Made by a program: the position numbers and the translations under genes | Notes under the pieces: model-generated | What the model was told of the DNA's origin: nothing | Database searches by the model: none | What the model saw: the letters and a program-made list of their open reading frames with translations, nothing else | Shown: positions 1 to 15,236 of the stretch, piece after piece | Layout of the letters: every line of letters begins with the position of its first letter | Position numbering within the stretch: the stretch's first letter is position 1 | Source: a virus | Reading direction: 5' to 3' (one strand) | Virus genome (UHGV): UHGV-1333077 | Length of the DNA stretch: 15,236 nt

Positions 1-240
1 TAACTGCTGGAACATCAACAGCGCATGCAGAACGTTGCGGCCTATCCTGTCCAGCTTCCAGACCACCAGTTCATCCCCCGGCTGCATAGTGGCGATGAGC
101 CGTTTTAGAACCGGCCGATTCGATTTCCTCCCGCTGGCATGCTCTTCAAAAATTTTCTCACAACCCGCTGACTTGAGCGCCGTTAGTTGCAATTCAGTGT
201 CCTGGTGGTTTGTTGATACTCGGGCATAACCGTAAATCAT
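1..240 (-). CDS. Serine-recombinase DNA invertase (Gin/Pin/Cin/Hin family), N-terminal 80 codons only; the rest of the gene lies beyond the window start
   Basis: Manual minus-strand translation from ATG at 240-238 gives MIYGYARVSTNHQDTELQLTALKSAGCEKIFEEHASGRKSNRPVLKRLIATMQPGDELVVWKLDRIGRNVLHALLMFQQL, which aligns residue-for-residue with the recalled Mu Gin N-terminus (RVST catalytic-serine motif, AGCE.IFE, LVVWKLDR.GR). SD AGGAG (complement of 248-252) lies 7 nt upstream. The + ORF 35..229 in the track is its antisense shadow. Confidence 0.85.
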   Translation of the reverse strand, partial: MIYGYARVSTNHQDTELQLTALKSAGCEKIFEEHASGRKSNRPVLKRLIATMQPGDELVVWKLDRIGRNVLHALLMFQQL

Positions 241-246
241 GGGATT

Positions 247-269
247 TCTCCTGTTATGAAAACAGGAGA
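247..269. promoter_or_regulatory. Perfect 9-bp inverted repeat (TCTCCTGTT / AACAGGAGA) with 5-nt spacer, overlapping the invertase ribosome-binding site
   Basis: Direct reading: 247-255 tctcctgtt and 261-269 aacaggaga are exact reverse complements. It sits between the invertase start (240) and the crossover repeat (312-326). Function unknown; it does not resemble a hix/gix site (no AAACC..GGTTT core). Confidence 0.3.
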
Positions 270-310
270 AACGGCGAAGCATCACCAGATTTTTGATGGT
301 TATAAAAAAG

Positions 311-661
311 GTTGGTTTGGGAGAAGCGGCGAAAAGGGATGTGGGCACAGGAGATAATCAGATACCGGATATGGGAGCATTCGCTTCTGGTTCGGGATGG
401 TTCAGGCTACCAGGTGGATATATTGTTCAGTTTGGCACTTTTTCAGGGAACACGACCCGCATTATCAGTGGACAATTTCCTATACCATTCCCTGATCAGC
501 CGCTTGTTTCAGTCGGTGTTATGTCTGATGCCGTTCAGTCAGACCCGTCGAAACCTGCCCCGCCGGTTTTGTCTGTAAATTTTAAACATATCAGTAATTC
601 AGCGTGGCGGNNNNNNNNNNTGATACCTCACAGCAATACAGATTCAGTTATATTTCGATAG
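311..661 (+). CDS. Alternative side-tail-fibre C-terminal cassette (Sv'), no credible start of its own in this orientation; would fuse to the constant stf 5' part after inversion
   Basis: Open frame begins with VGLGEAAKRD..., the same K-x-GLGE junction as the expressed stf at 2108-2091. The track start (TTG at 293) is not credible. Contains a tail-fibre-like WFRLPGGYIVQFG segment. Interrupted by the N gap at 611-620; stop TAG at 659-661. A tfa-like gene follows 10 nt downstream. Confidence 0.6.
   Translation, partial: VGLGEAAKRDVGTGDNQIPDMGAFASGSGWFRLPGGYIVQFGTFSGNTTRIISGQFPIPFPDQPLVSVGVMSDAVQSDPSKPAPPVLSVNFKHISNSAWRXXXXIPHSNTDSVIFR
312..326 (+). repeat. Invertase crossover-site inverted repeat, invertase-proximal copy (ttggtttgggagaag)
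   Basis: Exact reverse complement of 2093-2107. Embedded in the Sv' frame as tt-ggt-ttg-gga-gaa-g (GLGE). Neighbouring bases give a partial hix/gix-like 26-bp site (TTATAAAAAAGG TT GGTTTGGGAGAA). Confidence 0.7.
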
Positions 662-671
662 GACGGTAGAA

Positions 672-1112
672 ATGCAGAAATATATTTTCAGTGCCGATAA
701 AAATGCGCTTTTCCCTGTGGAGCTTAAAATCGCTTATCAGGAATCCGGCGAATGGCCCGATGATGGAATCGAAATTGACGACACTGTTGCCGCCGAATTT
801 ATGAAGGAAGCACCAGAAGGAAAATACAGAGGTGTCATCGACGGAATGCCTGCATGGATTGATATTCCACCGCCAACTCATGAGGAACAAATTGCCGCAG
901 CCGAATTGGAAAAGCAGCAATTGATTAATCAGGTCAACGAATACATAAACAGTAAGCAATGGCCTGGTAAAGCGGCGATTGGTCGCCTGAAAGGTGAGGA
1001 ACTGGCGCAATATAATTTGTGGCTGGATTATCTGGACACACTGGAACTGGTCGATACTTCCGGTGCGCCAGATATTGAATGGCCTACGCCTCCGGCAGTT
1101 CAGGCCAGATGA
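672..1112 (+). CDS. tfa: Tail fibre assembly protein (Tfa-family chaperone), alternative copy paired with Sv'
   Basis: 146 aa. The C-terminus ...NLWLDYLDTLELVDTSGAPDIEWPTPPAVQAR carries the conserved Tfa motif (lambda Tfa ends ...VLLNRVDTSTAPDIEWPAVPVME, recalled). Its 3' end overlaps the 3' end of the minus-strand tfa by 29 bp. Confidence 0.75.
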   Translation: MQKYIFSADKNALFPVELKIAYQESGEWPDDGIEIDDTVAAEFMKEAPEGKYRGVIDGMPAWIDIPPPTHEEQIAAAELEKQQLINQVNEYINSKQWPGKAAIGRLKGEELAQYNLWLDYLDTLELVDTSGAPDIEWPTPPAVQAR

Positions 1113-1686
1113 CATCCGGCGCGGTGCTGGTATCTGTTNNNNNNNNNNCGTCAATGTAATCCAGCACAGCGTTAAGCCGGGTTGTTTCTGCCTGCGTCAG
1201 TTTACGTCCGGCCCGTAATTTCAGCTGAATCAGACTAATGGAAGCCATTGCAGCATCAATCAGTGACTGGCGTTGGATTTCTGCCGCGTCCACTGCGGCG
1301 CTATATTGTGCCTCAGTATCCGTCACCCATTTCTCACCATCCCATTTATCATATGGTGTTAACGGGGTGATAGTGGTTATATTTTCAGGGTAATCACCCA
1401 GAGCTGTGATTTCTTTCGATTCTCCTGTTTCGGTGCTATAGACGATTTCACCGCGATGGTCTGACACATATTCCCATGAGTTAAAATCCACAGAACGGCA
1501 GATTGCATAACCATCTTTATGTGTAACTGGTGCATCTAAACAAGAACATGCCGGGATACCGACGCCAACCGCAAGATACTCAGTTGATGTGGAAATATAT
1601 TCCCGCGTTTCTCCGTTGTAGTTATAAACGGTAATGAAGCCGGGTTCCGTGGCAATAAATTCACTGTTTAATTTTACCTGTGTCAT
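1084..1686 (-). CDS. tfa: Tail fibre assembly protein (Tfa-family chaperone), copy coupled to the expressed stf
   Basis: 200 aa. C-terminus ...LNAVLDYID[gap]TDTSTAPDVIWPELPEA matches the Tfa motif. Its ATG (1686-1684) overlaps the stf stop TAA (1688-1686) in a TAATG arrangement, indicating translational coupling. Contains the N gap at 1139-1148. Confidence 0.85.
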   Translation of the reverse strand: MTQVKLNSEFIATEPGFITVYNYNGETREYISTSTEYLAVGVGIPACSCLDAPVTHKDGYAICRSVDFNSWEYVSDHRGEIVYSTETGESKEITALGDYPENITTITPLTPYDKWDGEKWVTDTEAQYSAAVDAAEIQRQSLIDAAMASISLIQLKLRAGRKLTQAETTRLNAVLDYIDXXXXTDTSTAPDVIWPELPEA

Positions 1687-2586
1687 TATGCAGCCCTCAC
1701 GATGTAGTTAAATGCAATGTTTCGCGGTCGAACTTTGTGATAAGTTACGCCTTCCGAGGTTTTCGTGGCTTGAACTGTGTGGACTCCATAGGTGGGGTGC
1801 GCTTTCCCTACCTCAGAATCGTCAATACCAATTCCACTGAAGCCGCCCAGCTGAGCGGAAAATCCTGTTGCTTCCTGTGAAGAAAGTAATGCCCTGCCAC
1901 TGTCAACCCCGCGCCCGTCATCCCAGCCACGAATAAACTCACCGCGTAAATCAGGTAAGTTATTTGTTGGATAAGCCTTTGCCAGTTCCGGGTATTCTTC
2001 TGCAGAAAAAGGCGCACCATTGCATTTCAGCCAGCCTGTTGGCGGAGTGGCTGAAGGCCATGGAACAGGCACCCCAACAGGTAATGCTGAGCCTTCTCCC
2101 AAACCAAGTTTTGTGAGAGCGTCTGCGGCATTCGTTGCGCCGGTTCCGCCGTCAGCGATTGCAAGCGCACCATTGCTCCCTTTCTGCGCAAGTTTACCGA
2201 TGCCTGGGATGGTTACGGCGGTGCCGTTGATGGTAACGGTGATGCTCTGGTTTGCTGAGGTGGTGGCGAACGTCTCCCACGCGCCAATATTCTCGTCGTA
2301 CTCTTTGATGAGCTGTGACATAGCCTGTGCCAGGCCGTCGACCGAGATATTGTCTGATACCAGAATGCCGTACTTCTGGCCGCTCAGCGCCGGGGAAGCA
2401 GCTGGAGTAACCGTCATTGACGTGGCGCTGTTTACGGATGAAATCTGGAACAACTGCACCGGGTTAGACATCACGATAATCGTCTGGCCAGCGCGGACCT
2501 GTCTGGCGGGAGCTGTCCAGTTTGTGCCGGAGCCNNNNNNNNNNGGTATTTCCGTTAATAGAGATAGTTCCGGTGCTATAAATCAT
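1686..2586 (-). CDS. stf: Short side tail fibre protein (lambda Stf-like C-terminal receptor-binding/collar region); constant 5' part 2586-2108, invertible 3' part 2107-1686
   Basis: ATG at 2586-2584 with SD AGGAG (complement of 2592-2596). N-terminus MIYSTGTISINGNT, then N gap 2535-2544, then GSGTNWTAPARQVRAGQTIIVMSNP... The gap changes the apparent frame, so the track starts the ORF at 2474. C-terminal ...LGLGEGSALPVGVPVPWPS...LPDLRGEFIRGW...NIAFNYIVRAA parallels lambda Stf ...YLGAGENSAFPAGAPIPWPS...NIAFNYIVRLA (recalled). Confidence 0.8.
2093..2107 (-). repeat. Invertase crossover-site inverted repeat, stf-internal copy (minus-sense ttggtttgggagaag)
   Basis: Plus strand reads cttctcccaaaccaa. 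Lies in the stf frame as (c)tt-ggt-ttg-gga-gaa-g = LGLGE. With neighbouring bases it forms a hix/gix-like imperfect palindrome CTCTCACAAAAC TT GGTTTGGGAGAA. Confidence 0.7.
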
Positions 2587-3026
2587 AACAACTCCTAAAT
2601 TTAGACAACATGAAGCCCGGAGAGGTATATAACCCTCACCAGAAATAATTTCTGAATTGGTTTTTAATACATGTTGGGCAACGCCAGTGTTGGCATAGCT
2701 ATAGTTGTATCAAATGCCATTGACCACCCACCCAAATAATAATTGCCGACTACTTTATTCCTTTCTGCTCTGACATTCCCACCTGTCATTACAATNNNNN
2801 NNNNNNNATATTTCCGTAACCACCAACGTGTCGACAGTTAGCCCCGGTATAAACAATCTGGCAAAATTCATCACCAATATTCAGGTTCGCATTGGCGATA
2901 TTTATTGTCCCATCAAAAATGAATGGCTTCGTGCAAGTAAGAAGACGTTTGCGTTGACGATTGGTTTATTCAATCCATCAACTAAAATACCATGTAAACG
3001 AATTGCCATAACATTTCCCACTTTAT

Positions 3027-3054
3027 TTTACTTACTCAACACAACAAGTATATT
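3027..3054 (+). promoter_or_regulatory. Candidate sigma70-type promoter for the lipoprotein gene (TTTACT-N16-TATATT) in an AT-rich spacer
   Basis: Hexamers read by eye at 3027-3032 and 3049-3054, about 37 nt upstream of the ATG at 3091. Weak -35 match; not validated. Confidence 0.2.
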
Positions 3055-3090
3055 AAAATTGAACCTTGTCAACAACACAAAGGAGTCCCA

Positions 3091-3324
3091 ATGAAACTCG
3101 CTCTAATTATGCTGCCATTATGTCTGTCCCTCACTGCATGTGGTAATGGTTTAAATACCGGTAAACCAAATTCCGGTGTCATTCCAAAACCTTTGGATCG
3201 AGATGGTAACGGTTCTTTAATTTATGATACCGAAAACCTTCCAATGACGGGGCAGTGGTGTCACGAGATTGATCACGAATACCGACGAATCGGTAGCCCT
3301 TCTAACTGTGTTATAGACTACTAA
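3091..3324 (+). CDS. Small predicted lipoprotein (77 aa), accessory 'moron' gene of unknown function, convergent with J
   Basis: MKLALIMLPLCLSLTAC: signal peptide with lipobox L-T-A-C. SD AGGAG at 3081-3085 with 5-nt spacer. Preceded by a markedly AT-rich region and followed at once by a hairpin terminator. Confidence 0.6.
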   Translation: MKLALIMLPLCLSLTACGNGLNTGKPNSGVIPKPLDRDGNGSLIYDTENLPMTGQWCHEIDHEYRRIGSPSNCVIDY

Positions 3325-3355
3325 ATATTAACCCCTCAAAAGAGGGGTTAATATT
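3325..3355. terminator. Bidirectional stem-loop terminator between the lipoprotein gene (+) and J (-)
   Basis: aatattaacccctc-aaaa-gaggggttaatatt: 14-bp perfect inverted repeat with a 4-nt loop and U-rich 3' arm in both orientations. Sits exactly between the lipoprotein stop (3322-3324) and the J stop (3356-3358). Confidence 0.55.
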
Positions 3356-6300
3356 TTAACCTGTGAATGAACCAGATCCGTGTGATACTATGACAGTAGG
3401 CGAATAAATGGACGCGCCCCTGTTATTTTGAGCGGACACTTTAATACGTACTGTTACGTTTGGACCTGTTATAACAGCAGAATGCATAATAAGTCTCTCC
3501 ACGTCTTGCACAGATGAACCACTCTCATTGCCGTTAATATTGATTAGTCCTGCACCATTACCTTTAACGTTTGCTATAACACAGACGTGTCTTGCGTGCC
3601 CAGAACTGGATGAATCCGTATAAGTTATTACCTTTTCTAAAAGGCCGTCACTAGACCGACTAACGTCAGTTCCGGTGTGCATATTTGCAATGTCCCCGAT
3701 AAAACTTTGGGCTTCCACAGTCCCTTTGAATTTACCGCTTGTTGCTTGTATCTCACCAGTAAATCTACCGCCACTAGCATATACTACACCTCTGACGGTC
3801 ACATTGTTGAATTCAGCATCTCCAGCTTTATTCAACTTCCAACCAGCAGAACCAGCTGCATAGTTGTTGGACTGGATATAGTTACCGATTTTTGCGTTCT
3901 CAATGGTGCCGTCCTGGATGAAGCTGGCCCGGATGAATGTCTGTCCATTCTGGATCACAAACGGCAAAGCCACGCTATTTCCGGCTGCCGTGGTGACGGC
4001 GAAGCGATCAGCCAGGAAGATAACCTGCGACTGCATGCCGGATGGCGTATTCTCCACGCCGATACCCATCCCCGCGGCGTAATACTGCCCGTTGCTGGAG
4101 ACACCAACTTTGATGTTGTACATCGCGCTGAGGTCGCCGTTTACGTTCGCTATAGCCTGAGCGTTGGTTGTGATGGCTGAGGTATGCCCGTTCACCGTCG
4201 CCGTGATGCTGTTTACCTGCGTGGCCATAGCCTGCTGGTAATCGGAGAACGTCTGGTTCAGGCTGTTGATGGATGCCTTGTTNNNNNNNNNNCGTCTGCA
4301 GGCTCAGCAGCGAGCGCGCCGTTGCCTCCCTGTCGTTGACAATCACCTCATCAATACGGTCCAGATTCGCGCTGTTGCCGGCGACCGATGCAGAAAGGGT
4401 TTTACGCGTGGCCACCTGAGCGAGGTTGGCCTGGATTATCGCAATTGCAGAGTTCTTCACCCCGCCCGTCATGCCGTCCATCGACACAGAAATCTCGTCG
4501 ATCTTCACTTCGGCCTGAGCCAGCCCGTCAGCGTTCTCCAGGATGTCTTTCGCCTGCTGCTCGAGTTCGTCGGCATGGTTTTTAATTTCGTCAGCCATGC
4601 CAGCAATTTTTTCGTTGCTGTCCACCGCGTTCTCGATCAGATCTTTGAACGTATCGGAGCCTTTCATGTCCTCCAGGATTGCATCGGTGATATCGGAAAC
4701 ATCGATGCTGGCCTGTCCTCGCACCCATTCTGTGTACCCTGATTCGTTGCCGCTGCGGTCCACCAGCTGAGCGCGGTACCAGAAAATCTGCCCAGCCTTG
4801 AGGCCCATCTGCTGATACTTGCGCTGCGGATAGGGTACGTCTGCCAGCAGCATCGCATCGTCTTCCGTCCCAGTCAGACTGTACTGAATTTCCGTCTTCA
4901 GCGTGTCGTCGGTGTTCGCCGGGAATCCCCAGCTCAGCTCGATACCGAATACCACATTATCGGAAGCGATGAAGCCAACCGGCTTCGGTGGATTGCCCAC
5001 TTTACCCGTCAGCGTTTTCTCTTCTGAATAGCCCCATCCGGATGAAATTTCTGCGGCATTGATTGCGCGCACCCGCACCAGGTAGCGCCCGGCATAAATC
5101 CCCGGGACGTCGAATGACGTGGTGGAGGTGCGCGGCACGTTAACCCAGTTCCCGTCGTTGCGGCGCCATTGCGCTTCATAGGCGATAGCGTTCTGCGCCT
5201 GGTCCCAGCTAACGCGCATCGTTTCGACGCTGATATTTTGCTGCACCACGGAAAACGAGCTGATCACGATGTTCGCAGGCGGCGACTGGTTACCAGGCGG
5301 GATCACGCTCACCGGCCGCTGGTCAATGATGGCTCCGGTATCGATGCGGGCATATTTATCCGGGTCGTGCCATGCGCCGGTGATTGAGAAAGTGCCATCA
5401 CCGTTGTCGGAGACGCTGACAACACGATACTGCTGCGCGTAAAGCTCGTCAGATTCAACCACCCAAACAGCTTCGGCCTGTGGCGTCTCACTGTATGCCG
5501 TGGTGACTGTGACTGATTCCCCGTTCACGGCCTGAATGGTCCTGCTCTGCGACGCTCCGGAGGGAAGGTTGAGAATAAGGCGATCACCTGGTGCTGCATC
5601 AGCTACGCGGTCAAGTTTGATAACGCGACCGTTAACGGCGCTGATGCGGCCGCCCATAACCTTTCCGGAAAGCAGCTCGTCTGCCACGGCGATGATGTAG
5701 CCAGGCTGCGGAATGTTTCCGTCCAGCCCGACATCAAACGAAACAACGCGATCCTTGTTGTTGGTGAGAATGCCCCAGCGCCCCTTTCGGTTCGCTTCTG
5801 ACTGCCTGGTGCAGCCGATGGCTGTCATTTCCAGCTGATTGAAGCCGTATCGCGCTACCAGCGCCTGCTCAAATACCGGCTCCATCGCGTCGGCATAAGC
5901 GTTACCCGGGTCTGACCATGAAACCAGCGCTGTGGTGTAGCGGGTTTTCGTGGTGCTGCTTGAATAGGTGAAGCGACCGCCAACAACGTTGGCGCGCGTG
6001 TAGCTGTAATCAACATCTCGGGGCATATCGGCCAGAGCAACGATCTGATCGCCTCCCCAGTACGTCATGCCACGGAATATGGCCGCAAAATCACGCAGGA
6101 CTGTATAAGCGTCGTTTCGGTCCTGGATGTACACGTTGCAGGTATAACGTGGTTCGGTACCGTTGCCCCCTTTGCCGTCTGGTACCATCTGATCACAATA
6201 CTGGGCAACCTGATAAAGCGTCCATTTATCAATATTCGCAGCGGTCAAACGGTGCCCGAGGCCGAACCGGGCAGAAACAACCAGATCGTAAAAAATCCAC

Positions 6301-7157
6301 GCAGGGTTATCCGTCCATGCCCACTTAAACGCACCGGTCCATGTACCGCTATAAGTGCGGGTTTCAGGGTCGTAGGTATCTGGAACGCGGATAACACGGC
6401 CGCGGGGCTCGCAGGAGATCTGCGGGATAGAGCCGTTAAACTGACTTGAATCGAATTCGATGTAGAGTAGCGCTGTGTTTGGATATCGTAACTTGGCGTC
6501 AATCACCTCGGTGAAGCTCTGCAGCGTCATCGTGTCGCCGATCTTCGCGCTGTTGGCATCAGAGGTAATCTTACGCAGACGTATTGTCCAGGTGCTGCCA
6601 GCTTGCGGTAAATCGATACGGTGGCTGCGCTCATAACCAGACGTCGTTTTGCCGGTCACGCTGGTATTGAGTACCGTCTGNNNNNNNNNNCATGTGCCGC
6701 CGTCCGTCTGCAGGTCAATCGCATAATTGACCGAGTAACCCACCAGATCTCCGTCGTCTTCCTGTTTGAAAAGCGAGGGCCATTTCAGACGCAGACGAAC
6801 TGCTGAAAGCTGCGTATTGGTAAACGTGCGCGTCCAGGCTGTAGCGCTTGATACCTCAGTTCCCACGCTGATTTCGTTTTCGGTACCGGGAATACCCTGA
6901 ATATATTTTTGAGCCTGCGTCCCCGCGCGAAACTCCCACGTCACGCCGCTGAAGTTTTGGGAACCGTCGGCATTCTCCAGCGCCGTTCCGTCCAGGTAGA
7001 TATCTTTGCCGGTTAGCTGCCCTGCGAACTCCCCTTCGCCAAGCGCAACGAGGATTTTTGCCTTCGCTACAGATTGCAGATCATCAGGCTGTTCGGTAGG
7101 AGTTCGTGAACTGGATTTGCCGCCTTTGCGCCCCTTTAATACTTTCTCTGTAGCCAT
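3356..7157 (-). CDS. J: Tail tip / host-specificity protein J (central tail fibre)
   Basis: N-terminal 1049 aa (track ORF 4008..7157) resemble lambda J. The N gap at 4283-4292 shifts the apparent frame; the true C-terminal about 290 aa continue as the track ORF 3356..4228. The gap at 6681-6690 is also inside the gene. Confidence 0.9.
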
Positions 7158-7168
7158 ATCGCGTCCAT

Positions 7169-7192
7169 AAAAAAAGCCACCCGAAGGCGGCT
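7169..7192 (-). terminator. Intrinsic terminator on the minus strand ending 11 nt upstream of the J start codon
   Basis: Minus-sense AGCCGCC-TTCG-GGTGGCT followed by TTTTTTT (7-bp stem with one G-U pair, UUCG tetraloop, U7 tract). Confidence 0.5.
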
Positions 7193-7323
7193 ACTGTTTA
7201 AATATCAGGCTGTTGGTAACAGGAATCCCTGGTTAATGTGTAAGCTCAGCCCGCCAGTGGTAGGCCTCTGGCGTTAACTGACCGAGGGATGGCTGAAGTA
7301 CCCGGGTAAAATGGAGTAATAAG

Positions 7324-7539
7324 ATGATCGAAGAAAAGTTCGTGGATTTTAGATTTACTCTTGACGAAAATATTCCTAGAGAAATCGCTTTAGAAATTGT
7401 GGCTCTAAGACAAGTTACAATGGTATTAACAGCAGCATTGCCAGTAGATACAAGGCAACAAGTTATTGAAATCCTATCAAAGACAAACTCACCACAAATT
7501 CAAGACATCGTCAAAAATATGAAGCTTATTGACGCCTAA
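7324..7539 (+). CDS. Hypothetical small acidic protein (71 aa) in the AT-rich I-J insertion
   Basis: ATG at 7324 with GGAG 7 nt upstream. AT-rich codon composition unlike the flanking tail genes. A plus-strand hairpin terminator candidate follows at 7562-7588. Its 3' end overlaps the minus-strand 49-aa ORF. Confidence 0.4.
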   Translation: MIEEKFVDFRFTLDENIPREIALEIVALRQVTMVLTAALPVDTRQQVIEILSKTNSPQIQDIVKNMKLIDA

Positions 7540-7638
7540 TGTCATTGAAGCATCGTACTCTACGGTCTCATGCGGGACCGTTTCATTAACTTCAGATGTT
7601 TCATTTTCAGTTTTTTCTACTCGTGACTCAAAAGACAT
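7489..7638 (-). CDS. Hypothetical small acidic protein (49 aa), directly downstream of gene I; below the size cutoff of the supplied ORF track
   Basis: Manual translation: MSFESRVEKTENETSEVNETVPHETVEYDASMTLGVNKLHIFDDVLNLW. Strong SD AAGGAG (complement of 7645-7650) with 6-nt spacer, beginning 8 nt after the I stop codon. Overlaps the 3' end of the + ORF 7324..7539, so at most one of the two may be real. Confidence 0.3.
   Translation of the reverse strand: MSFESRVEKTENETSEVNETVPHETVEYDASMTLGVNKLHIFDDVLNLW
7562..7588 (+). terminator. Candidate plus-strand hairpin terminator after ORF 7324..7539
   Basis: acggtctc-atgc-gggaccgt stem (8 bp including one G-U pair) followed by tttcatt. The T tract is imperfect. 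Confidence 0.3.
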
Positions 7639-7658
7639 ACACATCTCCTTAACTTAGC

Positions 7659-8257
7659 TTACTGCTGATCTTCGACATATATCCCGGCAGAAATAATCGC
7701 TCCGCCGATTCGACGCTTACCATAAAGCAGAGGCACTGGGTAGCCTTGCGCTGCAGTGTTGGTTACCCCGCCAAACGCATACGATGNNNNNNNNNNNNNN
7801 NNNNNNNNNNNNNNNNNNNNNNNNNNNNNNNNNNNNNNNNNNNNNATAACATCTGAACTACCCCCCCCAGCGTTATGGACGCACCAGCAGCAAACATCAT
7901 ATTGCTGGCAGCTATACTCAGACCTGGCATCCAGATCGATGCAATCACTAATACTGCGCCCAGGATAGTTTGAATCAAACCGGCTTTTTTACTCCCGATG
8001 ATTACCGGAACAATGCGAATAACCTCGCCGGTAATCGGGAAGCCAAGGTCATCCACACCGATGTTTTTTTTACCCTTAAACACGGAGTATGTGAGCCCAC
8101 GGCGTTGGCTGGAAATCATAAACTGCTCAAATCCAGGAATGGTTTTTGCGAGTGCAACGCCTGCTTCGCTTACGCGGGATATCAGACGGTAGTGAACTTT
8201 GCCAAACGTTTTTCCAAGAACACTGCCTAATTCAATTCGACTCATGACCTCTTGCAT
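7659..8257 (-). CDS. I: Tail assembly protein I
   Basis: N-terminal part resembles lambda I (...IVPVIIGSKKAGLIQTILGAVLVIASIWM...GGVVQML). A 59-N gap (7787-7845) interrupts it. Beyond the gap the lambda-like C-terminus AQGYPVPLLYGKRRIGGAIISAGIYVEDQQ is in another apparent frame and ends at TAA 7659-7661. The track end at 7763 is a gap artefact. Confidence 0.85.
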
Positions 8258-8272
8258 ATAATCCCCCCACGT

Positions 8273-8296
8273 AAAAAAAACCGCCGAAGCGGTTTA
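8273..8296 (-). terminator. Intrinsic terminator for the K-I lipoprotein gene, upstream of I
   Basis: Minus-sense AAACCGC-TTCG-GCGGTTT followed by TTTTTTTT. Located 24-47 nt downstream of the lipoprotein stop. Confidence 0.6.
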
Positions 8297-8319
8297 ATTT
8301 GGTTGATTTATTTAGGTGT

Positions 8320-8715
8320 TTATTTATTAAAATGTTTCTTTTCAATGCTCATTGCTTGATTAAAGAAATTTGTAGCATTAATTACCGCCCTTTCACAATC
8401 CTTCTGCCCATAATGTCGATGGCATTGGAATTCAGCATTTATTGCCGTATCGCCGGACTGTTTAACCTTAGATGCCCGTCCTGCAAGTTGCCTTGTATCA
8501 ATAGGTGGGAATGTTGTTATAAATGTATCGTTAGCTGATTCTACTCTCATTTTTGTTGCAAACTCCAAATGCTGAGGAACCTTCGACCAAAGATAACTAC
8601 ATTCAGCCTCTGATGAACATGTGACAGGCTTAGTATCTAATACCGGCATTGGCCTATTATCAGCACATCCAGCGGTGGCAAGCACCACAAGACCAGAGAA
8701 CAATATTTTTTTCAC
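8320..8715 (-). CDS. Predicted lipoprotein (131 aa), accessory 'moron' gene inserted between tail genes K and I
   Basis: MKKILFSGLVVLATAGC: signal peptide with lipobox-like TAGC. GTG start with GGGAAG-type SD. Four further Cys in the mature part. AT-rich relative to flanking tail genes. Own terminator downstream. Not a lambda gene. Confidence 0.65.
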   Translation of the reverse strand: MKKILFSGLVVLATAGCADNRPMPVLDTKPVTCSSEAECSYLWSKVPQHLEFATKMRVESANDTFITTFPPIDTRQLAGRASKVKQSGDTAINAEFQCHRHYGQKDCERAVINATNFFNQAMSIEKKHFNK

Positions 8716-8802
8716 AATTAAGCTTCCCTTTCATTGAAAATATCAGAGGAATACTAACATGAAGTTATGGAGTGAGTAATTAACAACTTAACCACTATAG
8801 AA

Positions 8803-9513
8803 TTAACAAAATACTTTGTACCGAAGTACTTTCATTGTTCTTTCCTGCCAGTAGCCACCATATGGCACGCGCTGGCTAAGATGACCGTACAAATGATGCA
8901 GTAGCATATTGCCCTCAAGCAGGATCCCCGCGTGATTCCACTTATCGGCCTGGACCTGCATGATGATGAGGTCCCCTTCCTGAGGCGGGCCATCAAACTC
9001 CCTGAATCCGCACTCGTACCAGCACTCCTGATAGAAATTGTCCGGGTAGTCGTTTTCCCACCAGGGATAATCCACCCGGTAATCGTGGAGCTCGATACCG
9101 TGGGTCTGCCGGAAATAGCTCATTACCAGACCCCAGCAATCGAAGTGGCCAAGCACGAACGGACGCTCCAGCAATGGCAGCTCCCCGCGTGGCTGAATGG
9201 TACGTAAATCCCCCTCTGGCCAGCTCACAATATGCCAGGGCAGCAGCGTTGCATCACACTGTGCCTTATCCAGCTCGCTGGCCTGCGTCGTCGCATCAGG
9301 ATGGCTGTGAACAATGGCCACCACCGTCCCCCAGTCTTCTGCCGCTGCGTAATCTTCGGGGGACAGGTGAAAATGTTCAGTCGGCTCTGCTGCGAGATTA
9401 CGACAGGGAAAATAGCGCTCAACCCGGCTTTTCTGTGCCACCACGCCGCAGCACTCGCGCGGATATTCCGCTGCAGCGTGTGCCATGATGGCATCAATGG
9501 TTTTCTGGCGCAT
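8803..9513 (-). CDS. K: Tail assembly / tail tip protein K (MPN/JAB-like HSHP motif plus C-terminal NlpC/P60-like region)
   Basis: Position between L and I. HSHP motif and Cys...His arrangement typical of the gpK family. Probable start is ATG 9513-9511 (SD AGGAG, 5-nt spacer), 1 nt after the L stop; the track's 9549 start is an upstream in-frame extension. Confidence 0.85.
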   Translation of the reverse strand: MRQKTIDAIMAHAAAEYPRECCGVVAQKSRVERYFPCRNLAAEPTEHFHLSPEDYAAAEDWGTVVAIVHSHPDATTQASELDKAQCDATLLPWHIVSWPEGDLRTIQPRGELPLLERPFVLGHFDCWGLVMSYFRQTHGIELHDYRVDYPWWENDYPDNFYQECWYECGFREFDGPPQEGDLIIMQVQADKWNHAGILLEGNMLLHHLYGHLSQRVPYGGYWQERTMKVLRYKVFC

Positions 9514-9514
9514 A

Positions 9515-10279
9515 TCAACTCCTGATAAGAGATGTACCGGGGAAACCACCGAACGGCAGCTCGTTGCTGTATCCGTGCCGGAGCTTGCAGGCCGTCAGCG
9601 TGCCGTTGCATACATCCAGCGAGGGATCGTCAACCGGATTATTGTTTTTGTCGAAATAGCGCGTTCCGGCATAGTCGCAGCCGTCGCCGGTACGATATTT
9701 ATTCCGGATGCACCAGGTACACAGGGAATGAAGCTGTCGCGTCGGGATCATTTGCCCCTGCAGGTCCATCGGGCTGGATAGTGTGAACTCAACAACTTCA
9801 TTGGTTTCACTGCTCTTTGCATCGATGTAGAAAACCTTCAGCTTCTCCTGGGTCGGATCGGCTGTCGGATTGCCTCCGGTGAAGTTTCTCGCATCAAGAT
9901 ACTTACCAAGGGTGTCATGTATCGTCACCTTCGCCTGCAGCATATCGTCGTAAGCCAGGCAAAGCGCGGTGATCGAACTGTCGAGGTTAGCAACCGAAAG
10001 TTTTGGCTGGGCACTACTTCCCGAGGTTGAAGCTTCNNNNNNNNNNATCCCATCAATCTGGCATGGCCACGCTTTATACTCCTCACCCTGCCACCAGATA
10101 GATTTTGCTGGCAGTTTATTTTCATCACCGCCAGCAGCCTCAATCTCTTCCGGGGTATGCGCGATGTTATGTGCGTGGAAGCGGAGTACATCTGACATAC
10201 CGAACGCTGTGCCATCGACAGAAAAAAGCCGGACTTCATTGCCCGGCTCGAGTTTTTGATAATCAGCATTAAGACTCAT
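9515..10279 (-). CDS. L: Minor tail protein L
   Basis: 254 aa with the Cys-rich C-terminal region typical of gpL. ATGA overlap with the M stop. Contains the N gap at 10037-10046. Confidence 0.9.
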   Translation of the reverse strand: MSLNADYQKLEPGNEVRLFSVDGTAFGMSDVLRFHAHNIAHTPEEIEAAGGDENKLPAKSIWWQGEEYKAWPCQIDGXXXXEASTSGSSAQPKLSVANLDSSITALCLAYDDMLQAKVTIHDTLGKYLDARNFTGGNPTADPTQEKLKVFYIDAKSSETNEVVEFTLSSPMDLQGQMIPTRQLHSLCTWCIRNKYRTGDGCDYAGTRYFDKNNNPVDDPSLDVCNGTLTACKLRHGYSNELPFGGFPGTSLIRS

Positions 10280-10623
10280 GGTGCAAATGCCTGTTCAAAC
10301 GTTGCGGTTACGGTTATCACTTTTACGTTTTTAACCACCTTTTTGAGCGTGTCAGCCTCGACACGCCACAGCGCGGTATCGCCGAAAGGCGGTGTGAAAA
10401 TAAACGACTTCACTTTATGCCGCCGAAGGAAAGCGTGAATTTCATTCGCTGTAGTCGGATCCCCTGAGAAGGAAAATTCATAGGTGCGAATCTCATCATT
10501 CAGGCCGGAGCCGCTCACCTGTGCGTACCCGTCGCCGAACTGAACCTTCCTGACTGTGTCTTTGCTTCCCTCGGTGGGCTGGCTGGAAACCTTAATGCCC
10601 CAGGGGAATGTTTCTATCGTCAT
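10276..10623 (-). CDS. M: Minor tail protein M
   Basis: 115 aa. VRKVQFGDGYAQ...FTPPFGD parallels lambda M (VRKVRFGDGYSQ...WTPPYEW, recalled). Sits between H and L. Confidence 0.9.
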   Translation of the reverse strand: MTIETFPWGIKVSSQPTEGSKDTVRKVQFGDGYAQVSGSGLNDEIRTYEFSFSGDPTTANEIHAFLRRHKVKSFIFTPPFGDTALWRVEADTLKKVVKNVKVITVTATFEQAFAP

Positions 10624-10628
10624 AACTG

Positions 10629-13145
10629 TTACCTGCGATTGGTCGCATTCCAGATAAGCCCACCGGGCTGGATTGCCCTGGCGATACCCTCGTTGACAGA
10701 TTTGTTAATCACCTGCTGATACGCCTTACCCAGCCTGTCTCCGTCGTTTTGCTGCTGTGCGTTACCGGAAGCATTCTCGACCGTCACCGGCGCGTACACG
10801 CTCACCCCGAAAGGTGCTGCAGCGGGACCTGTACCACCGCCCCCGACATACCCTCCCGTGGCATAGCCTTTCATCATCCGGTAAAGATTGCCGACGCCGA
10901 TCCGGCTGGTAGCCTCTTTGGTGAAAACAAATTCGCCACGGTGAACGACACCTGCGGGTTCATATTTCCCGCCTGAACCGGTATAACCGCCACCTGCAAA
11001 TCCCAGCGCGGTTGATGCTGAATCCACTAAGCCTACCATCGCCTGTTTCAGCAGGATCTGTGTCAGCATGGAGAGCGTGGAGCGGGTGAAGTCAGCCCAG
11101 TCAGCCTTTCCGCGCGTCAGCATGTCAGCCATATTTTGCCCGATGCCATCAAACGCACTGGTGGCAGCCGACTTCATCTGGCCATAAGCATCTGAAGCAG
11201 AATCAACATAATCTGCCCATGCGGATTTGGCTCCGGACTGCCAGTCGTCCCGCAGCTTATCCTGCTCGGCGTAATACGCCTGCAGCGCCTGCAGCTCATT
11301 CTGATAACCAGCATCGTTCTCCGAACCACCACCATTTTTCCAGCCCTGAAGAAGCTGGGCCTCTTCATTGCGACGTTGTGCTGCACGACTGCTCATACCA
11401 GCACTTTCCGCAAGGGCTCGGGTTTTCTCGCCGATCTGCGTGACGTATTTTTGGGACGTATCCTGCAGGCGATTAAGCCGCTCCTGCGCCACTATCTGAT
11501 CGCCGAGCTTCGCATTCAGCTCCGCACGGGAAAGCACCTCACTTTTACTGGCCAGCAGGGATTTTTCCTCAGCAGAAAGCGTTCGGGTCTTCGCGGCCTC
11601 TTCCAGAACCGTAAAGCGGGACTGCTGACGCCACAGCTCCTGACGCTGCTGGCTGATGGTGTCATTGATGCTCTTATGCTCCTGCAGGGTGCGCAGCTGT
11701 GTCTGTAGCTCCAGCGTCTGGGCACTGGCCGTATCGGTGGCACGGGCACCTGCGGGGGTTCTGATTGCCGGGGTCTTCTTCGGCTTTTTAAGGGTGTCTT
11801 CGTACTCTTTTTTCGCGGCAGCCAGGTTGATGTTGTAGTCAGCCTGGAGGATCCGCCCCTCTTTCAGCGCCTTGTTGAGCTCGCTCTGCCTGGCCGTGTA
11901 TTTCTCCAGTGCCGTCTGCGTTTTGGCATAGTTTGCCTGTGCCTGCGCAGCATACTTCTGGCGATCCGATTCCGCAGCCGCTTCGCGCGATGCATTCTCT
12001 TCGTTCGCCCTGGCAATTCCCGCCTGCTGCTGCGCCATATCCAGCGCAAGCCTGGCCGTTTCGCGGTCATTCCAGAATCGGGCGCGAGCCTCATCATTGA
12101 CATATCGGTCACCTTTACGCAGGTTCCAGATTTCATCAGCTTTTTTGAACGCGGCTTCGGCTTTTGCCACCATCTCCTGCGCGGTGTCAGGTCGGCCAAT
12201 ATCGAGGGCTGCATCCCACATCGACTTGAAGGCGCGCTTCAGGGAGTCCGCTGAAGACTCTATCGTCCCCATATTGTCGCGGATGGCTTTGGTCTGATCG
12301 TTGAATCCGGCTGTAGCCGCCTCGTTAGCCGCCTGCAGTGCGCCAGCCTCATCACCGGCACGCTGCAGCTGCGCCACATGGGCAATCTGTTCTGCGGTAA
12401 CGTTATGGAACTGCTGGGCCATCGCGATCAGGCCCGATGTCGGGTCAGTTGCGAGCTTGCCGTAGGCTGCAGCGACTTTCTCCACCGGCACGCCGGAGGC
12501 ATCAGTAAACCGCGCCACCGCCTGGCTCATTTCATCAAAGCGCGAGCCAGTACGCACACCTGCATTGATAAGCTCGGTCAGGGCTTCACTGGTCTGGTTG
12601 AACGTTAGCCCCGCTGCCTGTCCGTTCCGCGCCAGTGCCAGCATGCGGTCAGCTGTCAGTCCGGCTGTGTTCCCCGACAGTACCAGCGTTTTGTTGAAAT
12701 CAGACAGAGTGGAAGAGCCCTGGTACCAGGCATAGAACAACGCGCCCGTTGCAACGGACAATGCACCAATGCCGACCATCAACGGGGAAATCGTCCCCAG
12801 CAACGCCCGGAATGTCGGAATGATCCCGCCAAAGGAGTCCTTAACCTGACCGCCCTGCTGAAGCAGAATCAGCCAGGGGTTCTGCCCACCCGCCAGCTGC
12901 GTGGCCACGTCAGTAAACTGCGCCGGGAGCATACGCATCGCTGCGTTATACTGACCCACTGAAATACCGGCCTTACGCGCGGCGTTCTCCTGGCGGCTGA
13001 AGGACTGCTGGATACGTAACGCTTCATCGTTTGCCGTATTGCCGGTCTGTTTTAATTCTTTTTTGACGTAGCTGAGCTGCTCGTTGAATTTTGTCGAGTT
13101 AACGTCAAGGTTAACGACCAGATCACCGACTGCCGTCTGGGCCAT
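10629..13145 (-). CDS. H: Tail tape measure protein H
   Basis: 838 aa. Long stretches match recalled lambda H nearly exactly (GISVGQYNAAMRMLPAQFTDVATQLAGGQNPWLILLQQGGQVKDSFGG...; C-terminal GGKYEPAGVVHRGEFVFTKEATSRIGVGNLYRMMKGYATGGYVG). Confidence 0.95.
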   Translation of the reverse strand: MAQTAVGDLVVNLDVNSTKFNEQLSYVKKELKQTGNTANDEALRIQQSFSRQENAARKAGISVGQYNAAMRMLPAQFTDVATQLAGGQNPWLILLQQGGQVKDSFGGIIPTFRALLGTISPLMVGIGALSVATGALFYAWYQGSSTLSDFNKTLVLSGNTAGLTADRMLALARNGQAAGLTFNQTSEALTELINAGVRTGSRFDEMSQAVARFTDASGVPVEKVAAAYGKLATDPTSGLIAMAQQFHNVTAEQIAHVAQLQRAGDEAGALQAANEAATAGFNDQTKAIRDNMGTIESSADSLKRAFKSMWDAALDIGRPDTAQEMVAKAEAAFKKADEIWNLRKGDRYVNDEARARFWNDRETARLALDMAQQQAGIARANEENASREAAAESDRQKYAAQAQANYAKTQTALEKYTARQSELNKALKEGRILQADYNINLAAAKKEYEDTLKKPKKTPAIRTPAGARATDTASAQTLELQTQLRTLQEHKSINDTISQQRQELWRQQSRFTVLEEAAKTRTLSAEEKSLLASKSEVLSRAELNAKLGDQIVAQERLNRLQDTSQKYVTQIGEKTRALAESAGMSSRAAQRRNEEAQLLQGWKNGGGSENDAGYQNELQALQAYYAEQDKLRDDWQSGAKSAWADYVDSASDAYGQMKSAATSAFDGIGQNMADMLTRGKADWADFTRSTLSMLTQILLKQAMVGLVDSASTALGFAGGGYTGSGGKYEPAGVVHRGEFVFTKEATSRIGVGNLYRMMKGYATGGYVGGGGTGPAAAPFGVSVYAPVTVENASGNAQQQNDGDRLGKAYQQVINKSVNEGIARAIQPGGLIWNATNRR

Positions 13146-13443
13146 AGCGCACGCCTCCTGAAATACCTGCAGCCTTCGCCATCAGCGTATCGTCATCCGG
13201 ATCATCGATGTCGATGGCTTCCGGTGCAGAGGAAAGAATGCTGAAACTGTCCGGGGTTAACTCCGGATCGGCAAAAAACAGGGTTGAGATGGTGTAGAGC
13301 AAGCCGGAGAAATGTGCGTCCAGCTGCGCATCATGAAAGTAATTGTCCTGGTAGAAGATTTTCCAGTCGCCGTACTCCGTAGAGGACATGCCAGCAAGCA
13401 TGGCACGCCAGTCCGGGCGACCGAACTCACGCGCCAGTTTCAT
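13123..13443 (-). CDS. T: Tail assembly chaperone T, in the -1 frame relative to G (expected to be expressed as a G-T fusion)
   Basis: The -1 frame is open from the slippery site into this ORF (...GKVLASELKFAMKLAREFGRPDW...). Position between G and H as in lambda. Confidence 0.85.
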   Translation of the reverse strand: MKLAREFGRPDWRAMLAGMSSTEYGDWKIFYQDNYFHDAQLDAHFSGLLYTISTLFFADPELTPDSFSILSSAPEAIDIDDPDDDTLMAKAAGISGGVRYGPDGSR

Positions 13444-13451
13444 GGCAAATT

Positions 13452-13878
13452 TCAGCTCACTGGCGAGGACTTTTCCGCAGTAACGGGTTCAGCGGGATCA
13501 TTACGTTCTTCACCGGATGAAGTCGGTTCTTCAATGACAGGCGCAATCATCCCGGACAGGAGTTTCACCTTATATTCCGCTTCGGCAACCAGTTCGGTCG
13601 GCCATGACTGCATGACCTCATCCTGAATCTTTGCCACTTCCGCCGCCGCATTTTCTCCCTGGGAGCCTTTCAGTTCGTGGCCGTGCCAGAGTGACATCGC
13701 CACGAGGAACGCCCCACTTTTTANNNNNNNNNNNNNNNNNNGCCGCCTGAAAATCGCCAGCTTCAACTGCCTCAAGTTGTTTCAGGTATTCGAGGTATTC
13801 AATACGCTGCAGCGCCGACAGCTGGAACAATGTGACGCTGCTGCCGTTACTTTCAAGCAGCTCGCTCTTTAGAAACAT
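13452..13878 (-). CDS. G: Tail assembly chaperone G
   Basis: MFLKSELLESNGSSVTLFQLSALQRIEYLEYL... and ...GAFLVAMSLWHGHE...DPAEPVTAEKSSPVS parallel lambda G (MFLKTESFEHNGVTVTLSELSALQRIEHL...; ...GAFLVAMSLWHNH...AGPAEPVSAGKCSTVS, recalled). The N gap at 13724-13741 splits it into two apparent ORFs in the track. Confidence 0.85.
13470..13476 (-). promoter_or_regulatory. Putative -1 programmed ribosomal frameshift heptamer GGAAAAG near the 3' end of G
   Basis: Minus-sense ...ACT GCG GAA AAG TCC... The -1 frame from here reads GGA AAA GTC ... straight into T. Lambda uses GGGAAAG at the equivalent place (established knowledge); this heptamer differs at position 3. Confidence 0.5.
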
Positions 13879-13894
13879 AATTACTCCGGGGGAA

Positions 13895-13910
13895 CGGGGC
13901 TTTCGCCCCG
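13895..13910 (-). promoter_or_regulatory. GC-rich hairpin with GAAA tetraloop in the V-G intergenic region
   Basis: Plus cggggc-tttc-gccccg (minus-sense CGGGGC-GAAA-GCCCCG). No U tract follows, so it is not a terminator; it lies just upstream of the G ribosome-binding site. Confidence 0.3.
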
Positions 13911-13914
13911 GTTA

Positions 13915-14652
13915 TCAGGAAACAGTGACTTTGCAGATCGCCACAAAGTTACCGTCATTGCTCATTACGATGATCTCGACGGTGCCTGCCGCCACGCCGG
14001 TAACAGTCAGGGTATTGCCGCTGACGGTGACCGTTGCTTTTGACGGATCAGAACTGGCTACGCGGAAAGACTTATCTGAAGCACTTGCTGGCAGGACAGA
14101 AACAACCAGTTGCACAGTTTCACCGACCGCAACAGCTGCAGTGGATTTATCCAGGCTGATCCCCGTAACGGCAATCGGCGCGGTACCACTGTCTTCGGCC
14201 AGCGATGGTTTGCCATTGTTGGTGATTTTTGCCGTGCGGGTCATGACCTCTTTGGACGTAATGGTCTTGCCGAGACTGCTCACCCAGCCCTTAAACACAT
14301 CGACAACACCATTCGGATATTTGATTTTATACCCCTTCACGGTGCCTTCATCGAACCAGTTCACCAGGTCCTGCTGACCGGAATCCTCCGGCATCCATGC
14401 GAGCGTCAGGTTTGTTTCACCGGCTGATTTCTGCCCCTGCATCGTTGATGTCCAGTCGGCATTCTCATCATCGATGTAGGTGTCATCTTCCGATTCAGCT
14501 GTCAGTTCTCCGGGCTGCAGGTCTTTAATCTTTGCCAGGCGCAGCCAGTCAACGTCTGAAAGCGGATTGGCGTATGGATCACCAGTTCCGGTGTAAACCC
14601 AGAGGGTGGTACCAGCACCTTTTGTTGGTGCCAGCGGGTTTGGTGTGGCCAT
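13915..14652 (-). CDS. V: Major tail protein V (with C-terminal Ig-like domain)
   Basis: 245 aa, closely parallel to recalled lambda V ([49 protein letters not shown]...GQKSAG.T..TLAWMP...; C-terminal DKSFR...KATV.VSG.T.TV.GVAAG). Confidence 0.95.
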
Positions 14653-14659
14653 AGGGTCC

Positions 14660-15058
14660 TCACATGTCGTAAGTAATGGAATATTTCAGGTCGGCAGAAC
14701 TCCACAGCGCCATATCGTCATCGCGCTGGTAGTCATAGCCCTGCTGAACCATTGTGGTGATAAGAGATTCAAGCCCCGGAACCTCTGCGAGAACCGGATA
14801 CACTCTCGTCTCCATCCAGTCATCCAGATCAGAATCAGGTACCTGAGCCTCAAGAAAGACTTCGATATGCAGAATGGCCTGCCAGCTATCGGCGTCCAGT
14901 TCTTCCCCTGTGTATTCCGCATCTGTCAGGTAGACGGCAACAGCGGGAAAATCACCCTCTTCGAGCACTGCAGGTCTGCCGTCAAAATAAATGACATCAG
15001 TACCAATCGCGCTTTCCAGCGCGTCAATAATCACCTTGCGAATATCGCTGTGTTTCAT
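14660..15058 (-). CDS. U: Tail terminator protein U
   Basis: 132 aa. [15 protein letters not shown]...[54 protein letters not shown]...GYDY.RDDD..LWSSADL.Y.ITY.M matches lambda U almost throughout (recalled). Confidence 0.95.
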
Positions 15059-15236
15059 CGTGTCAGAATTAACCTGAGTTGGTTGGTAAGGGATGCCCGG
15101 AGCTCTTTGGGCATATCTGACTCCATGAGCTTCGGCAGTTCTTCTTTAAATGCCGTAGTTAATGGAGCTGCCAGCGGGATGCTGACCACTTCAATGGGGT
15201 AACGAGGTTTTGAAGTCCGCCTCATGACATGCCAGC
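15055..15236 (-). CDS. Z: C-terminal fragment (about 59 codons) of the gene upstream of U, by position the lambda Z-like tail completion protein; 5' end beyond the window
   Basis: Open minus-strand frame ...[58 protein letters not shown]. Its stop TGA overlaps the U start (ATGA). Assignment is by synteny only; I cannot recall the lambda Z sequence to confirm. Confidence 0.6.
   Translation of the reverse strand, partial: WHVMRRTSKPRYPIEVVSIPLAAPLTTAFKEELPKLMESDMPKELRASLTNQLRLILTR

Follow-up and report, generated by a model that had tools for sequence, protein, structure and literature searches.

Introduction

DNA segments that swap the tip of a tail fibre by flipping between two orientations have been known since the 1980s. 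In the P segment of e14 in E. coli K-12 (pinE, stfP/ycfK, tfaP, tfaE, stfE), a shaft-tip gene and its tfa are followed by a convergent tfa, a second tip and the invertase, the StfP tip being of the Gp53-like_C family and the stfE tip of the Collar family. The gp53-like nature of the e14 cassette has been published previously, and the e14 repeats are the sites that were used experimentally (PMC12529663). In the Mu G and P1 C segments (gin/cin, S/S′, U/U′), which are larger at 3-4.2 kb, alternative fibre C-termini that are each served by a chaperone are likewise flipped by a serine invertase, with the crossover lying inside the fibre gene. The tips of Mu carry Gp34_trimer / Phage_fiber_2 and gp37_C domains, and its U and U′ have common N-terminal parts and a divergent C-terminus. 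HK97 and lambda, in contrast, have one tip and one chaperone, without an invertase. A further class of tips, a jellyroll, is found in the R-type pyocin fibre foot and in gp53 of Acinetobacter phage AP22 (PDB 6CXB, 6CL6, 4MTM).

Here, we analyzed a 15,236-nt stretch of DNA (the window), a gapped metagenome scaffold whose gaps were closed from other assemblies, and found a Pin-type invertible segment at positions 300-2119, where the side-tail-fibre gene stf ends. The prophage is of a gut E. coli type with a lambda/HK97-type siphovirus tail backbone, and the surrounding lambda-like tail module is complete except for scaffold gaps. The locus is very probably a switch that works by site-specific inversion, as the e14 P segment does (Hin/Gin/Cin/Pin family), and it is carried by a lambda/HK97-like siphovirus prophage.

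Results

Layout of the invertible segment and its invertase

The segment comprises two tip cassettes with their convergent chaperone genes, bounded by two crossover sites and neighboured by the shaft of stf on one side and by a serine invertase on the other (Table 1). The invertase gene continues past the start of the window, and its C-terminal HTH lies outside. In the visible part, the catalytic-serine motif YARVST was found, and identities amounted to 45/80 with PinE (56%) and 42/80 with Gin (52%). The same part was identical at 80/80 positions to the full-length recombinases (183-185 aa) of E. coli KMi029 and SZQ1.

Table 1. Features of the invertible segment and its neighbours in the window.
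Feature	Position	Strand	Assignment or detail
Serine DNA invertase, Hin/Gin/Cin/Pin family, 5′ part (first 80 codons)	1..240	-	Pfam Resolvase PF00239, E 4.6e-24
Invertase-proximal crossover site	300..326		core repeat 312-326; presumed central dinucleotide 312-313
Silent tip cassette Sv′, 114 aa + stop	326..669	+	Gp53-like_C PF21882, lectin-type jellyroll
tfa for silent tip, 146 aa, TfaP-like (Tfa146)	672..1112	+	Pfam Caudo_TAP, E 7.4e-33; PHROG 188
tfa for expressed tip, 200 aa, TfaE / HK97 Tfa-like (Tfa200)	1084..1686	-	Pfam Caudo_TAP, E 2.5e-30
Expressed tip cassette Sv, 135 aa + stop	1686..2093	-	Pfam Collar PF07484
Distal crossover site, inside stf	2093..2119		core repeat 2093-2107; presumed central dinucleotide 2106-2107
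Constant shaft part Sc of HK97-type side tail fibre stf	2108..2586	-	ATG 2586 behind AGGAG

Crossover sites

A 15-nt core, TTGGTTTGGGAGAAG, is present exactly twice, in inverted orientation and perfectly identical, against a chance expectation of 0.02. The segment is delimited by the arms of an inverted repeat (307-326 and 2093-2112), which show 90% complementarity across 20 nt. When compared with the published e14 repeats, the proximal core matched 5′-TTGGTTTGGGAGAAGG at 15/16 positions, while the sequence at 2092-2107 (CCTTCTCCCAAACCAA) equalled the second repeat at 16/16 positions (PMC12529663). The distal site falls in the stf codons for LGLGE, and the proximal site is found immediately outside the invertase gene.

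The expressed cassette carries a Collar tip

In the present orientation Sc and Sv form one ORF. The N-terminus of Sc, MIYSTGTISINGNT, matches HK97 Stf, to which the stf ORF is 73% identical overall, and the N run at 2535-2544 was found by gap audit to stand for 6 nt. The ORF 1686..2474 (minus strand) has a C-terminus that reads ...LPDLRGEFIRGWDDGRG...VRPRNIAFNYIVRAA, in which the sequence-only reading had recognized a lambda-Stf-type collar motif. This recognition was borne out by three matches: to Pfam Collar PF07484 (E 2.8e-15, 56.5 bits at a cut-off of 24), to lambda Stf orf314 (43% over 90 aa, E 2.5e-18, with the NIAFNYIVR motif at the C-terminus), and to the T4 gp37 tip 2XGF (E 2.4e-14), to which collar and C-terminal strand both align. 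Within Sv, a conserved Collar domain (aa 1-72) is followed by a hypervariable insert of ~50 aa and the C-terminal strand VRPRNIAFNYIVRAA (alignment A2), and the nearest database cluster is merely 77-80% identical. AlphaFold2, run on Sv with a 40-sequence alignment, gave no usable model (pLDDT 42), and it was not used for a fold search; the fold assignment therefore rests on the sequence matches to solved structures.

The silent cassette is intact and encodes a Gp53-like tip

Sv′ has its start at 326, past the shared GLGE, and its sequence is AAKRDVGTGDNQIPDMGAFASGSGWFRLPGGYIVQFG...; it is preceded by a short in-frame leader, MVIKKVGLGE (ATG 296), with which it forms an ORF of 124 aa. The N run that interrupts it at 611-620 (10 N) stands for 11 nt (GCGGCAACCAG), as found in six independent contigs that match its 80-nt flanks at 100% identity; the contig L010 is identical to the window over 610+518 nt. 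The closed frame runs ...NSAWRAATSDTSQQYRFSYISIGR to the C-terminus ...YRFSYISIGR, with the stop codon at 667-669. An end of the cassette at 661, as had been read from the scaffold letters, was thus wrong, the tail ‘...IPHSNTDSVIFR*’ being a frameshift artefact. A disruption of the frame once the gap was closed, which had been left open as a possibility, was not found: the frame, closed with the identical independent contigs, is intact to 669, which ruled out a degraded silent cassette. The estimate that the silent tip is about 20 residues shorter held, since 114 and 135 aa follow the crossover (21 fewer). The gap-closed sequence matched Gp53-like_C PF21882 (KMi029 homologue, E 4.6e-9), which the exact sequence (P0001) also carries; both a profile match over the gathering score and a jellyroll fold were found for Sv′.

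The two tips are unrelated and their chaperones share only a C-terminal module

No similarity between Sv and Sv′ was detected by BLASTP (E 0.26), and the profile-profile comparison of the variable parts alone (hhalign) gave a probability of 1.2%. A first hhalign run on the full alignments had returned 99%, and this value did not reflect true similarity of the tips, because the shaft and the GLGE region are common to both alignments; it fell to 1.2% after trimming. The structural classes represented by 2XGF and 4MTM have been described as having no common sequence or tertiary similarity (PMC6363177). Together with the two different Pfam families (Collar and Gp53-like_C), these results support the earlier proposal that the tips are unrelated. 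Homology searches of Sv and Sv′ against Mu S, Mu S′, P1 Sv and P1 Sv′ gave no BLASTP match at E <0.1, and a cassette set of the Mu/P1 type was rejected by BLASTP and by the differing Pfam domains.

A separate chaperone gene stands downstream of each cassette, and these genes converge with a 29-nt overlap. Tfa146, whose gene starts 2 nt past the Sv′ stop, is 55% identical to e14 TfaP, whereas Tfa200, the ATG of which overlaps the stf stop (TAATG, 1684-1688), is 85% identical to e14 TfaE, 87% to HK97 Tfa and 35% to lambda Tfa. It had been noted from the letters that the chaperones differ in length and have only the C-terminal Tfa part in common. BLASTP similarity was indeed limited to the C-terminal 80 aa (33% identity, E 6e-11), and PHROG 3792, of 78 positions, was the only module common to both, as predicted from the published modular design of Tfa proteins.

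Both orientation states occur among related loci

Inversion of the segment in silico yielded an in-frame Sc-Sv′ fusion that ends at the natural Sv′ stop. A genome-contig scan with Sv′ gave no confirmed relative, and a scan of viral contigs (IMG/VR, Sv′ identity at least 77%) was used in its place. Among the 57 loci obtained, Sv′ was fused to a long shaft ORF in 24 and stood behind a short leader beside the invertase in 33, and identical shaft types appeared in both states (P2-H, 99%; e14, 96-100%). In one locus (L064), the invertase is of the window type (80/80) and the leader MVIKKVGLGE is identical, but the Collar cassette is parked and Sv′ is expressed. Both orientations were observed in other backbones with the cassette pair, crossover site and invertase type of the window. 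The Sv′ and Tfa146 module is also 100% identical in a P2-like prophage (L007), where it occupies the expressed position. The Collar/Gp53-like pairing is not obligatory, as some related loci combine two gp53-like tips.

Comparison with described systems

The locus shares with the e14 P segment the gene order, the crossover core sequence, the domain pair and the 29-nt convergent overlap of the tfa genes, and its core-to-core size is about 1797 bp compared with 1829 bp in e14. It differs from e14 in four respects: an HK97-like Stf shaft in a lambda/HK97-type siphovirus tail is found here and a baseplate-type context there; the invertase has just 56% identity with PinE across the 80 visible residues; as an allele, the gp53-like tip is distant from StfP (~23-28% identity); and the Collar tip, 57% identical to stfE overall, has a different and shorter hypervariable insert. 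Mechanism and layout are shared with Mu G and P1 C, but the cassettes are non-homologous, with no BLASTP match of Sv′ to the S/S′ of Mu or P1, and the chaperones have a common C-terminus only. The shaft and Collar tip, together with Tfa200, resemble the HK97 Stf/Tfa pair at the identities given above, and the collar region resembles that of lambda Stf (43%), but a second tip, a second tfa and an invertase are present here. Sv′ belongs to the same jellyroll class as the pyocin foot and AP22 gp53, which have other shafts and other hosts; their putative sugar-binding loops are not conserved, and the ligand is therefore not transferable to Sv′. The locus adds one more, ordinary copy to a known kind of switch, and the Collar/Gp53-like pair already exists in e14 of E. 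coli K-12.

Discussion

By the mechanism we propose, the adjoining invertase would recombine the two inverted crossover sites and flip the segment. In the present orientation, Sc is fused to the Collar tip (lambda Stf / T4 gp37 type), followed by the TfaE-like chaperone; in the flipped orientation, the same Sc would be in frame with the Gp53-like_C lectin-jellyroll tip, followed by the TfaP-like chaperone. Each chaperone combines a tip-specific N-terminal part with a common C-terminal trimerisation module. Inversion probably occurs in this prophage and both fibres are presumably assembled, so that the phage population would carry one or the other of two receptor-binding tips. The receptors of the two tips are likely to differ, and the two receptor specificities that the sequence-only reading had proposed can reasonably be expected from the precedent of Mu G, P1 C and carotovoricin. 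Analogy suggests LPS, a porin or both as candidate ligands of the Collar tip, and a sugar of the LPS core as that of the lectin-like tip.

We considered whether the module might no longer flip, with the Collar-tipped fibre alone being made and the silent cassette drifting. The invertase is cut at the window edge and may be defective, and many Pin-associated fibre loci of E. coli, such as e14, reside in cryptic prophages. In addition, the junction of an HK97-type shaft with Sv′ was absent from 5,426 complete E. coli genomes (at least 80% query coverage); this search was uninformative, since just ~3 of these genomes have this prophage type. A locked state is nevertheless improbable, because the two crossover cores are perfect copies, Sv′ and the genes of Tfa146 and Tfa200 are intact, the visible invertase is identical to full-length genes, and the tail module is complete apart from scaffold gaps. 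The 100% identity of the silent module to copies in expressed position elsewhere also argues against drift.

A functional switch could also serve another end. The 124-aa ORF at 296-669 (ATG 296 to TAG 669) might be expressed in the lysogen and, as a free protein of lectin type, mask surface receptors and block the adsorption of other phages, in which case one inversion would toggle both virion host range and host defence. In the inverted state of e14, the gp53-like cassette comes to lie behind the leader of stfE beside pinE, and the resulting chimera StfE2 lowered T2 adsorption (PMC12529663). The window is in the equivalent state, with an in-frame ATG at 296, and a homologous 124-aa ORF is annotated by RefSeq. 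Against this, Sv′ is only ~23-28% identical to the e14 StfP tip, ATG 296 has no Shine-Dalgarno sequence nearby, the region shows no excess of promoter-like matches (7, versus 5.6 in shuffles), the StfE2 result was based on plasmid over-expression and docking, and a tip without shaft and chaperone may not fold; we regard this role as improbable. It is also conceivable that the two folds address one receptor class, such as a common LPS core, and that inversion brings antigenic or assembly variation instead of a change in host range, given that LPS can be bound both by Collar-type fibres (T4 gp12, gp37) and by gp53-like feet. For pyocin feet, LPS binding has been reported (PMC6363177). This explanation appears very improbable, as inversion alters host range in all the invertible fibre systems that have been studied (Mu G, P1 C, carotovoricin), and the hypervariable insert of Sv and the variable loops in relatives of Sv′ point to diversifying selection on specificity.

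For a host-range switch of the e14 kind, which we prefer, no new principle is added, because the mechanism, the domain families and even the domain pair have already been described. The comparison can be of use in annotating prophage host range and in fibre engineering, and it indicates that the e14-type tip-plus-chaperone module travels as a unit among backbones of the siphovirus, P2-like and e14-like kinds. Provided that the switch is functional, a single temperate phage of the HK97 kind would show either a Collar or a pyocin-foot-type tip, and a wider range of gut Enterobacteriaceae would be open to adsorption.

Two unrelated fibre tips and their chaperones

The expressed tip (Sv), the final 135 codons of the side tail fibre gene stf, carries the motifs LPDLRGEFIRGW and NIAFNYIVRAA and matches Pfam Collar. 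It aligned with lambda Stf orf314 (43% over 90 aa, E 2.5e-18), with HK97 Stf and e14 stfE (57% each) and with the solved T4 gp37 tip 2XGF (E 2.4e-14, collar and C-terminal strand both aligned), which bears out the assignment of a lambda-Stf-type collar ending to 2092-1686 (minus) in the sequence-only reading. In an alignment of 40 relatives, the collar (aa 1-72) and the C-terminal strand were almost invariant and enclosed a hypervariable insert of 50-80 aa, which in Sv is probably the receptor-contacting part. The allele is at most 80% identical to every 90%-cluster representative returned by protein search, and its AlphaFold2 model (pLDDT 42) was left out of the fold evidence.

The silent tip (Sv') matches Pfam Gp53-like_C. 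Its AlphaFold2 model is an all-beta sandwich (domain pLDDT 71-86) with the R1/R2 pyocin fibre foot domains as best PDB matches (Foldseek, E 4e-5); the foot domain is a lectin jellyroll for which LPS core binding has been proposed (Salazar et al., PMC6363177). ORFs made of such a leader plus a tip cassette go in RefSeq and elsewhere under names that include 'phage tail protein', 'gp53-like domain-containing protein' and even 'integrase'.

The silent frame crosses one of the N runs that mark scaffold gaps (611-620, 1139-1148, 2535-2544, 2796-2807, 4283-4292, 6681-6690, 7787-7845, 10037-10046 and 13724-13741). By reading true gap lengths from contigs with identical or near-identical flanks, we found that N-run length is generally unfaithful, 10 N standing for 11, 10 or 6 nt and 12 N for 13 nt, which accounts for the frame breaks apparent in stf and J; ORFs across gaps (Sv', stf, J, I, L) look frameshifted or split, yet are probably intact. 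Six independent contigs that match the window at 100% identity over 80-nt flanks have 11 nt (GCGGCAACCAG) in place of the 10-N run 611-620, and one of them, L010, shows identity over 610+518 nt. The closed frame runs uninterrupted to ...NSAWRAATSDTSQQYRFSYISIGR and a stop at 667-669, 2 nt ahead of the next gene's ATG. Thus, of the silent cassette first placed at 327-661, the start stands (326, directly after the GLGE codons common to both tips), while the end at 661 was a gap artefact; the closed tip of 114 aa has 21 residues fewer than the expressed one, close to the 20 estimated before.

Comparison of Sv with Sv' by BLASTP found nothing (E 0.26), and hhalign with both alignments trimmed to the variable part returned a probability of 1.2%. 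A high first profile-profile score was rejected as a sign of tip kinship, being confined to the common shaft up to GLGE. The structures 2XGF and 4MTM are stated to resemble each other in neither sequence nor tertiary structure (Salazar et al., PMC6363177). The claim that the two C-terminal domains, Collar and Gp53-like_C, are unrelated is therefore supported by the profiles of both tips, the structure model of Sv' and the sequence matches of Sv to solved structures. Nevertheless, unrelated folds are no rule of the module family, since two related loci, L030 (~5579, minus) and L059 (~2125, minus), pair an Sv'-type tip with a second, divergent gp53-like tip; a Collar partner, detected in most loci reaching far enough, is common, not obligatory.

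The tail-fibre chaperones of the expressed and silent tips, Tfa200 and Tfa146, resemble each other only in their last 80 aa (33% identity), a region that in both is the 78-position PHROG 3792 module, while their best PHROG families differ. The earlier statement that proteins of 200 and 146 aa share only the C-terminal Tfa motif thus holds. This pattern agrees with the modular architecture published for Tfa, outlined in PMC9608196 from North et al. 2019, in which fibre binding falls to a variable N-terminal domain and trimerisation is driven by a conserved helical domain at the C-terminus. Convergent overlap of the two tfa genes spans 29 nt (1084-1112), exactly as in e14 tfaP/tfaE, and the overlap of the stf stop with the tfa200 start (TAATG, 1684-1688) suggests translational coupling.

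Features of the tip region and its neighbourhood
Feature	Position	Strand	Remarks
Leader MVIKKVGLGE	296-325		just outside the invertase-proximal crossover site; in-frame ATG 296
Tfa146	672-1112	plus	55% identity to e14 TfaP
Tfa200	1686..1084	minus	85-87% identity to e14 TfaE and HK97 Tfa
Sv	2093..1689	minus	stop 1686-1688
Sv hypervariable insert	within 1689-1900	minus	~50 aa, residues ~73-121; from alignment of relatives
Broken reading frames	2600-3010	minus	between stf and lipoprotein gene
Lipoprotein gene, 77 aa	3091-3324	plus	signal peptide + Cys; between J and stf, on the opposite strand; PHROG 12984 'lipoprotein', E 1e-56
Hairpin	3323-3356		perfect 15-bp inverted repeat after the 77-aa lipoprotein gene
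Lambda-like siphovirus tail module	3356-15236	minus	includes U, tail tube, tape measure, M, L, K, J
Predicted lipoprotein gene, 131 aa	8320-8715	minus	inserted between tail genes K (8803-9549) and I (7763-8257)

A probable e14-type inversion switch

The 15-nt core TTGGTTTGGGAGAAG occurs in exactly two inverted copies, at 312-326 and 2093-2107 (0.02 expected), and the same repeats are the experimental inversion sites of the 1797-bp P segment of the cryptic prophage e14 (PMC12529663). The product of the neighbouring invertase gene, of the Resolvase family, starts MIYGYARVSTNHQD...; over the visible 80 aa its identity is 56% with PinE, 52% with Gin and complete with full-length recombinases encoded by E. 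coli genomes. In-silico inversion joined the shaft and the silent tip in frame. The region is best explained as a Pin switch of the e14 type that would control the side tail fibre in an HK97/lambda-like temperate phage.

Both orientations were found among relatives. In 24 of the 57 IMG/VR loci with Sv' at no less than 77% identity, it was fused to a long shaft ORF that was followed by the partner tip and the invertase; in 33, it lay beside the invertase, preceded by a leader no longer than 62 codons, and the shaft was fused to the partner tip. Shaft types common to both states were P2-H (99% identity) and e14 (96-100%). The clearest flipped case is L064, with a window-type invertase (80/80 identical), at 5389-5877 (minus) a Collar tip on a leader identical to the one that carries the gp53-like tip in the window, and Sv' on the fibre. 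Copies of the Sv'+Tfa146 module with 100% identity also occur elsewhere: a P2-like prophage (L007) has it in the expressed state, and at the tonB-yciI e14-like site (L008, L009) it is silent. The module thus passes from one backbone to another. For the window's HK97-type shaft, a search of complete E. coli genomes found no inverted state.

As a non-exclusive alternative, compatible with the switch, the leader-plus-tip product might block phage adsorption by analogy with its e14 counterpart StfE2, which is reported to block T2 adsorption (Kirigo et al., PMC12529663). The window's orientation is equivalent to the StfE2 state and offers an in-frame ATG; however, this ATG has no nearby Shine-Dalgarno sequence, the promoter signal is not above chance, and Sv' is only a distant relative of the StfP tip.

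Genomic setting and known systems

A matching scaffold comes from a human-gut metagenome (ENA ERZ28624274, QINJ12-1 scaffold_934), and a few complete E. coli genomes carry prophage regions ~93% identical to the window. The gene order downstream of J is small lipoprotein gene, DUF6453 remnant, stf-tfa pair of HK97 type, second tfa, fragment of a fibre tip and first part of a serine recombinase gene. The counterpart of the remnant in two related E. coli prophages, SZQ1 and MS 115-1, is annotated as a pseudogene for a 'DUF6453 family protein'. The 77-aa lipoprotein, which had no match in Pfam or NCBIfam, may be a moron or superinfection-exclusion candidate; the sole match of the predicted 131-aa lipoprotein was PHROG 16082, which has no assigned function there.

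Fibre-tip inversion is a mechanism familiar since the 1980s from Mu G, P1 C and e14 P. In Mu and P1 the mechanism is as in the window, but the proposed search for homology of Sv' to their cassettes found the tips not homologous. The e14 element of E. coli K-12 has the same layout (stfP, tfaP, convergent tfaE, stfE, pinE) and the same domain pair (StfP tip, Gp53-like_C, E 8e-16; stfE, Collar, E 1e-15), and a P2-like prophage of strain EC23HZZ201 has the Collar/Gp53-like pair in the opposite state. The gp53-like nature of the e14 cassette has already been published (PMC12529663). Specific to the window are the HK97-type backbone and the divergent Collar-tip allele, the mechanism and domain pair having been known before.

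Flipping would exchange a Collar tip for a lectin-like tip of the gp53/pyocin-foot kind and back, and each tip has its cognate chaperone. OmpC and/or LPS serve as receptors for lambda Stf and T4 gp37, and the LPS core for pyocin feet; by analogy with these fibres, the receptors of the two tips likely differ.

Follow-up and report, generated by a model that had tools for sequence, protein, structure and literature searches.

A candidate LamB-directed superinfection-exclusion lipoprotein gene next to J in a lambda-like prophage

The lipoprotein Llp of phage T5 inactivates FhuA, the phage's own receptor, by binding it at the periplasmic face and changing its surface loops, and Cor of phages T1, phi80 and N15, which also acts on FhuA, excludes phages using the same receptor. 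Rtp45 of phage RTP, a periplasmic exclusion lipoprotein with its locus downstream of J in small siphophages, acts on LptD and physically displaces an extracellular loop of this beta-barrel. A further case is Lpp010, the 'type-C' lipoprotein of the mEpimmI phages (Negrete-Mendez et al., 2025; PMC11893012). Expressed from a plasmid, Lpp010 excludes the LamB-dependent phages mEp010, mEp044, mEp554 and lambda, and it fails to exclude mEp013, which also depends on LamB; lamB is required by all four mEp carriers, as knockouts show for mEp044 and mEp010 (PMC11893012). The authors leave both an interference with DNA ejection and a receptor block possible, and they report that no lipoprotein of a lambdoid phage had previously been described to exclude lambda (PMC11893012).

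The DNA analysed here, hereafter the window, is a stretch of 15,236 nucleotides from the virus genome UHGV-1333077, and the features of the locus under study are collected in Table 1. Between the J stop codon (3356-3358, minus strand) and the ATG of the side tail fibre gene (2584-2586, minus strand), GC content falls to 0.39, against 0.535 in the fibre gene, 0.56 in most of J and 0.517 in the window. The first-pass annotation had described an AT-rich block lying between the J stop and the stf start; the block is there, but J shares its low GC over the last ~180 codons (3356-3900), at 0.43 against 0.56 in the rest of the gene, a continuation that the first reading overlooked. Since the low GC reaches into J, the foreign-looking module consists of the J receptor-binding end together with the lipoprotein gene. 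An accessory gene is present at this place, as had been noticed, but the gene order of lambda is varied rather than broken, because the J-stf slot of lambda houses an accessory gene as well, lom.

Table 1. Coordinates of the features at the J to side-tail-fibre junction of the window.
Feature	Position	Strand	Description
Side tail fibre gene	1686-2586	minus	Downstream of the block; ORFs 1686-2474 and 2464-2586; Pfam Collar domain
AT-rich block	2587-3355		Bounded by the J stop codon and the side-tail-fibre ATG
Decayed DUF6453/fibre-N-terminus gene	2664-3010	minus	Frameshifted remnant filling much of the AT-rich block
Putative sigma-70-like promoter	3027-3054	plus	TTTACT-16-TATATT; consensus scan and conservation
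Ribosome-binding site	3080-3085	plus	AAGGAG; ATG follows after 5 nt; no variation in five diverged copies
Lipoprotein gene	3091-3324	plus	77 aa, MKLALIMLPLCLSLTAC...; 16-aa signal peptide; from the ORF list
Lipobox	3130-3141	plus	LTAC, codons 14-17; lipid Cys is Cys17
Bidirectional intrinsic-terminator hairpin	3323-3356	both	Perfect 15-bp stem, 4-nt loop, A/T-rich arms
J receptor-binding end	3356-3811	minus	Last ~150 codons; in the low-GC mosaic module of the lipoprotein
J-like central tail fibre gene	3356-7157	minus	ORFs 3356-4228 and 4008-7157; ~1265 aa

The block also contains a decayed gene that had escaped the first reading. In this remnant, a frameshift joins a side-tail-fibre-type N-terminus (MAIRLHGILVDG...) to the C-terminal part of a DUF6453 protein, and three-frame translations give the identical frameshift in the window, in Escherichia coli Nissle 1917 and in strain SZQ1. 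Once joined, it matches Pfam DUF6453 only at profile positions 225-289 of 291, and in RefSeq it figures as a DUF6453 gene that is partial or short. A shared cassette, homology to which begins at position 2951, has the first ~60 nt of the remnant as its left edge; the remnant has no part in the exclusion function. An 88-aa plus-strand ORF at 2828-3094, antisense to this remnant and devoid of support, was set aside. On the far side of the block, the side tail fibre gene is interrupted in the window by a run of N (2535-2544) and is annotated as 'phage tail protein' in SZQ1. The frame of J is broken only by the masked N runs 4283-4292 and 6681-6690; the C-terminal 290 aa of its product match Pfam Phage_Tail_Tip, and the gene carries the annotation host specificity protein J in near-identical prophages. 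No part of the window matched an RNA family of Rfam.

The plus-strand gene for a 77-aa lipoprotein that the first-pass annotation had read convergent with J, with an LTAC lipobox and two cysteines in the mature part, is present with all these attributes. Its signal sequence, MKLALIMLPLCLS-LTAC-G, combines the lipobox, an invariant Cys17 and a Gly (no Asp) at +2, and lipidation is predicted; the mature protein comprises 61 aa (Cys17-Tyr77) and carries the invariant C57 and C73. In an alignment of 22 sequences, the invariant positions are C17, P26-N-S-G-V30, P32, G41, L43, T47-E48, G54-Q-W-C57, R66, G68, N72-C73 and Y77. With dN/dS of 0.02-0.10 at dS of 0.5-1.2 against its homologues, and with homologues in 44 phage records, the ORF is no chance reading frame; it is a real gene under purifying selection. 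An identical protein, WP_021567253.1, is encoded by Nissle 1917 and SZQ1, and a literature search on this accession found no paper. The gene occurs in 46 of 5426 complete E. coli genomes and is cleanly deleted in the CX strains, which retain the same J end and fibre genes, so that the lipoprotein appears dispensable for virion function. A conserved putative promoter, a hairpin terminator, a deviant GC content (0.39-0.42, against 0.52 for the window), a patchy presence and the deletion in CX strains are the marks of a moron.

The expression signals proposed earlier, namely an own ribosome-binding site, a plausible promoter and a bidirectional terminator, are borne out. Taken alone, the promoter scan does not exceed chance (4 sites against 3.6 expected), yet the -10 hexamer, like the ribosome-binding site, is invariant across five diverged phages and prophages, in which the -35 is either TTGACT (GottfriedDienst, KurtStettler and one prophage) or TTTACT. 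Mean column identity in the promoter region is 92%, higher than the 79% nucleotide identity of the coding sequence between the window and KurtStettler. The terminator hairpin, common to the convergent lipoprotein and J genes, folds at -20.9 kcal/mol on the plus strand (z ~ -5.8) and at -22.0 kcal/mol on the minus strand (z ~ -6.0). None of 200 shuffles was as stable on either strand, a terminator scan also finds the hairpin, and the annotations of mEp044 and mEp010 have a terminator at the equivalent site.

Family membership was established at the level of profiles and of individual sequences. PHROG 12984, 'lipoprotein', matches residues 1-77 on profile positions 1-77 (E 1.3e-56) and is the only significant PHROG match. 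The window protein is 51% identical to mEp044_110 (59% in the mature part; tblastn E 2e-20), which differs from Lpp010 (mEp010 gene 116) by two residues (98% identity). The gene mEp010_116 is the 'gp116' that was cloned as Lpp010, and mEp044_110 has the K2, S11, Q38 and V40 described in the paper. A reciprocal search from mEp044_110 returns the same 44 records, 38 of which come from phages of the Seuratvirus, Nonagvirus and Dhillonvirus groups, to which the virulent BASEL isolates belong. Beyond this family little is found: scans of the lipoprotein against Pfam, NCBIfam and PADLOC gave no match at E <= 10, profile searches retrieved no relative from the sequences of the whole PDB and, from 1.84 billion representative proteins, only three true clusters, all from the family itself, with no bridge to Cor or Llp. 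Two giant repetitive proteins that matched the profile in the latter search were discarded as compositional artefacts. AlphaFold2 models reached a mean pLDDT of 57.9 with a 21-sequence alignment and 63.2 with a 23-sequence alignment; as both are of low confidence, fold comparison is uninformative, and the model with the higher pLDDT had no Foldseek match in the PDB at E <= 0.001.

The proposal of a receptor-directed superinfection-exclusion lipoprotein beside J is supported by this kinship with Lpp010 and by the receptors of the carriers. LamB is the receptor in all eight carriers with an experimentally determined one. The virulent Seuratvirus phages Bas21-24 of the BASEL collection all need LamB (PMC8594841, S5 Table); their lipoproteins are 83-96% identical to that of the window and occupy the same convergent position after J, and no other BASEL phage is found among the 44 carriers. 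In KurtStettler, one of these four, the dependence on lamB was confirmed by complementation. Where FhuA, LamB, OmpC and BtuB had been listed as candidate receptors, the evidence singles out LamB. The window prophage itself would probably use LamB, its J end being, by sequence, of the LamB type.

A quite different role had been considered equally likely, that of a virulence factor resembling Bor of lambda, i.e., a lysogenic-conversion lipoprotein altering serum resistance or adhesion without excluding phages. The product does recall Bor as a small prophage lipoprotein with its own putative promoter, it sits in a known accessory slot (that of lom in lambda), and the signal peptides of the two align. 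In hhalign, however, lambda Bor does not align beyond the signal peptide and a few residues of a short linker, a Pfam search up to E 10 yields no family, that of Bor included, and conservation of the gene extends to strictly virulent phages: a role in serum resistance is hard to reconcile with the Seuratvirus, Nonagvirus and Dhillonvirus carriers. As exclusion activity has moreover been demonstrated for a homologue, this role appears highly improbable. The lambda record marks neither Bor nor Lom as an exclusion factor: Lom is entered solely as an outer membrane protein, and the note on Bor reads 'confers serum resistance upon the host'.

The lipoprotein gene travels within a cassette of ~0.4-0.9 kb common to temperate prophages and virulent Seuratvirus phages. 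Positions 2951-3811 of the window align with KurtStettler as one contiguous block of 868 nt at 77% identity, from the 5' end of the fibre gene through the lipoprotein gene into J; with GottfriedDienst, the cassette is shared at 88% over 409 nt. Over its last 110 aa, the J of the window shares 84% identity with that of KurtStettler and 65-69% with those of mEp044/mEp010, and its end gives no alignment with that of lambda. Convergent placement directly after J, with a shared terminator, was seen in the window and in nine other loci examined, and the position is constant in a Seuratvirus, a Dhillonvirus, mEpimmI phages and lambdoid prophages. A very recent transfer behind the 96% protein identity to GottfriedDienst was rejected because dS amounts to 0.48 (1.2 to KurtStettler) while dN in the mature part is only 0.02-0.04.

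Similarity between lipoproteins fails to track similarity between J receptor-binding ends. GottfriedDienst and KurtStettler have lipoproteins with mature parts 97% identical and J ends only 19% identical, and conversely the J ends of mEp044 and ARL09/232 are 87% identical and their lipoproteins 62%. Lpp010, moreover, excludes lambda, the J end of which does not align with that of the window. It is therefore the receptor, and not the phage, to which the lipoprotein appears, from these comparisons, to be matched. The same reassortment bears on the suggestion that the product is an accessory of morphogenesis or lysis, such as an o-spanin-like lipoprotein or a tail-fibre assembly factor, instead of a defence protein. 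Such a function would suit the neighbourhood of tail genes and a weak PHROG match (E 0.25) of residues 2-32 to a family of Rz-like spanins, but the match is limited to the signal peptide, any lysis cassette lies far away, and the gene is placed on the strand opposite the late operon with its own putative sigma-70 promoter and terminator. With its absence from CX-lineage prophages that retain the same J end and fibre genes, and its reassortment independently of the J end, also counting against it, such a role in morphogenesis or lysis is extremely improbable.

The product of 3091-3324 most likely neutralises LamB as a phage receptor, a reading to which we assign a probability of roughly 0.75; against it counts that the tested homologue is only 51% identical. 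Phages with LamB as their port of entry, among them this phage, could then no longer infect a cell that carries the prophage or is being lysed by it. Host RNA polymerase would transcribe the gene from its own sigma-70 promoter; with this promoter, and on the strand opposite the late tail operon, expression would be independent of late transcription. The precursor would be exported, lipidated at Cys17 and cut by signal peptidase II, and with Gly at +2 the Lol system would sort the lipoprotein to the inner leaflet of the outer membrane. There the 61-aa mature part, probably with a C57-C73 disulfide, would bind LamB from the periplasmic side and alter or lock its channel and surface loops, whereupon J-type domains would fail to bind productively or to trigger DNA ejection. 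We infer that the window protein is active, that its prophage uses LamB, that the protein faces the periplasm and binds LamB directly, and that the block falls at adsorption or at a later step. Exclusion would not be a simple loss of LamB, given that Lpp010 spares the LamB-dependent mEp013.

With the same LamB target, the block might instead act at a later step, adsorption remaining intact while tail-tip triggering, the DNA conduit or DNA transfer is blocked and the bound phages are wasted. Nissle 1917, which carries the identical gene, binds lambda in a LamB-dependent and maltose-enhanced manner without being productively infected (PMC5987069), which suggests either weak expression there or a block after adsorption and fits poorly with plain 'masking' of the receptor as first proposed; the lambda resistance of Nissle was, however, ascribed to other factors. 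The failure of Lpp010 against mEp013 likewise fits a subtle change of the receptor better than occlusion, and a later block is among the options kept by the mEpimmI authors (PMC11893012). On the other hand, binding of the receptor-binding protein is abolished in both solved complexes, Llp-FhuA and Rtp45-LptD, and the usual rationale in virulent phages, to keep progeny off debris (PMC11990801), needs a block of binding. Altogether, a purely post-adsorption block seems rather unlikely, and neutralisation of LamB as a receptor is the reading retained here. As to the Nissle copy, an assignment to 'prophage 3' of Bury et al. was rejected; the coordinates in Table S1 lead to PHAST region 4, if they are based on CP007799, and the repressor result of that study is accordingly not connected with this copy.

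More tentatively, and with the odds rather against it, the family as a whole may amount to a 'LamB lock', matched to the receptor and independent of the phage, in which the 61-residue lipoprotein enters or clamps the maltoporin trimer. Were this so, it would disable unrelated J domains (that of lambda, the window/KurtStettler type and the GottfriedDienst/HH3 type) and, with Llp-FhuA and Rtp45-LptD as the other two, would make a third structural mechanism by which porins are inactivated. The Nissle copy might in that case contribute to adsorbing lambda without infection, i.e., act as a phage sink, and a cost to, or a change in, maltodextrin uptake would be possible.

LamB is among the most studied phage receptors, and through the window gene the one LamB-linked exclusion family gains a representative in a lambda-like prophage, with an identical copy residing in the probiotic strain Nissle 1917. 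The uncoupling of lipoprotein and receptor-binding domain provides a clean comparative signal of receptor matching, which helps to predict receptor use and cross-resistance from sequence and is relevant to phage-therapy cocktails and to engineered Nissle strains.

Among the described systems, the likeness to Cor and Llp drawn by the first-pass annotation holds for function and position, but not for detectable homology: in hhalign, T1 Cor and T5 Llp, like lambda Bor, align with the family essentially at the signal peptide (21 columns, residues 1-21, for Cor; 19 columns, residues 1-19, for Llp), and no Llp chain was returned by the PDB profile search. Llp resembles the window protein as a small lipoprotein with a 77-aa precursor, adjoining the receptor-binding gene and having its own promoter; its target, by contrast, is a TonB-dependent transporter and not a trimeric porin, and its gene is divergent from oad, whereas the window gene is convergent with J. 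Cor, also small (75 aa in T1), shows the layout of the window, just downstream of J or the receptor-binding locus, on the opposite strand and with a shared terminator, and differs in its receptor. Lom of lambda occupies the same J-to-stf slot but is a 206-aa outer-membrane protein encoded co-directionally with J, and not a lipoprotein. The receptor of Rtp45 likewise differs from LamB; by analogy, its mode of action offers the most plausible model for an action on LamB.

The 'lipoprotein' genes of Seuratvirus, Nonagvirus and Dhillonvirus phages (bas21_0021, bas22_0021, CAjan, Seurat, 9g, EP23; PHROG 12984) have the same promoter, ribosome-binding site and terminator as the window gene, and their products are 83-96% (Queuovirinae copies) or about 72% (Dhillonvirus copies) identical to its own. 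In the BASEL papers, such loci are described as receptor-binding loci with cognate exclusion factors (PMC8594841; PMC11990801). These copies, being in virulent phages, likely shield progeny from debris and infected cells, whereas the prophage copy of the window would protect the lysogen. Lpp010, the only family member with a tested phenotype, aligns over its full length with the window protein and shares with it PNSGVIP, YDTE.LP.TGQWC, RRIGSPSNCV, the terminal Y and the two mature cysteines. Its gene also follows J directly, convergent and with a shared terminator, and its carriers use LamB. The window protein, 51% identical to Lpp010 overall and 59% in the mature part, differs by the lack of a 5-residue insertion after the lipid Cys and by Gly instead of Ala at +2, and its host element differs as well, with a lambda-like tail module and a J of ~1265 aa against ~1700 aa in the mEpimmI phages. 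Judged by its sequence, the window gene is not unprecedented and joins a kind of self-protection gene that is already known.

Most of the window's genes belong to a lambda-like tail module on the minus strand; in near-identical E. coli prophages, its tail genes are annotated as tape measure, L, C40 peptidase, tail assembly protein and host specificity protein J. Between the stop codon of the J-like gene and the start of the next fibre gene, 769 bases hold the lipoprotein open reading frame (ORF). The elements described there by the first-pass annotation (AT-rich block, 77-aa ORF with LTAC lipobox and two cysteines, ribosome-binding site, promoter and terminator) are all present by sequence. 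Its statement that lambda gene order is broken has to be dropped, since lambda itself carries lom between J and stf, which makes this a known variable slot. The lipoprotein signal peptide is typical: the cysteine predicted to be lipidated, within LTAC, is at position 17, two more cysteines follow elsewhere in the protein, and glycine occupies +2. According to the Lol sorting rule, glycine at this position predicts the outer membrane. The block 2587-3355 has a GC content of 0.39, versus 0.52 for the window, and the hairpin behind the ORF has a folding energy of about -21 kcal/mol on the plus strand and about -22 kcal/mol on the minus strand (z about -6).

Features of the J-to-fibre interval and the fibre-assembly genes
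Feature	Position	Strand	Remark
Tail-fibre-assembly gene	672-1112	+	faces the second such gene
Tail-fibre-assembly gene	1084-1686	-	faces the first such gene
Next tail-fibre gene, start	2586	-	
Decayed gene	2664-3010	-	side-tail-fibre-like N-terminus MAIRLHGILVDG... frameshifted onto a DUF6453 piece
Candidate promoter	3027-3054	+	sigma-70-like, TTTACT-16-TATATT
Ribosome-binding site	5 nt 5' of ATG	+	AAGGAG, read from sequence
Lipoprotein ORF	3091-3324	+	77 aa, MKLALIMLPLCLSLTACGNG...NCVIDY
Hairpin	3323-3356	both	perfect 15-bp stem, covers the gap between the convergent stop codons
J-like gene, stop codon	3356-3358	-	

Nine masked N runs (611-620, 1139-1148, 2535-2544, 2796-2807, 4283-4292, 6681-6690, 7787-7845, 10037-10046 and 13724-13741) interrupt reading frames: J is split into two overlapping ORFs, and the fibre gene into 1686-2474 and 2464-2586. 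Frame breaks at these runs should not be taken for pseudogenes. The segment 293-1686 resembles an invertible host-range region such as Mu G or P1 C; in related prophages, the fibre-assembly genes have an alternative fibre tip and a recombinase as neighbours (locus L001, 698-2699; locus L002 of Nissle 1917, 1860-3250).

The ORF is a real gene. Over its entire length it matches PHROG 12984 ("lipoprotein"; E 1.3e-56), and it has homologues in 44 phage records (tblastn) and belongs with 22 clusters of 56-97% identity among 5.8 billion proteins searched. C17, PNSGV.P, GQWC57, R66, G68, N72-C73 and Y77 are invariant in the family alignment. Compared with the copies of the virulent Seuratvirus phages GottfriedDienst and KurtStettler (dS 0.48 and 1.2), the whole gene has a dN/dS of 0.08-0.09 and the mature part one of 0.02-0.04; judging from these ratios, the lipoprotein is kept nearly constant across substantial divergence. 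The 97 nt 5' of the ORF (3000-3096 and the equivalents in loci L003, L007, L008 and L013) show a mean column identity of 92%, above that of the coding sequence itself (79% at the nucleotide level, window versus KurtStettler), with invariant -10 and ribosome-binding site and a -35 that reads TTGACT or TTTACT. Conservation exceeding that of the coding sequence argues that the candidate promoter is functional, and the alignment suggests tightly constrained divergent regulatory signals within the approximately 80 nt that separate the lipoprotein ATG from the divergent fibre-gene start.

The lead to a function came from the weakest phage match, mEp044 (51% identity). "Type-C" lipoproteins were described in mEp010, mEp013, mEp044 and mEp554, none of which plates on a lamB knockout; mEp010 gene 116, cloned as Lpp010 and expressed in E. 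coli W3110, excludes mEp010, mEp044 and mEp554 and, to the authors' surprise, also lambda, whereas mEp013 is not excluded (Negrete-Mendez et al., 2025; PMC11893012). The homologues can securely be identified with these genes, since that of mEp044 has K2, S11, Q38 and V40 exactly as listed in PMC11893012 and that of mEp010 bears the locus tag mEp010_116. The lipoprotein belongs to a family of which one representative has been tested; in the lambda-like prophage and in Nissle 1917, its gene had carried no annotation beyond hypothetical protein. Independently of that work, LamB is the terminal receptor of Bas21 GottfriedDienst, Bas22 KurtStettler (confirmed by complementation), Bas23 WildeMaa and Bas24 SeppeHuegi (BASEL, PMC8594841). 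These four are the only BASEL phages among the 44 carriers, from which the LptD-dependent relatives Bas19, Bas20 and Bas25 are absent, and LamB is used by all carriers whose receptor is determined (8/8). The first-pass reading of exclusion at the phage's own receptor is thus supported, and narrowed to LamB, by the tested homologue and by these eight carriers.

The gene directly follows the J-like gene, convergently, at every locus examined (a Seuratvirus, a Dhillonvirus, two mEpimmI phages and five prophages). With GottfriedDienst, DNA identity is 88% over window 2951-3358, a shared cassette that takes in the first ~60 nt of the lateral fibre gene and reaches as far as the J stop; window 2951-3811 forms one contiguous 77% match with KurtStettler, ~150 codons into J. 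The last 110 residues of the window J are 84% identical to KurtStettler and 65-69% to mEp044 and mEp010, whereas the alignment with lambda J stops at residue 997 and leaves the receptor-binding end uncovered. From the J-end identity to KurtStettler, mEp044 and mEp010, we strongly infer that the window prophage uses LamB.

The mature lipoproteins of GottfriedDienst and KurtStettler are 97% identical while their J ends share just 19%; conversely, mEp044 and prophage ARL09/232 have 87% identical J ends and just 62% identical lipoproteins. On these comparisons, the two similarities are uncoupled. Two strongly divergent J C-terminal types (...SAQN.RGA.I.SPT.IVS.GSGSF.G versus ...VYGS.L.PSVILMTRGTGSWS; 19-29% identity over the last 110 aa) occur with a single lipoprotein family, in L003 and L004 versus the window, L013, L005, L014 and L007, and each is found in LamB-dependent phages. 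Dissimilar LamB-dependent J ends with the same lipoprotein, and exclusion by Lpp010 of lambda, whose J end did not align with that of the window, are what one would predict were LamB itself the target of the lipoprotein. Since mEp013 escapes Lpp010, LamB would be altered rather than removed, some receptor-binding variants still entering. That inheritance follows the receptor independently of the phage is of value for comparative work.

The first-pass annotation missed that low GC also covers the last ~180 J codons (0.43 at 3356-3900, versus 0.56 elsewhere in J), so that the compositionally foreign unit comprises the J receptor-binding end and the lipoprotein. It also missed the decayed gene, in which a frameshift separates the N-terminal 30 codons from a piece whose match to the DUF6453 profile (Pfam, 291 positions) is confined to positions 225-289. 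The identical frameshift occurs in Nissle 1917 and strain SZQ1, where RefSeq calls a partial gene. The first ~60 nt of this remnant are conserved as the left margin of the lipoprotein cassette, so that it may act as a recombination anchor.

Of 5426 complete E. coli genomes, 46 contain the cassette, and many of these 46 derive from Nissle; of the 38 genomes with the J end, 33 keep the lipoprotein. One lineage, represented by CX04, CX05, CX07, CX15 and CX21, has cleanly lost the gene together with the DUF6453 remnant; what is left of the cassette is its final 63 bp and the terminator, in a J-to-fibre gap of 153 bp (CX15 locus L015, 2843-2997). As this lineage retains the J receptor-binding end (89% at the nucleotide level), the gene is dispensable for the virion. 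Some prophage copies show signs of decay: in E. coli O68:H12 strain 97.3 the start ATG has become ATA (L008, ~3575-3580), RefSeq calling a 165-aa ORF from an upstream start instead, and a frameshifted 74-aa cluster (P0014, on 29 contigs) is out of frame past residue 54.

By analogy with Llp and Rtp45, the mature 61-aa peptide would bind LamB from the periplasm and thereby prevent productive engagement by J. Two AlphaFold2 runs reached pLDDT 58 and 63, and no fold match resulted; such low values may reflect a peptide folding only on its target. Nissle 1917 carries a cassette identical to that of the window (341/341 nt; CP007799 2039370-2039710, L002 4617-4957), yet it reportedly binds lambda in a LamB-dependent, maltose-stimulated manner while resisting infection (PMC5987069). 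Either expression is low in this strain or the lipoprotein blocks a step after adsorption, which we keep as the main rival. This binding is a caveat for the plain "masking" proposed in the first-pass annotation. By the coordinates in Table S1 of PMC5987069, if these refer to CP007799, the Nissle copy falls within PHAST region 4 rather than within the "prophage 3" under study there, which was credited with immunity.

Profile comparisons of the family with T1 Cor and T5 Llp give an alignment over the signal peptide and nothing more, and that with lambda Bor adds just a short linker; no Pfam, NCBIfam or PADLOC model matches the lipoprotein, a PDB-wide profile search gave no matches, and a HMMER scan of 1.84 billion representatives found just this narrow family. 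Two repetitive Thr/Gly/Ala-rich proteins of ~4450 aa (P0025 and P0026, with 39 and 9 short scoring stretches) are compositional matches, not relatives. By these searches, the lipoprotein is not detectably in the Cor or Llp family, and a Bor-like virulence factor, earlier considered equally possible, is disfavoured by the lack of similarity and by conservation in strictly virulent phages. An exclusion lipoprotein adjoining a receptor-binding gene is a familiar pattern. Both Llp and Rtp45 are periplasmic lipoproteins, the former changing FhuA loops allosterically and the latter sterically displacing an LptD loop. The likeness to Cor and Llp would lie in the way of working, and that to T1 cor extends to the layout, a convergent gene placed after the receptor-binding locus with a terminator in common.

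Follow-up and report, generated by a model that had tools for sequence, protein, structure and literature searches.

A probable two-gene moron cassette between tail genes I and J of a lambdoid phage genome, with a conserved module of terminator, putative promoter and leader

Tail genes I and J of the virus genome UHGV-1333077 are separated by 501 bp (7158-7658), and the locus raises the question of what this DNA encodes and how it would be expressed inside a late operon. The window, i.e. the whole stretch of DNA analysed, comprises 15,236 nucleotides and carries a lambda-like tail operon on its minus strand, with the following genes.

14660-15058, minus strand: U, tail module
13915-14652, minus strand: V, tail module
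10629-13145, minus strand: H, tail module
minus strand: other tail-module genes, namely G, T, M, L, K, the tail fibre gene and Tfa
8320-8715, minus strand: extra ORF in the tail module
7659-8257, minus strand: 3' part of tail assembly gene I, interrupted by an N run at 7787-7845; stop TAA at 7661-7659
4008-7157, minus strand: tail tip gene J, ATG at 7157; frame broken further on by N runs

Gene I was annotated as 'tail tip assembly protein I' in mEp506 and in E. coli EC23HZZ201. In HK446, I abuts J at a distance of 52 bp, so the 501 bp found in the window represent extra DNA. The GC content was 0.36-0.39 at positions 7300-7700 as against 0.51-0.56 in J. The original prediction of an AT-rich insertion of about 500 bp at this place was thus borne out in both size and composition. 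Most HK and mEp phages lacked the cassette and matched only at the end of I, and among 5426 complete E. coli genomes it was rare, being found in four. Two small ORFs and a terminator on each strand were located within it.

7324-7539, plus strand: reverse-oriented gene encoding a 71-aa, predicted three-helix protein of the Srb-like family phrog_6806
7313-7316, plus strand: GGAG Shine-Dalgarno of the 71-aa gene; SD-ATG position fixed across leaders
7489-7638, minus strand: forward small ORF of 49 aa beginning MSFESRVEKTENE; ATG at 7638, stop at 7491-7489
7645-7650, minus strand: AAGGAG Shine-Dalgarno of the 49-aa ORF, 6 nt before the ATG at 7638 and beginning 8 nt past the I stop
7489-7539: 51-nt overlap of the plus-strand 71-aa ORF and the minus-strand 49-aa ORF
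7168-7192, minus strand: late-direction intrinsic terminator AGCCGCCTTCGGGTGGCT followed by T7 (stem 7192-7175), 10 nt before the J start
7562-7587, plus strand: hairpin ACGGUCUC/GGGACCGU (7562-7581) followed by UUCAUU, the putative reverse-gene terminator, lying inside the forward ORF

All coordinates of the ORFs, their ribosome binding sites and their overlap agreed with those predicted before, and so did the presence of terminators on both strands. The placing of the minus-strand ORF in the late operon was also upheld, as its AAGGAG directly follows I on the minus strand. An alternative start at ATG 7644 would give 51 aa and leaves no room between ATG and SD. Over its last 17 codons, the 49-aa ORF runs antisense to the 3' end of the 71-aa gene. 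Helix 1 of the late-direction terminator covaries, and this terminator is annotated in HK97 and ES18. The plus-strand hairpin has 8 bp (region z = −2.56) and a weak U tract; the corresponding terminator is stronger in relatives, with U6CU in the Kosakonia type and U5 in HK97. Of 2000 dinucleotide shuffles, 4.8% produced a plus-strand ORF of 71 aa or more and 21% a minus-strand ORF of 49 aa or more, and because of these frequencies ORF length alone is weak evidence for either gene.

Comparison with phages of known annotation placed the insertion in a familiar class. A moron is an extra transcription unit within a phage operon; the concept goes back to Juhala et al. 2000, as cited in PMC3594210. 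HK97 (NC_002167) carries at the same I-J site Gp22, a 'moron product', and Gp23, a 'reverse moron product', with three putative terminators annotated, and HK022 (NC_002166) carries there gp22 and gp23, the latter called 'srb protein'. The layout in both is that of the window: a forward ORF right after I, a convergent overlapping reverse ORF with a terminator, and a late-direction terminator before J. GenBank annotates both convergent genes in HK97, HK022, mEp213, SPN3UB and mEp506. The approximately 110 bp adjoining J in the window were 96% identical to HK97 and 86% identical to HK022, whereas by megablast HK97 matched the window at both flanks only, and the second half of the window leader had diverged from that of HK97. 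The forward ORF has 49 aa in the window as against 120 aa in HK97, and the canonical AGCCGAAAGGCAGGAGA start region of HK97 is missing from the window. BLASTP of the window proteins against HK97 gp22 and gp23 gave no alignment, which indicates that a different cargo occupies the same slot. HK022 gp23 and the 71-aa protein, in contrast, fell in one PHROG and aligned without gaps. The closest relative was mEp506 (PV340542), in which the cassette was 99.5% identical and the whole region 97.1% identical by megablast; its record annotates both ORFs (XSB41127.1 and XSB41126.1) at the same coordinates relative to I and J. In our view the 501 bp are rather probably a moron cassette of the HK97/HK022 gp22-gp23 class, with two convergent genes, inserted in a Q-dependent late tail operon. 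The insertion itself is ordinary, being a moron at a classic moron site of which a near-identical copy has already been deposited (mEp506). In the searchable literature no paper was found on mEp506, on 'reverse moron' or on the function of HK022 srb.

Several lines of evidence bear on the 71-aa ORF. An exhaustive HMM search of 1.84 billion representatives returned only 10 relatives of the protein, which extended down to 33% identity and kept the conserved columns. Relatives at 63-65% identity were located at the same I-J site in prophages of the Kosakonia type, beside a convergent 59-aa ORF. Between two lineages pN was 0.24 and pS 0.80; within the Kosakonia-type clade the values were 0.012 and 0.064. 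The protein matched phrog_6806 with E = 1.6e-6, a family that also matches HK022 gp23 (3.9e-8) and SPN3UB gp29 (3e-30), and an alignment of 20 members of the phrog_6806 type had a gap-free core with E24, R44 and L51 conserved. In E. coli genomes with the cassette, PGAP calls the 71-aa ORF alone and not the 49-aa ORF. The range of relatives, the excess of silent changes, the phrog_6806 match and the PGAP call together argue that the 71-aa ORF is clearly a real gene under strong purifying selection. A check of conservation and codon substitution among related prophages had been suggested with the original prediction, and for this gene it gave a positive answer.

An AlphaFold (AF2) model of the 71-aa protein consisted of three helices with a pLDDT of 76. 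The search of this model against the PDB gave a best E of 2, and PDB sequence-profile searches returned weak or spurious matches only. No match to Pfam was found for the 71-aa or the 49-aa ORF, and none in PADLOC for these two or for eight further cargo proteins. A first scan of genome contigs with the protein as query gave no match. A profile match to DC-SIGNR at 3.7e-12 was rejected since no single stretch passes alone; it presumably comes from the repetitive neck region of the lectin. The mEp506 record labels the 71-aa protein 'DUF2594 containing', a name that Pfam does not support. No match to PF10769 (DUF2594/YecF) was obtained at E ≤ 1 for the protein and its 10 relatives, while YecF itself scored 128.6 bits against PF10769; hhalign of the 71-aa family with YecF gave a faint probability of 0.3% with alignment A4 and of 17.6% over 29 columns with alignment A6. 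A type I toxin-antitoxin system was also considered and set aside, as the protein is non-hydrophobic (GRAVY 0.14) and no antisense promoter was seen.

The evidence for the 49-aa ORF is of a different kind and comes mainly from the cassettes that resemble this one. Among 144 related cassettes, at least 134 contained a convergent forward ORF of at least 40 aa starting just past the upstream late gene, and these ORFs usually shared 14-78 nt with the reverse gene at its 3' end. About 40% of the forward ORFs start with MTLEQRVEALEK, preceded by a conserved AGCCGAAAGGCGGGAGACAGTT. Beyond this prefix they are unrelated and 49-119 aa in length; the prefix is fused to DUF1327, the HK97-gp22 family and coiled coils, among others. 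Among family members, the codons for R, E, L and A in this prefix differ by synonymous changes, which argues for translation of the peptide. The N-terminus of the 49-aa ORF matches this family, and to judge from its sequence the ORF is a degenerate member of the convergent late-operon family that starts with MTLEQRVEALEK. Its translation from the late mRNA is probable, though weakly supported. Alternatively, the common start may be no more than a recombination joint that is conserved together with a translation-start region.

The codon comparison gave a divided answer for this ORF: its start is kept with synonymous changes, but pN and pS were 0.33 and 0.60 between clades (0.08 and 0.21 within a clade), a weak coding signal, and length and charge vary among relatives. 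The description of both products as small acidic proteins likewise stood in part. The 49-aa ORF has a net charge of −8, while its relatives have only −1 to −2; the 71-aa protein is mildly acidic, with a net charge of −3 and a pI of 4.7. The prediction that at most one of the overlapping ORFs is real was not supported, given that the plus-strand ORF is clearly a gene and that convergent overlapping pairs recur in the great majority of the cassettes and are annotated in the five phages named above.

The part of the insertion directly upstream of the 71-aa gene, at 7175-7323, proved to be a conserved module of about 150 nt. Conservation across aligned copies runs from the terminator hairpin to the Shine-Dalgarno of the reverse gene. 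This module is the main feature of the locus and had no place in the original prediction. Its elements downstream of the late-direction terminator are as follows.

7193-7233, plus strand: conserved upstream block with TACTG at 7193-7197 and an inverted repeat, TCAGG (7205-7209) and CCTGG (7228-7232), around a variable core
7234-7239, plus strand: TAATGT, candidate −10 (invariant TAnnnT), preceded by the invariant CCTGG at 7228-7232
7246-7323, plus strand: predicted 5' leader RNA, with TCAGCC at its predicted start (7246-7251)
7252-7257 and 7268-7273, plus strand: P2 hairpin of the leader
7285-7296, plus strand: block GAGGGATGGCTGA, the P3/GGCUGA region, degenerate in the window copy
7324, plus strand: ATG of the reverse gene, with its SD at 7313-7316

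In the window copy, the match to the module extends over P2 and the GGATGGCTGA block; the later half of its leader has diverged from the consensus. In alignment A5, which comprises 118 unique leaders, the invariant positions were CCTGG-n-TA-nnn-T, and TAnnnT was kept also in copies retrieved by a pattern without that motif. The conserved TCAGCC begins about 7 nt downstream of TAnnnT at a fixed distance. A generic scan for the sigma-70 consensus found no promoter and there was no recognisable −35, and because of this we can only infer from the pattern of conservation that TAnnnT would be the −10 of a weak promoter, with the transcript starting near 7246-7248. By eye, no sigma-54, sigma-E or sigma-32 motif was conserved across the leaders, and a LexA box in TACTG-N9-CAGG was discarded since by inspection it is one base short of CTG-N10-CAG. 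The upstream block at 7193-7233 resembles an IHF site (TATCAGGnTGTTG).

Covariation in the 118 leaders points to a folded RNA. One pair of P2 was UG in 87, UA in 14 and CG in 13 sequences and another was UA in 105, CG in 5 and UG in 4; for P3 the counts were AU 45, GU 36, GC 13 and CG 3. By five of five measures, the covariation of P2 and P3 beat 500 of 500 shuffles and every slid control. The dominant U.G pair of P2 is compatible with a plus-strand RNA only. Both sides of a further pairing, P1 (UCAGCC/GGCUGA), are invariant and so provide no covariation evidence; P1 also crosses P3 and could therefore form only in a pseudoknot that is sterically tight or as part of another fold.

With positions 7158-7270 as query, 23 phage records were retrieved, and the module was located at four types of site.

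between I and J: HK97, HK022
between M and L: ES18
before the tape-measure gene: SPN3UB
after the lysis genes: HK633, mEp213, mEp043

In every phage record examined the module lay directly upstream of a small gene that opposes the late operon. Pattern scans found it in at least 120 viral contigs per pattern. It was also present in nine genuine species-representative genomes, of Enterobacter, Citrobacter, Pseudocitrobacter and Dryocola, and was rare in complete E. coli genomes. The genes following the leader at a fixed distance encoded 59 distinct proteins in a first sample, and the set of at least 144 unique cassettes contained at least 24 unrelated families of small-protein cargo. The largest of these is the Srb-like family that includes the 71-aa protein; the others include DUF1883 and a retropepsin-like aspartyl protease, and nearly all cargo is of unknown function. 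A single leader stands before no fewer than 24 unrelated families, and does so at several sites in late operons, which indicates that the cassette is a shared expression slot for accessory genes. As judged by this distribution the module is portable. A conserved module and a conserved forward start flank variable small-protein cargo at several lambdoid late-operon positions in the Enterobacteriaceae. The combination of a portable terminator, promoter and leader with a conserved forward-ORF start may be previously undescribed. We found no description of the module in Rfam or in the searchable literature, and the original HK97/HK022 and ES18 papers may mention a shared upstream sequence.

We propose that the module serves as a terminator of late-direction transcripts, and that it also provides a weak promoter (TAATGT, 7234-7239) and some 75 nt of leader in which a 5' hairpin and a Shine-Dalgarno are located. 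The reverse unit would be transcribed from this weak promoter of its own, would encode the 71-aa protein and would end at its own hairpin, which would protect gene I from antisense transcription. In the opposite direction, the minus-strand terminator would halt late-direction transcripts that are not antiterminated before they reach J. During lytic growth, Q-modified polymerase would read through, the forward ORF would be translated and the two transcriptions would collide, so that the 71-aa gene would be damped by converging Q-antiterminated transcription. Any translation of the 49-aa ORF would be from late mRNA and would follow immediately upon that of I. For the reverse unit, given its own signals and its orientation against the late operon, expression from the repressed prophage would be most likely.

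Other explanations of parts of the locus were weighed against this account. It is quite possible, if short of an even chance, that only the 71-aa reverse gene is functional and that the 49-aa ORF is either a chance frame or a decaying remnant, i.e. the start region of an older forward cargo. Such a reading is partly compatible with the two-gene cassette. The length of the ORF is within chance, gene callers including PGAP seldom predict it, and the protein clusters yielded one small cluster only. It is 35% identical to the Kosakonia-type 59-aa ORF with an indel of 22 residues, and the conserved C-terminal LGVN lies in or beside the overlap with the 71-aa gene. The window ORF no longer has the heptad leucines that mark the family (L3 to F, L10 to T), and the canonical upstream AGCCGAAAGGCGGGAGA is missing. 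Against this reading stand an AAGGAG at ideal spacing right after I and a start of the form M-x-x-E-x-RVE that is shared by the window ORF (MSFESRVEKTENE) and the Kosakonia-type ORF (MTLEQRVETLEMK) and has survived four synonymous third-position changes, and convergent forward ORFs are the rule among the cassettes.

The region 7170-7270 might instead act on the late (minus) strand, as an IsrK-like small RNA or 3'-end structure, and not as promoter and leader of the reverse gene; we regard this as distinctly unlikely. The best matches in Rfam 15 were on the minus strand: the window scored 18 bits with isrD and a canonical copy 15.6 bits with isrK, and both matches have the layout of a hairpin, AUAUUCAG, a terminator and a U run; a frequent CAGGG-to-CAGGA variant would also be G.U on the minus strand and an A.C mismatch on the plus strand. 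These scores were driven by the terminator, though, and lay far under the gathering thresholds (37 for isrD and 50 for isrK), no family reaching its gathering score. No promoter was seen on the minus strand, and conservation extends about 80 nt further, until it reaches the reverse gene's SD and ATG, whose distance is fixed. The U.G pairs of P2 in 87 of the 118 sequences would be A.C mismatches on the late strand, and an A-to-G variant at column 34 fits the plus strand only. A role in a late-strand RNA and one in a leader of the reverse gene do not exclude each other. Less probable still, and in our view very unlikely, is an anti-defence role during infection for one or the other small protein, as a DNA mimic, an anti-restriction or an anti-CRISPR protein. 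The forward ORF would be expressed late and is acidic, and the diversity of cargo behind one conserved module resembles the turnover of genes in an arms race. The acidity, however, is not conserved in the closest relatives of the 49-aa ORF, and the 71-aa protein, besides its low net charge, faces against the late operon and is thus poorly placed for expression during infection. The timing of a late tail operon would be too late for protecting incoming DNA, and no match was found in PADLOC, Pfam and the PDB, none of which is an anti-defence catalogue.

Returning to the two-gene cassette with a reverse unit expressed in the lysogen, a possible parallel is found in the 'noncontiguous operon' TaiEcA/AtiEcA of phi80 (He et al. 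2024), in which the lysogen expresses a defence gene, TaiEcA, from the antisense strand, its level falls when Q is expressed, and an adjacent small late gene is the antidote (PMC11364771). The phi80 pair is one of defence and counter-defence: tail assembly of other phages is blocked, and the antidote averts autoimmunity. Both systems have a gene antisense within a Q-dependent late operon that adjoins and overlaps a small late gene. The phi80 genes, however, are divergent with overlapping 5' ends, whereas those of the window are convergent. TaiEcA, of 204 aa, is unrelated to the window protein (hhalign probability 0.2%), AtiEcA is unrelated to the 49-aa ORF, and phi80 was absent among the records matching the first 113 nt of the leader. 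For phi80 this logic was shown by experiment. The lack of homology and the divergent as opposed to convergent arrangement make this an analogy and not a case of membership. In a parallel to phi80, the lysogen may produce the small 71-aa protein to exclude other phages, to interfere with them or to modulate the host, and the late ORF may be its partner or antidote; of the roles considered this is the likeliest, though it is tentative and well short of an even chance. If the reverse genes are such exclusion or host-modulating factors with late partners, the leader would be a sequence handle for dozens of candidate pairs, and also a defined RNA or promoter element for the study of prophage genes that are on in lysogeny and down in lytic growth.

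A broader and more speculative possibility, to which we give little credence, is that the cassettes form a system by which small proteins are exchanged in pairs as modules, each pair with a lysogen effector and a late partner or antidote tagged with the 12-residue MTLEQRVEALEK. We are equally sceptical of its further element, that the effector would be driven by a structured and possibly regulated leader through the 5' hairpin, the GGA-rich P3 region and the IHF-like upstream site. Were an exchange system of this kind to exist, it would constitute a large untapped reservoir of prophage defence and self-immunity pairs of the Tai/Ati type, with proteins of 50-120 aa. The internal proteins of T4 share a capsid-targeting sequence: they begin with a conserved short peptide, after which their C-terminal parts are unrelated and change fast. 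The MTLEQRVEALEK prefix on DUF1327, the HK97-gp22 family and coiled coils resembles them in sequence layout. As to the pairing of reverse and forward cargo in the cassettes, some families always co-occur, and the two largest combine with many forward ORFs.

The module of the I-J cassette, in which a conserved terminator and a putative −10 element (TAnnnT) are followed by a structured leader, preceded 24 unrelated small-protein families at the loci retrieved for comparison (L014-L020 and L021-L221). Its position in the late operon differed among these loci. No family matching the module was found in Rfam. The pattern scan of genome contigs gave 11 matches, two of which (L150 and L151, in MAGs labelled Mangrovimonas and Flavihumibacter) were rejected as chance matches because they agreed with the search pattern only and not with the rest of the leader. 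Some prophages contained the leader module twice, with a window-type copy at the I-J site and an HK633-type copy about 7-15 kb away, as in NZ_CP147053.1 (3412013-3412503 and 3427442-3427572) and IMGVR_UViG_2558860447_000004 (L077 and L080).

Some forward ORFs of the module cassettes had the N-terminal peptide MTLEQRVEALEK in common, together with a conserved RBS region. Beyond this prefix they were unrelated to one another; DUF1327 and HK97-gp22-like domains were among the sequences fused to it. The shared start may mark a recombination joint or serve as a functional tag. Examples are as follows.

L016:1275-1444 and L020:1505-1674: copies of the module
L017:1147-1305, L020:1837-2049 and L007:4202-4381, minus strand: forward ORFs starting with MTLEQRVEALEK

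In the alignment of 118 unique leaders, columns 23-63 (window 7193-7233), upstream of the −10 element, contained the block TACTG-N9-TCAGGrTGTTr ... CCTGG. Motifs in this block and the GGA motifs of the leader were read by eye. The block resembled a LexA box with incorrect spacing and matched the IHF consensus WATCAR-N4-TTR; its CCTGG coincides with a Dcm site. The three GGA motifs of the leader, located in the P2 loop, in AGGGAUG and in the SD, were reminiscent of CsrA targets.

A second extra unit of the window occupied 8278-8715, between K and I, and comprised two features.

8320-8715, minus strand: 131-aa ORF, phrog_16082
8278-8295, after the 131-aa ORF: perfect palindromic hairpin, then a late-direction T run

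The ORF lay in AT-rich DNA (GC 0.35-0.42) and had no match in Pfam. E. coli EC23HZZ201 also has the 131-aa K-I gene, whereas mEp506 and HK446 have other small genes at this site.

Several genes of the window were broken by N runs, which were located as follows.

611-620, 1139-1148, 2535-2544, 2796-2807, 4283-4292, 6681-6690, 7787-7845, 10037-10046 and 13724-13741: N runs

Gene I was split by the run at 7787-7845. Gene J was represented by two ORFs, one at 4008-7157 and the other, with the Phage_Tail_Tip domain, at 3356-4228, probably because masked runs shifted the frame.

In phi80 (L223, 44365-46080), a further reverse ORF (45229-45528) is annotated besides the antisense defence gene taiEcA and its late antidote atiEcA. 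Shortly before cos, this reverse ORF overlaps one in the forward direction (45352-46080).

Follow-up and report, generated by a model that had tools for sequence, protein, structure and literature searches.

A lipoprotein gene with its own terminator in the K-I moron slot of a lambdoid tail module, and its possible role in envelope-level phage exclusion

Why should a lipoprotein gene lie between two phage tail genes, and what could its product do for the phage that carries it? We addressed this question in a 15,236-nucleotide stretch of the virus genome UHGV-1333077, called the window below, at its positions 8,258 to 8,802. A preliminary description, made from the letters of the DNA, had proposed that an AT-rich insertion with a lipoprotein gene and a terminator forms a moron at this point. 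The minus strand of the window is a lambda/HK97-type tail module, and the lipoprotein gene is co-oriented with the tail genes:

13915-14652, minus strand: tube protein V.
10629-13145, minus strand: tape measure H.
10276-10623, minus strand: M.
9515-10279, minus strand: L, with Pfam Phage_tail_L.
8803-9549, minus strand: tail gene K, with Pfam Prok-JAB and NlpC/P60, phrog_30 minor tail protein; upstream of the lipoprotein gene in the direction of transcription.
8258-8813: the insert read as a moron, an AT-rich block between K and I, defined as the part without counterpart in the insert-free locus L004.
8320-8715, minus strand: 131-aa lipoprotein gene, from the ORF and its translation; start codon at 8715-8713.
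7670-8257 (end approximate), minus strand: tail gene I, phrog_32 tail assembly protein; downstream of the lipoprotein gene.
From 7157, minus strand: J, with the tail-tip domain at 3356-4228.

The window contains nine masked runs of N, one of which (7787-7845) interrupts gene I; the end coordinate of I was taken from the annotation of the related locus L001, with an offset of 110. Gene I has its own ribosome-binding site, GGGGGGA.

The insertion was delimited by comparison with E. coli ECCRA-119 (L004), in which K and I overlap without an insert and J directly follows I. The window aligned to this locus over 7846-8257 and 8814-9700, with no match for 8258-8813. The breakpoints of homology, 8257/8258 and 8813/8814, give the inserted block a length of 556 bp. 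This comparison with an insert-free prophage, which the preliminary description had called for, bears out that DNA was inserted between K and I; the proposed length of about 545 bp holds as the distance from the K stop to the I start and fails as the size of the block. The insert was rightly described as AT-rich, its GC content being 37.4% against 55% in K, 56% in J and 58% in H. Only two of 5,426 complete E. coli genomes carry it, both copies being 100% identical over the 556 bp, a distribution far from that of an ORF kept in all relatives as a tail component, which had been named beforehand as the observation that would speak against a moron. E. coli EC23HZZ201 and MSB1_9D are lysogens that carry the cassette. 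A block of ~1.2 kb (7846 to ~9045), which runs from the 5' part of I through the insert into the 3' third of K, is near-identical in all three E. coli copies. Upstream of this block, identity to L001 is 88% over the whole of K and 77% in L, and nearly all the mismatches in K are located upstream of 9046. The block of identity is, as the alignments present it, a case of the usual lambdoid mosaic exchange by flanking homology. Direct repeats flanking the insert were looked for and none was found; hence, a transposition signature is absent.

The K-I junction holds other genes elsewhere. In E. coli MB06232 (L003), the slot is occupied by a 74-aa YebO-family gene (PF13974), whose product is 96% identical over residues 24-74 to that of the same-slot gene of HK97, HK022, HK75 and many mEp/HK phages. 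In the HK022 record, the gene in the K-I slot is labelled 'gp20, moron gene product'. In the HK97 record, gp20 also lies in this slot, a putative terminator is placed just before I, and two genes between I and J, gp22 and gp23, are labelled 'moron product' and 'reverse moron product'. From these YebO-like occupants we conclude that the window carries new cargo in a classical moron slot. The window locus and HK022/HK97 gp20 have in common an identical K-I slot, a terminator just before I and an HK97-like tail module, whereas their products differ: gp15 and gp20 are YebO-like (PF13974), short, and cross the inner membrane once, while the window protein is a 131-aa folded lipoprotein with no sequence relation to them, which gave no Pfam match when tested for YebO. 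Morons, as defined in HK97 and HK022, are additional stretches of DNA, expressed autonomously, that separate two genes which related phages carry side by side. In the window, there is extra DNA between genes adjacent in relatives, its nucleotide composition is unlike that of the neighbouring genes (37.4% against 55-58% GC), and it has its own predicted terminator (8295-8273), which is conserved. The insert-free L004, the YebO gene of L003 and gp20 of HK022/HK97 support the proposed gene-plus-terminator moron, and we are highly confident that the cassette is a moron and that it encodes an exported lipoprotein. The element type is textbook; the new part is an unnamed cargo family in a known slot.

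The lipoprotein gene starts with GTG, not ATG, and the protein begins MKKILFSGLVVLATAGC. Residues 1-16 are the signal peptide and Cys17 is the lipobox cysteine. The lipobox segment, MKKILFSGLVVLATAG followed by C, matches the PROSITE PS51257-type lipoprotein pattern, which asks for an N-terminal basic region, a hydrophobic core and a lipobox ending in Cys within residues 15-35. The ORF translation and this lipobox confirm the 131-aa lipoprotein that had been predicted. The same pattern was found in 31 of 38 family members, the other members being truncated or near misses. In enterobacteria, the Lol system sorts lipoproteins to the outer membrane when the +2 residue is not Asp. The +2 residue is Ala in the window protein, from which outer-membrane sorting is predicted under this rule, and it is Asp in none of the 38 family members. 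The mature region contains four further cysteines (C33, C39, C98 and C107), as the preliminary description had it. In the family alignment, C33, C39, W43, T68 and F118 are invariant, and the lipobox Cys, M56, C98 and C107 nearly so; the two conserved pairs, C33/C39 and C98/C107, would fit a disulfide-bonded periplasmic domain.

These properties bear on the possibility that the gene encodes a tail assembly factor or a virion component of this tail type. Its position between two tail-tip assembly genes, and the recurrence of the family beside tape-measure genes, would agree with such a role. However, a protein with a Sec/SPII signal, a lipobox and disulfide cysteines leaves the cytoplasm, where tails assemble; near-identical tail modules lack the gene or have an unrelated gene in the slot; and paralogues are found in nin and lysogeny regions. 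The gene is thus neither conserved among relatives with the same tail nor of the cytoplasmic kind expected of a tail protein. Because of the export signals and of this pattern of presence and absence, we consider a role in the tail very unlikely indeed, and the earlier caveat that the product might be a virion component is largely retired by an exported lipoprotein with conserved disulfide cysteines.

Around the gene, the following candidate expression signals were identified:

8751-8759, minus strand: candidate extended -10 element, TGtTAGTAT, ~35 nt upstream of the start codon.
8723-8729, minus strand: Shine-Dalgarno-like AGGGAAG, read from the sequence, 7 nt upstream of the GTG.
8273-8295, minus strand: intrinsic terminator predicted by a terminator scan, with a 7-bp stem, a UUCG loop and a U8 tract; RNA folding keeps the hairpin.

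The alignment of orthologue upstream regions revealed that GGAAG or GGAGA is kept at the ribosome-binding site. In five diverged upstream regions, the TG, T1, A2, A5 and T6 of a TGnTAnnAT motif are invariant, ~30-35 nt before the start codon. A promoter consensus scan of the window called no promoter upstream of the lipoprotein gene, because the -35 is poor: none was recognisable. In the Enterobacter orthologue, TTGCCT-16-TATGAT preceded by TG was flagged by the promoter scan. From the conserved extended -10 motif, we infer that the cassette has its own promoter. The terminator hairpin, AAACCGC-TTCG-GCGGTTT, lies at 8295-8278, and the T8 run ends at 8273, 15 nt before the I start codon (8257). 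A terminator is present at every orthologous locus: E. coli, Enterobacter (L011), Citrobacter (L007-L010) and six IMG/VR contigs (L034-L039). In Citrobacter, it reads AAGCCGC-GAAA-GCGGCTT, with one compensatory change from A-U to G-C in the stem and GAAA, a different stable tetraloop, as the loop. The textbook terminator described at this distance from I is therefore upheld both by the terminator scan and by its conservation in orthologues; an Rfam search gave a single sub-threshold match, on this hairpin. The dN/dS of the lipoprotein gene ranges from 0.08 to 0.17 in pairs with a dS of 0.07-1.2, values by which the gene is under purifying selection. Since the gene, the terminator and the -10 motif are kept in relatives down to 63% protein identity, at such a dN/dS, they are more than a product of chance.

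We regard expression of the lipoprotein gene in the lysogen as somewhat more likely than not. The opposite case would be a late gene used in the lytic cycle only, silent in the prophage, which helps lysis and release or masks the receptor on debris. Co-oriented with the late tail operon, the gene would indeed be part of the antiterminated late transcript, and the candidate promoter of the window is weak. T5 Llp has a role of this lytic-cycle kind. Yet it is difficult to see why a gene confined to the late transcript should keep a dedicated terminator directly before I, with a compensatory change in its stem. The conservation of the extended -10 motif and the presence of a family member just after a CI-type repressor also speak against this case. 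We therefore regard an exclusively lytic role as hardly probable.

The preliminary description had not recognised the protein, and the homology searches gave it no name. Searched with the window protein at E <= 0.1 and with the 38 family members at E <= 0.01, Pfam returned no family. NCBIfam gave no match for either, and no PADLOC-DB defence model matched the window protein (E <= 1) or the members. The sole match in PHROGs was phrog_16082, of unknown function, and WP_053263847 is mentioned in no paper in the literature search. Modelling with AlphaFold2 and the family alignment yielded a beta-alpha-beta4-alpha domain (pLDDT 92, pTM 0.80), predicted to be a small helix-grip-like fold. The best structural matches of this model are BamC domains, at 10-17% identity and TM-scores of 0.34-0.43, which makes them weak; KA1 and START helix-grip domains score nearly as high, so that the likeness to BamC is at fold level only. 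A sequence profile search of the PDB matched the signal peptide only, and the BFVD viral fold library contained no match at E <= 0.001. The structure search suggested in the preliminary description has thus supplied a fold of the helix-grip kind, while its best match remains a weak one.

The distribution of the family shows where such a protein is carried. In a word-indexed search of 5.8 billion proteins, the hits fell into just five clusters, whose sources were E. coli, Enterobacter hormaechei and Citrobacter amalonaticus. When 1.84 billion cluster representatives were searched exhaustively with HMMER, 70 clusters came out at E < 0.001, nearly all of them 115-180-aa lipoproteins from metagenomes. 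A degenerate-pattern scan was precluded by the diversity of the family alignment. With Megablast, phage records yielded no match; with tblastn, 50,697 phage records yielded just two paralogues, both uncharacterised, and plasmids none. A scan of one genome per species gave a spurious signal-peptide match only. Close orthologues (63-99% identity) always lie between K and I, the order K-gene-I being kept in E. coli, Enterobacter, Citrobacter and the six IMG/VR contigs. More distant members occupy other phage slots. The slot of HK97 gp15, flanked by the tail chaperone gene on one side and the tape-measure gene on the other, is filled by a member in two siphophages, one phiJL001/GTA-like (L015/L040) and one lambda-like (L041); another member is directly upstream of an M-like gene (L017) and another directly after a tape-measure gene (L014). 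In the nin region, members are located between a hok-like gene and ydfU/rusA/Q in two coliphages and in 255 of 5,426 E. coli genomes, every one of them annotated 'hypothetical protein'. One member adjoins integrase fragments (L012). A divergent member (L042; hhalign probability 96.8%) lies beside an integrase and directly downstream of a CI-type repressor (HTH and Peptidase_S24), a position typical of lysogen-expressed genes. Finally, three Burkholderiaceae-type contigs carry chromosomal members, each as the last gene of a conserved operon that encodes a histidine kinase, a GerE-type response regulator, a receiver protein, a 337-aa secreted protein and the lipoprotein, in this order. From the spread over phage slots and this chromosomal branch, the family is, as far as gene neighbourhoods can tell, mobile moron cargo with a cellular root.

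The Burkholderiaceae-type operon, with its kinase, regulators and secreted 337-aa protein, raises the possibility that the lipoprotein acts in envelope signalling, as an outer-membrane sensor or partner, RcsF-like or NlpE-like in logic, that binds an outer-membrane beta-barrel or the periplasmic domain of a kinase. It would then rewire a stress or capsule response of the host, with phage resistance, if any, as an indirect effect. In size and in its two putative disulfides the lipoprotein may recall RcsF, and its best structural matches are to BamC, itself a lipoprotein of the outer-membrane-protein assembly machine. Nevertheless, neither a kinase gene nor a gene for an outer-membrane protein is linked to the phage copies of enterobacteria, Pfam gave no match to RcsF or NlpE, and the likeness to BamC is weak. 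The 337-aa partner has an outer-membrane-protein-like C-terminus, GFAMSF; since it has neither a Pfam nor a PDB match, its beta-barrel nature is something that we only infer. A signalling role thus appears quite improbable. A related and equally speculative proposal, to which we would give little credence, is that the two-disulfide lipoproteins of ~130 aa are a new phage-borne class of envelope effectors, independent of any one receptor. The family would have descended from a cellular sensor lipoprotein that partnered an outer-membrane protein and a two-component system, and its BamC-like helix-grip domain, anchored to the outer membrane, would bind an outer-membrane beta-barrel, the BAM machinery, or, within the periplasm, the tape-measure and tip proteins of incoming siphophages. 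On this proposal, the gene would recur beside tape-measure and tip genes because its domain binds such targets.

Tail-operon morons have been the source of several first-found exclusion and lysogenic-conversion genes, among them HK97 gp15, Cor and Lom. The best overall explanation of the locus, which we hold at about even confidence, is a moron that encodes an exclusion lipoprotein acting at the envelope. Exchanged horizontally as a unit, the cassette would bring a single gene together with its candidate extended -10 promoter, its ribosome-binding site and its intrinsic terminator. The pre-lipoprotein would be exported by Sec, lipidated on Cys17 and cleaved by signal peptidase II; with Ala at +2, the Lol system would deliver it to the inner leaflet of the outer membrane, where a helix-grip-like domain of ~100 residues with two disulfides would face the periplasm. 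While the prophage is repressed, a weak promoter within the cassette would drive the gene and the cassette's terminator would halt transcription, leaving I and J silent; in lytic growth, Q-antiterminated late transcription would read through the cassette. The lipoprotein may then act against incoming phages by superinfection exclusion or by receptor interference, at the outer membrane or in the periplasm, and late in infection it could also keep progeny from adsorbing to debris.

Exclusion itself, as the function of the protein, is argued by analogy. HK97 gp15, a YebO-family moron of the tail operon, is expressed from the prophage and was experimentally shown to confer superinfection exclusion (PMC3594210). 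In mEp coliphages, lipoprotein genes located inside the structural clusters confer phage exclusion upon expression (PMC11893012), and the phage-exclusion lipoproteins Cor (phi80/N15/HK022), T5 Llp, mEp021 Lpp021 and mEp010 Lpp010 act at the outer membrane (PMC3594210; PMC11893012). Like the window protein, these four are phage lipobox lipoproteins encoded in or beside tail or host-range genes. They differ from it in size (72-78 aa against 131 aa) and in that their exclusion is tied to the receptor type, whereas the window gene is found with several types of J. Homology to Cor or to mEp Lpp021 was considered and rejected; hhalign against Lpp021 aligned the signal peptide only (probability 29%), and in the carrier L002, Cor is a separate 77-aa protein annotated downstream of J. 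The exclusion logic proposed here would hence be like that of Cor, Llp and HK97 gp15, three proteins to which the window protein has no homology. We favour exclusion because the alternative occupant of the K-I slot belongs to the YebO family, like the phage-excluding gp15, because members of the lipoprotein family sit in the gp15 slot and after CI, and because lipoproteins of the tail region (Cor, Llp, Lpp021 and Lpp010) recur as a solution to exclusion at the outer membrane.

Several observations weigh against this reading: the promoter of the window has no recognisable -35 and was uncalled by the consensus scan, no PADLOC defence model was matched, and the place of the Burkholderiaceae relatives in a two-component-system operon suggests an ancestral role other than defence. 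In addition, the carriers have at least three types of J C-terminus, which weakens a strict masking of the phage's own receptor. In the window and in L001, the J C-terminus is of the HK97 type, its last 250 aa sharing 78% identity with HK97; the L002 carrier has an HK022-type J with cor downstream; and the Citrobacter carriers have a third type. Moreover, the J of L002 is 99.6% identical to that of L003, which carries the YebO gene instead. Since the J C-termini of carriers differ, the lipoprotein gene is not tied to one receptor specificity; by these comparisons it travels with K and I, and not with the tip of J. That the lipoprotein strictly masks the receptor of its own J is therefore rejected. 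With these points taken together, we put forward phage exclusion as a tentative function, to which we give somewhat less than an even chance.

The absence of a link to one J receptor type would also suit a different benefit, to the host itself. Here, the moron cargo would be an outer-membrane lipoprotein for host fitness or virulence, contributing to serum resistance, adhesion, permeability or stress tolerance, in the manner of Bor. Lambda Bor is indeed an outer-membrane lipoprotein moron that confers serum resistance (PMC3594210). The likeness is that both would be outer-membrane lipoproteins encoded by morons of lambdoid phages, Bor being expressed in the lysogen; the difference is that bor lies in the lysis region and that the Bor fold is not among the structural matches of the window protein. 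The same features of the cassette that we read as those of an exclusion gene would serve such a gene equally, and the carrier strains come from a pig and from a human rectal swab. However, the window protein lacks the Lambda_Bor Pfam domain and resembles neither Bor nor any other Pfam family. The family also recurs in the tail modules of unrelated siphophages from environmental metagenomes, where virulence in an animal host is not an obvious selection. A fitness or virulence role is accordingly unlikely in our estimate, though it deserves to be weighed.

To a specialist, the architecture of the locus is unsurprising; what gives it value is the cargo family, which may act in exclusion and has a confident predicted fold, clear export signals, a presence in at least five phage moron slots and a paralogue in ~5% of complete E. 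coli genomes. If the lipoprotein is an exclusion factor, it would represent a new anti-phage family of the outer membrane or periplasm that current defence-finder libraries miss, with consequences for the host range of phage therapy in Enterobacteria. Otherwise, it would be one more lysogenic-conversion gene of unknown benefit.

Elsewhere in the window, the I-J junction (7158-7669) has a GC content of 41% and contains two further features:

7324-7539, plus strand: 71-aa ORF, phrog_6806.
7175-7192, minus strand: terminator, just before J.

The 71-aa ORF was compared with HK97 gp23 and HK022 srb and rejected as a homologue of either. Downstream of J, a low-GC stretch (~2550-3350), which is the cor site in relatives, carries small plus-strand ORFs with no Pfam match. 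Further on, two convergent genes for tail-fibre assembly occupy 672-1112 on the plus strand and 1084-1686 on the minus strand.

Firstly, we compared the lipoprotein insert and its flanks among three E. coli prophages, the window itself and the insert-bearing L001 and L002. A block of ∼1.2 kb (window 7846-9045), running from the 3' third of K through the moron into the 5' part of I, differs among them by only 0-2 mismatches, and upstream of position 9046 identity to L001 falls to 88%, then to 77%. From this alignment we place a sharp mosaic boundary inside K at about 9046. The orthologue of Enterobacter hormaechei (L011, CP143743.1) lies on a stand-alone record of 45,670 bp; instead of an integrated prophage, this may be an entire phage genome or a phage-plasmid.

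Secondly, we found that the I-J junction is occupied as well (window 7158-7669, 41% GC), by the following features:

7324-7539, plus strand (reverse-oriented): 71-aa ORF, phrog_6806, unknown function
7192..7175, minus strand: hairpin-and-T terminator immediately ahead of the J start codon

In HK97, gp22 and gp23 ('moron' and 'reverse moron') occupy this same slot. The 71-aa ORF was considered as a homologue of HK97 gp23 or HK022 srb and rejected, since it has no homology to either. Relatives carry different cargo at this junction: L002 has a 210-aa ORF, and L003, the prophage with a YebO-family gene between K and I, has two ORFs. A 13-nt perfect inverted repeat (GATACAAGGCAAC; window 7447-7459 and 8487-8499) lies in the 71-aa and lipoprotein ORFs, and its sense reading in both is Asp-Thr-Arg-Gln. 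The match is probably due to chance, because ∼0.03-0.05 such repeats would be expected in 1.9 kb.

Several ORFs of the window (I, J and L) are broken by masked positions, and the lengths listed for these three are therefore unreliable. The nine runs of N are:

611-620, 1139-1148, 2535-2544, 2796-2807, 4283-4292
6681-6690, 7787-7845, 10037-10046, 13724-13741

Thirdly, we analysed the region downstream of J, where GC is low (37-41% at 2550-3350), and the adjacent fibre genes:

2828-3094 and 3091-3324, plus strand: small ORFs, no match in Pfam
1686-2474: Collar-domain fibre gene, adjoining the two Caudo_TAP genes
1084-1686, minus strand: Caudo_TAP tail-fibre assembly gene
672-1112, plus strand: Caudo_TAP tail-fibre assembly gene

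The exclusion lipoprotein gene cor is present in the post-J region of L002, L003 and the insert-free L004; none was detected among the window ORFs checked. The opposed Caudo_TAP genes beside a Collar-domain fibre gene suggest that host range is set here by an invertible segment. In relatives, a gene for a 'recombinase family protein' adjoins the fibre genes.

Finally, members of the lipoprotein family occur outside the K-I slot. The Paraburkholderia-type chromosomal homologues are the last gene of a conserved operon (L025:1855-6399, L026:3823-8465, L027:1965-6387), preceded in order by genes for a histidine kinase, a GerE-type response regulator, a single-domain receiver and a 337-aa secreted protein. 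The latter, which ends in GFAMSF, has no match in Pfam or PDB and is possibly an outer-membrane barrel. A divergent member (hhalign probability 96.8%), missing the first Cys pair, immediately follows a CI-type repressor gene and is convergent with an integrase gene (region L042:5129-7259), a position in the lysogeny module. A paralogue with 30% identity (L005:5001-5393, L006:5001-5393) shares the Cys pattern and has LGGC as its lipobox; in the nin region it is flanked by a hok-like 'host killer' gene on one side and by ydfU/rusA/Q on the other. Of 5,426 complete E. coli genomes, 255 carry the paralogue's gene, in every case under the annotation 'hypothetical protein'.
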